Assembly: GCA_963765495.1 (NCBI GenBank)
Contig: CAVXWP010000001.1
Coordinates: forward strand, 640,001-704,000
Length of the DNA: 64,000 nucleotides
Direction: 5' to 3'
From: Blastocatellia bacterium
GTDB lineage: Bacteria > Acidobacteriota > Blastocatellia > UBA7656
The position numbers were made by a program, and so were the translations under genes. Positions 1-64,000 of this stretch are shown here, in pieces; position 1 is the stretch's first letter, and the number at the start of each line of letters is the position of its first letter. Under the pieces are notes generated by a model. It was not told where the DNA came from, made no database searches, and saw only the letters and a list, made by a program, of their open reading frames with translations.

Positions 1-1992
<1,992 letters not shown>

Positions 1993-2235
1993 AACTCATT
2001 CTCGATTGAAGGCGTTGAAACAGACTCTCCCGTCCCTTTGCCCCGGTAAATGTCAGCCCGGTTTTCTCGAATTCATAAATTCGCGTGTTGTTGACAGCCG
2101 GTGAGTATATAATAATCGGGCCGACAGGTGAGTTCATCTGATTTGAAATCAACGCTATGGCATCGTTACAATCCAATAAATGAGATGCTTCCGTAGACAC
2201 AGATAGTTTCGGCAATTAAGGAGGCTTATCAAATC

Positions 2236-3663
2236 ATGTTTCGCCGTACCCCTTTCCTCGTATTTCTGATACTGGCTGCCGTTTCCACAGGTTACGCGCA
2301 GCGCGATTATCCGGGCGGACCAAAGAAAGAGCCGCCTCCCAAGTCGACCGTCAAGCCGCGACCGACGAAGCCCCGTGGTTCAACAAGAGCCGCGATTCGA
2401 ACCAACGGCGTGCTTTTCGTGCTTACGAGCCCCGATTCGGCGCTTGTAAAAGTTAAGAATCAGCAGGGCCAACCCGTAGAAGAAGGAAAAGTCGTTGACG
2501 GCCAGTACAGAGTGGAGCTTCCGCCGGGCAGCTATAAGCTCGAAATATCTGCGGACAAATTTGAGCCCGTGACAAAGACCGCAACTGTCAGACAGGCCCA
2601 GTCAGGGGTTGTTCAGGTTGACCTTGTCCCGACAACCGGAAGTATCGTCATCGGGATGGGATCAATACCGGCCGATGCTACTATTCTGATAGACGGCAAA
2701 AAACCTGCCAGTATAACAAAGCAGGTCAACAACCAGATTCAGATTGATGATGTCGATGTCGGTTCCCATACTTTGCAGATAACTCATCCGAGTATCGTTG
2801 CCTATGAAGAGAAGGTGAATGTGCTTGGGGGTGAATCCAAATTTGTTACACCTGTGGCGAGGCAGGCCATTGCCAGATTACTGATAAAGAGCGAACCCGA
2901 AGCCCAGATTTATGTGGATGGAAGCCCGCAAGGGCGTGTGACCGAAAAAGGAGAGCTTACGATCTCTAACATCAAACCGGGCCGACATACGATCAGGGCT
3001 GAAAAGGAGGGTTATACCTCCGAAGAAAAAACCCAGGTGGTTGACGTAGGCGAGGTCTCTATGGTGATGAAGCTCAATCGCAGAGAATTTTCTCCGGAAT
3101 TTACGGATTACTTTGCGATTGCGGGCAACTCCGATGCCTGGGACACGGTCCGGGGATGGCAGGTGAAGCACGGTGAGTTGATCGTTAAAGGATCAGGAGT
3201 AGGACTGGTTCGCGACAGAATCTACAAAGATTTCAAGCTGGTCTTTGACATAAGTTTTGTCAACAGCAAGGGCGCGGTCTGGATAGTGCGCGCTCAGGAT
3301 AAACAGAACTATTACATGTTTCAGCTTTCGGGTCCGAACGGAACCAACCCGAAGACCTTTTCGAGCTATATCTGTCAAAATGGTCAGATCAAGCCGCTCA
3401 AACCGGCCGAAATCGTGGTTGATGACCTCAGCCGTCCAAACGACTCTTATACGATAACCATAGAAGCGAAAGGGTCCACGATAAAACACTTCATCCAGGT
3501 TAAAAGCGATCCGAAACCCGAAGGGCCTCAGGCGCTTTCGACGCTTTCCAACGACACGTTCTCTTATGGTCAGGTAGGGTTTGGCACAAAAGATGGCGAG
3601 GAGTTTATTGTAAAGTTCATCAACGTGACTCCGGAACAATCCACTACCGCTGATATGAGGTGA
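2236..3663 (+). CDS. Secreted PEGA/carboxypeptidase-regulatory-like repeat protein with C-terminal concanavalin-like (DUF1080-like) domain
   Basis: SD AAGGAGG; signal peptide ending GYA-Q; PEGA-like repeats (SEPEAQIYVDG...PGRHTIRAEKEGY); beta-rich C-terminal domain (GQVGF). Confidence 0.75.
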   Translation: MFRRTPFLVFLILAAVSTGYAQRDYPGGPKKEPPPKSTVKPRPTKPRGSTRAAIRTNGVLFVLTSPDSALVKVKNQQGQPVEEGKVVDGQYRVELPPGSYKLEISADKFEPVTKTATVRQAQSGVVQVDLVPTTGSIVIGMGSIPADATILIDGKKPASITKQVNNQIQIDDVDVGSHTLQITHPSIVAYEEKVNVLGGESKFVTPVARQAIARLLIKSEPEAQIYVDGSPQGRVTEKGELTISNIKPGRHTIRAEKEGYTSEEKTQVVDVGEVSMVMKLNRREFSPEFTDYFAIAGNSDAWDTVRGWQVKHGELIVKGSGVGLVRDRIYKDFKLVFDISFVNSKGAVWIVRAQDKQNYYMFQLSGPNGTNPKTFSSYICQNGQIKPLKPAEIVVDDLSRPNDSYTITIEAKGSTIKHFIQVKSDPKPEGPQALSTLSNDTFSYGQVGFGTKDGEEFIVKFINVTPEQSTTADMR

Positions 3664-3714
3664 TTCGACAACCCGAAACGGTTCTGGAACGAATCCTTAA
3701 ACCATCTTGATGGA

Positions 3715-3742
3715 GGGGGGCGGTTACGAATCGCCCCTTTTT
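3715..3742 (+). terminator. Intrinsic terminator between convergent PEGA and TPR genes
   Basis: GGGGCGGTT-ACG-AATCGCCCC stem-loop followed by TTTTT. Confidence 0.7.
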
Positions 3743-3758
3743 CGTTGAGAGATGAGGG

Positions 3759-5714
3759 TCAATTCTTTTTGCGGGCTTCCTTCATCGTTTCTTGATAATT
3801 CTTGTTTTTGGGATCGAGATCGAGAGCCTCTTTGGCCTCTGCTTCGGCCCGTTCGTATTTTTTCAGGTGTAATAACAGGCGCGCAAACCCGTCGTGCCAC
3901 CTGGCCTGAAAGGGTTCAAGCTCCACGGCCCGCCGGAGTTCCGGCTCGGCCTCCTCCCATTTATCGAGTCGCGTGAGCGCCACCGCCAGATAATAACGGG
4001 CCTCGGCGCTCGTTGGGGCCAGGCGAACCGCCTCTCTGGCCGCATCTTCCGCCTCGGTGTATTTCCGCCTGTTGATTGACAACTGATTGGGTCTGTACCT
4101 GCTGATGCGTAATTGTAACGGAATGTCTTCCATAGGGCTTGTGCGCTGTATAAGAAAATTGGCCAGAACAATGTGCCATCGAGCATTTGCGGGTTCCAGT
4201 TTGATCGCATCCTTGAACATCGCTTCGGCTTCATCGTCTTTTTGCCGCCATACCTGTACCAACCCGAGCAGGTATCGCCACTCAGGATTGCCCGGCTCAA
4301 GCCTTACGGCTTCCTTGGCTTCCGTCGCTGCCTGATCGTACTTCTCCTGTTTGAATAGAGCGTAGGCCAGCTTATTGTGACCCGAAGCATCACCCGGGTG
4401 TAGCTTCACTGCCTGTTTGTATTGCTCTTCGGCTTTTCCCCATTGCTCGAGTCTCATAAACCCATCGCCCGCTTGAATTATTTGATCCGGCGAAAGAACA
4501 GCACCTCTTGTAGAAGAGATATTTTTTTCCTGCGCGTACTTCAGCCGCGCCTGATATGAAGGGTTTGCAGGCTGGAGTCTCACTGCCTCTGTGTAGGCCG
4601 CCTCGGCCTCGGCCCATTTCTGCCGACTCTCAAGGCACAATCCCAGATCGCTGTACCACTCGGCGTTTTCCGGGTCCAGTCGTATTGATTCTCGCAGAGA
4701 GGTTTCGGCCTCCACCCATTTGCTTTGGCCATCGAGGGCCTTCGCCAGACCAGCGTGCCAGTATGCGTTTCCCGGTTCGAGCCGCGCCGCCTCACGAAAC
4801 GAGCCTTCGGCCTCGGCCCACTTCTCTTCCTTCATCAGACACAACCCCAGATTGCTGTGGCGTTGAGCATTATTGGGTTCGAGCCGAGCCGCTTCCTTAA
4901 GCTCTATTTCAGAATCTCCCCACCTCTTCTGATAAAACAGGGCCATCCCCAGAAGCGCGTGCGCGGCACCGAAATCCGGCGTCAAATGCACCACCTCTCG
5001 AAATTCCGCTTCGGCTTCCTTCCATTTGCTCTCACCCATCAATCTGTTTCCGGTCTGGAGATGCCGGTCAGCATCGGCCACCGTAACCGTTCCTGTGGTA
5101 ACTTTGACCGGCGTAGTCGGAGGCGTTTCTTTCACCGCAAGTTTGGCCGTTACTCTGTCGAGCGCCTTTTGTATGGATGCCTGATCGCCGGGTTCTTTTG
5201 ATTCGAGCTTTAGACCTTCTTTATAAATCGCCTCGGCCTCTCCCCATTTTTGCTGACTTTCCAGTACCGCCCCCAGATCAATATGCCTTTGCGGATTTCC
5301 TTGATCCAGTTGCAGCGCCTTTTTATACTCGGCCTCGGCTTCATCCCACTTTTGCTGATTGCTCAATGCATCGGCAAGCCCCGCGTGCCATTCGGCTTCA
5401 TCAGGTTCTATACTCACCGCCCGCCGATACTGATCTTCGGCCTCGGCCCACTTGCGCTTCCCGATCAGTTCATCTCCCAGGGCGGCGAACTGATCGGCGG
5501 TCAATCTGGCTTTGGTTGATTTGCCGGTTCGCGAAGACCTCTTCTTTGGAGGATCAGATTTTGGCGTCGATGTGCTGCCACCCGGATATTTTCGCTGAAG
5601 ACTTGAGATAGAAGCGGCGCTGGCGACTAAAGGCCCCGCCGAAAATATCGCTCCGCCTGCCATCAACGCGGCAGGAAGAATATATGCGGCTAAACTCGAT
5701 AAATTCATCCTCAT
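3759..5714 (-). CDS. Secreted tetratricopeptide repeat protein
   Basis: Signal peptide, then more than 12 TPRs (KWxEAEAxYREAVRLEPxNAxxHxxLG); SD AGGAGG upstream. Confidence 0.9.
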   Translation of the reverse strand: MRMNLSSLAAYILPAALMAGGAIFSAGPLVASAASISSLQRKYPGGSTSTPKSDPPKKRSSRTGKSTKARLTADQFAALGDELIGKRKWAEAEDQYRRAVSIEPDEAEWHAGLADALSNQQKWDEAEAEYKKALQLDQGNPQRHIDLGAVLESQQKWGEAEAIYKEGLKLESKEPGDQASIQKALDRVTAKLAVKETPPTTPVKVTTGTVTVADADRHLQTGNRLMGESKWKEAEAEFREVVHLTPDFGAAHALLGMALFYQKRWGDSEIELKEAARLEPNNAQRHSNLGLCLMKEEKWAEAEGSFREAARLEPGNAYWHAGLAKALDGQSKWVEAETSLRESIRLDPENAEWYSDLGLCLESRQKWAEAEAAYTEAVRLQPANPSYQARLKYAQEKNISSTRGAVLSPDQIIQAGDGFMRLEQWGKAEEQYKQAVKLHPGDASGHNKLAYALFKQEKYDQAATEAKEAVRLEPGNPEWRYLLGLVQVWRQKDDEAEAMFKDAIKLEPANARWHIVLANFLIQRTSPMEDIPLQLRISRYRPNQLSINRRKYTEAEDAAREAVRLAPTSAEARYYLAVALTRLDKWEEAEPELRRAVELEPFQARWHDGFARLLLHLKKYERAEAEAKEALDLDPKNKNYQETMKEARKKN

Positions 5715-5753
5715 AGAAAAATCCTCCTGAGGAAGCCGTACAATTTAGCCGGT

Positions 5754-5782
5754 AGCCTAACCCCTATAAAATCGTATGTCAA
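5754..5782 (-). promoter_or_regulatory. Putative sigma-70 promoter of the TPR gene
   Basis: Minus strand TTGACA-17 bp-TAGGCT. Confidence 0.55.
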
Positions 5783-5929
5783 GCACATCGGATTTTGTGT
5801 AGTAATGCCTGTTGGACGGAAAAGTAATTTTTGTTATCCGGTTTCTAAAGGTTCGGATACGGAATAGTGGCAAGGTTAAAAAGAGCGACGAGTCATTGCT
5901 TTTCATTGGTGAGGGCAGGGGCTTGAATA

Positions 5930-5959
5930 TTGACACTTAAGGTAAATGCATAGTATGCT
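5930..5959 (+). promoter_or_regulatory. Putative sigma-70 promoter of the TonB-dependent receptor gene
   Basis: TTGACA-18 bp-TATGCT, about 300 nt upstream of ATG 6261. Confidence 0.45.
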
Positions 5960-6260
5960 CGGCCCGTATACGTTCAAATTGTTGAGAGCTTAAATCTCGA
6001 AGAGATGTAATTGATATGCTGGCAGCAGGAACGACCCCTTCTATGCACAAGCGACGATGTCCGTTGGAATGAATCCAATATTCTGATCTCAATTGATAGC
6101 CGGTATCTATGTGATTAAAGGAAATTCTTGCATGATTTTTGCGGTGCTTACCGTCATATAATTGGTGGTTAAGATTTACGGGAAGATTCAGTTGCAACTA
6201 GGTATCTATTTTCTTTCCCTGCGATTGAGGGAGGAAATCAACACTTCTGGAGGAGCAATC

Positions 6261-9200
6261 ATGACTCACATTGGCATCAGGGCATTTCGCATTCTTATGA
6301 TTTGCTGCGTAGTTTCCATTTATACGCCGATAGGCCTGTCGCAGGGACAGACCACGGGAGCTATCCAAGGACGCGTTTATGACATTGACAGTGGCGCAGG
6401 GGTTGCCGGTGCAACGGTCACGGTCAGGAATCAGGACCTGGGCCTTGAGCGCTCGACTGTCACGGGATCAGACGGGTCTTATACGCTTAATATCTTACCG
6501 CCGGGCGCTTATACAATCACTGCTACACATCCCCAATACGAGGCTGATAAAAGCTCGGAGCTATCGGAGGCCAGAAATTTCGCGGTTCGCCTTTCTACGA
6601 TAAATCAGGTTCAGCAAAGGCTGATAGGATTAAGAAAGATCGGTGCGGTCTCGCAAACTCCGGGCAATCCGACCACGCCCCCTACCACGCCCCCGACCGC
6701 ACAACCCGGCACGCAGCCGCAGACTCAGCCTGCGACACAGGGGGGGGAATCGCAAGGCGAGCAATTGACCAACACCGTGTCGCCGACAAGGATTGAGAAT
6801 TTTGATACCCGCCAATTAGTCTCTTTGCCTCTGGCTTCAACCCGGACATTTGATGATCTGGCTTTTCTGGCCGCCGGAGTAGCCCCTCCGCCACAGGCCA
6901 TAGGTCAGATAGTCGGGCCCGGCGTTGGCGCAGGCGTTGGCACATCGGGGCAGTTTTCGGTTAATGGAGCGCGCTCTCGCTCTAATAATTTTACGGTGGA
7001 CGGATCGGACAACAATGACCCGGATGTCGGTGTGCGTCGTCAGGGCTTTGTCACGCTTATTCCACAGCCGATAGAATCGGTGCAGGCGTTTGCGATTGCT
7101 ACCTTATTATGGGATGCCGAATTCGGGCGCAATCTCGGGTCGCAGGTCAATGCGGTGTCCAAGGGTGGCGGCAACGAGTTTCACGGGCAACTCTATGGAT
7201 TTTTCACCGATTCAAGCCTGAATGCGCGCAACTTTTTCGACTATACGGGCGGAGACTCGGGCGGCAAGAATCCATTTACGCGGACGCTTGCGGGCTTTGC
7301 CCTAGGAGGACCTGTCACCCCCAATAGCACGCAGTTTTTTGGCAGCTTCGAGCACGAAAATATAAACTCTTCAACCGAACAGCATTTTGCAACGCCGACC
7401 CTTGCCCAGCGTGGATTCGGTAACGCTCAGGCCATACTTGTGCCTCTTATAAACAACAACCTGGGAATAATTCCGGGGGGCGTCACTCCTTCCGGCAGCA
7501 ATGCATTTTCGTTTTACCCGCTTCCAAATAATCCAGGCGGACCTTATGGCGCAAACACCCTTTCAAGAGTACTGCCATCCGATGGGGATGGCGTAATCGC
7601 TTCGCTAAAGGTGTCTCGTCAGGTTACACCGGGCAGCACGCTCAACGTGCGATATAATTTTACGAATGATGAACGCATATTGCCCAGCGTCAATCGAGCC
7701 ATCAACTCGACAATAGAGGCCGACTCTCAAACTCAGAATCTATCGGTTACTCTTGATAGCTCTCTAAAAATAAACCTCTTCAATCAGGCGCGATTCTCCT
7801 TTGGCAGAACGCGGCTTGATTTCCTCCCCTATGCCAACACTCCATTTATCTTCGACAGCACATCTTCGGGGGTCATCGGCGTAGTTGATTCGGGTGGTAA
7901 CCTCATAGCTGTCCAGCCGTTTTCTTCAAGTACAGGGCCGCTCGGTCAGGTCACTATCGAACCCTTCAGCCCGGTCGGCGTTGACGTCTTCATCTTTCCA
8001 CAAAAGCGCGTAAACAACACTTTTCAGTTTGCCGACACCCTGGCCATGAACTGGAGGACGCATTCCTACAAATTCGGCGCTGATATTCGACGAATACAAT
8101 TCAACAGCTTGCAGGATCGGAATTACAGACCCAGTTTAGTCTTTGGCATCGGGACGTTTGCAAATGCCACTTTAACCAATCAGGGCCTTTTTGTTGATAG
8201 AACGCTTTTCGTCAGCCAGGGCGCAGACCTTGCGAGTCTCGGCCTTGCATCTTCGATTTTTCAGTCGATCACAGCAGGCGTGCCAAATTCCACTATCGGT
8301 TTGCGGGCTTTTGAGTACAACTTCTTTTTCAACGATAACTGGCGTATTCGGCCAAATTTTTCACTCGATTACGGGCTGCGCTATGAGTACAACACAGTGC
8401 CCTCGGAAGTAAATAATCGCATCGAGGATGCGATTACACTGAAGAATTTGCCGGTTCCGGGAAATTCCCGCTTTGACACACCCTCGCGCACAGCTGCTTT
8501 CAATAATGCGGTCAGCGCCTACAGGGCGGTTCTGGACGGACGCACAGGAATTTACGATCCGGACCGGAATAACTTTGCCCCCCACGTAGGATTTGCATGG
8601 GACCCCTGGCGAGATGGAAAGACCTCGATTCGCGCCGGTTACGGACTTTATTATGATGCGATCCTCGGAGCCGTGGTCAGCCAATCGCGCAACGTATTCC
8701 CAAACGAAATACCGTTTAATATCGACCCATCTTTTGCAGGGTTTGACATCCTGGGCAATCTGCTCAACCCCGCGTTTCTGGTTCTCAACGGAGATTCCAA
8801 CGCTCCGCTGATAAGGCCGGGAACGATTAATCAGTTTGGGCTTGCGCCTGAGGATTTCGTCGCAGGGATCGGTCAATTATTTGTCCAGAACAGTGCAGCC
8901 GGGCTTGCCTTTACTCTCCCGGAAAAACACCTTCGCACTCCCTATGCGCAGCAATGGCACCTGACGCTGGAAAGGGAAATACTGAGAGATTATTTACTGT
9001 CGGCGGGTTATGTGGGGACGAAGGGTACAAAACTCACACGGTTGACCACTCCGAATTTTGGCCCCAATGTAATCCCCTTCGCGGGGTTTGTAGATGCAAA
9101 TACCGCATTCCCTCTCTTCCTGTTTGGACAATCTCTCGCCCCCACTCGCCCGAATCAGAATCTTGGCGCGTATCAGATATTCGAAAATTCGGCTAACTCA

Positions 9201-9965
9201 AGTTATCACTCGCTGCAACTGGAAATGCGCAAGCGGTATACTCATGGGTATACGTTCACAGCAGCCTATACCTGGTCACACGCTATAGATGACGTATCGG
9301 ATGTCTTCCCAATTGCGGGTGCGCCGGTACTCCCGCAGGATTCGTTCAATCTGAACCTTGAGCGCGCGGATGCCAATTTTGATGCTCGCCATCGCTTTGT
9401 ATCTTCATTGATCTGGGATTTGCCTTTCTATCGCAATTCCACTGATGATGCCGCGCGCTGGCTTGGCGGCTGGCAACTGAGTTCGATTTTTCAGGTGCAT
9501 ACGGGTCAGCCGTTTACTTTGAACGTTCCATTCGACGCAAACTTCGACGGCAATTTAACAGACCGTCCCTCTACCACGCAGGGGCTCATATTCAATGATG
9601 ACCACGGGCCGCAACGGGTTCGACTCTCTGACGGTAGCTCGTTTCTCAACTTCATAAATACGACAGGTGGCGTATTTATCAATGGAAGGGGCTTTATAGA
9701 CGGCCTGATCAACCCGGGGACGGGCTTTGTGGGTCGCAACACGGTGCGCGGGGATACGTTTATCAACCTCGATATGGTCTTCAGCAAGAACTTCAAGTTC
9801 ACCGAAAGTCAAAACCTGGAATTTCGGACAGAGGTTTTCAACATCCTCAATCGCGCAAATTTTGGAATTCCGATTCGTGTGATAGGCGCTCCGGGATTCG
9901 GGTCTTCGGTTGATACGGTCAATCCGGCGCGAGTAATACAGTTTGCTCTCAAGTACAAGTTCTAG
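6261..9965 (+). CDS. TonB-dependent outer-membrane receptor, Oar-like, with N-terminal carboxypeptidase regulatory-like domain
   Basis: SD GGAGGAG before ATG 6261; signal peptide; [22 protein letters not shown] plug motif, [14 protein letters not shown]-terminal [11 protein letters not shown]. Confidence 0.92.
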
Positions 9966-9972
9966 AGCGTCA

Positions 9973-10029
9973 GAAATTCTCACGGCTTGCAAACCGTAGT
10001 TGCAAATGGCGCAAGCCGTGGGAATTTTC
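9973..10029. terminator. Long stem-loop after the TonB-dependent receptor gene
   Basis: GAAATTCTCACGGCTTGC ... GCAAGCCGTGGGAATTTTC inverted repeat. Confidence 0.55.
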
Positions 10030-10122
10030 AGAAATCCGGCAGTCTCGCCTTCTCTCAATCGACAACTTATGCCTCTGTTTGTCTGACAGCAGCCGTTGCC
10101 CTTTGACAAAGAGGGCTTGAAT

Positions 10123-10151
10123 TTGACTCTGCCCGATGCGTGTTGTAGGAT
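10123..10151 (+). promoter_or_regulatory. Putative sigma-70 promoter of the second kinase gene
   Basis: TTGACT-17 bp-TAGGAT, 44 nt before ATG 10195. Confidence 0.5.
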
Positions 10152-10194
10152 GACCCCCGATCAAAGCTCCGATTGTCAGAATTGGGAGCGTGCG

Positions 10195-12285
10195 ATGAAA
10201 CACTGCCCCGCTTGCGAAAAGCTTTACGATGACCATCTCTTATTCTGCCCGTTTGACGGTCAATCGCTGTTTGTCCAGTTAGAGCCGGATCATTTGATCG
10301 GCACAATTATCAGCAACAAATACAGAATCGAAGCCATCATTGATGAAGGCGGATTGAGCCACGTCTATAAAGCCACGCACATGCAGATGGATTACCCCGT
10401 AGCCATCAAGGTCCTCAACCCGGAACATACATCAAATGAAGTGCTTCTTGAATACTTTCGCCGAAAAGCACGCGCTGCGGCTCAGATTCAGCACCTCAAC
10501 GCCATCGCCGTTACAGACTTCGGGCTGGACGCGGGCGCGGGGCTGGCTTACATGGTCATGGAACTGCTCGAAGGCCGCAGTCTGAGGAAAAAACTTCGGG
10601 AAGAGGGCATGCTCGGTTACGAAGAGACATATCTCATCGTTGAACAGACCTGCCTGGCTTTGCATTACGCGCACGCGAGAGACATCATTCATTGCGATCT
10701 GAAACCGGAAAATATCTTCCTGCTCAAGTATCAGGACGGCTCGGAGCCGGTCAAGGTGCTCGATTTCGGAATCTACAGGCAACAGAGCGCCGCCGACCTC
10801 CTGGCTCTCACTCAGCATGGGCTCCTTGCCGGAACACCCGATTACATGTCGCCTGAGCTTGGGCGCGGCGAATCCATAGATGCCCGCTCCGATATTTACA
10901 GCCTCGGAGCTATCATCTACGAGATGCTGACGGGCTCTGTCGTGTTTGAAGCGCCTACGCCTGTAGCCGTCGTCGTCAAACACGCGAGCGACCCGCCCCG
11001 TCGCTTGCAGGAATTCCGGCCCGATATCCCTCCCCGTATAGAACAGATCGTGCTGCGCGCTCTCAGTAAGAGGCGGGAAGACCGTCAGGAAACGGTCGCG
11101 GAACTGGTTCACGAATTTGAGGAAGCGCTTTACACAAGCGGCATAGCGCCGAGGCGCACAGGCACAAAGGTGTTTCACTCTCCCTACCTTCCACCCTCCC
11201 CCGACACGCCGACAACCGCAGAGATAATCTCTGAGCCGGGCCGCCCGATCCCCACTCCCCAAAGCGAAGAGGTAGGCAGAACCGTCCCGCTCCAACACGC
11301 TCAATTCGACAGGTCTCAGTTTGATATATCTCAATCGCCCAAAGCTTCCGGCTACGATGATTCAAGTGCCTCGATGCACAGGTCTACGCCTGCGCCTGCC
11401 TATAGCTCACAACAAAGCGCGCCGCAGAAGTTCAACACCCCTTCATATGCTCCCGAATCTGCGCGCGCGCCCGATGAGACAGCGACGAGGCTTACGGCAG
11501 CGAAAAAGTATTTGATACCTGTCGGGGCCATAGCCGCGATAGCCCTTTTGATTCTGGCAGCGGTGCTTCTGAATAAAAAGGGTACGGATGAAGGAGCTTC
11601 GTCGGAAACAGGCCGTGAAAGCACAACCACAGGCGCGCCGCCCGGAATGGTGAAGATCAAAGGATACCAGTTGCGCGTAGGCGGAGGCGGTTCCGCGCCG
11701 CCACAAGTTGTAAAGGTCCCGGATTACTTTTTCGATATTCAGGAAGTAACAAACGAAGAATATCAGAAGTTTGTCAAAGAGACGAAACACACACCGCCTC
11801 CTGATTGGCGAAATGATCAGTTCAAATCGGGCGCTGCCCGTCTGCCCGTAGTCAATGTTTCGTGGGAAGACGCAAAGGCCTACGCCGAGTGGGCGGGTAA
11901 GCGACTGCCGACCGAGACCGAGTGGGAATTTGCTGCGCGCGGAGAAACTCAGCAGCGTTACCCCTGGGGTGATGACTGGTCTCCTGATAATGCTAACTTG
12001 AAGGAGAGCGGGATAGGAAAACCCGTGGCGGTTGGCTCTTACGCACAGGGCCGCAGCTGGTGCGGCGCGCGAGATTTGATAGGCAATGTGGCCGAGTGGG
12101 TTACAAGCGAAGGGCCTCTTTACCCTGGAACGGGAGTCCAAAGCGATCCGCGACTGAGGGTTTTTCGCGGCGGATCATACTTTCATTCTAAAGATGAAAA
12201 CCCGACAACGAATCGCTGGGTGGAATTTGCCACACGAAAGCTGCCTTATGTCGGCTTCCGTTGCGCAAAGGGCGTGCCCCGATGA
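10195..12285 (+). CDS. Ser/Thr kinase-like protein (zinc ribbon-kinase-TM-FGE domain), paralog of 1..1992 with degenerate catalytic motifs
   Basis: MKHCPAC...CPFDG; IDEGGLSHVY, VAIK, FRRKAR, HCDLKPEN, DFG; TM; RLPTETEWEFAARG...RGGS...GFRC; SD GGGAG. Confidence 0.9.
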   Translation: MKHCPACEKLYDDHLLFCPFDGQSLFVQLEPDHLIGTIISNKYRIEAIIDEGGLSHVYKATHMQMDYPVAIKVLNPEHTSNEVLLEYFRRKARAAAQIQHLNAIAVTDFGLDAGAGLAYMVMELLEGRSLRKKLREEGMLGYEETYLIVEQTCLALHYAHARDIIHCDLKPENIFLLKYQDGSEPVKVLDFGIYRQQSAADLLALTQHGLLAGTPDYMSPELGRGESIDARSDIYSLGAIIYEMLTGSVVFEAPTPVAVVVKHASDPPRRLQEFRPDIPPRIEQIVLRALSKRREDRQETVAELVHEFEEALYTSGIAPRRTGTKVFHSPYLPPSPDTPTTAEIISEPGRPIPTPQSEEVGRTVPLQHAQFDRSQFDISQSPKASGYDDSSASMHRSTPAPAYSSQQSAPQKFNTPSYAPESARAPDETATRLTAAKKYLIPVGAIAAIALLILAAVLLNKKGTDEGASSETGRESTTTGAPPGMVKIKGYQLRVGGGGSAPPQVVKVPDYFFDIQEVTNEEYQKFVKETKHTPPPDWRNDQFKSGAARLPVVNVSWEDAKAYAEWAGKRLPTETEWEFAARGETQQRYPWGDDWSPDNANLKESGIGKPVAVGSYAQGRSWCGARDLIGNVAEWVTSEGPLYPGTGVQSDPRLRVFRGGSYFHSKDENPTTNRWVEFATRKLPYVGFRCAKGVPR

Positions 12286-12369
12286 CAGCATCGCGCTCCG
12301 CGATGCTGTATCTCGAATCTCAAATTTCAGATCTCAGGTGTGTAATCAATCATCAATGAGAAAAAAGAG

Positions 12370-12451
12370 CGGAGGGGACAGGACTCGAACCTGCAAGGGC
12401 TTTCGCCCGGCGGTTTTCAAGACCGCTTCCTTACCATTAGGATACCCCTCC
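12370..12451 (-). tRNA. tRNA-Ser (anticodon UGA), CCA not encoded
   Basis: Minus strand GGAGGGG acceptor stem, anticodon arm GCGGT-CTTGAAA-ACCGC, long variable arm GGGCGAAAGCCC, T-loop GGTTCGAGTCC, discriminator G. Confidence 0.95.
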
Positions 12452-12469
12452 GTAAGGTGACAGCTGTAG

Positions 12470-12499
12470 AGTATAGGTGATGCCGGTCCGGCTTTTCAA
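12470..12499 (-). promoter_or_regulatory. Putative sigma-70 promoter of tRNA-Ser
   Basis: Minus strand TTGAAA-18 bp-TATACT, 19 nt upstream of the mature 5' end. Confidence 0.6.
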
Positions 12500-12977
12500 G
12501 ATATGGATGTTTCTGAGAAAAATATCGACGCAAAAATGAGAGTAAAATAAAAATGAGGGTAAAATAATGAGGACAAAAAAATAACGGAAGAGTCCCTCGG
12601 GCGAGTTTCCCTTCCGTTTTCTGCGTCCCTTCAATGGTTGTGTCCCTCAACCAGAGAAGAAGAGGAGGTTATTTGACAGCCACAATCCAAATTCCCTCAT
12701 GGTTGCCGAGTTGCCCGCAATATATCAAACCCTGTCTCTCATAAAAACCCTGCTTACTCATAAAGCAAAAAAAAGTATCGGTTCGCGCAGGAACCGAACT
12801 TCGGTTCTCTGAAGAAAAGCCGGAAAATATGTCTCCGAGCCTAGGCCGGTTTAAATTCGTCGAAAAGGATTAATCATAGTGAACCGGGGGCTGCTTAAAC
12901 CTCTGTCTCGCCTGGATGTAGATATGATATGATGCGCCGAGCGTTTAGACCTCAGAGATTCAGGAGTGTAAGAAATC

Positions 12978-15434
12978 ATGGCTAAAACAAATGAGGGCGT
13001 GAAGTGGGGCGCGCTGATGCTGACTCTGATTTTGCTCGCAAGCTCGATCACTCTGCCAGTGGCGCGCGCGTCTGATTTCGGCGAGAAATCGACCTTTGCG
13101 GCTCGACAGGATTTCGACGAAGATTCGATCACTTTCGATAACCTGCTTCCGGCGGGCGGTTATTCGCTCTATATCGAAATGCGCAATGTAGGTCAGCAGG
13201 TAAAGTCGGGTGGATTTGCCGAGATTCTTGGTCCTCTTTTGCCTATAGTGAGCGGAGGCGCGCGCGAGGTAACCGAGCTTGTCGCCTTTGTCACCGAACA
13301 TGCCGACCAGTTATCCCGGTCGCGTATGATGGTTGCCGCAATGGCTGCTAACGCCTCGCTTCCGCAGGTGGTCTTTGCTCTTGAGATGAGTTCCCCCGAC
13401 GGTGCAAAAGAATTCGAACCGGCGTTTCGAAGCTTTCTCTCATCTATGATGCATTCGCCGCCCGGCGTGCTCGCAGGCCCGCAGCCGTCGGCCGAGGAAG
13501 CTGCGCCTCAACCGAATCTTATTAAACGGGCGGGGAGCCTGCTTATAGTCAGCGACGCGCAGTTCTCTTTCAAATCGCTCAGGCGCGAAGACGGGAAGCT
13601 TCTCTCAAATGACCCAAACTTTCGCGCGGCGCGTGACCGCTTCTATTCCGAAATTCTATTCGTCTATTACGATATGGCCTTGAGCGAACGCGCAGCCAGC
13701 GAGCGATACGACTCCTATGACACAGCCAGCCGGACGGCCGAAATGCAGACCGAGATTCCACCGCCTGCCGAACAGACCGGGGATGCTTCGGTAGAGGCTC
13801 CCCGGTCCGAGCCGGTCCATCAAGCGCCCGCTGTGGTTGCAACTCCCGAAGTCAAAACTACCGAAACCGGAGAAGATGCAGGTGCTGCCGCCTCGGGCGC
13901 GCAAACCTCACCGCCGCGCAAGGGCCGGAGGCGGACGCGCGCCGCCGCGCAGCCAAAGGGTGCGGGCACAGGCAAGGTCGGGAACAAACCCGAAATAGTG
14001 GCTTCTGTAGGTGAGACACCGGCCCCGGACGCCACGGACAACACAAATCGCGGAGATCAATTTGAGGGGATGCTCTCTTTCCTGTTTAGCGGCAGTATGA
14101 GAGAGGCAAGACCGCCTCAGTCCATAGCTCTTGCTCTCGGGTTGGATGGCGATGAATTGCTCATCCACGCTCTGCTGATAAATGAATTTGGAGCGCCCGC
14201 AAGTCCGCTTCCTTTCTTTACGTCTCTGGTTTCAGGTCCTCCATTGCCGCCCGAAGCCGCCGCGTATGCGCCCTCGGATACGGAAATATTTGTGAGCGCA
14301 TCGCTCGACCTGGCGCGCAACTACATTTCGATCTTCGATATGGCCGGGGGGCCGAGTCAGTTGAACCTGAACCCGGGAAGAAAGCAGAAAGAGAAGACCG
14401 AGACGTTTGAAATGAAGATAGCGGCCTTTGAGAAAAAGCATGGCTTCAAGGTTAAAGACGTATTGCTTGCCTCTCTTGGCAATGAGGTTGCGCTGAGTGC
14501 TCAGGGGTCGCTCTTTTCCGGGCGAAGCTCTCCTTCGGGTGTCTCCTCTTCTCAAATATCACAGGCAGGCCCGATTCTTTTTATCTCGGTTCAAGACAAG
14601 GTCGCTTTGCAGCCAAAGCTTGTACCGATACTGGAATTACTGGGATTGAAGACGGCCAGTGAAAAAGGTGTGACCGAAAAGCACGGGGAGATTGAAATCA
14701 CCAGCTACAGCAAGCTCTCTTTCGCATTCATCAACAACTTTCTGTTGCTGGCTCAGAATGCCGCCTCCCTGCGCCGTGCGATAGAGGCTTATACCACAAA
14801 TCAAACGCTTGTAGGAGATCGCGATTTTCACAATTATATGCGCTGGCAGCCGCGCAATCTGCTCGCCCAGGTTTATGTTTCAAGCGCGATTATGAAGGGG
14901 CTGCTTGATGAAACCAAGAAGGCGGCCGAAGAGACCGATGATGAAACACGCGAATTTATCGAGCAGTTGAATTTCGCGCCTGAGCCGATCACATATGCGG
15001 CAGAGTCGGATATAATCGGGCCTCATTACGAATTGCATCTTCCAAAGAGCCTGATATTGATGATGATTGCGCAAATGACGACGGGCGCAAACCGGGGGCG
15101 AATTCCTGCAAATGAGGGATTGGTAAGATATATGTTTACGACGTTGCACGAGGCTGAGGTGCAATACCAGAGCCAGCACGGAAGATTTGCCAGCGCCGAC
15201 GAGCTTGAGGAAGCCAAGATGTTCGATAAATCAGTCTTCGATGGGATGGGCTACAGCTTTGAACTGAGCGCGTCAGGCGGCAGGTATCAGGCTACGGCTG
15301 CGCCGCTCACCTACGGCAAGACGGGTCGCGTATCTTTCTATATTGATGAGACGGGCGTTATCAGAGAGGGCGATCACGAAGGAAAACCCGCGACCGGGGC
15401 AGATAAGGCGTCGTCGCAGACGGGCAAGAACTGA
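12978..15434 (+). CDS. Large exported protein (DUF3352-like) with C-terminal pilin-head-like domain
   Basis: SD AGGAG; signal peptide; Pro/Ala-rich linker; C-terminal ANE...LHEAEVQY...GYSF...YQATAAPLTYGKTGRVSFYIDETGVIR resembles type IV pilin globular domains. Confidence 0.6.
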   Translation: MAKTNEGVKWGALMLTLILLASSITLPVARASDFGEKSTFAARQDFDEDSITFDNLLPAGGYSLYIEMRNVGQQVKSGGFAEILGPLLPIVSGGAREVTELVAFVTEHADQLSRSRMMVAAMAANASLPQVVFALEMSSPDGAKEFEPAFRSFLSSMMHSPPGVLAGPQPSAEEAAPQPNLIKRAGSLLIVSDAQFSFKSLRREDGKLLSNDPNFRAARDRFYSEILFVYYDMALSERAASERYDSYDTASRTAEMQTEIPPPAEQTGDASVEAPRSEPVHQAPAVVATPEVKTTETGEDAGAAASGAQTSPPRKGRRRTRAAAQPKGAGTGKVGNKPEIVASVGETPAPDATDNTNRGDQFEGMLSFLFSGSMREARPPQSIALALGLDGDELLIHALLINEFGAPASPLPFFTSLVSGPPLPPEAAAYAPSDTEIFVSASLDLARNYISIFDMAGGPSQLNLNPGRKQKEKTETFEMKIAAFEKKHGFKVKDVLLASLGNEVALSAQGSLFSGRSSPSGVSSSQISQAGPILFISVQDKVALQPKLVPILELLGLKTASEKGVTEKHGEIEITSYSKLSFAFINNFLLLAQNAASLRRAIEAYTTNQTLVGDRDFHNYMRWQPRNLLAQVYVSSAIMKGLLDETKKAAEETDDETREFIEQLNFAPEPITYAAESDIIGPHYELHLPKSLILMMIAQMTTGANRGRIPANEGLVRYMFTTLHEAEVQYQSQHGRFASADELEEAKMFDKSVFDGMGYSFELSASGGRYQATAAPLTYGKTGRVSFYIDETGVIREGDHEGKPATGADKASSQTGKN

Positions 15435-15443
15435 ATAAAAATC

Positions 15444-15563
15444 GTGATGCGGTCAATGATGCGTGATGCGTGATGCGTGATTTAGCAGACTATCAAGCTG
15501 TCTTAAACCTGCGGTCTGCCGTATAGTCACAAATCACTCTTCACGCATCATTGACCGCGTCAC
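15444..15563. repeat. GTGATGC heptamer tandem repeats plus 23-bp inverted repeat overlapping the GAF gene 3' end
   Basis: 15444-15466 GTGATGCGGTCAATGATGCGTGA matches the reverse complement of 15541-15563 at 22/23 positions. Confidence 0.8.
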
Positions 15564-16257
15564 TGGCCGATGACAGCTTTTCCAGCTTATAACGCTGATC
15601 AATTAGCTTGATCGCAAGATAAGAGAGCGCAAACAGTCCGTATCTTTGCTCGGCAGTCAGAGTGCGGGGCACGCGGTCTATCACGCAGAGCGATCCAAGC
15701 GCATACCCATCAAAAGTGACAAGCGGCGCTCCGGCGTAGAAGCGCACACCTGCTTCGCCGATAACGAAAGGGTTTGAAGAGAAACGCGCATCAGTCGAGG
15801 CATCTTCGATTATAAACAGACCGTGATGGCGGATCGTATGAGCGCAGAAGGCGACCTCTCGCGGCGATTCGTTTATATCTAATCCGACCTTTGATTTGAA
15901 CCACTGTCTTGAGCGATCAATCAGGCTCATCAACGATACGGGCGTTCCGCAAATGGTAGAAGCCAGCCGGGTAATATGGTCGAACTCTTCTTCGGGCGGA
16001 GTGTCGAGCAGATGGTATCGGCGCAGGGCTGCAAGCCTTCCTTTTTCACTTTTCGGCTCGGCAGGTTGATCGGGCGAACGCGAATCAGCCTGAGGCAGAT
16101 TATCTTCAATATTTCCCTTGCTCTTTTCGAAAGAGGCTCCGCTCAGGGTGATGTCCGGGAGCGTCGCTTCCGGGAATCTGGCTGGAACCGAGCCTCCGCA
16201 ATAAGGGCAAAAGTGGACCTCTGATAGAATCTCAGATTTACACGCTGGGCATATCAT
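15541..16257 (-). CDS. Zinc-ribbon + GAF domain protein (no output domain)
   Basis: CPAC...CPYCG; RLAAL..Y.LLDT..EEEFD.IT.LA, FCAHTI, RFYAGAPL...G..LGSLCVID GAF signature. Confidence 0.88.
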   Translation of the reverse strand: MICPACKSEILSEVHFCPYCGGSVPARFPEATLPDITLSGASFEKSKGNIEDNLPQADSRSPDQPAEPKSEKGRLAALRRYHLLDTPPEEEFDHITRLASTICGTPVSLMSLIDRSRQWFKSKVGLDINESPREVAFCAHTIRHHGLFIIEDASTDARFSSNPFVIGEAGVRFYAGAPLVTFDGYALGSLCVIDRVPRTLTAEQRYGLFALSYLAIKLIDQRYKLEKLSSASDAVNDA

Positions 16258-16410
16258 CGGCGCATACTCTATTTTACAATCCGAGAGATTTGCAAGCCCG
16301 TGTGCGCCTCGGCTTAAAAGCAGACGGAACCAGGGTCATTCGGTTCTCAGATTGGCCCCCCGAGATCGCAGGAAATTAAGGAATCACGTATTGCTTTATG
16401 AAAAATCACA

Positions 16411-16470
16411 GCGTACTTTGCGGCTTCGCAGCTTCGCGAGAAATAGTCGCTCGCAATGTCGCAAAGTACG
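16411..16470. repeat. REP-like intergenic palindrome
   Basis: GCGTACTTTGCGGC ... GTCGCAAAGTACGC. Confidence 0.55.
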
Positions 16471-16520
16471 CCAGGGATTCCCTGAAAGTTAAATGACACT
16501 GGCCGCGACTGCCATGTCGC

Positions 16521-17492
16521 TTATTTGCTTGCCGACTCAGAGCCGCCGAGGAATTTGATCACAGCAGCGTTGAATTGTGCCGTCTGCTCTATCTGCGGGA
16601 CGTGGCCGCATTTTTCGATTACCAGAAGCTCTGATCCGGGAATGTCTTTCTTGAACCGCTCGCCCATTGCAAGCGGAGTCAACATATCTTCGCGGCCCCA
16701 AACGATCAGCGTCGGCTGCTTGATTTTAGATGCGTGGTCGTCAAGCACATCTTCGCCGCGACCGATCGATTCGATGAATCGCTGGACGGTGTAACCGTCG
16801 CCCGCCGTCATTTTTCGAGCGAAGAACATGGCTACATTCGCGTCGTTGAGGAAAAGCTTTTTGTTATAGAAGACGAGCGAAAGAATTTGCCGGGTATCTT
16901 CGAGCGTCGAAGGATTCAACGCACTCAACGTGCGAGGATCTGTCTCTTTTGGGAGCGAATAACCGGCTGCATCTACCAGCACAAGCCGCTCGACTTTCTC
17001 CGGGTGAGCGAGAGCGAAAGAGGCGGCAGCAAATCCGCCAAGCGAGTTACCCACAAGCGAAGCGCGTTCGATCTTCAGTTCTTTGTAGAAGCCGTCCAGA
17101 AAATCGACGAGCGTCTGGATGCGATAATTGATCATGGGTTTGTCGGATTTGCCAAAACCTATCTGATCGGGCGCTATAACGCGAAAGTGTTTGGCGAGCG
17201 CGTCGATATTCATCGCCCAGCTTGAATTATCCGCTCCCAGTCCGTGCAGCAAAATCACCACGGGGCCGCTGCCCGCTTCGCGGTAATGAATCTTTACGCC
17301 GTAAACGGTGACGACCTTGTCTTCGGCGTTCTGGGGGAGGGCCGCCTGAGTGCTGCCGGCGCGGGCGAGCAGCGCAGGCATAGAGACCAGTTCTTGCGCA
17401 GCCGCCGCAATTGAGGTTGGGATCAGGATGAGGAGCGAAAGCGCGATTGCCCCGCCTCGGTTGATGAGACCAGGTCCACGGAAGTTTTTCAT
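16521..17492 (-). CDS. Exported alpha/beta-fold hydrolase
   Basis: LLHGLG, APDQIGFGKS, nucleophile elbow GNSLGG, WGRED, GHVPQIE; start placed at MKNF with SD AAAGGA. Confidence 0.9.
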   Translation of the reverse strand: MKNFRGPGLINRGGAIALSLLILIPTSIAAAAQELVSMPALLARAGSTQAALPQNAEDKVVTVYGVKIHYREAGSGPVVILLHGLGADNSSWAMNIDALAKHFRVIAPDQIGFGKSDKPMINYRIQTLVDFLDGFYKELKIERASLVGNSLGGFAAASFALAHPEKVERLVLVDAAGYSLPKETDPRTLSALNPSTLEDTRQILSLVFYNKKLFLNDANVAMFFARKMTAGDGYTVQRFIESIGRGEDVLDDHASKIKQPTLIVWGREDMLTPLAMGERFKKDIPGSELLVIEKCGHVPQIEQTAQFNAAVIKFLGGSESASK

Positions 17493-17520
17493 GGGCGGTG
17501 TCCTTTTTATTCTAATGGGA

Positions 17521-18135
17521 TCAGACCCAGACTTTCTCAAGCGGCACGCCGTCATTACATTGCGGGCAATCCTCCTGCGTATGGAACTTCGAATCCACAT
17601 CGAGGACCGAGTAATAGGGTATGTCGCCAATGTCCATCTTTGCGTCATTGAAATGCACGAGCGAGCCGATGGCTATCACCTTCGCCCCGACCTGCTGTAT
17701 CAGGTCTACCATGTAAGTGATGGCTTTGCCCGAGCGCACTATATCATCTACGAGAATGCATTTTAGTCCTTTGGCATCCAGATACTGCCGGAAGTAGTAG
17801 CGGCCGTCCTCTTTTTCGGCCCAGAATATCTGATCGGCATCAAGCGCCTCGCGAACGCCGAAGGCGACAGGGATGCCGCCGGCTGCGGGCGCTACTATCG
17901 CGCAGTCGGGGAGCGCGGCCAGCACATCGTGCTCCATCCGCATCTTGCGCGCAAGAGCTACGTTCAGCACCCGCGCGTTGCCGTGATAACGCATAGCGAG
18001 AGGCATCTGGAAATAATGCTCCGAATGCAACCCATTCGGGAACTCGAAGTGGCCTTCGCGCAGCGCGTCGGTCTCTTTTAAAAGATCGCACACCTGCTCA
18101 CTTGACGGTATAAGCTGAGGCGTTGGTATTAACAT
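17521..18135 (-). CDS. pyrE: Type I phosphoribosyltransferase, orotate PRTase-like
   Basis: ALREGHF...GLHSEHYFQ, PAAGGIP, PRPP loop ILVDDIVRSG, C-terminal CPQC. Confidence 0.7.
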   Translation of the reverse strand: MLIPTPQLIPSSEQVCDLLKETDALREGHFEFPNGLHSEHYFQMPLAMRYHGNARVLNVALARKMRMEHDVLAALPDCAIVAPAAGGIPVAFGVREALDADQIFWAEKEDGRYYFRQYLDAKGLKCILVDDIVRSGKAITYMVDLIQQVGAKVIAIGSLVHFNDAKMDIGDIPYYSVLDVDSKFHTQEDCPQCNDGVPLEKVWV

Positions 18136-18229
18136 TAAACCTCCGTTCGAGCAAAAGAAGCGCTGATCTATTTTGTTGAGCGCCCCGGCCCGGCAACAAA
18201 TATTGATAAGGCATTCAAATTAAGTTGCC

Positions 18230-18258
18230 ATTATATTTCGCCGCCCAAATTGTTTCAA
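18230..18258 (-). promoter_or_regulatory. Sigma-70 promoter of the pyrE-like gene
   Basis: Minus strand TTGAAA-17 bp-TATAAT. Confidence 0.65.
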
Positions 18259-18567
18259 GGTAAGCTTCCGAAAGCCTTCGCGCCTGCCTGTCAGAGCGCA
18301 GGGCCATTCAGTTATTGATTAGCGAGCAATAGGCGGAAGAAATCTTAAAAGTTGAGTTCAAGCAAAGGCGTGTTGAAATAGGCCGGGACGCCTATTCCCC
18401 TTTTCCATATGCTACATTTTTGGAAAACTGAATGGTCCTGATAAAATGCCGCTCTAATTATGGTTCTCTTTTCACATCCTGTCATCCTGTTGTAGTATCG
18501 TGGCGTCCTTGTTAACAACCGGCGCTGTCCGGCTTTCGATCAACGGGGCGAATTCAATATCGAGACT

Positions 18568-20907
18568 ATGGAAAGAAAATCAAAACAACCTCAATCTATG
18601 GAAGAGGCAGGGCTCATTCGCAACCTCTCATTGTTTGATATCACAATGGTAGGCGTGGGCGCGATGATCGGCGCGGGCATTTTCGTGCTGACCGGAATCG
18701 CAGCCGGCACGGCCGGGCCCGCGCTTATACTGGCCTTTGCGCTCAACGGCGTTGTAACGGTCTTTACCGCGATGGTCTATGCCGAACTTGGCTCGGCGAT
18801 CCCGGAAGCCGGAGGCGGCTATCTCTGGGTCAAGGAAGGTCTGCCTTCGTGGAATGCCTTTCTTGCCGGATGGATGAGCTGGTTTGCGCACGCCGTCGCG
18901 GGAAGTCTCTACGCCCTCGGGTTCGGCGCATACGTAGAGCTGATGCTCAACCGCTTCGACATATCGCCGTTCGGGCTGACGGGCGAGCCTCTGCATAAGA
19001 TACTGGCGCTTTTGATCGCTCTGGCCTTTATCGCCATCAATTTCAAAGGCGTGTCAGAGACCGGGGCTATCGGCAATCTGGTCACGGTGGGAAAGATCAT
19101 AATACTTGGAATATTCATCGTGAGCGGGCTGGTCGCAATCTATCAGCATCCCGCTTATCTGGATAAATTCACACCCTTTGCGCCTACGGGTATCACAGGG
19201 GTGCTGACGGCTATGGGGCTGACCTTTATCGCCTTCGAAGGATACGAGATCATCGTGCAGGCGGGCGAAGAGGTGAAAAATCCGAAGAAGAATATCCCGA
19301 AGGCGATATTTCTTTCGCTTGCCATAGTGATTCCCATCTACATCCTCGTAGCCTTTACGGCCCTCGGAGCGGTGAACCCTGAAACCAGCGAGCCTACGTG
19401 GCAATGGCTGGCCGCTCACGCCGAGGTAGGACTTGCCGAAGCCGCGCGCCAGTTCATGCCGCTCGGGACGGTGCTGTTGCTTGCGGGCGGGTTGCTTTCG
19501 ACCATGAGCGCGCTCAACGCGACTACGTTCTCTTCCACTCGTGTTTCGTTTGCGATGGGACGCGACCGCAACCTGCCTGATCTTTTCGCAAAAATTCACA
19601 AACGTACGCGCACGCCGCACATGGCTCTATTGTCGAGCGGCGCGCTGATAATAATTATGGCGGTGATGATTCCTATCGAAGACGTAGCGGCGGCGGCAGA
19701 TGTAATGTTTTTGTTGCTCTTCTTACAGGTCAATATCGCCGTGATTACGATACGAAAAAAATATGGAGACAAGCTCGATTACGGATACCTGATTCCATTC
19801 CATCCCGTGTTGCCGATCATCAACATAGGGTTGATCATCTTTCTCGCGCTCTTCATGTTTCACTTCTCAACGCTTGCGTGGTTTTTCGTGATCGGCTGGA
19901 TCGTTGCCGGGCTCGCTATCTACTGGACCTATGCCTCGCGCAGGGAAAGAGAGAAAGAACTGACGCCTATCCTGCTAGAGCAGAGGCTGATTACGCCCGA
20001 CGAACGGTTCCGCGTGCTTGTTCCCATAGCCAATCCGCGAGCCGCCGACACTATTTTGCGGGCTGCCACACGCATTGCGCGCCCGATGGACGGCGAGCTT
20101 TTATTGCTGTATGTGGCGACGCTCGCCCCGCAGACTCCGCTCAGCGCCGGACAAAAAATCATCGAGCAGATTCGCCCCGTGATTGACCAGACCGCAACGC
20201 TTGCCGACAGCATGGGAGTTGATTCGCAGGTGCTTGTGAGGTTGAGTCATAAGCCTTCAAAAGGCATTATCCACACCGTAGAAGAGAGGAAAATAGATTT
20301 CGCCGTCATGGGATGGCGCGGTCGGTCGCGCGATCCGCAGACGATGATCGGGCGCAACATCGACGACGTGCTCAAGCACGCTCCGGCCAATGTGCTCGTC
20401 GTAAAGCAGGGCGCTCCCATCCCTGCCCGCCGTATCCTTATACCTGTGGCAAACCCCCGGACCGCCGGCCTGCTGCTTGCCATAGGGCGGTTGATGCTCG
20501 ATGATGAGGGCGAAGGACATCTTATAACGGCGCTCCACGCAATGCCGCCGGGCCTGTTGCCGGAGGAAAAGACCCGGCGCGTGGACGAAATCAAAGAGGC
20601 GCTCGCAAAGCCTGCTTTTTTCGATCCTCAAGACGCGGTGATACAACTTGACGGCAATCCCATAAGCTTCACGGTTGTCGAGGCGACCGACGTTGTGAAG
20701 GCCATTCTCGACAGTCTGGACGAATCGGATTTGCTTATCGTAGGCTCTTCGGAAGAGAGCTGGCTCAAGCGAAGCATCTATGGTCAGATGCCTTATCGCA
20801 TAGCAAAACAATCGGACTGCCCGGTTATAATGGTCAACCAGGGAACCAGCCAGGTCAAGTTCGGGATTCAGAAATTCTTTCAGTTCTTCCGAGAGTTGGA
20901 AGAGTAA
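18568..20907 (+). CDS. APC-family amino acid permease fused to two universal stress protein (USP) domains
   Basis: GAMIGAGIF, YAELGSAIPEAGGGY, FIAFEGYE, about 12 TMs; two RVLVPIANP-type USP domains. Confidence 0.9.
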   Translation: MERKSKQPQSMEEAGLIRNLSLFDITMVGVGAMIGAGIFVLTGIAAGTAGPALILAFALNGVVTVFTAMVYAELGSAIPEAGGGYLWVKEGLPSWNAFLAGWMSWFAHAVAGSLYALGFGAYVELMLNRFDISPFGLTGEPLHKILALLIALAFIAINFKGVSETGAIGNLVTVGKIIILGIFIVSGLVAIYQHPAYLDKFTPFAPTGITGVLTAMGLTFIAFEGYEIIVQAGEEVKNPKKNIPKAIFLSLAIVIPIYILVAFTALGAVNPETSEPTWQWLAAHAEVGLAEAARQFMPLGTVLLLAGGLLSTMSALNATTFSSTRVSFAMGRDRNLPDLFAKIHKRTRTPHMALLSSGALIIIMAVMIPIEDVAAAADVMFLLLFLQVNIAVITIRKKYGDKLDYGYLIPFHPVLPIINIGLIIFLALFMFHFSTLAWFFVIGWIVAGLAIYWTYASRREREKELTPILLEQRLITPDERFRVLVPIANPRAADTILRAATRIARPMDGELLLLYVATLAPQTPLSAGQKIIEQIRPVIDQTATLADSMGVDSQVLVRLSHKPSKGIIHTVEERKIDFAVMGWRGRSRDPQTMIGRNIDDVLKHAPANVLVVKQGAPIPARRILIPVANPRTAGLLLAIGRLMLDDEGEGHLITALHAMPPGLLPEEKTRRVDEIKEALAKPAFFDPQDAVIQLDGNPISFTVVEATDVVKAILDSLDESDLLIVGSSEESWLKRSIYGQMPYRIAKQSDCPVIMVNQGTSQVKFGIQKFFQFFRELEE

Positions 20908-20954
20908 GAGCCCACGACGCGAAGGACTGGCTGGCCGATTGGCGGAGACCGCTT

Positions 20955-21263
20955 ATGTCACTCGAAGACCTTGAACGCGCAGGTGTGTTGCTTCCCCGCG
21001 ATGAATGGGGAAAGCGCGACCTGCACACAACCGTAAACAAACCCTTGCTTGGGGTCACGGGCGCGACTGCCGCGATTTCAGCCTTGCTGATGTATTTCGG
21101 CGGCGGGGGCCTCTTTACATGGATCGGTGTAGGGCTGTATTTCGTCGTGCTGTTTGGCTTCACCCTCGTTTCGCTTCGAGCCGTCGAGAAGCAAGTCAGC
21201 CAATCAGCGCTCGATCAATCAGAGCATCAGAATCAAGAGGCGCAAGACGCGGATAAAAAGTAG
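20955..21263 (+). CDS. Small two-TM membrane protein
   Basis: SD GGAG; two hydrophobic helices; co-oriented with its neighbours. Confidence 0.65.
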   Translation: MSLEDLERAGVLLPRDEWGKRDLHTTVNKPLLGVTGATAAISALLMYFGGGGLFTWIGVGLYFVVLFGFTLVSLRAVEKQVSQSALDQSEHQNQEAQDADKK

Positions 21264-21302
21264 CGGCGCGCGTCTCCTGTCTGCAAATTATGGAGGTTTG
21301 CC

Positions 21303-22025
21303 ATGAGTGAACCGGCTTTAGCCCTGCCAGAAGAGTTCCCCGATTATTTGAAGTATTCGGATGAAATCGCTCCCGTACCCTCGTGGGAGCAGGTGACGCG
21401 AAGCGTAGAGACGATCAGCCATGAGATGCGAGAACACCTCTCGCGGATAATAACCGGCTCAACAGACGAGGCTCAGGCGCAGGCGGTGTGGGAAGCGTGG
21501 CCGGGCAATTATCGCCGCTCGGTCGGGCTGCTCGCGGATAAGATTTACAACGAAGGGTGGCTCGATCTGGTAGGACAGATAGAAGGCTACCCCTGGGATG
21601 GAGGCTTCTTCTTCCATCCGCGTGCGTCTGAGCGGGGCACCTTTTCCGAAGTGATGGAATCGAAATCCGGCAAGGACGGCGCATACACGGAATGCACCCT
21701 GCGCAACGGGCTGTTTGCCTACCTGAACAAATCGGCCCACAAAGGCTGGCAGAGGGGCTGGATGGAAAATAACGCCCCGCTTGCGGCGCTGCACGTAGGC
21801 ATATTTGCAAACGGCACCGCCGAAGTCCATTTCGATGCGTTCAACTCTTTGTATACCAACGGAGCGCCGCGCCGCGAGGTCATACGCATACCCTTGCTTG
21901 GCTCGTTCAACCACGTGATGTTCCGGCTGCACAAGCGGTGGGAGATGTCTCCGTACGGTGCTGTCGCCCGCACATCGGCAAATTTTTATTACATGCTGCG
22001 CGACAAGATTCCGCTTTCGTTTTAA
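21303..22025 (+). CDS. Hypothetical protein
   Basis: Strong SD GGAGG; 240 aa ORF; no family recognised. Confidence 0.7.
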   Translation: MSEPALALPEEFPDYLKYSDEIAPVPSWEQVTRSVETISHEMREHLSRIITGSTDEAQAQAVWEAWPGNYRRSVGLLADKIYNEGWLDLVGQIEGYPWDGGFFFHPRASERGTFSEVMESKSGKDGAYTECTLRNGLFAYLNKSAHKGWQRGWMENNAPLAALHVGIFANGTAEVHFDAFNSLYTNGAPRREVIRIPLLGSFNHVMFRLHKRWEMSPYGAVARTSANFYYMLRDKIPLSF

Positions 22026-22092
22026 AGGTAGCGCAAATAGGCCGCAACCTATTGCCTCTTTCCCAACCATTCAAATGAATTTCGATCAAGCT

Positions 22093-25000
22093 CTAGCGGT
22101 CTGATCTGGCCAATCTGTTATCTTCTATTTCTTCTTCTTCTTTCTCCTGGGCTATGCCTTCGCGCAAGGCGTCGAATGCGGGCAGTCGCGCGATTTCGGG
22201 CATGGGCGAACCTGCGCCCCGTACAGAAAACCAGATGATCTCGTTCAACACGCGCGGGTCGGCCATGTCGGCGTGCGTCAAATCCTGCTCGTCGGTGCGC
22301 CTCATCCAGTAGGCCGATGTCTGATCGCGCGATGACTGCACCATCAAATTGTTCATAGCCACTTCGGGCAACATCGCTTTGTAGGGGCGCAGGTCGGTTT
22401 GCTTCTGAAAAATATCTATAGGCACGGCCGCCGCATCAAGCTGGTTCATAGGCTCAAGACCGAGCAACATCTCAATCGTGCGAATCAGGCTGACCGTGGT
22501 GTGAAACTCGTGAACGAGCGCGCCCGGACGGTTGTATGCGCTGATGACGAGCGCGGGCGAACGATGCGCGTCTACGTGATCCGGCCCATCCTGCGCGTCA
22601 TCTTCGACTATGAAGATGGCCGTATCTTTCCAGTAAGGGCTGTTGGATACGGCTTCGATCAGGCGACCGACTGCGTAATCATTCTCCGCGACATAAAATT
22701 GCGGCGTAGGATTTCCCACCCTCAACCCGGTTGTGTGGTTGCTTGGGAAACGCAACATGGAGAAGTTCGGCAATCGATCCGGTCGCCCGGCTTCAATATC
22801 GGCCACATAGGTGCGAAACTCTTCAAGCCATTCTCCGAGCCGCGACGAACCTCGAAATCTTTCGTCCGGGTTTGAAGGCATTATGACGGGTTCGATCTGC
22901 GCGCCCGCTTCTTTCGCCGCGCGATAAGATTCCACGGTCATCGAATCCACCGTGTTCAGATCGAAGCTGCGAAATGTCGGGCTGTGATGTCCTTCGAGCG
23001 ATTTCTTTGTGGGGAATGCCTTCACGGTTGGCGAAATATCCGGGTAAGGCTTCGACTTTCTCTTATTGATCGCTTCAACATCGGCTTCGGAAATCGTCCC
23101 TATAAACTCGCCGTAATTTCGATAGCTGAGACCGGCTCGCGCCACCGCGTCCCAGAGGTAAAGCGTTTCCGGCTCCGCGACATCGCGCGAGCCTTTCAGA
23201 TAAGGCACGAATCGTTGCATGTATCCGGCTACGTCACCTGCATCGACGGGAAGGCGAAAGACCGGAGGCAGGGAACCGGGCGGTTCGTAGCTCGGCAGGC
23301 GATTGAAGCCCTCGTAATCGTATGTGCGGCCCCGCCCCGAATAATCCCAGCGATAGGCTTTGTCAACGTAATCGCTTGAGAAGGCCGCCGTTGACCAGTT
23401 GTGCCCGTCGGGGCTTGCCTCGGCGTTGACAAAGAAGCGATCAAACAATCCGAAGCGCAGGGCCAGCGCCCGATGATTGGGCGTTATGTTTTGACTTGCG
23501 CCGCCCGAAAGACGAGCCGCCTCGCCCGCGCCGAAGATGGCAATCTGCGGGTCGCCGTCGGCCGGAGCCCCGTTGCCCGCTCGTTCCAGATCGCCGAAGA
23601 TTTGATCATAGGTCCGATTCTCTTTTATCACATAGATAACATGTTTGATCGGCGACGGCCCGGCAAATAACGCCGCGCGGCGCTCGCCCACAAGACCGTT
23701 GTTGCGCATCACCTGTTGAGTGTAATCGGAAAGTTGCTTCTCGCCGGGTTCGGCCAGCCAGCTTATGTTGCCCGATATGAGAGAGAGGATGTATTGCCCC
23801 TCTCCGTTTCGCTCTCGGCTCGAGGGGAAGCGGTCGTTTGATGTGTTGGGCGAGAAGCCCGAATTGTTTGCCACTACGGATGAATTCTCGAACCCCGTCC
23901 CTTTGCCGTTGCCTATAAGGACGCGCCCCGCCGCCACGGCGACCGCTGACGGATACTGCCCCGTAGGAATGAACCCGCGCACCCGGCTTCGTTCCCAGTT
24001 TTGATTATCTCGTTCTTCACGTTCTTCACGTTCTTTTCGCCCAGGCTTTTCTTCGCCGCGTGCTTCTTCTGAGAGAGCCACAACCGCCACCGAATTGCTG
24101 TGAGCGTTTGCAACATAAAGCGTAGCTCCGTCGGCGCTCAAGGCGAGGCTTTCGGGGCTCACGCCGAGCGGTGTACCCTCTTTCAACTTAACGCTTATGC
24201 GCTCGATTTCCCGATCATTTTCGGTCTCTATTACCGAGACGCTGTCGGCATCGGAGTTCACGACGTAGAGCCGCGAGCGCGACTTATTCAAAATCATTGC
24301 GGTCGGATGTCGCTCTACCGCGATGAAAGAAGCGGGTCGCTCGGGTCTCTGCGGATCGACTACGGCGATCGAGGCGTCGTTCCAGCAAGAGACATAAACT
24401 TTAGCGACTTTGGCCGTTTGCGCGTTGTCGGGTGAGGCGAGCGCGACCACTCCATAAGGGTAGATAAATTGATCGGCGTTGTTGTGGTGCAGGTCTACGC
24501 GGGTGATCATTCGCTGGTCGCGCAGGTTGCTGATAATGCCCAGATTATCGCCCAGGTTGTTGGCTACATAAAGCGTCTCTCCGTCGGGGCTGATGGCAAG
24601 CCCCGTCGGATAGACCGCCGCGCGGTTATCGTTGTAATTGGGCGAAGGCGCGGCAGTAGCAAACGCGCTGACATCAATAAAGGGCGCTTCAACCCGGGTA
24701 TCGGGTCCGGGCGATGTGGGCATTATCGGCACGCTTGCTTCGGGTCGGAAGCGAAACATCCATATCTTGTTTTCGAATCCGCCCGAAGCGTAGAGCGTAT
24801 AGGTTCCATCACTTTCGGGTTGAGGCGAAAAGACGAGACCGACGTTGACGCTCTGCGGCGAAGGGAAGTAGATGTTTTGAATGACCGCAGGCGCAGGTTT
24901 CCGGTTTAGATCAATCACGGCGAGTGACTGGTTGGCGCGATTTTCACCCGCGTTGAATTGAATGCCAAACCCGGAATTGACGGCGATCAGGTAGCGCCCC

Positions 25001-25242
25001 GCCTTGTCGGGTCCAAGTGTGTCGGGGCTGCGCACGAAATCTACGGGGAGCGCGCCGACCGCCGCCTGCCGGGTACTGACATCTAAAACGAGCGAGCCTG
25101 CGGGTGTGAGTGGACGTCCCTGAATCGCGGGGTTATTTTGGATTTTTATGTCCGCAGAAGAAGCGAGCAAGCCTGCTGTCGCAAAAGACAGTATGGCTGC
25201 AAGGGCGACTGCCTGTGCGAGCCGCGAGCGGGAAGAGATCAT
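22093..25242 (-). CDS. YncE-type beta-propeller / alkaline-phosphatase-superfamily (phosphoesterase) fusion
   Basis: Signal peptide, YVTN-like repeats (LYVANN, LYVVNS), IKHVIYVIKENRTYDQIFGD, EDDAQDGPDHVDAHRS; SD AAGGAGG. Confidence 0.88.
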   Translation of the reverse strand: MISSRSRLAQAVALAAILSFATAGLLASSADIKIQNNPAIQGRPLTPAGSLVLDVSTRQAAVGALPVDFVRSPDTLGPDKAGRYLIAVNSGFGIQFNAGENRANQSLAVIDLNRKPAPAVIQNIYFPSPQSVNVGLVFSPQPESDGTYTLYASGGFENKIWMFRFRPEASVPIMPTSPGPDTRVEAPFIDVSAFATAAPSPNYNDNRAAVYPTGLAISPDGETLYVANNLGDNLGIISNLRDQRMITRVDLHHNNADQFIYPYGVVALASPDNAQTAKVAKVYVSCWNDASIAVVDPQRPERPASFIAVERHPTAMILNKSRSRLYVVNSDADSVSVIETENDREIERISVKLKEGTPLGVSPESLALSADGATLYVANAHSNSVAVVALSEEARGEEKPGRKEREEREERDNQNWERSRVRGFIPTGQYPSAVAVAAGRVLIGNGKGTGFENSSVVANNSGFSPNTSNDRFPSSRERNGEGQYILSLISGNISWLAEPGEKQLSDYTQQVMRNNGLVGERRAALFAGPSPIKHVIYVIKENRTYDQIFGDLERAGNGAPADGDPQIAIFGAGEAARLSGGASQNITPNHRALALRFGLFDRFFVNAEASPDGHNWSTAAFSSDYVDKAYRWDYSGRGRTYDYEGFNRLPSYEPPGSLPPVFRLPVDAGDVAGYMQRFVPYLKGSRDVAEPETLYLWDAVARAGLSYRNYGEFIGTISEADVEAINKRKSKPYPDISPTVKAFPTKKSLEGHHSPTFRSFDLNTVDSMTVESYRAAKEAGAQIEPVIMPSNPDERFRGSSRLGEWLEEFRTYVADIEAGRPDRLPNFSMLRFPSNHTTGLRVGNPTPQFYVAENDYAVGRLIEAVSNSPYWKDTAIFIVEDDAQDGPDHVDAHRSPALVISAYNRPGALVHEFHTTVSLIRTIEMLLGLEPMNQLDAAAVPIDIFQKQTDLRPYKAMLPEVAMNNLMVQSSRDQTSAYWMRRTDEQDLTHADMADPRVLNEIIWFSVRGAGSPMPEIARLPAFDALREGIAQEKEEEEIEDNRLARSDR

Positions 25243-25554
25243 AAATGAGCCTCCTTATAAAGAGCCTTGATGCCGAAAACCTTAGCATCAATCCTCGTTT
25301 CATACTACCTGATCTCTTCGTCCTCGATTTAACGGAGTGTTAAATCCTCGTTTTACGAAACCGTTTACTTCAGAGAGCAATGTACTCATTCGGGTTGCCC
25401 CTACAGGCTACATTGATTTGAAAACCGCTATAGATCAAATAGGGACTGATCCGCGTAAATCCGCCCGATCCGCGTGTGGTAGCAGCATTGAGCCGGGCCG
25501 CTTGCCTTCGGGCACGTTGGCCCGGCTATTTGTGCACTCATCTTTACAATGCGC

Positions 25555-25618
25555 GAACGGCAGTGATGGGGCGGTAAGCAACTTGCGTCGCGCGCTCCGG
25601 TGCGACCGCCAGTTGGGT
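25555..25618 (-). mobile_element. Truncated integron attC-like site (left half)
   Basis: 43 nt past the 25661 stop on the minus strand: R'' ACCCAAC, 5 bp, L'' GTCGCACC, GGAGCGCGCG; right arm missing. Confidence 0.45.
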
Positions 25619-25660
25619 CTGGCGTAGCTGACAAAACGCAACTTCGCCAGGTATAGAATT

Positions 25661-26296
25661 TCATTGTGAGGAATTCCTTCTTTGTGGCTTTCCAATTAAG
25701 CGAAGACTCTCACCGCTTAAATGATATTCCAGCGGCACGATATATTTCGGCGAGGCATGCGGGCCATCTGCAAACACTTCAATTTCGAGGTTGCCACTTC
25801 TTATCTTTAAGTCGTTACCAGTAACGCCCCAATAAGTTTCAGTATCAGGATAATAGTGGCGATAATCCCTCTCCATGTCCTTGTCGCTGATCTCTGCAAG
25901 TAATGTTGTGCGGCCATCTTTGATTGTGTAGATATAGACTTCCGAGAGACTGAAGTTGGCCATCATTGCACCACAGCCAATAGGTACGATTGCGTCTTCA
26001 CGCCCATCGCCCGTCACATCGCCGTAAATAACCAAATTATCTTGAACAGCGAAATAGACATTCTTATTCTTGAACTCGCCTTTACGCACGCGAACTGTCT
26101 TGCCGATACCCTTTTTGCCAAATTCCTGCGAGCATAGAGAGGAAGGATAGGTGAAGTTGAGGAAATCAACTTGCCGAATATCGGTTATGGTGTCTGCGCC
26201 TGGTGTTGAGTCTGGTCGTTTACTACTCGACTGAGCAACACCGCTTGTAGCACACAGCAAAATTATCGTCAGGCACGAAATCATTTCTCTTCTCAT
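25661..26296 (-). CDS. Secreted hypothetical protein (probable former integron cassette gene)
   Basis: SD AAGGAG; signal peptide; IRQVDFLNFTYP and YGDVTGDGREDA motifs; visibly more AT-rich than its neighbours. Confidence 0.75.
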   Translation of the reverse strand: MRREMISCLTIILLCATSGVAQSSSKRPDSTPGADTITDIRQVDFLNFTYPSSLCSQEFGKKGIGKTVRVRKGEFKNKNVYFAVQDNLVIYGDVTGDGREDAIVPIGCGAMMANFSLSEVYIYTIKDGRTTLLAEISDKDMERDYRHYYPDTETYWGVTGNDLKIRSGNLEIEVFADGPHASPKYIVPLEYHLSGESLRLIGKPQRRNSSQ

Positions 26297-26329
26297 CTTT
26301 CGTCTCCTTCTGTTTAGGATCGGGTAAGC

Positions 26330-26408
26330 GCCCAGCGACGGAGGTAACTGGCGCGCCGAGGGATAATGAGTAGCTGGTATGCGCGTCCGGTTGATCGACC
26401 TGTCAGGC
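26330..26408 (-). mobile_element. Degenerate integron attC site (79 bp)
   Basis: Minus strand R'' GCCTGAC-5-L'' GATCAACC...L' AGTTACC-6-R' GCTGGGC with two unpaired bases in the stem; AAC/GTT cores mutated. Confidence 0.6.
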
Positions 26409-26573
26409 GCGTTCCCGTTTGTCGGTTCGTTAGAGTTGGTCCCTGCCGCCCTACAAATCGAGTACTCGCCTCTTCCCATAAACACACTGTGGTACTCCCC
26501 TATTGTCAGGACAACAATAGTCGTTCTTGCCGGAAGCCGTGGGACACCAGCGTCCCGGAAAAAGGGGGCAGAG

Positions 26574-27182
26574 TCAATTCACCTTTTTGATGCTCTTGAC
26601 GAATGCCGCTAGTTCCTTTTGGTGCTCTTCGTAAGCACCGGGCGCGGCGAAGCTCAGGGCAATCACCGGTTTCTTGGCTTCGATCAAGACGGCGCTCCAT
26701 TCAATTGCCACGCCGTCAACTTCGCCGGTGCCGTTGACGCTGTAGACTGTCAGGCCGTTGAGCATACCTTTCTGCGGCTCGCCGCTTGGCTTCATATTTT
26801 TCATTATCTTGTCGAACTCTTCGTCGAGGGCATTGAGCGATTCCTTGACTGTGTCTTCCTCTGTCACCCAGAAGATGACGCTGAGAGTGCCGTCGGCCGA
26901 GGTGAGCGTCATCATATCGCCATCCGCTTCGGCTTCCCACGACGGCGGCGCTTCAAACTGCAAGCCGCTTGCGGCGTGCGTGTAGAGGTGGTCGCCACTT
27001 TCGGTTGACACCGGTTGCGGATGGGCCTTAGCAGCGGCGGGTGCGGGGCTCATGGCTGGCGCGAGATTGGCGCTGGCCGTATTGGCAGTTGTAGTGTTGC
27101 TAGGCTTGGGCCCTTCTTTCTTGCGCGCGCCCGTGCTCAGCGCAAACATCGTGAGGATTACTATAAGCTTTATTTTCTTCAT
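26574..27182 (-). CDS. Exported lipoprotein-like protein (lipobox Cys position reads Arg)
   Basis: SD AGGGAG; MKKIK + hydrophobic core + LSTGA-R-KKE; Ala/Pro/Asn linker; PsbP/DcrB-like domain (GLQFEAPPSW...FVKSIK). Confidence 0.7.
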   Translation of the reverse strand: MKKIKLIVILTMFALSTGARKKEGPKPSNTTTANTASANLAPAMSPAPAAAKAHPQPVSTESGDHLYTHAASGLQFEAPPSWEAEADGDMMTLTSADGTLSVIFWVTEEDTVKESLNALDEEFDKIMKNMKPSGEPQKGMLNGLTVYSVNGTGEVDGVAIEWSAVLIEAKKPVIALSFAAPGAYEEHQKELAAFVKSIKKVN

Positions 27183-27581
27183 GGTTTCTTTGTCTCCCTT
27201 GTGTTTTTTGATGAGATTCATGCATTCCAACCAGCTCAAGCAAAATCAGGAGTTTTGCCATCTCGTGTTTTGTGATCTCATGAACTAAGGGGTAATTGGC
27301 GGGCAAATGTGTTCAAGACAGGAATAATATTTTTTTGATGTGGGAGTATTCAGGGTACTCTACACGCGTTGGCACTACAACCACAGCGCCCGCGCGTCTG
27401 AGAGACTCCTGACAGCGAATCTGAGAGGGGCTGAGTCGTCCACCTTTGCCCCTCCTCGTCTCGACCGCGAGCAGCCTGCCGGTACCAGGGAGGCACCACG
27501 TTACATCGGGCCATCCATCCGTGGGAACCGCGCGCGCTGCGATCTCTCCGCTATCGTCACCGCCTATTCCACAATCTTAAC

Positions 27582-29573
27582 TCACAACCCCGGACGGCTG
27601 GCGCGCTTCTCGTCGGATTGCTTCTTCACCACCGTGATCTTGAGTTCTGACGGATACTGCTTTGAGTGATGGACGACGTTATGCGCGACGATGCCTCGTG
27701 TTTCGTCGTAGTTCTTCCCGCCCGTGTTCATGTTGCGATCAAAGCGCGGGAAGTTGCTGCTCGATACCTCCAGTCGAATCTGATGCCCCGCCTCGAAATA
27801 ATTACTCGTCGTCATCGGCTGCAACGTCACCTTGTACACCTTCCCTGCCTCCATCCACACAGGAGGTTTATCGTACCCATCGCGATATCTCAGCCGCTGT
27901 ATAGTCTCGTCCAGATTGTAGGCCCGCCCGTCTGGATACACGTCTATCAGCTTCACTGTGATGTCCGTGTCCTTCGCATCCGACGATACATAAAGCGTCA
28001 CCTCGATTGGACCGCTCACCTCGACTCCCTCCTTCAGAGGCTCAGTGCTGTAAACCAGAATGTCGGGCCGCTCTTCCATCTTGCGCTGATCGAAAGCACC
28101 GCCCTGCACGGCGGTCCCCGTACAGCAGACATTCCCTCCATATGACATCACCGGATTCATCGGGTCGTAGTCAAATTTATCGGGTTTATCCACGGTTGGG
28201 GCCGTAACGCTCAGCACCCCATCGCCCTTCAGCGTATTCGCCTTCCCGCCGCTCGACAGAAAAAAGCTCATCGGCTGCGCCCCTTCGGGCGGCCACGTAT
28301 CCGACGATTGCCACTTATTGATTCCCATCGTGTAGTAACGCACCTTTGGCATTGTTTCGAGAATGTGGTTGCTCTCTCCTTTGAGGAAATAATCAAACCA
28401 GGCCCAGGTCAACTCGTCATAATTCAGCCGCGCGTCTCCAAGGTTGCGCTCGCCTACGATTGTATTTTCGGTAGCACGTTTGTAGGAACAGTGGAGAGTT
28501 GGCGCGATCACTGCGTACTGCTGGTTGGCGATCTCTGGCCTGGCAGTCTTCCGCACGTGATTGTAGGCAGCAAGGTTTGGCCCTACCGACACGTCGTACC
28601 ACGACATGAACCAGAATCCCGGCACGTTGATTGTCATCTGGTCGTGCCACAACCCTCCCTTGTACCACGCCGGATCGTTTGGCGCGCGCTCGATCATCGC
28701 GCCACCAGTATCAACAGCCATGTGGTCGGCGAAAATGCCATGCGGACCATCCACAGCCTTAATAATATCCTTGACGGGGAGATGCTGTAGCGCCTCAGAC
28801 CAATCGACCCTCGGCAACTGCTGAGCCAGATCGAACGACTTTGATGCGCGAATCAACTCCTCCTGCGATGTATTGGGCGGAAACATCGGCCGTACCTGGT
28901 TCTGCTCTCCGTAGAGCCATGCAATAAACAGCATCTGCACCGCGCCGCCGCGATACCAGTTCCCCTGCTCGAAGTACGGACCCACGCGCCCCACCCCTGC
29001 GCCAAATCCTTGTGGGATCATCGCCGCAAAGGCCGGATTGCCCTGTGCCGCAACCGCCAACTGCCATTCGGCGGTCGAGGAACAGCCAATCGTGCCGACC
29101 TTGCCGTTTGACCACGGCTGATTGGCCATCCACGATATGGCGTCGTCACCGTCGCTCAGCGGTGGGCCCAAAATGTCATAGTTCCCTTCGGAGAAAAAGT
29201 GTCCGCGCTCGTTCATCTCGACAAAGACGTACCCGCGTTTTACCGCTTCGAGTTCTTTGCTCATATCGCGCGGCGCGCCGATGCGAACATCCCAGAAGTT
29301 GAAGTTATATGGGGTTCGGACGAAAATCACGGGATACTTTTTCGATCTGTCTTTGGGGCGATAGACATCCGTCGCCATGCGCTTTCCGTCGCGCATCGCT
29401 ACCATGAGCTTGCGCTCGATAATCGCAACTGACTCCAACTCTTTCTCAAGCTCGTTTCGATGGGCAATCAGTTCCGGGTTCGCGGCTTCTCGCCCCTGTG
29501 CAGAAGCGCTTTGAATTGCTGCGACGAATCCTGCTCCAATAAGTATCAAGACCCAGACTATCTTTATTCGCAT
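27582..29573 (-). CDS. CocE/NonD family serine hydrolase (PepX-like C-terminal domain), exported
   Basis: [54 protein letters not shown]. Confidence 0.9.
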
Positions 29574-29827
29574 GCTTATACTCCCTGGAAAGGACGCCGG
29601 ACTGCGCGTCGAATTCATAGTTTATGAGTGACTCACCCCTCTTTCTATCTCACCGCAGCCGTCCACGCAAGCGGATTGGCGAATTTGATGAGCCTGCGAC
29701 AGCCACGTGTCTTCAAACATCTGAACATACCTCAAATGCTGCTTCGCTCGATCTTATTCCATCAAAAATGCTCGCGGAAAGTGGTTAGGTGCTGGTAAAC
29801 TGGGGGCCGGTTCGCGAGATTTCTGAT

Positions 29828-29889
29828 AGATCGCAATACATCGGGCCTTATACATCGGGCCTTTGTGTAATGCGAATGTATTGCGATCT
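29828..29889. repeat. 14-bp inverted repeat overlapping a 14-bp tandem duplication
   Basis: AGATCGCAATACAT (29828-41) / ATGTATTGCGATCT (29876-89); ATACATCGGGCCTT x2 (29836-63). Confidence 0.75.
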
Positions 29890-29923
29890 GTGAAACCATT
29901 CCACACGCAACGAAAGGTACATC

Positions 29924-31501
29924 ATGCGAAGCTCCTTGCTCGTCTGTCTTATCCTTGTATTGACCTTCTCACCCGTCCTTGCCCAACAGCACGGACGGCA
30001 ATACTCCAAAGCGTCTACCCCTTCGACCGATGGCTCTCGGGCTCTGCCCCGCAGTTCTCCCGAGCGTCAGGGAATCTCATCATCGGCCATTCTGGCGTTT
30101 GTCGAAACCGCAGACAGAGAGATCGACGCGATGAACAGCTTTATGCTGGTGCGGCACGGGCAGGTCGTCGCGGAGGGGTGGTGGGGACCCTATGACGCGA
30201 AGACCCCGCACATCCTGTACTCATTAAGCAAGAGCTTCACCTCAACGGCCGTCGGGCTTGCAATCGCGGAAGGGAAATTAAGCCTCGATGACGAGGTGTT
30301 GAAGTTCTTCCCCGAAGATGCTCCGGCCGAGCCTTCGGCCAATCTCAAGGCTATGCGGGTGCGTGATCTGTTGCGAATGGCCACGGGAAACCAGACGGAA
30401 GCCCAGATAAGGCAGGCCGAACCGGGATCAAAGGATGAACCGTGGACGAAGAGGTTTCTGGCGCACCCGGTACCGTTCAAGCCGGGTACACACTTTCTCT
30501 ATAACTCGCCTGGCACGTATATGCTATCGGCCATCGTACAAAAGGTGACCGGCATGACGGTGCTTGACTATCTCCGTCCGAGGCTTTTTGAGCCGCTGGG
30601 CTTCGAAAATCCAACCTGGGTGACGAGCCCGCAGGGGATTTCGGCGGGCGCCTACGGTCTGTCGGTGCGCACGGAGGAAATAGCACGCTTTGGACAGTTG
30701 TACCTCCAGAAAGGCATGTGGAAGGGTCGGCAACTCATACCCGCAGCGTGGGTCGAGGAAGCGACCGCGCGGCAGACTTCGAACGGTTCTTCTCCCAAAA
30801 GCGATTGGGATCAGGGCTATGGTTACCAGTTCTGGCGCTCGCGTCACAACACTTATCGAGGCGACGGGGCATTCGGGCAGTACTGCATCGTCATTCCTGA
30901 CCTTGACGCCGTTGTGGCGATCACAAGCGGCGTGCGCGACATGCAGTCTGTGATGAACCTGGTCTGGGATATGCTTCTTCCGGCGATGAAGCCGAATCCC
31001 CTGGCGGAAGATGAGGCAGCCCGCCGGAGACTTGAGGCGAAGCTCGCAGGTTTGACGGTTCGTCTCCCTTCGGGCCAGCCCACTGTACCGCTCGCCGCGC
31101 AGGTATCACGGAAGTGGTATGAGTTTTCCGAAAACGACCGTGGCATCCAGGCGATGGCGTTCGATTTCAACTCGGGTACGCCTGCGCTCATGGTTCGCAC
31201 GTCCGAGGGGGAAACGCGGACCCTGATCGGGGTCGGGTCCTGGACGAAAAACCGTGAGGGCTTCGCAAACGGTCTCGACCGATTCCTGAGCGTGCCGACC
31301 CACCCCGAGGTCGCCGCAAGCGGGGCCTGGACGGCAGGGGATACCTTCACCGTCAAACTGGTTCTGGACGAGACGCCGTTTTATTCTATGCTGACGTTTC
31401 GATTCGACGGCGACCGGCTCCTGCTCGATGCGGAACACAATGTCGCGTTCGGCCCTACGAAACTGCCGCAACTGATCGGGCAGGCAGCCTCGATCAGGTA
31501 A
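29924..31501 (+). CDS. Beta-lactamase class C-like serine hydrolase, exported
   Basis: SLSK (SxxK), FLYNS (YxN/S), GYGYQFW, GDGAFGQ; signal peptide. Confidence 0.88.
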   Translation: MRSSLLVCLILVLTFSPVLAQQHGRQYSKASTPSTDGSRALPRSSPERQGISSSAILAFVETADREIDAMNSFMLVRHGQVVAEGWWGPYDAKTPHILYSLSKSFTSTAVGLAIAEGKLSLDDEVLKFFPEDAPAEPSANLKAMRVRDLLRMATGNQTEAQIRQAEPGSKDEPWTKRFLAHPVPFKPGTHFLYNSPGTYMLSAIVQKVTGMTVLDYLRPRLFEPLGFENPTWVTSPQGISAGAYGLSVRTEEIARFGQLYLQKGMWKGRQLIPAAWVEEATARQTSNGSSPKSDWDQGYGYQFWRSRHNTYRGDGAFGQYCIVIPDLDAVVAITSGVRDMQSVMNLVWDMLLPAMKPNPLAEDEAARRRLEAKLAGLTVRLPSGQPTVPLAAQVSRKWYEFSENDRGIQAMAFDFNSGTPALMVRTSEGETRTLIGVGSWTKNREGFANGLDRFLSVPTHPEVAASGAWTAGDTFTVKLVLDETPFYSMLTFRFDGDRLLLDAEHNVAFGPTKLPQLIGQAASIR

Positions 31502-31667
31502 AGGGTTCAACCGGCGTAACTGGGCAGGCGCGTACGCAAAGCTCGCCGGGGCCGTTTAGTTTTGATCCGCGTTCGTCCTGGCCTATTCCCATTTTCCTAT
31601 CCTAAATGTTGGGAACTGAATAGCCCCGAAGCCCGTAAGAAATTTTTGTTAAGTTTTTAAGAAGTAC

Positions 31668-31697
31668 TTGACTCTGCTCGCCGCCGAATGCTATACG
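31668..31697 (+). promoter_or_regulatory. Sigma-70 promoter of the cys leader/operon
   Basis: TTGACT-18 bp-TATACG with extended -10 TG; predicted start site a few nt upstream of ATG 31709. Confidence 0.55.
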
Positions 31698-31708
31698 TTG
31701 ATTGTCGT

Positions 31709-31825
31709 ATGGAAGACTATAGGCTTATGAACCGAATGCTTTGTGGTATCTGTTGCATCTGTTGTTGCGCGCCAAAGGCGCGCAGGCTGAAGCCTATAGT
31801 GGAGGTATGCTATCGTAAAAACTGA
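31709..31825 (+). CDS. Cysteine-rich leader peptide MEDYRLMNRMLCGICCICCCAPKARRLKPIVEVCYRKN (alternative starts 31727/31736)
   Basis: Hand translation; 6 Cys in 9 codons; lies between promoter and terminator upstream of sulfate assimilation genes. Confidence 0.8.
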   Translation: MEDYRLMNRMLCGICCICCCAPKARRLKPIVEVCYRKN

Positions 31826-31853
31826 GTAATAGACTCAGATTATAGAGTTACCC

Positions 31854-31897
31854 AAAACCCACTATTGGCTTTAGCCGATGGTGGGTTTTTCGTTTTT
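31854..31897 (+). terminator. Attenuator terminator of the cys leader
   Basis: AAAACCCACTATTGGC-TTTA-GCCGATGGTGGGTTTT stem followed by TCGTTTTT, ending about 20 nt before the cobA start. Confidence 0.85.
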
Positions 31898-31915
31898 GCG
31901 GATGTAAACGATACG

Positions 31916-32734
31916 ATGATTGGGGAAGCGAGAAAAACCGGGAAGGTGTATTTGATCGGCGCGGGGCCGGGCGATCCGAAACTGCTTACGATCAAAGCGG
32001 CCGAATCAATCGCGGCAAGCGACACGATAGTCTACGATTACCTCGTAAACCCGGAAGTCCTCGTTCACGCGCGGCAGGGCGTGGAATTGATCTACGTTGG
32101 TAAACGCGCAGGCCAGCCTTCAATCTCGCAAGCGGAAATCAACACAATACTTATCGAGCGCGCCCGGTCGGGTCAGGTTGTGGCCCGGCTCAAAGGCGGC
32201 GACCCGTTCATCTTTGGGCGCGGCGGCGAAGAGGCCGAAGCCCTTGTTGAAGCAGGGATTGAATGGGAAGTCGTGCCGGGCATATCCTCGGGCGTAGCCG
32301 CCGCCGCCTATGCCGGAATCCCTCTCACACATCGGAGGTTCGCTTCGAGCGTCGCCTTTATCACGGGGCACGACGGACGCGGCAAACAGAGACAATCGGT
32401 TGACTGGATGAGCGCCGCACGCGCCGCCGATACCCTCGTGATCTTTATGTGCGCCGAGACGATTTCAAAAATCGCTCGTTCACTTATTATCGCGGGCCGA
32501 CTGCCTTCCACACCCCTCGCCATAATCAGATGGGGAACCTGCGAGCATCAGGAAGTCTACACCGCTACGCTCGACCAGATCGCGGCTCTGGATGAAATGT
32601 CGGGCGAAGCCGGCTTCCGCCTAGAACCGCCCGCTATCGCTATTGTGGGCGATGTAGTGTCGCTCAAGGACAAGTTGCACTGGTTTGGGCGCAGGGCATT
32701 CCAGCTTGCGACCGCGCAAACAGTTCAGGTCTAA
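31916..32734 (+). CDS. cobA: Uroporphyrinogen-III C-methyltransferase (siroheme synthesis, CysG methyltransferase module)
   Basis: [44 protein letters not shown]. Confidence 0.93.
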
Positions 32735-32747
32735 ACGGAGGAAACAG

Positions 32748-33479
32748 ATGGCACAAGCTGAACAGGAACTCATATCGCTTTCCTACGAACCGGGTCGTAT
32801 AAACTGGATAGAAACGGCCGCTGCTCAACTCGAAGATGCCTCGCCCGAAGAGATAATTCGCCGGGCTTACGAAGAGTTCGACGACCGCATCACGATAGCC
32901 ACGGGCTTTGGCGCTGAGGGCATCGCTCTCATAGATATGGCCGTAAAGATCAATCCTCGCCCCGATGTTTTCTTTCTCGATACCGGCTTTCTTTTCCCCG
33001 AAACTTATGAACTTCGCCGCAGGGTCGAAGCCCGTTACGGAATCGAGATACGCGCCTTTCAAACATCGCTCACGCCGGAAATCCAGGAAGAAGTGTACGG
33101 CCCGGCGCTCTGGTCGCGTGACCCTGATCTGTGCTGCCGACTCAGAAAGATCGAGCCTCTTAAAGAAGCGCTCACCGGGCGAAGCGCCTGGTTTACCGCC
33201 ATACGCAGAGATCAAACCGCTGCCCGCCAAAACGCTCGCGCCGTGGAGTGGGATCACCGCTGGCAGCTTGTTAAGGTCAACCCGTTTGTTCGATGGACAA
33301 AGCGCGAGGTGTGGAATTACATCGTGAAAAACGACGTGCCTTATAACCCTCTGCACGACGCGGGCTACCCGAGCATAGGCTGCACTCACTGCACTCGCGC
33401 AGTCCGAGCGGGCGAAGACGAGCGGGCAGGTCGATGGTCGGGCCGGGCAAAGACCGAGTGCGGGTTGCACGCCAGCTAG
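32748..33479 (+). CDS. cysH: APS/PAPS reductase, [4Fe-4S] type
   Basis: LDTGFLFPET, CC..RK..PL, GYPSIGCTHCT, R.GRW, ECGLH; SD GGAGG. Confidence 0.93.
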   Translation: MAQAEQELISLSYEPGRINWIETAAAQLEDASPEEIIRRAYEEFDDRITIATGFGAEGIALIDMAVKINPRPDVFFLDTGFLFPETYELRRRVEARYGIEIRAFQTSLTPEIQEEVYGPALWSRDPDLCCRLRKIEPLKEALTGRSAWFTAIRRDQTAARQNARAVEWDHRWQLVKVNPFVRWTKREVWNYIVKNDVPYNPLHDAGYPSIGCTHCTRAVRAGEDERAGRWSGRAKTECGLHAS

Positions 33480-33543
33480 CCTCTGGGATTTGAGATTTGA
33501 TTTCGAAAGAAGAGATTAAACAAAGAGGAGACGAATTTGAGCG

Positions 33544-34161
33544 ATGAGTAAAAAAGGGTTGGTAATCTGGCTGACGGGACTTTCGGGCGCGGGCAAGACT
33601 ACGATTGCCGAGGCGCTTTCAAAAGGCTTTCTAAATCGCGGATTGCGAGTCGAGATTCTCGACGGCGACGAGGTGAGAGAGAACCTCAGCCGGGGGCTTG
33701 GATTTTCAAAGGAGGACCGCGACACAAACGTCCTCCGTATAGGTTTCGTCGCGCGGCTGCTGGCACGCAATGGTGTTATTGTGCTCGCCTCAGCCATTTC
33801 GCCGTATCGGCAGTCGCGCGATGATGTACGCCGCATGGTTGAAAGCGATGGCGCATCTTTTGCCGAAATCTTTGTTCGCTGCCCAATTGATGTGCTCGTA
33901 GAGCGCGATGTTAAGGGGCTGTACAGGCGGGCGCTCGCGGGCGAAGTCAAGAACTTCACCGGCATAAGCGACCCTTACGAGGAACCGCTCGCGCCCGATT
34001 GCGTGGTCGATAGCTCCGCAGAAACCGTGGACGAGAGCGTGGCAAATCTCTTTTCGCATCTCGAGCAAACGGGCCTCGTCACAGGCCAACTCGCTCAGGC
34101 GGAACTGATCGCTTCCGTTGAGCCTGTAAATCGGCAAATCACTTTTGCCGCCGAGGGGTAA
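33544..34161 (+). CDS. cysC: Adenylyl-sulfate kinase
   Basis: WLTGLSGAGKTT, LDGDEVR..L..GLGFS.EDR, RDVKGLY, FTGISDPYEEP. Confidence 0.95.
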   Translation: MSKKGLVIWLTGLSGAGKTTIAEALSKGFLNRGLRVEILDGDEVRENLSRGLGFSKEDRDTNVLRIGFVARLLARNGVIVLASAISPYRQSRDDVRRMVESDGASFAEIFVRCPIDVLVERDVKGLYRRALAGEVKNFTGISDPYEEPLAPDCVVDSSAETVDESVANLFSHLEQTGLVTGQLAQAELIASVEPVNRQITFAAEG

Positions 34162-34164
34162 GTC

Positions 34165-35775
34165 ATGAATCGCATCGAAGAGATCAAGAAACATAAGGAC
34201 GGTCTCGATGTGCTGGCCGATGTTTATCGCTATGCCGAGACTGCCAACTCTGCCATTTCGCCTGACGATGAACAGTTGTTCAAGTGGTACGGCATATACA
34301 CGCAGCGACCGGCGGCGGACGGTTTTTTCATGGTGCGCATACGCATACCGGGCGGGAACCTCTCCCCCGCCCAGTTGCGCACCATCGCCGATCTGTCGGA
34401 CGAGTATGGTCGCGGGCTTGCCGATGTCACCGTAAGGCAAAATATTCAACTCCACTGGGTGAAGATCGAAAACATCCCCGACCTGCTCAAGCGTTTGGAC
34501 AGCGTAGGGATCACCACGACCGAAGCGTGCGGCGATTGCGTTCGCAATATACTGAACTGCCCCGTGTCGGGCGTGGACGCCGACGAATTGTACGACACTA
34601 CGCGCCTGGTCGAGCAGGTAAACGAATACTTTCTGGGCAATCGCGATTTTTCGAATCTGCCCCGCAAATTCAAGATCGCCATCACCGGATGCCCGGTTCG
34701 CTGCGTCTATCCCGAGATCAACGACATAGGTCTGTTTGCCGTGCGCGACCCTGAAAGCGGAGACGCGGTCTTTCGCGCCCGCATCGGCGGAGGGCTTTCG
34801 ACCACGCCGCGATTTTCGAAAGACCTCGGCGTTCTGGTCGAGCCCGGTGAGGTGGTTGATTTATGCGGAGCCGTGGCGACGGTCTTTCGCGATGAAGGCA
34901 ATCGAGAGAATCGCAAGCGGGCGCGGCTCAAATTCCTGATCGAGAAATGGGAAATCCCGCGCTTCCGCGACGCGGTAGAAGCGCATCTGGGCCGCAGGCT
35001 TCGCCGCGCGGCTACGCCCGAGGCCGAAGCCATACAAGAGCGTGACCGCTCGCATCTCGGCATCCACCGGCAGCGCGATGCGGGGTCGTCTTACATAGGC
35101 ATCTCCATTCTCGGAGGCCGCACATCGGGGCGCGAACTGAGAAGGCTGGCCGATCTTTCCGAAGAGTATGCGAGCGGTCGCATTCGGACTACGAACACGC
35201 AAAACATAATCCTGCTCGATGTAAGGGAAGAGAATCTGCCCGCGCTTGAACGGGAACTGGACCGCGACGGGGTTGGATACAAGCCTACGTGGTCGCGCAA
35301 GGCAATCATCGCGTGCACGGGCGTGCAGTTTTGCAAACTCGCCATAGCCGAGACAAAGAACCGCGCCGCCGAATTGAATGCTCAACTCGAACAGGCGGTT
35401 GATATGGATGACTCGGTTCGCATAAGCGTCACCGGATGCCCAAATTCATGCGGACAGCACCACATCTGCGACGTAGGTCTTGAAGGCGCGCTCACGACTA
35501 TCGACGGCGTGAAGCGCGAGACGTTTCAGGTATTTCTCGGCGGTGGCGTGGGAGAGCACGAAACCTTTGGCCGCCGGATAGGCGTGCGCGTGCTTTCTGA
35601 CGAACTCTCGGAATCGCTTGCACGATTGTTCACCCGCTATAAAGAAGATAGAAACGAAGGAGAGACGTTTCAGGAATTTTGCCTACGCCATAACAACGAG
35701 GAACTGGCGCAGTTTCTGGCCCGGCCCGCTCTGGCTGCCGGTGATGCCGCGCTGCGACGGCAACAGGAGATTTAG
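34165..35775 (+). CDS. sir: Ferredoxin-dependent sulfite/nitrite reductase (siroheme-[4Fe-4S])
   Basis: FMVRIRIPGG, LPRKFKIAITGC, ACTG..FCKLA, TGCPNSCGQH; sulfite specificity inferred from operon context. Confidence 0.85.
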   Translation: MNRIEEIKKHKDGLDVLADVYRYAETANSAISPDDEQLFKWYGIYTQRPAADGFFMVRIRIPGGNLSPAQLRTIADLSDEYGRGLADVTVRQNIQLHWVKIENIPDLLKRLDSVGITTTEACGDCVRNILNCPVSGVDADELYDTTRLVEQVNEYFLGNRDFSNLPRKFKIAITGCPVRCVYPEINDIGLFAVRDPESGDAVFRARIGGGLSTTPRFSKDLGVLVEPGEVVDLCGAVATVFRDEGNRENRKRARLKFLIEKWEIPRFRDAVEAHLGRRLRRAATPEAEAIQERDRSHLGIHRQRDAGSSYIGISILGGRTSGRELRRLADLSEEYASGRIRTTNTQNIILLDVREENLPALERELDRDGVGYKPTWSRKAIIACTGVQFCKLAIAETKNRAAELNAQLEQAVDMDDSVRISVTGCPNSCGQHHICDVGLEGALTTIDGVKRETFQVFLGGGVGEHETFGRRIGVRVLSDELSESLARLFTRYKEDRNEGETFQEFCLRHNNEELAQFLARPALAAGDAALRRQQEI

Positions 35776-35812
35776 ACAGGATTTACAGGATTATGAAGGA
35801 TTAAACAAGATT
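35775..35812 (+). repeat. ACAGGATT-family REP-like repeat (copies at ~41149, ~59878, partial ~18475)
   Basis: GACAGGATTTACAGGATTATGAAGGATTAAAC vs GACAGGATTAACAGGATTATGACGGATTAAAT at ~41149. Confidence 0.75.
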
Positions 35813-35836
35813 GCCGGTTGAGCCGGGCCGCATCGC

Positions 35837-35890
35837 TTATCAGGTGATAAGGATTAATTATTTGCCGCCGCCCGAAGTTCATGGTATCCC
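35837..35890 (+). promoter_or_regulatory. LysR-type operator overlapping the -35 of the putative leuA promoter
   Basis: TTATCAGGTGATAAGGATTAATTATTTGC, 26/29 identical to 59994-60022; ATAA-N7-TTAT dyad; TTGCCG-17-TATCCC. Confidence 0.7.
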
Positions 35891-35943
35891 CTAACAGGCC
35901 ATAAATTTTTCAAGATCACGAATTTCAAGAAAGGCTTGAACGA

Positions 35944-37518
35944 ATGTCTAACAGGGTAGCCATCTTCGATACCACGCTCAGAGACGGCGAGCAGTCGCCG
36001 GGTTGCAGCATGAATCTTGAAGAGAAACTGCGAATGGCTCATCAGCTTGAAGCGCTTGGGGTGGACATAATAGAAGCCGGTTTTCCAATCGCTTCGGAAG
36101 ACGATTTCGCGGCCGTGCGCCAGATCGCAGGTGAGTGCCGGAACACCCGGGTAGCCGCTCTTGCTCGCGCAACGCGTGAAGATATAACGCGAGCTTGGGA
36201 AGCGATCAGAGACGCCGCCCGCCCGCGCATCCACACGTTTCTCGCCACCTCTGATCTTCATCTCGAATATAAACTTAAGATCACCCGCCAGCAGGCGCTC
36301 GAACAAATCAGCAGCATGGTTGGGCTGGCCGCGGGCTTTACGGATGATGTGGAGTTTTCGCCCGAAGACGCTACGCGCACCGATCTCGAATTTCTTTGCG
36401 AAGCGGTTCGCGCGGCCATCCGAGCCGGGGCTACGACAATAAATATCCCGGACACCGTAGGCTACACCATCCCGCGAGAGTTCACACACATCATCAACAC
36501 TCTGCGCGAGCGCGTAGAAGAGATTGATCGGGTCACCATTTCCGTGCATTGCCACAACGATCTGGGGCTTGCGGTTGCAAATTCGCTTGCCGCTATCGAA
36601 GCGGGCGCGCGCCAGATCGAATGCACCATAAACGGCATAGGCGAGCGCGCGGGCAATGCTTCGCTTGAAGAGGCCGTGATGGCGCTCAGAGTGCGCGGCG
36701 ATCTCCTCCATTACGAAACCGGGATCAATACGGAAGAGATTCACCGCGCAAGCCAGTTGCTCTCAAACATCACGGGCATTCAGGTGCAGCCAAACAAGGC
36801 GATAGTGGGCCGCAACGCATTCGCGCACGAGGCGGGCATACATCAACACGGCGTGATACAAAACAGCCTGACCTATGAAATCATGCGGCCCGAAACGGTG
36901 GGCGCAAAACAGAGCACCCTCGTCTTGGGCAAGCACTCGGGTCGGCACGCGTTGCAGAAACGATTTGAGGAGATGGGCTATACGCTGTCGCGCCCCGACC
37001 TCGATAAGGCGTACAAGCTTTTTACAAAGCTGGCCGATCAAAAGAAAGAGATTTACGAAGAGGATCTGATAGTCATACTGCAAGACGGACTGCGCGAGAT
37101 ACCGGAGACTTTCAAACTCCGCTCCGTAGAAGCGATGGCCGGAACGTCGCCGACTTCCTGGGCCTCGGTCACGCTCGACCGCGACGGCCGACTGCTTTCG
37201 CATACGGGGAACGCGGGCGGGCCGGTGGCCGCCGTCTATTCAGTTATCGATTTTCTTACAGGTATGCGTGGGCGACTGGCTGATTACTCAGTGCATTCGG
37301 TCACACGTGGTAGCGATGCCGTGGGCGAGGTCTTCGCGCACGTGGAATTTGATGGTCGCGTATTCACAGGCCGCGCGGCCTCGACCGATGTTATAGAAGC
37401 CAGCGCCCGCGCTTATCTGCATGCTGTCAATAAAGCTGTGCACGCGCGCCGCCATCAGGCTGGTGAAGCCGGGCGCAAAGAATCACAGGCAAAAGCCTTC
37501 ACGGGAGCGGCGGATTGA
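35944..37518 (+). CDS. leuA: 2-isopropylmalate synthase
   Basis: [66 protein letters not shown], regulatory C-domain. Confidence 0.95.
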
Positions 37519-37523
37519 AGCGT

Positions 37524-37679
37524 ATGAACGAATATTCACTTCCGAAATACCACCGTTCCTTAAAGCCGGCAGGAGGGCGCCGCTCTCCTGTCGCGCTCCT
37601 CACCAGCGCGCTTCCCGTACTCGCTAAATCGCTGCTCGTAGTCGTTATTAGCATTATTGTGCTCCGCAGCAGCGGATGA
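37524..37679 (+). CDS. Ile/Leu/Val-rich leader peptide MNEYSLPKYHRSLKPAGGRRSPVALLTSALPVLAKSLLVVVISIIVLRSSG
   Basis: Hand translation; LLVVVISIIVL (10 of 11 codons branched-chain) shortly before the stop; followed by a terminator and ilvB. Confidence 0.75.
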   Translation: MNEYSLPKYHRSLKPAGGRRSPVALLTSALPVLAKSLLVVVISIIVLRSSG

Positions 37680-37703
37680 GGGCCAGCGCATACAGGATAA
37701 AGC

Positions 37704-37748
37704 GAAGGCCATCATCCAAAGCCAAAGGATGATGGCCTTCTGGTTTTT
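37704..37748 (+). terminator. Attenuator terminator of the ilvB leader
   Basis: Perfect 14-bp stem GAAGGCCATCATCC / GGATGATGGCCTTC followed by TGGTTTTT. Confidence 0.8.
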
Positions 37749-37827
37749 AGCCCGGCAGGTAAAAGCCCTGAGATAGGAACTCTGAGATTGAAACTCTGAA
37801 CGAGACAGAAGAAAAAGAGGAAAACTT

Positions 37828-39573
37828 ATGACGATAACCAACGCGGCTCTCGGAGGACTCGAAGCTCAAGCCGTGCCCCAGACTATGCGCGGCGCGAGGA
37901 TATTGTGCGAAGCGCTCTTGCAAGAAGGCGTCGATACGATCTTCGGCTATCCGGGTGGCGCAGTGCTGCACATCTATGACGAGTTGTGGAAGATGCAGGA
38001 CCGGCTGAAACACATCCTGTCGCGTCACGAACAGGGCGCAGTCCACATGGCCGAAGGCTATGCCAAAGTGACCGGCAAAGTCGGTGTTGCGCTCGTCACA
38101 TCCGGCCCGGGCGCGACAAATGCCGTCACAGGCATCGCAAACGCGTTTCTGGATTCGACTCCGCTCGTAGTCATAACCGGCCAGGTCCCCAGAAAGATGA
38201 TTGGTAACGATGCCTTTCAGGAGGTCGATACCGTAGGCATCACTCGACCCTGCACAAAGTACAACTATCTGGTCGAAGACATTAATGATCTGGCTGAGAT
38301 AGTCAAAGAGGCGTTCCACATCGCGCGAACGGGCCGCCCCGGTCCCGTCGTCATCGACATCCCCAAGGATGTCACCGCTGAAACCGCTCCATTCGTTTAT
38401 CCCGAGCGCGTCCGACTTGCCAGTTATCGCCCCTCGATGCGCGGCGATGCCCGGCAGGTTATGCGCGCCGTCGATAAGATGTGTGAGGCTCGACGGCCCG
38501 TGCTTTACGTGGGCGGCGGGGTCATCCACTCAAACGGCGCGGAAGAATTGATCGCACTTGCCGAAAGGCTTTCGCTTCCCGTAACGCCTACGCTGATGGG
38601 GCTCGGGTGTTTCCCGGCAGGTCATCCGCTCTGTATGGGGATGCTTGGCATGCACGGCACCTACTGGGCAAACATGGCGATTTCAGAATCCGATCTGATA
38701 ATAGCCATAGGCGTTCGCTTTGATGATCGAGTCACGGGCGCGCTTGAAAAATTCGCGCCAGAGGCCGAAGTCATCCACGTCGATATCGATCAGAGTTCCA
38801 TAGACAAAAACCGCAGGGTACAGATTCCGATCACAGGCGATGCAAGAAGCGTGGTCGGGCAGATGCTCGAACTGTTGCCCGAAGCGGCGTGTCGGTCGAG
38901 CGCCGACCGTCTCGCCCCGTGGTGGGAGCAGATAGAGGAGTGGAAAGAGTATGCGCCGCTCACCTTTAAGAATTCGGATCAGGTGATAATGCCGCAATAC
39001 CTGATCCAGCAGCTTTACGATTTGACCGGAGGTGATGCGATCATCACTACCGACGTAGGCCAGCATCAGATGTGGCTCGCTCAATACTATCCGTTCAACT
39101 CGCCGCGACAGTCGGTTACATCGGGCGGGCTGGGCACGATGGGATTTGGCTTCCCGGCTGCCTTTGGCGCGCAGATGGCATTCCCGGACCGGCAGGTGAT
39201 CGCCTTTGTCGGCGACGGCGGATTTCAGATGACATCGCAGGAACTCGCCACCGCCGTGCAGTACAAATCAAACGTCAAGATAGTGATTATGAACAACAAC
39301 TATCTGGGCATGGTGCGCCAGTGGCAGGAGATTTTCTATGACCGGGTTTATGCCGCCGTCAACATGGAATGGCTGCCCGATTTCGTCAAACTCGCCGAAG
39401 CATACGGCGCGACGGGGCTTCGCGCAACCCGCCCCGATCAACTGCGCGGCGTGCTCGAACGCGGCCTTGCAACACCCGGCCCCGTCGTTATGGACATACT
39501 CGTGTCCGAAGAAGAAAACGTCTACCCGATGGTTCCCGCAGGAGCCGGGTTAAAGGAGATGGTGCTCGGATGA
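37828..39573 (+). CDS. ilvB: Acetolactate synthase large subunit
   Basis: [56 protein letters not shown]...[11 protein letters not shown]. Confidence 0.96.
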
Positions 39574-40115
39574 GACACACGCTTTCAATACTGGTTGAGA
39601 ATCGTTTTGGAGAGCTTTCGCGCATAATCGGGATGTTCAGCGCGCGGGGCTATAACGTGGAAAGCCTGACCGTGGCCGAGACTCTGGACCCTGACTTTTC
39701 GCGCATGACGCTTGTGACCACAGGCAACGATCAGACCATCGTGCAGATCACCCGGCAACTCAACAAACAGGTGCGAGTCGTTGAAGCCGTGGACATGACC
39801 GGCTTCAAGCACATCGAGCGCGAGATGGTCCTCATAAACGTGAGGGCCGAAGCGGGACCGGCTCGCCAGGAGGTCTTGAGCCTCGTCAACATCTTTCGCG
39901 CAAAGGTGGTTGATGTCTCAAACGACGGGATTATCGTCGAGGCTACAGGGGACTGGAACAAGGTGAGCGCCTTGATCGAACTGCTCAAGCCAATCGGCAT
40001 ACGGCAGATCGTGCGCACGGGAACCGTGGCAATAGCCAGGCTCGCAGAAAAAACAATCGAGCAAGACATCAATGAAGAAGAGATGGTATTTGCCGTAAAT
40101 TCGGAGGGAATATGA
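39570..40115 (+). CDS. ilvN: Acetolactate synthase small (regulatory) subunit
   Basis: [33 protein letters not shown] domain; ATGA overlap with the ilvB stop. Confidence 0.94.
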
Positions 40116-41128
40116 AAGTTTATTACGACAGGGACGCTGATCTCGGCCTGCTGAAAAGGAAGAGAATCACCATCATAGGCTATGGCGCGCAAGGATATGC
40201 CCACGCGAACAATCTTAAGGATTCAGGCTTCGATGTGATCGTAGGTCTGAGACCTGATAGTCCTTCGCGCGCCAAGGCCGAATCTGCCGGACTGACAGTC
40301 GAGGACACGGGCGAAGCCGCCTTCAACGGCGACATAGTGATGATGCTTGTTCCCGACGAGCTTGCGCCAAAGATATACAAGGAAGAGATCGAGCCAAACC
40401 TGCTGCCGGGCAAATATCTCGCCTTCGCTCACGGCTTTTCGATCCACTTCAAAAAGATCGTCCCGCCCGAAGATGTAAACGTCTTTATGGTAGCGCCGAA
40501 AGCGCCGGGCCATCTCGAACGCTACGAGTTTACGCAGGGGCGAGGCGTTCCCTGTCTGCTTGCGGTCAATCAGGACCCTACGGGCGACACGCGCCAGATC
40601 GGGCTTGCATACGCATCGGGGATCGGCGGTGGGCGCGCAGGCATTCTTGAAACAACATTCAAGGAAGAGACCGAAACCGACCTGTTTGGCGAGCAGGCCG
40701 TGCTGTGCGGGGGATTGACTTCGCTGATACAGGCGGGATTCGAGACGCTTGTCGAGGCGGGTTATTCTCCTGAGATGGCCTATTTCGAATGCCTCCACGA
40801 GGTCAAGTTGATAGTCGATTTGATCTATGAGGGCGGCATCGCAAACATGCGCTACTCGGTGTCGAACACGGCCGAGTACGGAGATTTGACGCGAGGCCCC
40901 CGCTTGATTGACGACACCGTAAGATGGCGGATGAAACGCCTGCTTGAAGACATTCAATCGGGCGTATTTGCCGACGAATGGATGGCCGAGCACGAAGCGG
41001 GCAAGCCAAATTTCAAAGAGCTTGAACAAAAGGCGCGCACTCACCCGATAGAAGAAGTCGGCGAGCGACTGCGCGGCATGATGCCGTGGCTTTCGGAGAA
41101 GCGTCTTGTCGATAAGGCAAAGAATTAG
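40112..41128 (+). CDS. ilvC: Ketol-acid reductoisomerase
   Basis: [57 protein letters not shown]. Confidence 0.97.
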
Positions 41129-41148
41129 CAGGAGAAATACAGGTTTTT

Positions 41149-41233
41149 GACAGGATTAACAGGATTATGACGGATTAAATGAGATTCTTCTTAATCAGGT
41201 TCAAGCCTCTGGAATCTTGTAAATCCTGTCAAA
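41149..41233. repeat. ACAGGATT-family palindrome
   Basis: GACAGGATTAACAGGATT ... AATCTTGTAAATCCTGTC. Confidence 0.7.
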
Positions 41234-41260
41234 AGATAATCGAATCAATACGGAGGAAGT

Positions 41261-41635
41261 ATGGGTTTTTATGATTGGGACAAGATGAAGCCGGAAGAGA
41301 TTACCGAGCTTTACACAAGAAAAGTTGCCACCGGAGACAACCTGACAGTTGCCAGAATCGAAGTCATGCAATGGGCCGTAACTCAGCCCCACCGCCACGA
41401 AAACGAAGAAGTCATCATGGTGCTCAAGGGGGCATGGCGCTTCTATTTACCCGATGGTGAGATCACGTTGTACCCGAACCAGATGCTCTCTATCCCGGCC
41501 GGGGTGGAGCATTCTTCCGAAGCGCTCGAAGACACCATAGCGATAGATATTTGCACGCCAACCCGGCGCGACTGGGTCTCGGGCGAAGACCGCTTCCTGC
41601 ATCGCAATCCCGATGATTTGCTTTGGGCGGTTTAG
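41261..41635 (+). CDS. Cupin domain protein
   Basis: PHRHENEE...VLKG and IPAGVEH cupin motifs; SD GGAGG. Confidence 0.88.
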   Translation: MGFYDWDKMKPEEITELYTRKVATGDNLTVARIEVMQWAVTQPHRHENEEVIMVLKGAWRFYLPDGEITLYPNQMLSIPAGVEHSSEALEDTIAIDICTPTRRDWVSGEDRFLHRNPDDLLWAV

Positions 41636-41636
41636 C

Positions 41637-41703
41637 GAGGGATGAGGGATGAGGGATGAGGGATGAAAAGGAAATAGCTAATTCTTTTCATCCTTCAATC
41701 TTC
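41637..41703. repeat. GAGGGAT heptamer tandem array with partial inverted arm
   Basis: (GAGGGAT)4 GAAAAG ... CTTTTCATCCTTC. Confidence 0.8.
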
Positions 41704-41719
41704 CAGAGGGGATACAAAT

Positions 41720-42874
41720 ATGAAACTGGATATAGCTGTATTGCCGGGCGACGGCATAGGGCCGGAAGTCACAAAAGAAGCCGTAAAGGCACTCGAAAAA
41801 GTGGCCGAAGAGTTTGGCCACGAAGTCGAGGTCAAAGAGTATTTGATCGGCGGACGTGCGCTCGATCAAACCGGCTCGCCTTTGCCTAAAGAGACCATAA
41901 AGGGATGCCTGTCGAGCAAAGCCGTGGTGCTGGGCGCGGTCGGCGGCCCTCAATACGATAATCGCCCGCGCGGTTCAAAACCCGAGGACGGGCTTCTGGG
42001 ATTGCGCCGCGAACTGGGCGCTTTTGCAAATCTCAGACCCGTGATCGTCTATGACGAGCTTTTGGCGGCTTCGCCTCTCAAATCTGAAACGGTCAAGGGC
42101 AGCAACCTGCTCATCGTCCGCGAACTTCTGGGCGGGCTCTACTTTGGCACGCCTCGCGGCTTCGAGAGAAGTTCGAGCGGCCCCTTTCGGGCTTATAACA
42201 CGATGAGCTACACCGTGCCCGAGATTGAGCGCATCGCTCATGTCGCTTTCAAGGCGGCCTTAAAACGGCGGCGCAAAGTCACTTCCGTAGACAAATCCAA
42301 CGTCCTTGAAGCCTCTCAGCTATGGCGCAGCGTTGTCAGCCGCGTAGCCAATGAGTATCCGAATGTCGAGCTTGAGCATCTGCTTGTCGATAGCTGCGCC
42401 ATGCAACTTGTCACAAGCCCGCGCCGGTTCGATGTCGTGCTGACTGAAAACCTGTTTGGCGACATCCTCTCGGATGAGGCGGCGGTGATAGCCGGTTCCA
42501 TAGGTCTGCTCTCGTCGGCGAGCCTTGGCGGGCCGGTCGGCCTCTACGAACCCGTGCACGGTTCAGCGCCCGACATAGCCGGGCAGGGAAAGGCAAACCC
42601 GCTTGGAGCCATAGCATCGGCTGCGCTGATGCTGCGGTATTCGTTCGGACTCGAAGCCGAAGCCTGCGCTCTTGAAAAGGCAATCGAATTGACCATCCGC
42701 CGAGGACTGCGCACGGCAGACCTTGCCTCGGGCGGCGCGTATTCGACTACTACTGAGGTTGGTGATGCAGTGTGTGAAGCTGTTTTCGGGCAGAAACACG
42801 TGGATGCAGAGGCCCGCAGACGCGGAGACGGCGTGAGTCGTTCTGCGCCAAAACATCTGCGCGCAGGCCAGTGA
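41720..42874 (+). CDS. leuB: 3-isopropylmalate dehydrogenase
   Basis: [65 protein letters not shown]. Confidence 0.96.
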
Positions 42875-42904
42875 TTGAGGAGAGCCCAGTGATTGAGGAG
42901 AGCC
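42869..42904 (+). repeat. 17-bp tandem duplication covering the leuB stop and gltB SD
   Basis: CCAGTGATTGAGGAGAG x2. Confidence 0.85.
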
Positions 42905-45900
42905 ATGAAAGATGATGTTCCTGAGCGTTTACTCTATGATCCGGCATTTGAGCACGATGCCTGCGGGGTTGGATTTGTGGCCGATATACAGGGCCGCGCA
43001 AGCCGCCAGACTGTTGAGACGGCGCTTCAGGCTATCAGCAATCTCAGCCATCGCGGCGCAGTGGATGCCGACGGAAAAACCGGCGACGGCGCAGGCATAC
43101 TCACTCAGATACCGCGCAAACTGTTTCTAAGGGAGGTTGAAAAACTCGGCTACGCCCGCCCGATCCCCGAAGACCTCGCAGTAGGAACCTTCTTTCTCCC
43201 CCGCGATGATAAAGACATCATAGTCAGTTGCAGGCGGATTGTTGACAATGCCCTCGAGCGTTACGGGCTTGTCCGCTTCGGCTGGAGACATGTGCCTGTG
43301 GATGAAAGCGCGCTGGGAGAGAAGGCCGCCTCGACCGCGCCGCTGATAAAGCAGGTTCTGATCGGTCGCGGATATGTGTCGCTTTACGATTACGAGCACA
43401 CGCTCTATCTGGTGAGAAAAGAGATAGAGAAAAACGGCTTGAGCCTGGATGGGTTCTACGTCTCGTCGCTATCGAGCCGGACCATCGTTTATAAGGGGCT
43501 CTTCGTAGCCACACAACTGAAATCTTTCTATCGTGATTTAAACGATCCCGATTATGAATCGGCGCTAGCGGTTATACATCAGCGATATTCGACAAACACT
43601 TTTCCAAACTGGTTTCTCGCGCAGCCGTTTCGCCTGCTTGCGCACAACGGCGAGATAAACACACTGGCGGGCAATCGCAACTGGATGCGAGCGCGCGAGG
43701 CCGAAATGAGTTCGACCCTTTGGGGGCAGCGAATCGAAAGATTAAAACCCGTGATATGGGAAGGCGGGTCGGATTCCGCGAGCCTCGACAACGCGCTCGA
43801 ACTGCTGACGGCGAGCGGGCGCGATGTGCTCCATTCGATGATGATGCTCGTGCCCGAAGCCTACGAGAGCGCGCCCGATATGAGCGCGGAGGTGCGAGGC
43901 TTTTACGATTACGCGGCGTGCCTTATGGAGCCGTGGGACGGCCCGGCGGCGCTCGCCTTCAGCGACGGCCGGTTTGTGGGCGCGGCCCTTGATCGAAACG
44001 GCCTGAGGCCAGCGCGTTATGTGGTCACAGATGACGGCCGAATCATCATGGCCTCTGAGGCAGGAGCCGTCGAGGTTCCGGCTGAAACGATAGTTGAAAA
44101 TGGAAGACTCGGCCCCGGGAGGATGATTGCCGTAGACACCGAGCGCGGCCTCCTGCTAAAAGACGAAACCATAAAGACCGAGAGGGCCACACGCAAGCCT
44201 TATCAGGATTGGGTACGTCGCTCGATGGTAGTCTGCCCGGCTAATTTTGGTGTCGCGGGCGCTTCGCCTTCTGATGAAGCAGATCTCGCCGTTCGCATGA
44301 AGAGCTTCGGGTACACGCTCGAAGACGTGCAGCGAATCATCGAGCCTATGCTCACGGACGGCAAAGAGCCCGTCGGTTCGATGGGCGATGATACGCCGCT
44401 CGCGGTGCTCTCGGCCAAGCCCCGGGTGCTTTATAACTATTTCCGGCAGCGATTCGCGCAGGTAACAAATCCGGCGATAGACCCTATACGCGAACGACCT
44501 ATCATGTCGCTTGAGACGCTTATTGGCCCGCGCAAGAGCCTGCTCGAAGAGACCGAAGCGCACGCAAGAGTTATAAAGCTCAACAGCCCCGTGGTGACCG
44601 ATGCGTGTCTTGACTGGCTCCGCAGAGGCAACTGTCACGGGCTGCAATCGGTGACGCTTGCGGCGCTTTATGGCAAGCGCGGCGGCGACAAATGGATGGA
44701 GCAGGTGCTCGACGCGCTTTGCGAGCAGGCGGTCGAAGCTGTGAGCGAGGGCGCATCGATTCTGATCCTGAGCGACAGGGGCGCAAGCGAATTTCAAGCG
44801 CCGATCCCAATGCTTTTGGCCGTCAGCGCCGTGCATCATCACCTGATCCGCGAAGGCAAACGCATGCGCGTGAGCCTGATAGCCGAAACGGGCGAGGCGC
44901 GAGAAGATCATCATTTCGCCTGCCTGCTCGGGTACGGTGCGAATGCCGTAAATCCCTATCTGGCCCTTGAGGTCGCGGCGCTTGAAATCAGCAAGCGCGG
45001 TATGAGCGTCCCCGGCGCGCTCAGAAACTATAAGGCGGCGGTCGAAAGCGGATTGCTCAAAATCATGGCAAAGATGGGAATTGCGACCGTGGCGAGCTAT
45101 TGCGGCGCGCAGGTCTTTGAAGCCATAGGTCTTGACGAAAAGTTTGTTGAAAAATATTTCATGGGCACTCCGTCGCGCGTAGGCGGCGTCAGGCTTCGCG
45201 AGATAGCGCGCGATGTTTTGCGCTTTCATCGGGCAGCCTTCGGACAGAGCGAAAAGCCCCGGCTTGAAGACGCCGGATACTATCGCTATCGCTCGGGCGG
45301 CGAGTATCACGGCTATAACCCGGCGGTCTTTCGCGCGCTGCACAAACTGGCGAAATCCGGCACACCCGATGAGTACGCAAACTACCGCGAACAGATCAGG
45401 AAACGGCCTCCTATGGGTTTGCGCGATCTGCTCGAATTTCAAGCCGGGACGCCCGTCCCTCTCGATGAAGTCGAGTCTGTCGAAAGTATCGTTCGCCGCA
45501 TGTGCACTCCCGGCATGTCGCACGGGGCGCTTTCGCGTGAAGCGCACGAAACCCTGGCCGTAGCCATGAATCGAATCGGCGCGAGAAGCAACAGCGGCGA
45601 GGGGGGAGAAGACCCGGACAGATACCACCCCCGCACAGACGGAGACTGGGCCAACAGCCGGATCAAGCAGGTGGCTTCGGCGCGATTCGGCGTCACTCCC
45701 GAATATTTGATCTCGGCCGATGAGCTTGAGATAAAAATCTCGCAAGGCTCAAAACCCGGCGAGGGCGGGCAACTGCCCGGTCACAAAGTCACTGCCGAAA
45801 TAGCCGCGATACGCCATTCGGTTCCGGGCGTGACCTTGATTTCGCCGCCACCCCATCACGATATTTACTCGATTGAAGACCTGGCGCAATTGATCTATGA

Positions 45901-47428
45901 CCTCAAGCAGATCAATTCACGCGCTCGCATCGCGGTCAAACTTGTCTCCGAAGCGGGCGTGGGAACGGTCGCCGCCGGAGTCGCCAAGGCTTATGCCGAT
46001 GTCATTCACATTTCGGGGCACGATGGAGGCACGGGCGCTTCACCTCTTGGCTCCATAAAAAATGCGGGCACGCCCTGGGAACTCGGGCTCGCGGAGACTC
46101 AGCAGGTTCTGATGTTGAACGACCTGCGCGGGCGGGTGCGGCTCAGAGTTGACGGCGGATTGAAGACGGGCCGCGATGTAGTGGTCGCGGCCATGCTGGG
46201 TGCCGAAGAGTTTGGGTTCGGGACGGCTGCGGTCGTCGCGCTCGGATGCGTGATGGCCCGGCAGTGCCACCTGAATACCTGCCCCGTAGGCATCGCGTCT
46301 CAGGATCGGGGCCTGCGCGAGCGTTTCGCCGGAAAGCCTGAGATGGTCGTGAATTATTTCCTCTCCGTGGCCGGTGAAGTGCGCGAGATACTTGCCCGTC
46401 TGGGCTTTCGCTCTCTTGAAGAGATCATAGGACGAAGCGAGCTGCTTGTTGAAAGAACCGATCTGCAATTGCCCAAGCGCGTGAGCCTCGATCTGCTGCC
46501 GATAATCACGCGGGTCGATCCGGGGGGCGAACGCCCGCGTCAATCCACGCAGCGACGAAACAGCGAGCCTGGCCCTTCGCTTGGCGACCGCGTTTCGCTT
46601 GAAACTCAAAAGGCTGTAGCCGAAGGCCGGCCCATCGCGCTCGACTACCAGATCAGAAATACGGATAGAGCCGTGGGCGCGCGTGTCGCGGGCGAAATAG
46701 CCCGTCTGCACAAAAGCGCAGGACTCAGGGACAGGCTGATCGACATAGTCTTTCACGGCACCGCAGGTCAGAGCTTTGGCGCTTTCACAATCTCGGGGAT
46801 GCGCCTGACCCTCGCGGGCGAAGCCAATGACTATGTAGGCAAAGGCATGGGCGGGGGCGAGATCATCATCCGACCGCCGGACGGGGCGCAGTTTGCGTGG
46901 TCCGAGAATGTCATCCTCGGCAATACGGTGATGTACGGAGCGACGGGCGGTTCTCTGTTTGCGGCAGGGCGGGCGGGCGAGCGGTTCTGCGTCAGAAACA
47001 GCGGCGGCATCGCCGTAGTCGAGGGAGTCGGAGACCACGGTTGCGAATACATGACCGGAGGCACGGTTGTAGTGCTTGGAGAGACCGGGCGTAATTTTGC
47101 GGCGGGGATGACCGGAGGCGTCGCCTACGTCCTGGATGAGAAGAGTAGTTTTCAGCGTAACTGTAATCACGAGCTTGTCGAATTGCGGCAGGTTGAAAGT
47201 CGCGGCGATATGCAGACATTGCGCGTGCTTATCGAGCGCCACTATGAATTGACGGGAAGCCCCCGCGCCCGCGAAGTGCTCTGGCACTTTGACAGCTATC
47301 GGCCCCTTTTCTGGAAAGTCGTCACACAGGGGGCCGAGCTTCAGACAAAGCTTGCCGGGGCCCGGACTCATCCGGGCCGCGCGGCCGATGAAGCGATACC
47401 GCTCCGTTCAAAGTCAAATGCCGGATAA
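42905..47428 (+). CDS. gltB: Glutamate synthase large subunit (no adjacent gltD)
   Basis: EHDA-CGVGF N-terminal nucleophile, HQRYSTNTFP, EPWDGPA, FAQVTNP, IKQVASARFGV, GSKPGEGGQLPG.KV, CVMARQCHLNTCPVG, GXGXG C-domain. Confidence 0.96.
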   Translation: MKDDVPERLLYDPAFEHDACGVGFVADIQGRASRQTVETALQAISNLSHRGAVDADGKTGDGAGILTQIPRKLFLREVEKLGYARPIPEDLAVGTFFLPRDDKDIIVSCRRIVDNALERYGLVRFGWRHVPVDESALGEKAASTAPLIKQVLIGRGYVSLYDYEHTLYLVRKEIEKNGLSLDGFYVSSLSSRTIVYKGLFVATQLKSFYRDLNDPDYESALAVIHQRYSTNTFPNWFLAQPFRLLAHNGEINTLAGNRNWMRAREAEMSSTLWGQRIERLKPVIWEGGSDSASLDNALELLTASGRDVLHSMMMLVPEAYESAPDMSAEVRGFYDYAACLMEPWDGPAALAFSDGRFVGAALDRNGLRPARYVVTDDGRIIMASEAGAVEVPAETIVENGRLGPGRMIAVDTERGLLLKDETIKTERATRKPYQDWVRRSMVVCPANFGVAGASPSDEADLAVRMKSFGYTLEDVQRIIEPMLTDGKEPVGSMGDDTPLAVLSAKPRVLYNYFRQRFAQVTNPAIDPIRERPIMSLETLIGPRKSLLEETEAHARVIKLNSPVVTDACLDWLRRGNCHGLQSVTLAALYGKRGGDKWMEQVLDALCEQAVEAVSEGASILILSDRGASEFQAPIPMLLAVSAVHHHLIREGKRMRVSLIAETGEAREDHHFACLLGYGANAVNPYLALEVAALEISKRGMSVPGALRNYKAAVESGLLKIMAKMGIATVASYCGAQVFEAIGLDEKFVEKYFMGTPSRVGGVRLREIARDVLRFHRAAFGQSEKPRLEDAGYYRYRSGGEYHGYNPAVFRALHKLAKSGTPDEYANYREQIRKRPPMGLRDLLEFQAGTPVPLDEVESVESIVRRMCTPGMSHGALSREAHETLAVAMNRIGARSNSGEGGEDPDRYHPRTDGDWANSRIKQVASARFGVTPEYLISADELEIKISQGSKPGEGGQLPGHKVTAEIAAIRHSVPGVTLISPPPHHDIYSIEDLAQLIYDLKQINSRARIAVKLVSEAGVGTVAAGVAKAYADVIHISGHDGGTGASPLGSIKNAGTPWELGLAETQQVLMLNDLRGRVRLRVDGGLKTGRDVVVAAMLGAEEFGFGTAAVVALGCVMARQCHLNTCPVGIASQDRGLRERFAGKPEMVVNYFLSVAGEVREILARLGFRSLEEIIGRSELLVERTDLQLPKRVSLDLLPIITRVDPGGERPRQSTQRRNSEPGPSLGDRVSLETQKAVAEGRPIALDYQIRNTDRAVGARVAGEIARLHKSAGLRDRLIDIVFHGTAGQSFGAFTISGMRLTLAGEANDYVGKGMGGGEIIIRPPDGAQFAWSENVILGNTVMYGATGGSLFAAGRAGERFCVRNSGGIAVVEGVGDHGCEYMTGGTVVVLGETGRNFAAGMTGGVAYVLDEKSSFQRNCNHELVELRQVESRGDMQTLRVLIERHYELTGSPRAREVLWHFDSYRPLFWKVVTQGAELQTKLAGARTHPGRAADEAIPLRSKSNAG

Positions 47429-47550
47429 CGTGTGAGATGAATTGGAAATGCATTTGAATGGTTGGGAAAGCGGCCTATTTAAGCCTCACAAGCCTCGCGC
47501 GTTTCGGTTTCAAAGGTATCCGTAGCAGGATGAAAGGCAAATATTTAGTT

Positions 47551-49164
47551 ATGAAAGTAAGGGTATACGACACTACGCTCAGGGACGGGACTCAGGGGGA
47601 AGGCGTCTCTTTTTCCGTTGAAGACAAGTTGATGATCGCAGCCAAGCTTGATGAGCTTGGCATTGATTACATCGAGGGTGGCTGGCCCGGCTCTAACGTA
47701 AAAGACGCAGAGTTTTTTCTGCGAGCGCGTTCGCTCAAGTTAAAGCACGCGCGGCTGGCTGCCTTTGGCAGCACCTGCCATCCGCGCAATCGCGCCGAAG
47801 ACGACCCAAACTTGAGAGCCTTGCTCGAAGCCGAAACACCAGTGGTCACTATCTTTGGCAAGACGTGGAATTTGCACGTGACGAAGGCGCTCGGCATCCC
47901 TCTTGAAAAGAATCTGGAGTTGATACGCGATTCTATAGCCTATCTGAAATCGAACGGGCGCGAGGTGATTTACGACGCCGAGCATTTCTTCGACGGGTTT
48001 TCCGCCGACCCGGATTACGCGATTCAGACGCTGCTTGCGGCTGAAAGCGGCGGAGCCGATTATATAGTGCTGTGCGATACAAACGGCGGCACGTTGACTG
48101 CACGCCTCACATCTGTCATCCGAGAAGTTGGAAAGAGTGTGAGCGTGCCGCTCGGCATTCACACACATAACGACTCAGACCTTGCGGTCGCAAATACGAT
48201 AGCTGCGGTCGAAACGGGAGCGCGTCAGGTGCAGGGCACCATAAACGGCTATGGCGAGCGATGCGGGAATGCCAATCTCTGCTCGGTCATTCCTGCGCTG
48301 GAACTGAAACTCGGATACGAAACCATAGGGCGTGCGCGACTGGCCACTCTCACTCACGTATCGCGCTATGTTGCGGAACTTGCCAACCTGCCGCATCGCT
48401 CTGATCTTCCTTTTGTAGGCCGGAGCGCATTTGCTCACAAGGGCGGAATCCACGTGAGCGCCGTTATGCGAGACCCCGCGACCTATGAACACATTGACCC
48501 GGAGCTTACCGGAAACAGCCGTCGCGTGCTTGTCTCTGACCTTTCGGGCAAGAGCAACATCCTGTACAAGGCGGCGGAGATGGGCATAGACATTGGCGGA
48601 AATGAAAGCAGTTTGCAGCCCGTGGTCAAGCGAATAAAAGAGCTTGAGCACGAGGGCTTTCAATTCGAAGCAGCGGAAGGTTCGATAAGACTTATGCTCG
48701 AACGGGCCGTGGGCGCTTATCGGGATCACTTCGATTTAGAGGGCTATGAAGTTGCGACCGAACGCGGCGTAACCGGCACGCTTAGATCACAGGCCACGGT
48801 AAAGGTTTCGTTGAACGGGGAGATAAAAGAGGCGTCTGCCGAAGGGTGCGGGCCGGTCCACGCTCTGGACTGCGCGCTGAGACGCGCGTTGAGCAGCGAG
48901 TTCGAATGTTTGAATGATGTTCATCTGACGGATTACAAGGTGCGCGTGCTCGATGCCGACAAGGCTACGGCGGCAAGGGTCCGCGTGCTGATACAGAGCC
49001 GTGACGATACGGAAACGTGGAGCACGGTTGGAGTATCGGAAAACATCTTAGAGGCAAGCTGGCAGGCGCTTGCCGATTCGGTCAACTACAAGCTGCATAA
49101 ATCTCATAGCGGGAATGCGGAGACCGGGCGCGAGCATTTGGAGGAGGTCGCCAATGTCTTTTGA
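47551..49164 (+). CDS. cimA: Citramalate synthase
   Basis: [73 protein letters not shown]. Confidence 0.92.
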
Positions 49165-50101
49165 TAAATCGGAATGGGTCTGGATGAACGGCGAGGTGAT
49201 CAGATGGCAGGATGCCAACGTGCATGTTTCCGCCCACGGCCTCCATTATGGCAGCGGCGTCTTCGAAGGGATGCGTTGTTACGAAACCGAAGAAGGGCCC
49301 GCCGTCTTTCGCATGGACGCGCACTTTGATCGCTTTTACTCTTCCGCCGAGTTTTATGGAATCGAAATTCCTTACACTCGCGCCGAGCTTGAAGAGGCGG
49401 TATGTCAGACCATCTGGCGCAATGATTTCGGCAGTTGTTATGTGCGCCCGATCTGCTATTACGGCAGCGCAAGCCTCGGCGTACATCCGCGCAGCTGCCC
49501 CGTCGAGGTTGTGATTCTGGCGTGGCCGTGGGCGGCTTATCTGGGCGATGATGGTTTGAAGACGGGAGTGCGCGTGACGGTCTCTTCGTGGACCAAGTTT
49601 CACTCGCGAATGATGCCTACGACGGCAAAAGCCTGCGGCGGGTATTTGAACTCGATGCTTGCCGTGCGCGAGGCCATCAAGGGCGGGTATGATGAAGCCT
49701 TGTTGCTTGATGCCGATGGCAACATCGCCGAAGGATCGGGCGAGAATCTGTTCATAGTCCGCGACAACCGGCTATTGACCAATGACGAGCGATCTTCTAT
49801 TCTGCTCGGCATCACGCGCGATGCCGTTTTACAGATCGCCGATGATTTCGGATATGAAGTTGAAGTCGGACCGATACGTCTGGAAGATTTGCTTTCGGCT
49901 GATGAAGCCTTTTTCACCGGCACGGCCGCAGAAGTGACTCCTATACGCGAAGTTGACGGCGCTCAGATAGGCATCGGCGCGCGAGGCCCTGTAACGGAAA
50001 GGATTCAGGAAGCCTTCTTTGCCGCCACCGCCGGGCGGGAGTCGCGATACAGAGACTGGCTCCATTTCGTTGCCCGGCAACCGGCGGAAGTTTGCCTGTG
50101 A
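49154..50101 (+). CDS. ilvE: Branched-chain amino acid aminotransferase
   Basis: [55 protein letters not shown]; SD GGAGGAGG. Confidence 0.95.
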
Positions 50102-50125
50102 AGTCTCTGCGTCTGAGAGGATTAA

Positions 50126-51079
50126 ATGGAGTTGATGCAACTTGAGATGTTTGTGGCGATGGTCGAAGAGGGCAACTTTCACAAGGCGGCCGAGCGGGTG
50201 TTCCGCACTCAACCGGCCCTGAGTATGGCCTTGCGGAAGCTTGAGCAGGAGATTGGCGTGCCGCTTTTCGACCGCTCTAATCGCAACGCGTATTCGCTGA
50301 CCGATTCGGGAGATGTGCTCTACGATTATGCCAAGCGGCTGCTCAATCTTCGCTACGAAGCCACTCAGGCTCTGGAACAACTGCATAACCTTCAAAGCGG
50401 GCGCATACGTCTGGGCGCAAACGAGAGCACGAGCCTCTATTTGCTTCCGATGCTCATTCTGGCGTTCCGCGAAAAGTACCCCAAGATCAAGATAGAAGTC
50501 TTTCGCCAGATTTCAGCCAAACTTCCGCAGGAGCTTCGCCAGCGCAATCTCGACATCGCCATTCTGTCCTTTCTGCCTGATGATTCCGACCTCGAAGCTA
50601 TGCTTATCCAGCGTGATGAACTGGTCTTGATAATGAGCCCCGAGCACCGGCTCGCAAGCCATGATCGCGTTCACATAAAAGACCTCGGCGCAGAGAGCTT
50701 TATCGCACATAACGTGCGTTCCCCGTCGCGAGAAAAGGTCGTAGAGGCCTTTCGACGGTTCCAGACGCCGCTCAATATAACAATAGAAATTGCCACCATC
50801 GAAACGATAAAACGCTTTGTGATGCGTGGCCTCGGTCTGGCATTCGTGCCGCTGATGTGCGTGCAGGAAGAGGTCGAGCGCGGCGAGTTGCACGTGCTGC
50901 CCGTGGACGGGTTCCGCTATGAGCGCTCGCTGTGGGTGGTGCGCCGTCGCACCGATGCTCATTCTCATGCGGCCAAGGCTTTCATAGAGGTTGCGGGCTC
51001 GATGGCTGAAAAATTATTGCGTGACTGGCAAACGCCCCCTGCGAATGAAGAGAAGCCGGCCCCCAACGTGGTCAATTGA
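50126..51079 (+). CDS. LysR-family transcriptional regulator
   Basis: N-terminal HTH F.KAAE...TQPALS...RKLEQEIG.PLFDR; LysR substrate-binding domain. Confidence 0.95.
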   Translation: MELMQLEMFVAMVEEGNFHKAAERVFRTQPALSMALRKLEQEIGVPLFDRSNRNAYSLTDSGDVLYDYAKRLLNLRYEATQALEQLHNLQSGRIRLGANESTSLYLLPMLILAFREKYPKIKIEVFRQISAKLPQELRQRNLDIAILSFLPDDSDLEAMLIQRDELVLIMSPEHRLASHDRVHIKDLGAESFIAHNVRSPSREKVVEAFRRFQTPLNITIEIATIETIKRFVMRGLGLAFVPLMCVQEEVERGELHVLPVDGFRYERSLWVVRRRTDAHSHAAKAFIEVAGSMAEKLLRDWQTPPANEEKPAPNVVN

Positions 51080-51213
51080 CCGCCCCGCCCTGATGACATA
51101 ATACAATAATGAGGGGCATCGCCAAGAGCCCGACAATTTTGTAGATATGAGCCGTAAAGACTTACGGGTTGAAGCGCAATCCTAACCGGGGCGGTATAAA
51201 TAGGCCAGTACGA

Positions 51214-51316
51214 ATAGGCCACGGATGAACGCGGATCAGGCGGATTTACACGGATTAAATCATATAAGGTCTAATCCGCGAAAATCCGCCTGATCCGCGT
51301 TCATCCGTGGCCTATT
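51214..51316. repeat. ~100-bp REP-like palindrome (CGGAT family; partial copy at ~25448-25474)
   Basis: AATAGGCCACGGATGAACGCGGATCAGGCGGATTT ... AAATCCGCCTGATCCGCGTTCATCCGTGGCCTATT. Confidence 0.85.
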
Positions 51317-51528
51317 TCTATTTGCTCAATATTCAAATTTAACTCCATCAAGTTCCTGCCAACTCATTTTAGCCCATTGCCTAACTTACGATTTTGTCGG
51401 TCCTTGCCTTTTCATCCAACATGATTGTAGATTTCGCAAGCCTTCCTCTTCTGCCTGCCTGAGCCTTTAAGTCCAGTAACCCCTTTAATAATAATTATTT
51501 ACCATTAGACATTAACAGGCGCGCCTGC

Positions 51529-51544
51529 TGGTACAGATATTGCT
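51529..51544 (+). promoter_or_regulatory. Sigma-54 (-24/-12) promoter of the glnD-glnK-amtB operon
   Basis: TGGTAC-AGATA-TTGCT matches TGGCAC-N5-TTGCW; preceded by an AT-rich tract; 35 nt before glnD. Confidence 0.75.
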
Positions 51545-51578
51545 CCGCTTACGGGTGGCTCGTTAAATACAATCTGGG

Positions 51579-54362
51579 ATGCAAATGCATATCAACACGG
51601 AAAAGATACTGGTGCATGCAAATGAAGAGTTGGCAGTGGTCGGCCCGGAGACCGGCTATGAAGAGCAGATAGAGCGTTTCAGAAGGTTTTTGAAAGTAGA
51701 GACCGAGCGATTGAAAATCCGCCACCGGTTTGGACTGGGCGGCGGCGAGATCACCAGTGGCAGAAGCTATCTGACCGATCTGATCATATGCCGCGCCTGT
51801 CAACTTGCGGTGTCGGAACTTGGGCCTTCCGACCCGGATTTGAACAATTGCGCGCTCATCGCGCTTGGCGGCTACGGTCGCCAGGACCTGGCTCCGTTTT
51901 CAGACGTAGACCTGTTGTTTCTTTATCCGGGCAAGCAATCGAGGATCGTGAAAGAGTTTGCCGAACGAATTTTGTACATGCTCTGGGATATAGGCTTTAA
52001 CGTGGGCCACAGTTTCCGCTCCATGAACGAGTGTGTGACAATGGCAAAGACCGATCTCCACTCGCGCAATGCGATGTCGGAAGCCCGTCTTGTCACAGGC
52101 AACGCCCATCTGTTTCGCCAGTTTACCAAGAGGTTAGACGAAGCAGTCTTTAGAAATAAGAAAGAGACCGAAGCCTTCTTTGAAGTGATGAAGAGCGAAA
52201 TCGAAGCCCGTTACGCCAAGTTTGGCGGGGCCGTTTGCCTCCAGGAGCCGAACGTCAAAGAGAGCGCCGGGGGGTTGCGGGATTTGCATACGGTGTTGTG
52301 GATAGGTCATGCGAGATACGGCAGCCGGGGGCTTGATGATCTTCGCGCCAAAGATCGTCTGTCGGGCGCGGAATATGCTTCGGCTCGCCGCGCTTATGAT
52401 TTCATAGCGCGCGCGCGCAACGAAGCGCATTTCGCTACGGGACGCAAGACGGATTTGCTGACGCTCGATTTGCAACCGAAACTTGCCGCAAGCTTTGGTT
52501 ATGAACCGAAACGCGGCATGCTTGCCTCGGAACTCTTCATGCGCGATTACTATCAACGCGCAAACGAGCTACACCGATTCGCGGAAAGTTTTGTAACGCG
52601 CGCCGTCGAGATGCGAGATGAGAAACGCGGTTTCGGCTCGCGGGTGAAGCGCATACGTGCGAGCTTCGAGTTCAGGCAGGGAAAAGTTTATCTGAGCATA
52701 AGAAAAGTCCACCGGAGCGAAGACCCTGATTCAGCCAGCTTCGAACTGAGGCAGGGCAGGCTCCACTTGAAGGAAGAGCCTGACGACTTTCGCAGCAACC
52801 CCTTGCGGCTGATGGAAATATTTTCGGTCGCACAGAGCGAGCGCGCCGACCTGAGCGATGAATTGAAGATGACCGTGCGCGATAACCTCTCTCTTATTGA
52901 TCGCGGTTTTCGCGCTTCGACAAACGCGGGGCTCGCGTTTGTCGAAATATTGGAGCAGAAGGGTCACGTCACTTCCGCTCTTCGCCTTATGCACGAAACC
53001 GGAGTATTGGGCCGATTGCTGCCTGAATTTGCGCGAATAACTTTTCTTGTTCAACACGATTTCTATCACAAATACACGATTGACGAGCACACGCTCAAGG
53101 CCGTGGAAGCCCTGGACCACCTTGCGACGGAGAAGAATTCCAAACTCGCGCGGTTCGCAAGAGTCTTTGATGAGGTCGAAAATGCAGCGCCGCTCTATCT
53201 CGGTCTTCTGTTTCACGACATAGGCAAAGGGCACGGCACGGGGCACGTGGCGCGCGGCGTACGCATAGCCGAACGCGCCTGCCGACGGCTCTCGCTCGAT
53301 CAGTTGAGCTGTGAACAGGTGGTTTTTTTGGTCAGGCAGCATTTGTTGATGTCGCATATTTCGCAACGGCGAGACCTGAGCGAAGAGAAACTTGTCGAAA
53401 CATTCTCTTCAACCGTGGGCTCTGTCGGAAATTTGAACATGCTTTTGCTTTTGACCTATGCCGATATTAACGGCGTAGGTCCGGGAGTGTGGAGCGATTG
53501 GAAGGGCGAACTGCTCTGGGAACTCTACACGCGGGCGCGGGCGCACATGACCGGAGGCAGGCGAGCGCGCTGGGATCGTGACCGCGCCGCCTCTTTGAAA
53601 CAGCAGGTTATGCGAGAGATGCTTCCCAGCGTTTTGCCGAGCGAAGTCGAGCGCCATTTCGCCATGTTGCCCGAACGCTACTTGCGAGCCAACCGGGCCG
53701 CTCACATTGCGCGGCACCTGAGACTGATCAAGCGAATGGGGGCCGAGCCTCTGATCGCCGATTGGCGAACCACTCCTGACGGGCATTGCACGGAACTCAC
53801 GATCTGCGGGCACGACAGCACGGGTCTATTTGCGGCCATCGCGGGGACGTTGACGGCTCACGGTATAAACATTTTGAGCGCGGACCTGAACACGCGCGAG
53901 GATGGTCTGGTCATAGACACGTTCAAAGTGTGTGAAGTCATATCTCACGAGCCGGTGGCCGAAGAGCGACTGGCCAGGGTTCAGGAAAATCTGAGAGCGG
54001 CTGTAGAAGGAAAATACGAGGTGGCGGCGGCGATTGAAAAATGGCGGAGCACGGCTCCTCGTCGTTCGAAGCGTCGCAGGCCGGTGTCCCCTGCGGTGCA
54101 TTTCGATTCAGACGTTTCAAGCGCCGCCACCGTTATCGAAGTCCGGGCCGAAGACGAGCCGGGACTGGCTTACAAGATAGCCAGTTGTCTGACCGGGCTC
54201 GGACTCAATATTACGTTTGCAAAGATCGCCACTGAAAAGAGCCACGCGCTGGATGTCTTTTACGTGACCGACACAAAGGGCAAGAAACTCGCTCCGACCG
54301 AAATGCTTGATGTCGAATCTGCGCTGGTGGAAGCTCTCGGCGGGAGCGCAAAGTCCAAATAA
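51579..54362 (+). CDS. glnD: [protein-PII] uridylyltransferase
   Basis: ALGGYGR..L.P.SDVDLL, EPNVKESAGGLRD, HKYTIDEH, LFHDIGKG (HD domain), two C-terminal ACT domains. Confidence 0.95.
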   Translation: MQMHINTEKILVHANEELAVVGPETGYEEQIERFRRFLKVETERLKIRHRFGLGGGEITSGRSYLTDLIICRACQLAVSELGPSDPDLNNCALIALGGYGRQDLAPFSDVDLLFLYPGKQSRIVKEFAERILYMLWDIGFNVGHSFRSMNECVTMAKTDLHSRNAMSEARLVTGNAHLFRQFTKRLDEAVFRNKKETEAFFEVMKSEIEARYAKFGGAVCLQEPNVKESAGGLRDLHTVLWIGHARYGSRGLDDLRAKDRLSGAEYASARRAYDFIARARNEAHFATGRKTDLLTLDLQPKLAASFGYEPKRGMLASELFMRDYYQRANELHRFAESFVTRAVEMRDEKRGFGSRVKRIRASFEFRQGKVYLSIRKVHRSEDPDSASFELRQGRLHLKEEPDDFRSNPLRLMEIFSVAQSERADLSDELKMTVRDNLSLIDRGFRASTNAGLAFVEILEQKGHVTSALRLMHETGVLGRLLPEFARITFLVQHDFYHKYTIDEHTLKAVEALDHLATEKNSKLARFARVFDEVENAAPLYLGLLFHDIGKGHGTGHVARGVRIAERACRRLSLDQLSCEQVVFLVRQHLLMSHISQRRDLSEEKLVETFSSTVGSVGNLNMLLLLTYADINGVGPGVWSDWKGELLWELYTRARAHMTGGRRARWDRDRAASLKQQVMREMLPSVLPSEVERHFAMLPERYLRANRAAHIARHLRLIKRMGAEPLIADWRTTPDGHCTELTICGHDSTGLFAAIAGTLTAHGINILSADLNTREDGLVIDTFKVCEVISHEPVAEERLARVQENLRAAVEGKYEVAAAIEKWRSTAPRRSKRRRPVSPAVHFDSDVSSAATVIEVRAEDEPGLAYKIASCLTGLGLNITFAKIATEKSHALDVFYVTDTKGKKLAPTEMLDVESALVEALGGSAKSK

Positions 54363-54716
<354 letters not shown>

Positions 54717-54764
54717 ATCTGGCCCGAATTCGAAAAACCTATTGAAAAGGAGGAATATTCGCAG

Positions 54765-56426
54765 ATGAGTAAAAAGAGGCTTCTCATTTCGAGCTTCGCG
54801 CTTGGCGCGCTACTGATGTTTGCCATCGCTTTGTTTGCTCCTGTCACATCCGCGCAGGAAGCAGCACCAGCACCCGCCGCCGAAACGGCTCCCCCCGCAG
54901 CCGACCCCTCAGGCGGCACGACGGGAACCGCAAGCGATGTGCCTGTCGCCGACCCCGCAAACCCTACGCTTCCCGAAGTGATGGAATCGGTCGGGCACAA
55001 CCGCGTGGCGATCAACTTCGTCTGGATGTTGATTGCAGGGTTTCTGGTCATGTTCATGCAGGCCGGGTTTGCGATGGTAGAAACCGGATTCACCAGAGCT
55101 AAGAATGCCGCTCACACGATGGCCATGAATTTCATGGTCTATGCCATAGGCTTGCTCGGATACTGGATTTGCGGCTTTGCGCTTCAGATGGGCGGCGTCG
55201 GGGCGGTTGGCGCGCTTGGCGGAACACCGCCTCTCAGCCACGAATTCACCATAGACCTTTTCGGCAAGACGTTCGGGCTGTTTGGGACGAGCGGATTTTT
55301 CCTGAGTTTCGGCGCTTATGATGTGGGAGTCTTTGCGCTGTTTCTCTTTCAAATGGTCTTTATGGACACGACGGCGACCATACCGACAGGCTCGATGGCC
55401 GAGCGATGGAAATTCTCCGCGTTTGTCATCTACGGGTTCTTCATGTCTATGCTTGTCTATCCGTTGTTTGCCAACTGGGTGTGGGGCGGCGGCTTCCTCT
55501 CTACGCTTGGAACAAACTTTGGCCTGGGCCACGGACACGTAGATTTCGCGGGCTCGTCAGTCGTTCACATGGTAGGAGGTGTGGCCGCGCTCGCGGGCGC
55601 GATTGTAATCGGCCCGCGCATAGGGAAGTTTGGCAAAGACGGCAAGCCCATAGGCATTCCCGGCCATCACATTCCGATGGCAATGGTTGGGACCTTCATC
55701 CTCGCATTCGGGTGGTTCGGATTCAACGCGGGCTCGACGCTCGCGGGCACGGACCTTCGCATCGCGGTCATCGCAACAAACACGATGCTCGCATCGGCTG
55801 CGGGCGCGTTCTCGGCGATGCTCTACATGTGGCTGCGATACGGCAAACCGGACCCCAGCATGCTTGCCAACGGAATGCTCGCGGGTCTTGTGGCGATCAC
55901 CGCGCCCTGCGCCTTTGTAAACAGCGTATCGGCTGTCATCATAGGCGCGATAGCGGGCGTGCTTGTCGTGCTGTCGGTCTTCTTTATCGAGCAGAGGCTG
56001 AAGATTGACGACCCCGTAGGCGCGATCTCTGTGCACGGCGTATGCGGCGCGTTTGGCGTAATCTCGGTCGGATTGTTTGCCGACGGCGTGTACGGCGATG
56101 GTCTGAACGGCGTGCCGGGCGGGGTGCGCGGGCTCTTTTACGGCGACGGGTCGCAATTGCTTGCCGAACTCATTGGCGTAGCCACGTGCTTTATCTTCGT
56201 CTTCTCAGCCTTCTATGCCTTCTTCAAACTGCAAGACGCTCTGATGGGTATTCGCGTTCCGGCAGCGGACGAAATAGGCGGGCTCGACCTGCCTGAAATG
56301 GGCGCGCTGGCTTATCCGAGTTTCACAATTTCGCCTGAGATTATCGAGGGCGTGGATGCAGGCACGCTGCTTGACGCTCCTGTGCATAATCAAGCGCCTT
56401 TGAAGGCTTCGCCTGCTGAAAGTTGA
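54765..56426 (+). CDS. amtB: Ammonium transporter
   Basis: FMQAGFAMVETG, DFAGSSVVH, FGWFGFNAGS, IDDPVGAISVHG (twin His); N-terminal signal peptide. Confidence 0.96.
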   Translation: MSKKRLLISSFALGALLMFAIALFAPVTSAQEAAPAPAAETAPPAADPSGGTTGTASDVPVADPANPTLPEVMESVGHNRVAINFVWMLIAGFLVMFMQAGFAMVETGFTRAKNAAHTMAMNFMVYAIGLLGYWICGFALQMGGVGAVGALGGTPPLSHEFTIDLFGKTFGLFGTSGFFLSFGAYDVGVFALFLFQMVFMDTTATIPTGSMAERWKFSAFVIYGFFMSMLVYPLFANWVWGGGFLSTLGTNFGLGHGHVDFAGSSVVHMVGGVAALAGAIVIGPRIGKFGKDGKPIGIPGHHIPMAMVGTFILAFGWFGFNAGSTLAGTDLRIAVIATNTMLASAAGAFSAMLYMWLRYGKPDPSMLANGMLAGLVAITAPCAFVNSVSAVIIGAIAGVLVVLSVFFIEQRLKIDDPVGAISVHGVCGAFGVISVGLFADGVYGDGLNGVPGGVRGLFYGDGSQLLAELIGVATCFIFVFSAFYAFFKLQDALMGIRVPAADEIGGLDLPEMGALAYPSFTISPEIIEGVDAGTLLDAPVHNQAPLKASPAES

Positions 56427-56760
56427 AACCGCGATGAGGAGTAGTGAGATGTAAAATGAGAAGCCTGGCGGATGATGCGGGAAGCCTTTTGAGCGAATGA
56501 TTGGAGACCATCTCTCAAAAGGCCCTCCCGCACGCCGCGCTCAGATGACCTGGAGGCTACCTGTGCAGCGGTCAAGAGAATATTAAGTAACTGCCTCTCT
56601 ATTCGCAAGTAAGGCAAAGAGGTAGAGGCGCGACGCGCTGCCAGGTTGTAAAGCGATAACGCGGTCTGCGGCCCGATTTCTAAATCGGTCGCAGCGCCCT
56701 CTCGCGCAGGCGGCAAGAGTCTCGAAAGCTCTCCCCCGGCCTGCGAATACGGAGGTGAAA

Positions 56761-58161
56761 ATGGTATCCGCTTACAATCGAGCATTGCGCACTCTTTGCA
56801 GCGCAGGACTTAGTTGCTGCTTAACGATAATGATGATAGGGGTGATGACAGGCCCGGCCATGGCTCAACAGGCAAGCGCGGACAGCCGAATGATCAAACC
56901 GGCTGGGAATACGGTTGCGCCCGCGTCCGCCGTCAAACCTCTGGATACAAACGCGAGCCTTCAAGAAATGCTCGTGACCATCAAGCGATTGGAAGATCGG
57001 GTCAAGGAACTGGAATCGAAACTCAATAAGTCTGACTCGGAAACCTCGGAGAGCGTCAAAGCCGTGAAGACCGTGCAGGAAGATGTATCGAAGATTCAGG
57101 AAGAGAGAAAGGCGGAGGCCGAGAAGAATTCGGGGTTCCTGTCCTTCTTTCAAAACACGGAGATCTCGGGTTTTGTGGACGCTTACTATACCTATAACTT
57201 CAACCGTCCGACAGGCGACACCCAGCTGCGAAACTTCGACACGAAACACAATCAGTTCAGCTTTCAGATGGCCGAGCTTGCGCTCAGCAAAGCGCCGACC
57301 CCCGACAGCCGTCTGGGCTTTCGCATGGACCTTGATTTCGGCCCGACCACTGAAATAGTTCACTCTTCGGAGCCGGGCGGCCCGGAGGTCTTCAAGAACA
57401 TACAACAGGCTTATATAAGCTATCTCGCGCCAGCGGGCAACGGGCTGCAAATTGATGTAGGCAAGTTTGTCACTCACGAAGGGGCCGAGGTCATCGAAAC
57501 AAAAGACAACTGGAATTACTCGAGGTCTTTGCTCTTTGCGCTGGCCATTCCCTATTACCACTTCGGAGTGAGAGCCACCTATCCCGTAAACGACAAACTT
57601 ACGCTGACCGGTCTTGTCGTAAACGGCTGGAACGATGTGGTTGATAACAACTCGCGCAAATCCTATGGCGCGAGCGTCACCGTAAAACCCAATTCAAAGC
57701 TCACGATAATTCAAAACTACATCGGCGGGCCGGAACAGTTTGGCAACAACGACGACTGGCGGCACGTGTTTGATACGATAGTGACATACACGGTCAACCC
57801 GACGGTCAGCCTGATGGCCAATTACGATTACGGCTATGACCGATTCGCGGGCGCGCGCGTTCACTGGCAGGGCGTAGCCGGGTATGCGCGCTTTCAGGTA
57901 AACGACTGGCTGGCATTTGCGCCGCGCTTTGAGTGGTATGACGACCACGACGGATTCACGACGGGCGAGAGCCAGGCGCTTAAAGATATAACGATCACGA
58001 GCGAGCACAAAATCAGCAAGGGCTTGCTCACACGCATGGAGTATCGCCGGGATTTTTCAGACAAGGAGTTCTTCATCAAGCCAGTTGACAGGTTTGTAAA
58101 GGCGCAAAGCACGTTCTCTTTCGGACTTGTTTATGCCTTCAGCTCGAAAGGCGATCAATGA
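56761..58161 (+). CDS. Putative outer-membrane beta-barrel porin (BBP2/OmpL-like) with N-terminal coiled coil
   Basis: SD GGAGG; signal peptide; coiled coil; ISGFVDAYYTYNFNRP, DVGKF.T..GAEVIE...NWNYSRS.LF, VNGW, alternating terminal strand GLVYAF. Confidence 0.8.
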   Translation: MVSAYNRALRTLCSAGLSCCLTIMMIGVMTGPAMAQQASADSRMIKPAGNTVAPASAVKPLDTNASLQEMLVTIKRLEDRVKELESKLNKSDSETSESVKAVKTVQEDVSKIQEERKAEAEKNSGFLSFFQNTEISGFVDAYYTYNFNRPTGDTQLRNFDTKHNQFSFQMAELALSKAPTPDSRLGFRMDLDFGPTTEIVHSSEPGGPEVFKNIQQAYISYLAPAGNGLQIDVGKFVTHEGAEVIETKDNWNYSRSLLFALAIPYYHFGVRATYPVNDKLTLTGLVVNGWNDVVDNNSRKSYGASVTVKPNSKLTIIQNYIGGPEQFGNNDDWRHVFDTIVTYTVNPTVSLMANYDYGYDRFAGARVHWQGVAGYARFQVNDWLAFAPRFEWYDDHDGFTTGESQALKDITITSEHKISKGLLTRMEYRRDFSDKEFFIKPVDRFVKAQSTFSFGLVYAFSSKGDQ

Positions 58162-58294
58162 TGAAGAAGCGGCAAGGCAGGTCCATAAATCCGAGTCTTT
58201 TGGGTTCCGGCAAAGAAGCGTTTTGAAGAGTTTGAAGCAAGGCTGCCGATCCAAACAGTCGGCAGTTGGAAAAATGAAAACGTAGGAGGAAAGA

Positions 58295-59704
58295 ATGAAT
58301 CCAGAAAATGTCTTGAAATTCGCTGCCGACCAGAAGGCAGAGTTTGTGGACCTTCGCTTCACCGACCTTGTAGGGGCCTGGCATCACCTGACGTTCCCAA
58401 TCGAAGAGTTGACCGAGAGTTCCTTTGAGGACGGTTTCGGATTTGACGCATCGAGCCTGCGCGGATGGGCCGCGATAAACGAGAGCGATATGCTCATGAT
58501 CCCGGACCCCACCCGTTACTGGATAGACCCGTTCATGAAGCAAAACACGCTCTGTTTGATCACAGAGATAGTAGACCCGCTGACCAAAGAAGGCTACTGG
58601 CTCGCGCCTCGTGCGCTTGCCCGTCGCGCCGAAGAGTATGTGAAATTCACGGGTCTTGCCGATACGGTTTACTTCGGCCCGGAAGCGGAGTTTTTCATCT
58701 TCGACCGCGTCGCCTTCCACAACGAGAACAACTCGTGCGGTGCGCTTGTCGATAGTGATGAAGGCGCGTGGAACTCGGGCGCGGATAATGAAAACAGTGG
58801 CTATCACATCCGGCACAAAGAGGGCTACGTGCCGCTTCCCCCGCTCGACGCTCTTCAGGATATAAGGTCAGAGATCGCTACAGTCCTGAAGCAGATGGGG
58901 CTTTCCGTAGAATGCCATCACCACGAAGTTGCGACCGGCGGACAATGCGAGATCGATTTCCGCTTCTCGTCCCTGATCGGCACGGCCGACAATTTGATGA
59001 TCTTCAAATACACGGTCAAAAACGTAGCGCGCCGCCACGGCAAATCGGCCACCTTCATGCCAAAGCCGCTTTACGGCGACAACGGCAACGGCATGCACTG
59101 CCACCAGAGTCTGTGGAAAGACGAAAAGCCGCTCTTTTACGGAGACGGTTACGCCGGGCTTTCAGAGATGGCGCGTCATTACATCGGCGGCATACTCAAG
59201 CACGCCGCAGCCATCGCCGCGTTCGCCGCGCCGACGACCAACAGTTACAAGCGACTCGTGCCGGGATTTGAAGCGCCCGTGAACCTGGCTTACTCTCAGC
59301 GCAACCGCTCGGCAGCCGTGCGTATCCCGACCTATTCTCAGAGCCCGAAGGCGAAGCGAATCGAGGTACGATTCCCCGACGCCTCCTGCAATCCGTACCT
59401 TGCGTTTTCAGCCATGTTGATGGCGGGACTCGACGGCATCCAAAACCGGCTGGAACCGGGTGAGCCTCTGGATAAGGACATCTATGACCTTCCGCCGGAG
59501 GAACTGGCCGAGGTTCCGAGCCTGCCCGGTTCGCTCGATCAGGCGCTGGCGGCGCTTGAAATAGATCATTCTTTCCTGCTCAAAGGAGAAGTATTCAGCG
59601 AGGCATTGATACAACGATGGATAGATTATAAGCGAGAACGCGAAATAAACCCCGTGCGCATGCGCCCGCACCCGATGGAGTTCGCGCTCTACTACGACAT
59701 CTAA
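58295..59704 (+). CDS. glnA: Glutamine synthetase type I (adenylylatable)
   Basis: [63 protein letters not shown] (Tyr397 equivalent). Confidence 0.97.
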
Positions 59705-59723
59705 ACGGGGGTACATATTGAAT

Positions 59724-59810
59724 GTAGGGGCAGACTTGTCCCCGCCCGAATTGGCCGTTGGAGCGACGGCAGCTACGCACTTTTCGGGCGGCCACAAGGG
59801 TTGCCCCTAC
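59724..59810. repeat. GTAG-type REP doublet after glnA (half-copy at ~25392-25404)
   Basis: GTAGGGGCAGACTTGT-CCCGCCCG ... CGGGCGGCC-ACAAGGGTTGCCCCTAC. Confidence 0.7.
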
Positions 59811-59993
59811 CGCTACCTTTTTTCGGATTTGACCATAGAGTGTTCATTGCGTGATAGGTGATGCAGTGCATTTCTTAGACAGGATTAACAGGATTTTCAA
59901 AGATTCGACAGAATTCTCTTTTCAATCCTGTTGAATTTTTTTACGCATCAATGCTTTCCCGGCGGAGAAAACCAAAGGCTCCGGTAAATATCT

Positions 59994-60048
59994 TTATCGG
60001 CTGATAAGGATTACTTATTTGCTCGCGCATCAAGAGTCGTGTTATCCA
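59994..60048 (+). promoter_or_regulatory. LysR-type operator overlapping the -35 of the putative leuCD promoter
   Basis: TTATCGGCTGATAAGGATTACTTATTTGC (26/29 identical to the leuA site); TTGCTC-18-TATCCA with TG extension. Confidence 0.7.
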
Positions 60049-60107
60049 CTCATGGGGATTTCCAGGAGAGGTGTCTCCAAATACCAGATAACAGGAACAC
60101 TTGATTT

Positions 60108-61517
60108 ATGCCACGCACTCTATTCGAAAAAGTCTGGAGCGGTCACATAGTCTTTGAGGAGCCGGGCAAGCCCGCGCTTCTTTATATTGATTGCCATCTG
60201 GTTCACGAAGTCACGTCGCCTCAAGCCTTTGAGGGGCTGCGGCTGGCCGGACGCCGGGTGCGTCGCCCCGATCTGAATCATTCCACGGTGGATCACAACA
60301 TCCCGACCACGAATCGCACATTGCCGCTTGCCGACAGCGTGGCGCAGACACAGATTGAAACCCTTGAGCGCAACTGCCGCGAGTTTGGGATCACGCTTTA
60401 CGGGCTGGACAGTCCCAATCAGGGGATCGTCCACGTCATCGGGCCAGAGCTTGGACTTACGCAGCCGGGCATGACGGTCGTATGCGGAGATTCCCACACG
60501 GCAACTCACGGAGCCTTTGGGGCGCTTGCCTTCGGCATAGGAACAAGCGAAGTCGAGCACGTGCTTGCGACTCAATGTCTGATTCAATCCCGCCCAAAGA
60601 CTTTCAAGATAAGCGTTGAGGGAAAGCTTGCCGGTGGTGTGAGCGCAAAAGACCTTGTGCTTTACATCATACGAACCCTGGGGACGGATGGAGCGACCGG
60701 CTATGTGATCGAATACGCGGGCGCGGCGGTTCGCAATCTCACAATGGAAGAGCGCATGACGGTCTGCAATATGTCGATTGAGGCGGGTGCTCGCGCCGGT
60801 ATGATCGCGCCTGACGAAACCACCTATTCTTATCTTGAAGGACGCCCTTCGGCTCCGCAGGGCAAGGCTTTCGAAGAGGCGGTCGAGTATTGGAAGAGTC
60901 TGCCTACGGACGAAGGCGCTCAATTTGATCGTGAAATCGAGTTGGAAATATCTTCGCTGGCTCCGCAGGTAAGCTGGGGGACGAGCCCCGGCATGGTCAC
61001 GGATGTAACCGGAGCTATCCCCGACCCGGAATCTTTCTCTGATGAAAACTCTCGCAAGGCCGCGCGCCGCGCTCTCGAATATATGGACCTCAGCCCCGGC
61101 ACCGCGATTGAAGAGATCCGACTCGACCGCGTATTTATAGGCTCCTGCACAAACTCGCGCATAGAAGATTTGCGAGTGGCGGCACGGGTAATCGAAGGCA
61201 AAAAGGTAGCCTCGCCGATCCACGCTATGGTGGTTCCCGGTTCGCAACAGGTAAAGCGGCAGGCCGAGCGAGAGGGCCTGGATCAGATATTCAAACAGGC
61301 GGGTTTCGACTGGCGCGAGTCGGGTTGCAGCATGTGTCTCGGGATGAACCCGGATATTTTGAGCCCCGGCGAAAGATGCGCCTCTACATCAAATCGAAAC
61401 TTCGAAGGTCGTCAGGGGCGCGGAGGCCGCACGCATCTGGTAAGCCCGGCAATGGCGGCAGCGGCAGCCGTCGCGGGCCACTTCGTAGACATACGCGAAT
61501 GGGAAGGAGTTGAATGA
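60108..61517 (+). CDS. leuC: 3-isopropylmalate dehydratase large subunit
   Basis: [69 protein letters not shown]. Confidence 0.97.
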
Positions 61518-61602
61518 AAAGTTTTGAATTTTGAGTTTTGAGTTTTGAGTTATTTTGAATAACTCAAAACTCAAAACTCAAAATTCAAAACTCAAAACTT
61601 TT
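61517..61602. repeat. Palindrome built from GAGTTTT/AAAACTC heptamers between leuC and leuD
   Basis: AGTTTTGAATTTTGAGTTTTGAGTTTTGAGTTATT-TTG-AATAACTCAAAACTCAAAACTCAAAATTCAAAACT. Confidence 0.88.
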
Positions 61603-61603
61603 T

Positions 61604-62197
61604 ATGGAGCCTTTTATAAAACAGACGGGTCTGGTTGCGACTCTTGATCGAGTCAACGTAGACACGGACCAGATCATACCAAAGCAATTTCTGAAGCGAA
61701 TCGAGAGAACCGGGTTCGGAGAGTTTCTCTTCTTCGACTGGCGATTTGATGAAAGCGGGTCGCTCAAGCCCGATTTCGAGTTGAACCAGCCGCGATACAA
61801 AGGCGCTACTATTTTGCTTGGCCGCGCCAATTTCGGTTGCGGCTCCTCGCGCGAGCACGCGCCGTGGGCCCTGCTCGATTATGGTTTCCGCGTAATCGTC
61901 GCGCCGTCGTTTGCCGACATCTTCTACAACAATTGCTTTAAGAACGGAATGCTGCCGGTGCGACTCTCTGAGGCGGAAATAGAGGAGCTGTTTCAGCGCG
62001 CAAAAGAGAACCCCGGATACCAGTTGACTGTCGATCTCGAGCGGCAGGAAATCACCGACGAGCAGGGCAATCATTACAGCTTCGAAGTCGATTCACACCG
62101 CCGCGAGTGTCTGCTCAAAGGGCTGGATGACATCGGCCTGACCCTTCAGCACGAAGACAAGATCAAGGCCTTCGAAGCAAGCCACGCTAAGGGATGA
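61604..62197 (+). CDS. leuD: 3-isopropylmalate dehydratase small subunit
   Basis: [46 protein letters not shown]. Confidence 0.97.
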
Positions 62198-62382
62198 GGG
62201 ATGAGGGATGAAACGGACTCTCACGAATCACCCCGATACCTGAAGCGCATTTCGGTATGGTTGACCAAAAAGGAAGCCACGAATTATCACAAATTATTCG
62301 TGGCTAAATCTTACTGGAAGCGACTCTACTGAGCCGCTTTTTACTGAGTTGTTACATTACAGTCCTTTTCATCCCTCATCCC

Positions 62383-64000
62383 TCATCCCTCATCCCTCAA
62401 GAGGTCCGTCACGGCTCCGAGGCTGCTGCTCGATACCAGATGAGCATATTTGGCAAGGACTCCGCGAGTGTAACGTGGCGCGGGCGGTTGCCAGGCGGCA
62501 CGGCGGCGAGATAATTCTTCATCCGAGATGTTGAGTTGCAATAGGCGCGCTTCGGAATCAATAGTGACCGAATCGCCTTCTTCGACAAGCGCGAGGCCGC
62601 CGCCCACCGCCGCTTCCGGCGAGACGTGACCCACGACCATCCCATATGTGGCTCCTGAAAAACGCCCGTCCGTGATCAGCCCGACCGAATCTCCAAGACC
62701 CTGCCCGATGATTGCCGATGTGGGCGCGAGCATCTCTCGCATCCCGGGTCCGCCCTTTGGCCCTTCATAGCGAATGATTAGCACATCGCCCGCTTTGATT
62801 GCGCCCGATAAAATCGCCTTCAGGCAGGTCTCTTCGGAATCGAAGACGCGAGCCGGGCCGGTTATCCTCGGGTTTTTCACACCCGTTATTTTGGCGACCG
62901 CGCCTTCTGTAGCGAGGTTGCCCTTTAGGATCGCAAGATGCCCCTGCGCGTATACGGGATCAGTCCAGGGGCGAATAACATCCTGGTCTTCTCGCGGCGT
63001 GTCGGGCACGGCGGCGAGAGATTCTCCGATAGTCTCTCCAGTGATAGTCAGGGCGTCGGCGTGGAGCGCGCCGTTTGCGAGCAGTATCTTCATCACCTGC
63101 GGAATGCCGCCCGCCTTGTGCAGGTCCGTAGCCACGTATCTGCCCGAAGGCTTCAGATCGCACAGCACAGGTACGCGAGCGCGTATCTCTTCAAAATCAT
63201 CTATCGTCAGCGGCACGCGTGCCGCGTGAGCCATGGCGAGCAGATGAAGCACGGCATTGGTAGAGCCGCCTATGGCCATGACTACCGCTATAGCGTTTTC
63301 AAAGGCTTTGCGCGTCAGAATGTCTTTTGGCAGAATCTGCCTGCGGAGCGCCGAAATCAACACCTCGGCCGAAAGCACCGTACTTTCGCCCTTTTCGCTG
63401 TCTTCGGCAGCCATTGTCGAAGAACCCATCAGGCTCATTCCCAGAGCTTCGATAGCCGAAGACATCGTGTTTGCCGTAAACATTCCTCCGCAAGCCCCTG
63501 CGCCGGGGCAGGCGTGGCGCTCGACTTCGAGTAGCTCTTCGCGGCTGATCTTGTTTGCGCTGTAGCTGCCAACGGCCTCAAAGGCGCTCACGATTGTGAG
63601 GTCCTGATTGTTGTAGCGACCTGCTTTGATCGTGCCGCCGTAAACAAAAATCGCGGGGATGTTCAGACGCGCGATGGCCATCATCGCGCCCGGCATGTTT
63701 TTGTCGCAAGCGCCGATTACAAGCAGCGCGTCGACGCTTGCCGCGTTCGATACAGTCTCGATGGAATCGGCTATGACTTCGCGCGAAACGAGCGAATATT
63801 TCATGCCTTCGGTCCCCATCGAGATGCCGTCGCTTACGGTGATGGTGCCGAATTCCTGAGGCATAGCGCCTGCCGCGCGCAGGGCACGGTTTGCGCGTTC
63901 GGTCAGGTCATTCAATCCCATGTTGCACGGCGTTACAGTGCTATAGCCGTTGGCTACGCCTATGATTGGTTTGTCAAAATCACCATCGCCAAAGCCTGTG
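62383..64000 (-). CDS. ilvD: Dihydroxy-acid dehydratase (5' end outside window)
   Basis: [74 protein letters not shown]; frame open to the window end. Confidence 0.97.

Follow-up and report, generated by a model that had tools for sequence, protein, structure and literature searches.

Directly upstream of the cobA-cysH-cysC-sir genes of a Blastocatellia bacterium lies a region (31668-31897) that contains a promoter-like site, a short Cys-rich ORF, three mutually exclusive helices and a U-tailed terminator, which raises the question of whether the transcription of these genes is set by the translation of Cys codons in a leader. All positions are those of the window, by which we mean the whole stretch of 64,000 nucleotides that was analysed. 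The original prediction read the region as a poly-Cys leader with a terminator, an antiterminator and an anti-antiterminator before a sulfate operon. When we re-read the window sequence, all of the features it had listed were present where it had placed them, and comparison with relatives supported its core reading. Our results suggest, with a probability of roughly 0.8, that the element is a ribosome-mediated (leader-peptide) transcription attenuator responsive to cysteine via charged tRNA-Cys, and the most likely target, judged from its position, is the cobA-cysH-cysC-sir operon, for assimilatory sulfate reduction and siroheme. Sequence comparison established the leader frame with its Cys run, the terminator, the antiterminator, a GC-rich hairpin and the tie to cysteine and sulfur genes. 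The features of the region, all on the forward (+) strand, are as follows.

31668..31673, +, -35-like hexamer TTGACT (read from the sequence; TTGAC in the 75-nt upstream stretches of 19 of 24 relatives)
31689..31697, +, extended -10-like element TGcTATACG (read from the sequence; TG-N-TATAC-like motifs recur in relatives)
31716..31726, +, segment 1, 5' arm of the putative anti-antiterminator, in the 5' UTR and abutting the conserved start codon (complementary to 31790-31800 over all 11 bp)
31727..31825, +, leader ORF of 32 codons and a TGA stop, read from the conserved start, MNRMLCGICCICCCAPKARRLKPIVEVCYRKN (ATG/GTG column in 28 of 28 aligned leaders)
31742..31768, +, Cys-codon run, codons 6, 9, 10, 12, 13 and 14 (each of the 28 leaders has 4-8 Cys)
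31766..31784, +, GC-rich hairpin TGCGCGCC AAA GGCGCGCA, from the last Cys codon (RNAalifold, covariation)
31785..31802, +, segment 2, shared arm, predicted to pair with segment 1 (via 31790-31800) or with 31859-31876 (duplex, covariation)
31822..31838, +, weakly supported candidate small hairpin CTGAG-N7-CTCAG over the leader stop codon (MFE fold of the window leader)
31843..31850, +, TAGAGTT box, between leader stop and terminator (conserved columns in alignments A1 and A2)
31854..31897, +, predicted intrinsic terminator: segment 3 (31854-69), loop (31870-73), segment 4 (31874-89) and U-rich tail (terminator scan, RNAalifold, covariation)
31859..31876, +, antiterminator 3' arm: terminator 5' arm, loop and first three bases of the 3' arm (duplex, covariation)
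31916..35775, +, operon predicted to be regulated (Pfam TP_methylase, PAPS_reduct, APS_kinase, NIR_SIR and NIR_SIR_ferr)
31916-32734, +, cobA-like uroporphyrinogen methyltransferase (Pfam TP_methylase)
32685-33479, +, cysH (Pfam PAPS_reduct)
33544-34161, +, cysC (Pfam APS_kinase)
34165-35775, +, sulfite reductase, sir (Pfam NIR_SIR and NIR_SIR_ferr)

The Pfam families agree with the gene order cobA-cysH-cysC-sir that had been proposed. At the other end of the element, the hexamers TTGACT and TATACG (31692-97) are separated by 18 nt and a TG precedes the -10. The promoter that had been read from them fared less evenly: both hexamers are present and TTGAC recurs in the relatives, but a simple consensus promoter scan called no sigma-70 site at the leader, because the -10 is without the final T. 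The site was therefore retained as a conserved motif only, and the transcript start that these promoter-like motifs suggest would fall at about 31703-31705. The four public sequencing runs listed for this stretch are DNA metagenome contigs, and no RNA run was among them.

To define the leader peptide, the window was compared with 28 aligned leaders. The frame first proposed, 31709-31825 (MEDYRLMNRMLCGICCICCC...), began at 31709 and held 38 codons. Its in-frame upstream ATGs, 31709 and 31688, occur in this genome only when set against the aligned relatives, whereas all 28 leaders share an ATG or GTG at 31727, from which the frame is open in 28/28 and exactly 32 codons long in 22. This start would leave a 5' UTR of about 23 nt after the predicted transcript start, and the leader would therefore not be near-leaderless, contrary to what had been suggested. 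An AGG within segment 1 stands 3 nt from the ATG at 31727, which is a poor Shine-Dalgarno spacing; it could be a weak Shine-Dalgarno sequence of the leader. The Cys codons were clustered at codons 9-14 in every aligned relative (28/28); for comparison, the long ORFs of the genome contain about 1.0% Cys. The +2 frame over the Cys run reads LLHLLLR in the window, and the corresponding reading as a Leu leader was rejected because this frame is broken by early stops in the relatives. In five leaders (L015, L022, L028, L061 and L064), the reading frame over segment 2 shifts while the nucleotides of segment 2 are kept. Thus, the run is conserved as codons and the remainder as RNA.

A scan of the 7.3-Mb genome returned 431 short stop-to-stop frames with at least 4 Cys in 7 residues, of which 10 were followed within 160 nt by a hairpin and a T-run. 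The hairpin of the present leader was the strongest of the 10, and this leader was the only one known here to lie upstream of cys genes, in a comparison that omits the flanks of the other nine. No further convincing Cys leader was found in this short-frame scan.

The fold of the whole leader was more stable than expected (z = -5.75 against 200 dinucleotide shuffles), and two of its helices carried strong comparative support. The U-tailed terminator that had been placed at 31854-97 was recovered by the terminator scan, with a hairpin of 16 bp at 31854-89 followed by TCGTTTTT (-24.9 kcal/mol). Its covariation support was strong: 93.5% of positions were paired, against at most 54% when the arms were slid, with 18 compensatory cells and a score reached in 0/500 shuffles, although these and the following shuffle counts overstate significance, as the aligned kin share ancestry and the counts are inflated by relatedness. 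The helix between segments 2 and 3 had been described as 31792-802 with 31859-69. These stretches do pair at 10 of 11 positions, with a T:T mismatch at 31795/31866, but the true extent of the helix is longer: 31785-31802 and 31859-31876 form 17 of 18 pairs at -30.5 kcal/mol (z -7.0). The predicted antiterminator was likewise strongly supported by covariation, with 77.9% paired against at most 54% slid, 18 compensatory cells and, again subject to shared ancestry, 0/500 shuffles. Its extension into the terminator loop, 74% paired against 26-47% slid, was matched in 0/1000 shuffles of the same related sequences. This loop extension is a stretch that is free of constraint from the terminator itself. 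When the antiterminator duplex was computed for each sequence, the median was -28 kcal/mol and z was -2.4 or lower in 21 of 24. An alignment of 38 unique rows gave the same picture for the helices as the smaller alignment.

The complementarity claimed for segments 1 and 2 was matched on re-reading: ACTATAGGCTT (31716-26) and AAGCCTATAGT (31790-800) are reverse complements without a mismatch. In the MAFFT alignment A1, the 1:2 helix was 72.5% paired against at most 57% slid (57% at a slide of one), with 6 compensatory cells, and the extended helix was 68% paired. The duplex had a median of -17.6 kcal/mol per sequence; of the 24 sequences, 11 gave a z of -2 or below and 4 a z above 0. The helix was absent from the RNAalifold prediction on the aligned leaders. 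In the 38 rows, in an alignment fitted to 1:2, there were 13 compensatory cells, and in leader L002 segment 2 has a single C-to-T substitution, with matching G-to-A substitutions in segments 1 and 3. The comparative support for 1:2 thus appears moderate, below that of the terminator and the antiterminator, and the helix does not seem to be universal. Taking a Cys-responsive attenuator as given, we would put the chance that 1:2 is the anti-antiterminator described originally at about even.

Two further parts of the leader are well conserved. The GC-rich hairpin was an independent RNAalifold prediction with compensatory changes in 5 of its 7 pairs, and was 89% paired with 16 compensatory cells in the 38 unique rows; it may act as a polymerase pause or as an insulating hairpin. 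For the TAGAGTT box no partner was found; readings of it as a repeat of segment 1 or as pairing with the 5' UTR were weighed by hand and gave only partial complementarity. A conserved hairpin in the spacer between segment 2 and the terminator was also tested as a scaffold and gained no support: in most relatives the spacer folded no better than shuffles (median z -0.87), and its ends were paired in 14 of the 28.

These elements can be arranged in a mechanism. Transcription would start near 31703, segment 1 would make up the 5' UTR, and the 32-codon leader, which we infer to be translated, would begin at 31727 and present its six Cys codons at positions 6-14. When cysteine is plentiful, ribosomes would traverse the leader, and segment 2 would be covered by a ribosome or re-paired with segment 1 behind it. 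With segment 2 so occupied while the terminator emerges, the terminator (31854-89 and its U tail) would form and transcription would stop before cobA. When cysteine, and presumably charged tRNA-Cys, is scarce, a ribosome would stall within the Cys run before it reaches segment 2, and the free segment 2 would pair with 31859-31876 as this emerges; this 17-bp antiterminator would take the 5' arm of the terminator, its loop and the start of its 3' arm, and the polymerase would read into the operon. The choice would be kinetic rather than thermodynamic. Folding at successive transcript lengths gave 1:2 when the transcript reached segment 2, the antiterminator when it reached the terminator loop, and 1:2 together with the terminator at full length. 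At the intermediate length the antiterminator is thermodynamically favoured even without a ribosome, and the model therefore needs 1:2 to be kinetically protected.

The position of the ribosome raises a difficulty for this scheme. The Cys codons sit in the loop between segments 1 and 2, outside segment 1. If a ribosome covers about -15 to +15, one that has stalled at codons 6-14 would not reach segment 1, and classical masking is not directly applicable. In the window's family, the footprint of the lead ribosome would end a few nt downstream of segment 1. The original idea that a stalled ribosome frees 2:3 is therefore plausible, but simple masking does not account for it in this family. We judge it most likely that segment 1 would be kept off segment 2 by a queued or initiating second ribosome at the start region, or by steric hindrance. 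In addition, about 20 nt separate the end of segment 2 from the stop codon in the window's family, and a ribosome at the stop leaves segment 2 uncovered.

Conservation of the element was then assessed in relatives and across the phylum. The covariance model R1 gave one strong match in 33 of the 34 family genomes (E 4.9e-36 to 1.4e-14), the named relatives in the window's family being Blastocatellia of the Acidobacteriota, and in 29 of 30 loci the element was followed by a CobA homologue. Pattern scanning of genome contigs returned 38 stretches. Nineteen were titled Blastocatellia and all were leaders, one of which (L040) ends at the edge of the fetched stretch; three titled 'uncultured Clostridia bacterium' were leaders as well. 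The remaining 16 (Gemmatimonadales, Actinomycetes, Lysobacteraceae and others) were without the terminator context of the leader and were treated as chance or unrelated matches; they have GC-rich coding-like sequence after the match, and most lie within longer frames. The conservation in relatives that the original prediction had set as a check was found for the Cys run, the terminator and the antiterminator, and only in part for 1:2. The same window also contains a Leu/Val/Ile-rich leader with a terminator upstream of ilvB, which speaks for attenuation at another operon of this organism; the DNA of that leader matched 2 of 12 family genomes and is far less conserved than the Cys leader.

Fifteen diverged Cys-run leaders were collected from 9 other families, 3 of them outside the class. 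Twelve of the 15 lie directly upstream of genes of sulfur families (TP_methylase, PALP (cysK-like), NIR_SIR, ATP-sulfurylase and cysH). Antiterminator scores could be computed for 12 diverged leaders and were at z -2.5 or below in 11. A model search with a laxer filter in 22 genomes gave five matches: L110 and L112 were Cys leaders, L109 and L111 were inspected and were not, and L113, outside the four inspected, matched the terminator part only. Under a strict T-run rule no terminator was called in the diverged leaders L104, L107 and L112; their hairpins have interrupted T-runs, so that their terminators are weaker or uncertain. The gene after L107 matches no Pfam family and that after L112 is a DUF1684 gene, and these two leaders thus give the sulfur link no support; the gene after L116 is Cons_hypoth698. 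The layouts also differ among families. The leaders of family f8 have their first Cys codon at codon 2-4 and a segment 1 that overlaps the start codon, so that a stalled ribosome would mask segment 1 directly, while in family f9 the stop codon stands at the start of segment 2, which is the classic trp layout. The 1:2 helix is strong in f8 and f9; the leaders of f7, f41 and f36 have a weak one or none.

The variation in 1:2 bears on whether the same attenuator might work with two states only, the translating ribosome either covering segment 2 or not, in which case 1:2 would not be the anti-antiterminator and would only close the start region, ending further translation of the leader, or would enforce termination if the leader is untranslated. 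Such a scheme suits the standing of 1:2 as the helix with the weakest comparative support, the position of segment 1 against the start codon, and the strong antiterminators kept by the f7, f41 and f36 leaders. It also suits the stop codons of other families: segment 2 ends 7 nt before the stop in f8 and f41 and the stop lies at its start in f9, so that a terminating ribosome covers segment 2. However, the stop in the window's own family lies about 20 nt past segment 2, where something else must bar segment 3; the triple change in L002 and the compensatory cells of the alignment fitted to 1:2 argue that this helix is selected in f1, and its strength in f8 and f9 also tells against a passive role. 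We therefore consider the two-state scheme unlikely, though worth keeping in view.

Two other explanations would remove the Cys codons from their role as sensor. If the terminator were switched by a ligand or a protein, as in a riboswitch or under an RNA-binding regulator, the ORF would be incidental; the terminator/antiterminator pair would suit any effector, and the conserved GC hairpin at 31766-84 and TAGAGTT box at 31843-50 have no assigned role. However, a cmscan of 30500-33000 against Rfam 15 at E up to 10 gave four sub-threshold matches at chance level and no leader, T-box or riboswitch family, SAM riboswitches included, and the T-box or riboswitch reading was dropped for this reason. 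An in-frame start with a Cys run in 28/28 and stops in the other frames is also unexpected for a non-coding aptamer, and the diverged families share only the Cys run and the terminator/antiterminator logic, which together make this explanation very improbable. Alternatively, the ORF might be a small gene with a terminator of its own whose Cys-rich product has a function, such as that of a metal- or redox-active peptide. The constant length of 32 aa in 22/28, the well-kept CCxCC(C) motif and the conserved start would be expected of such a protein; yet the non-Cys residues vary freely, the C-terminal half changes frame in 5 leaders with its nucleotides kept, an antiterminator overlapping the terminator would be purposeless for a plain small gene, and in other lineages diverged ORFs with a Cys run share this hairpin logic and stand before different sulfur genes. 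We regard this last explanation as extremely improbable.

The preferred reading thus remains a cysteine-responsive leader-peptide attenuator. As a broader and tentative suggestion, Cys-codon leader attenuators may be a general control of sulfur assimilation in Acidobacteriota, over a regulon of sat, cysH, sir, cobA and cysK, with a Blastocatellia read-out in which queued or initiating ribosomes, behind one stalled on a spread-out Cys run, would report occupancy of the start site, with no need for the lead ribosome to mask segment 1, and the leader's own 5' UTR would be the anti-antiterminator. Acidobacteriota are among the most abundant soil bacteria and, to our knowledge, almost nothing is known of their metabolic regulation, so that a classic control principle would be found here for cysteine synthesis in a little-studied phylum. 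If the reading is true, cysteine biosynthesis joins the pathways under terminator-type leader-peptide attenuation, and the element is a marker, recognisable in sequence, of genes predicted to be cysteine-controlled across the phylum. The natural variants in the position of Cys codons and stop codon relative to segments 1 and 2 offer a test of how ribosome position decides termination, and the element might be used as a compact cysteine-responsive genetic switch.

In the literature outside subscription journals, our search found no account of a terminator-type attenuator with Cys codons that controls cysteine genes or genes of sulfate assimilation, and none from Acidobacteria, a negative limited by the supplements of PMC2965389, PMC4007540, PMC8632094 and 10.1101/834739, which may list further Cys leaders. 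Leader peptides with Cys runs have been predicted upstream of cys operons in Actinobacteria (Seliverstov et al. 2005, PMC1262725); these share the Cys-codon runs with the present element but are described there as being without conserved terminator hairpins, Rho-dependent termination being suggested, whereas the terminator and antiterminator are the best-supported parts here. In mycobacteria, Ms5788A is a leaderless polycysteine short ORF that senses cysteine by ribosome stalling (Canestrari et al., 10.1101/834739), and its authors state that, to their knowledge, uORF-mediated attenuation for cysteine was previously undescribed. As in Ms5788A, a short ORF with Cys codons lies upstream of cysteine-related genes and stalling is predicted. 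However, the mycobacterial control is reported as translational, with the Cys tract pairing with the Shine-Dalgarno region of the next gene and transcription past the leader being cysteine-insensitive (10.1101/834739), while the present element has a U-tailed terminator, a covarying antiterminator and a predicted 5' UTR of about 23 nt. It is not of the mycobacterial type, in which there is no terminator control: in the MFE fold the Cys tract was not paired with the start region of cobA, which begins 27 nt past the terminator hairpin (31889 to 31916).

Ribosome-mediated attenuation at Cys codons has also been predicted upstream of cysS, for the uORFC-8-2 motif of Rhodobacterales, the last part of which is a U-run terminator (Brewer et al. 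2021, PMC8632094), and for a 10-residue Cys leader in Deinococcus deserti (de Groot et al. 2014, PMC4007540). In these accounts both control a tRNA synthetase gene rather than cysteine biosynthesis, carry two Cys codons and belong to other phyla. The present element showed no sequence relation to them and had no Rfam match. By its description, uORFC-8-2 is further set apart in holding its Cys codons inside the first stem; the present element has its Cys codons in a loop and cobA or cysH rather than cysS downstream, and so falls outside that motif.

The closest likeness is to the classical attenuators of Proteobacteria (trp, his, leu, thr, pheA and ilv), for which the trp/his model is summarised in 10.1101/834739. 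As in that model, the present element combines an ORF rich in codons for the end product (6 Cys in 32 codons, with sulfate-assimilation genes downstream), a predicted intrinsic terminator that separates this ORF from cobA, and an antiterminator built on the terminator's 5' arm and mutually exclusive with it (17/18 pairs, with covariation). A further upstream segment could sequester segment 2, as in the model (11/11 pairs in the window, with moderate covariation and z of -2 or lower in 11/24). It differs from the classical layout, as summarised there, in that segment 1 is the 5' UTR at the start codon and the regulatory codons lie in the 1-2 loop, that the antiterminator runs through the terminator loop into the 3' arm and the leader stop lies about 20 nt past segment 2, and that the amino acid predicted to be sensed is cysteine and the phylum is Acidobacteriota.

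Comparison with relatives supported the main interpretation of the original prediction, a cysteine (Cys) leader attenuator on a sulfate assimilation operon. The leader (31668-31897) precedes cobA-cysH-cysC-sir and comprises the following elements in the window:

31668-31673 (+), -35-like motif TTGACT (sequence reading)
31689-31697 (+), extended -10-like motif TGcTATACG, 18-nt spacer between TTGACT and TATACG
31742-31768 (+), Cys codon run TGT GGT ATC TGT TGC ATC TGT TGT TGC (sequence reading)
31766-31784 (+), GC hairpin (sequence and minimum-energy fold)
31823-31825 (+), stop codon TGA of the short ORF (sequence reading)
31854-31889 (+), terminator, a 16-bp hairpin followed by a U-rich tail (minimum-energy fold and terminator scan)

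The predicted leader, helices and terminator were all recovered. The region 31700-31916 folded with a z of -5.75 against 200 dinucleotide shuffles, and in its minimum-energy fold segment 1 (31716-31726) paired with 31790-31800 at 11/11 positions, exactly the complementarity that had been predicted. The genes 3' of the leader belong to the Pfam families TP_methylase (cobA-like), PAPS_reduct (cysH), APS_kinase (cysC) and NIR_SIR (sulfite reductase), and leuA and ilvBN come after the sulfite reductase gene. The predicted promoter, TTGACT-18-TATACG, is present as a motif, but a promoter scan of the leader region called none because the -10 lacks its final T. No Rfam family matched the leader region. 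We also observed a TAGAGTT box (31843-31850, +) that follows the leader stop and precedes the terminator; it is kept in most family members, and no pairing partner was identified for it.

To describe its distribution, a degenerate pattern derived from the leader was run on contigs of one genome per species and matched 38 stretches, of which 16 were unrelated GC-rich sequence and 22 were leaders of the window kind, 19 titled 'Blastocatellia bacterium' and 3 'uncultured Clostridia bacterium'. The last three (L031, L057 and L068, from MAGs) carry Blastocatellia-type leaders with peptides identical to those of genomes G030, G010 and G011, which are placed in the window's family; their taxonomic labels conflict with their sequence. 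By BLAST, leader DNA 70-78% identical occurred in many genera of this family. The genome of the window has 7.3 Mb in 17 contigs. An alignment of 28 leaders yielded a covariance model, which found one strong match in each of 33 of the 34 genomes of the window's family (E 4.9e-36 to 1.4e-14). The exception, G032 (100% complete, 350 contigs), gave no match in the strict or the laxer search, which may reflect loss, divergence or an assembly gap. A CobA homologue lay 3' of the leader in 29 of the 30 best loci; two had an intervening gene before CobA and one stopped at a contig end.

All 28 aligned leaders possess an ATG (27) or GTG (1) at the column of window position 31727, with the frame open thereafter, and 22 are exactly 32 codons long. 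The ATG at 31709, previously taken as the start, is not conserved, and in relatives its frame has a stop just 5' of the conserved ATG. Every leader encodes 4-8 Cys, grouped at codons 9, 10, 12, 13 and 14, while the share of Cys in long ORFs of the window's genome is about 1.0%. In five leaders (L015, L022, L028, L061 and L064), the frame past the Cys run is shifted relative to segment 2 (31785-31802), yet the nucleotides of segment 2 are kept; the stretch after the Cys run is therefore conserved as RNA. These patterns suggest that the leader is translated and that the Cys run is the part kept as codons. The conserved promoter-like motifs place the predicted transcript start about 23 nt 5' of the ATG at 31727, so the earlier suggestion of a near-leaderless leader is probably wrong, and segment 1 would be its 5' UTR. 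Read one base later, the Cys run gives a Leu-rich peptide (MWYLLHLLLR..., frame +2, 31741-31818, +); this frame contains early stops among relatives and thus looks incidental.

Pairing and covariation were counted on a MAFFT alignment of 24 sequences.

Helices in the family alignment (share of cells paired; best value in slid registers; number of compensatory cells; shuffles that reached this number)
Terminator (3:4): 93.5%; <=54%; 18; 0/500
Antiterminator (2:3): 77.9%; <=54%; 18; 0/500
1:2 core: 72.5%; 57%; 6; 3/500
1:2 extended to 17 pairs: 68%; 58.5%; 11; 58/500

Covariation thus accompanies the terminator and the antiterminator, and more weakly the 1:2 helix. The antiterminator pairing stood, but its extent had been drawn too short: in the window it joins 31785-31802 to 31859-31876 (17/18 pairs, -30.5 kcal/mol), crossing the terminator loop and entering the terminator 3' arm. 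The cleanest evidence comes from this loop extension, since the terminator leaves its own loop unconstrained; the extension was 74% paired versus 26-47% in slid registers, and 0/1000 partner shuffles reached that value. Median duplex energies in the 24 sequences were -28 kcal/mol for the antiterminator (13-22 bp), -26 for the terminator and -17.6 for 1:2. Against mononucleotide shuffles, the antiterminator had z <= -2.4 in 21/24 sequences. For the 1:2 duplex, scored sequence by sequence, z was <= -2 in 11/24 and > 0 in 4/24. Leader L002 carries T in place of C in segment 2, with matching G-to-A changes in both segment 1 and segment 3. RNAalifold on a second leader alignment predicted the GC hairpin and the terminator and did not predict 1:2. 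When 38 unique rows from the family were aligned to the model, all four helices were above shuffles; the fit of that alignment took 1:2, the GC hairpin and the terminator into account and left out the antiterminator.

Folding the window transcript to segment 2 only yielded 1:2; once 31859-31873 had emerged, the antiterminator formed, whether or not a ribosome footprint was masked; at full length, 1:2 and the terminator formed. Since the fold changes with transcript length, kinetics must settle the outcome, as they do in classical attenuators. From these sequence data we infer attenuation. With ample Cys-tRNA, ribosomes would pass the Cys run, segment 2 would lie under the ribosome or be caught by segment 1 behind it, and segment 3 would pair with segment 4, stopping transcription. 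With scarce Cys-tRNA, ribosomes would be held at codons 6-14, 5' of segment 2, which would be free to pair with the emerging 31859-31876 and block the terminator. The usual ribosome footprint is about -15 to +15, and with the A site on codons 6-14 its edge would fall at or a few nt 3' of segment 1. Because segment 1 adjoins the start codon in the window's family, it would under scarcity probably be kept from capturing segment 2 by a second ribosome, initiating or queued, or by steric hindrance from the stalled one. Comparison among relatives shows that this layout is important. Direct masking of segment 1 is expected in family f8, where the first Cys codons are at codon 2-4 and there is overlap between segment 1 and the start codon. 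The distance from the end of segment 2 to the stop is about 20 nt in the window's family and 7 nt in f8 and f41, and the stop lies at the beginning of segment 2 in f9; in f8, f41 and f9 a terminating ribosome would thus cover segment 2. The GC hairpin, strongly conserved and beginning at the last Cys codon, could conceivably be a polymerase pause site synchronising ribosome and polymerase, or an insulator.

Diverged leaders were found elsewhere. The model matched, more weakly than in the window's family, 2/9 genomes of f9, 4/8 of f8, 1/3 of f7, 1/1 of f10 and 1/4 of f2; under the stricter filters it matched none in f4 (0/38), f5 (0/38) or f6 (0/14). On inspection, all nine matches comprised a short ORF carrying a Cys run (e.g., MAMCCCC... 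in f8 and MQHIKKNQFCMCCSALVAR in f9), then a hairpin and T-run, the terminator of L099 being located further downstream. Laxer filters in other families gave four inspected matches, two of them Cys leaders (f7 and f5) and two not. Of 151 genomes sampled across the phylum, four from outside the class gave a match, and each of these proved to be a Cys leader (e.g., MVSPATCCCCCCC...). Directly 3' of 15 diverged leaders, we found PALP (6; a broad family, cysK-like by inference), TP_methylase (2), ATP-sulfurylase (2), NIR_SIR (1), cysH-sir (1), Cons_hypoth698 (1), DUF1684 (1) and a gene with no Pfam family (1), so that evident sulfur-pathway families follow 12/15. The antiterminator was strong in the diverged leaders (z <= -2.5 in 11/12 scorable), and 1:2 was strong in f8 and f9 only.

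Some architectures differ. In two genomes of another class (L115:1501-1710 and L118:1501-1696), a pair of tandem terminator-like hairpins, each with its own T-run, separates the Cys leader from an ATP sulfurylase gene. In AT-rich relatives (L100:501-830, family f9), an AT-rich insert of about 150 nt lies between segment 2 and the terminator, and the leader stop is immediately 5', not 3', of segment 2. A second attenuator-like leader lies in the window at 37515-37760 (+), 5' of ilvB (37828): a short ORF ending ...AKSLLVVVISIIVLRSSG (stop 37677-37679) precedes a 14-bp hairpin and T-run at about 37704-37748. Relative G007 has ...KSLIVVIIISLILPASG and the same hairpin; by BLAST, this leader DNA was matched in just 2/12 family genomes.

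Mycobacterial polycysteine short ORFs act on translation, without a terminator (10.1101/834739), and Actinobacterial Cys leaders are reported without terminators (PMC1262725); Cys-codon attenuators with a U-run terminator are predicted 5' of cysS in Rhodobacterales (PMC8632094), and a two-Cys leader 5' of cysS is described in Deinococcus (PMC4007540). In the main text of openly accessible articles, we found no terminator-type Cys leader on cysteine/sulfate-assimilation genes and none in Acidobacteria. At the sequence level, the window leader has the features of trp/his-type attenuators, except in where the regulatory codons lie with respect to segment 1, whose placement is unusual; the leader would presumably work like them. 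The comparison gives good support to the view that this Cys leader, widespread in an understudied phylum, belongs to a known kind of attenuator.
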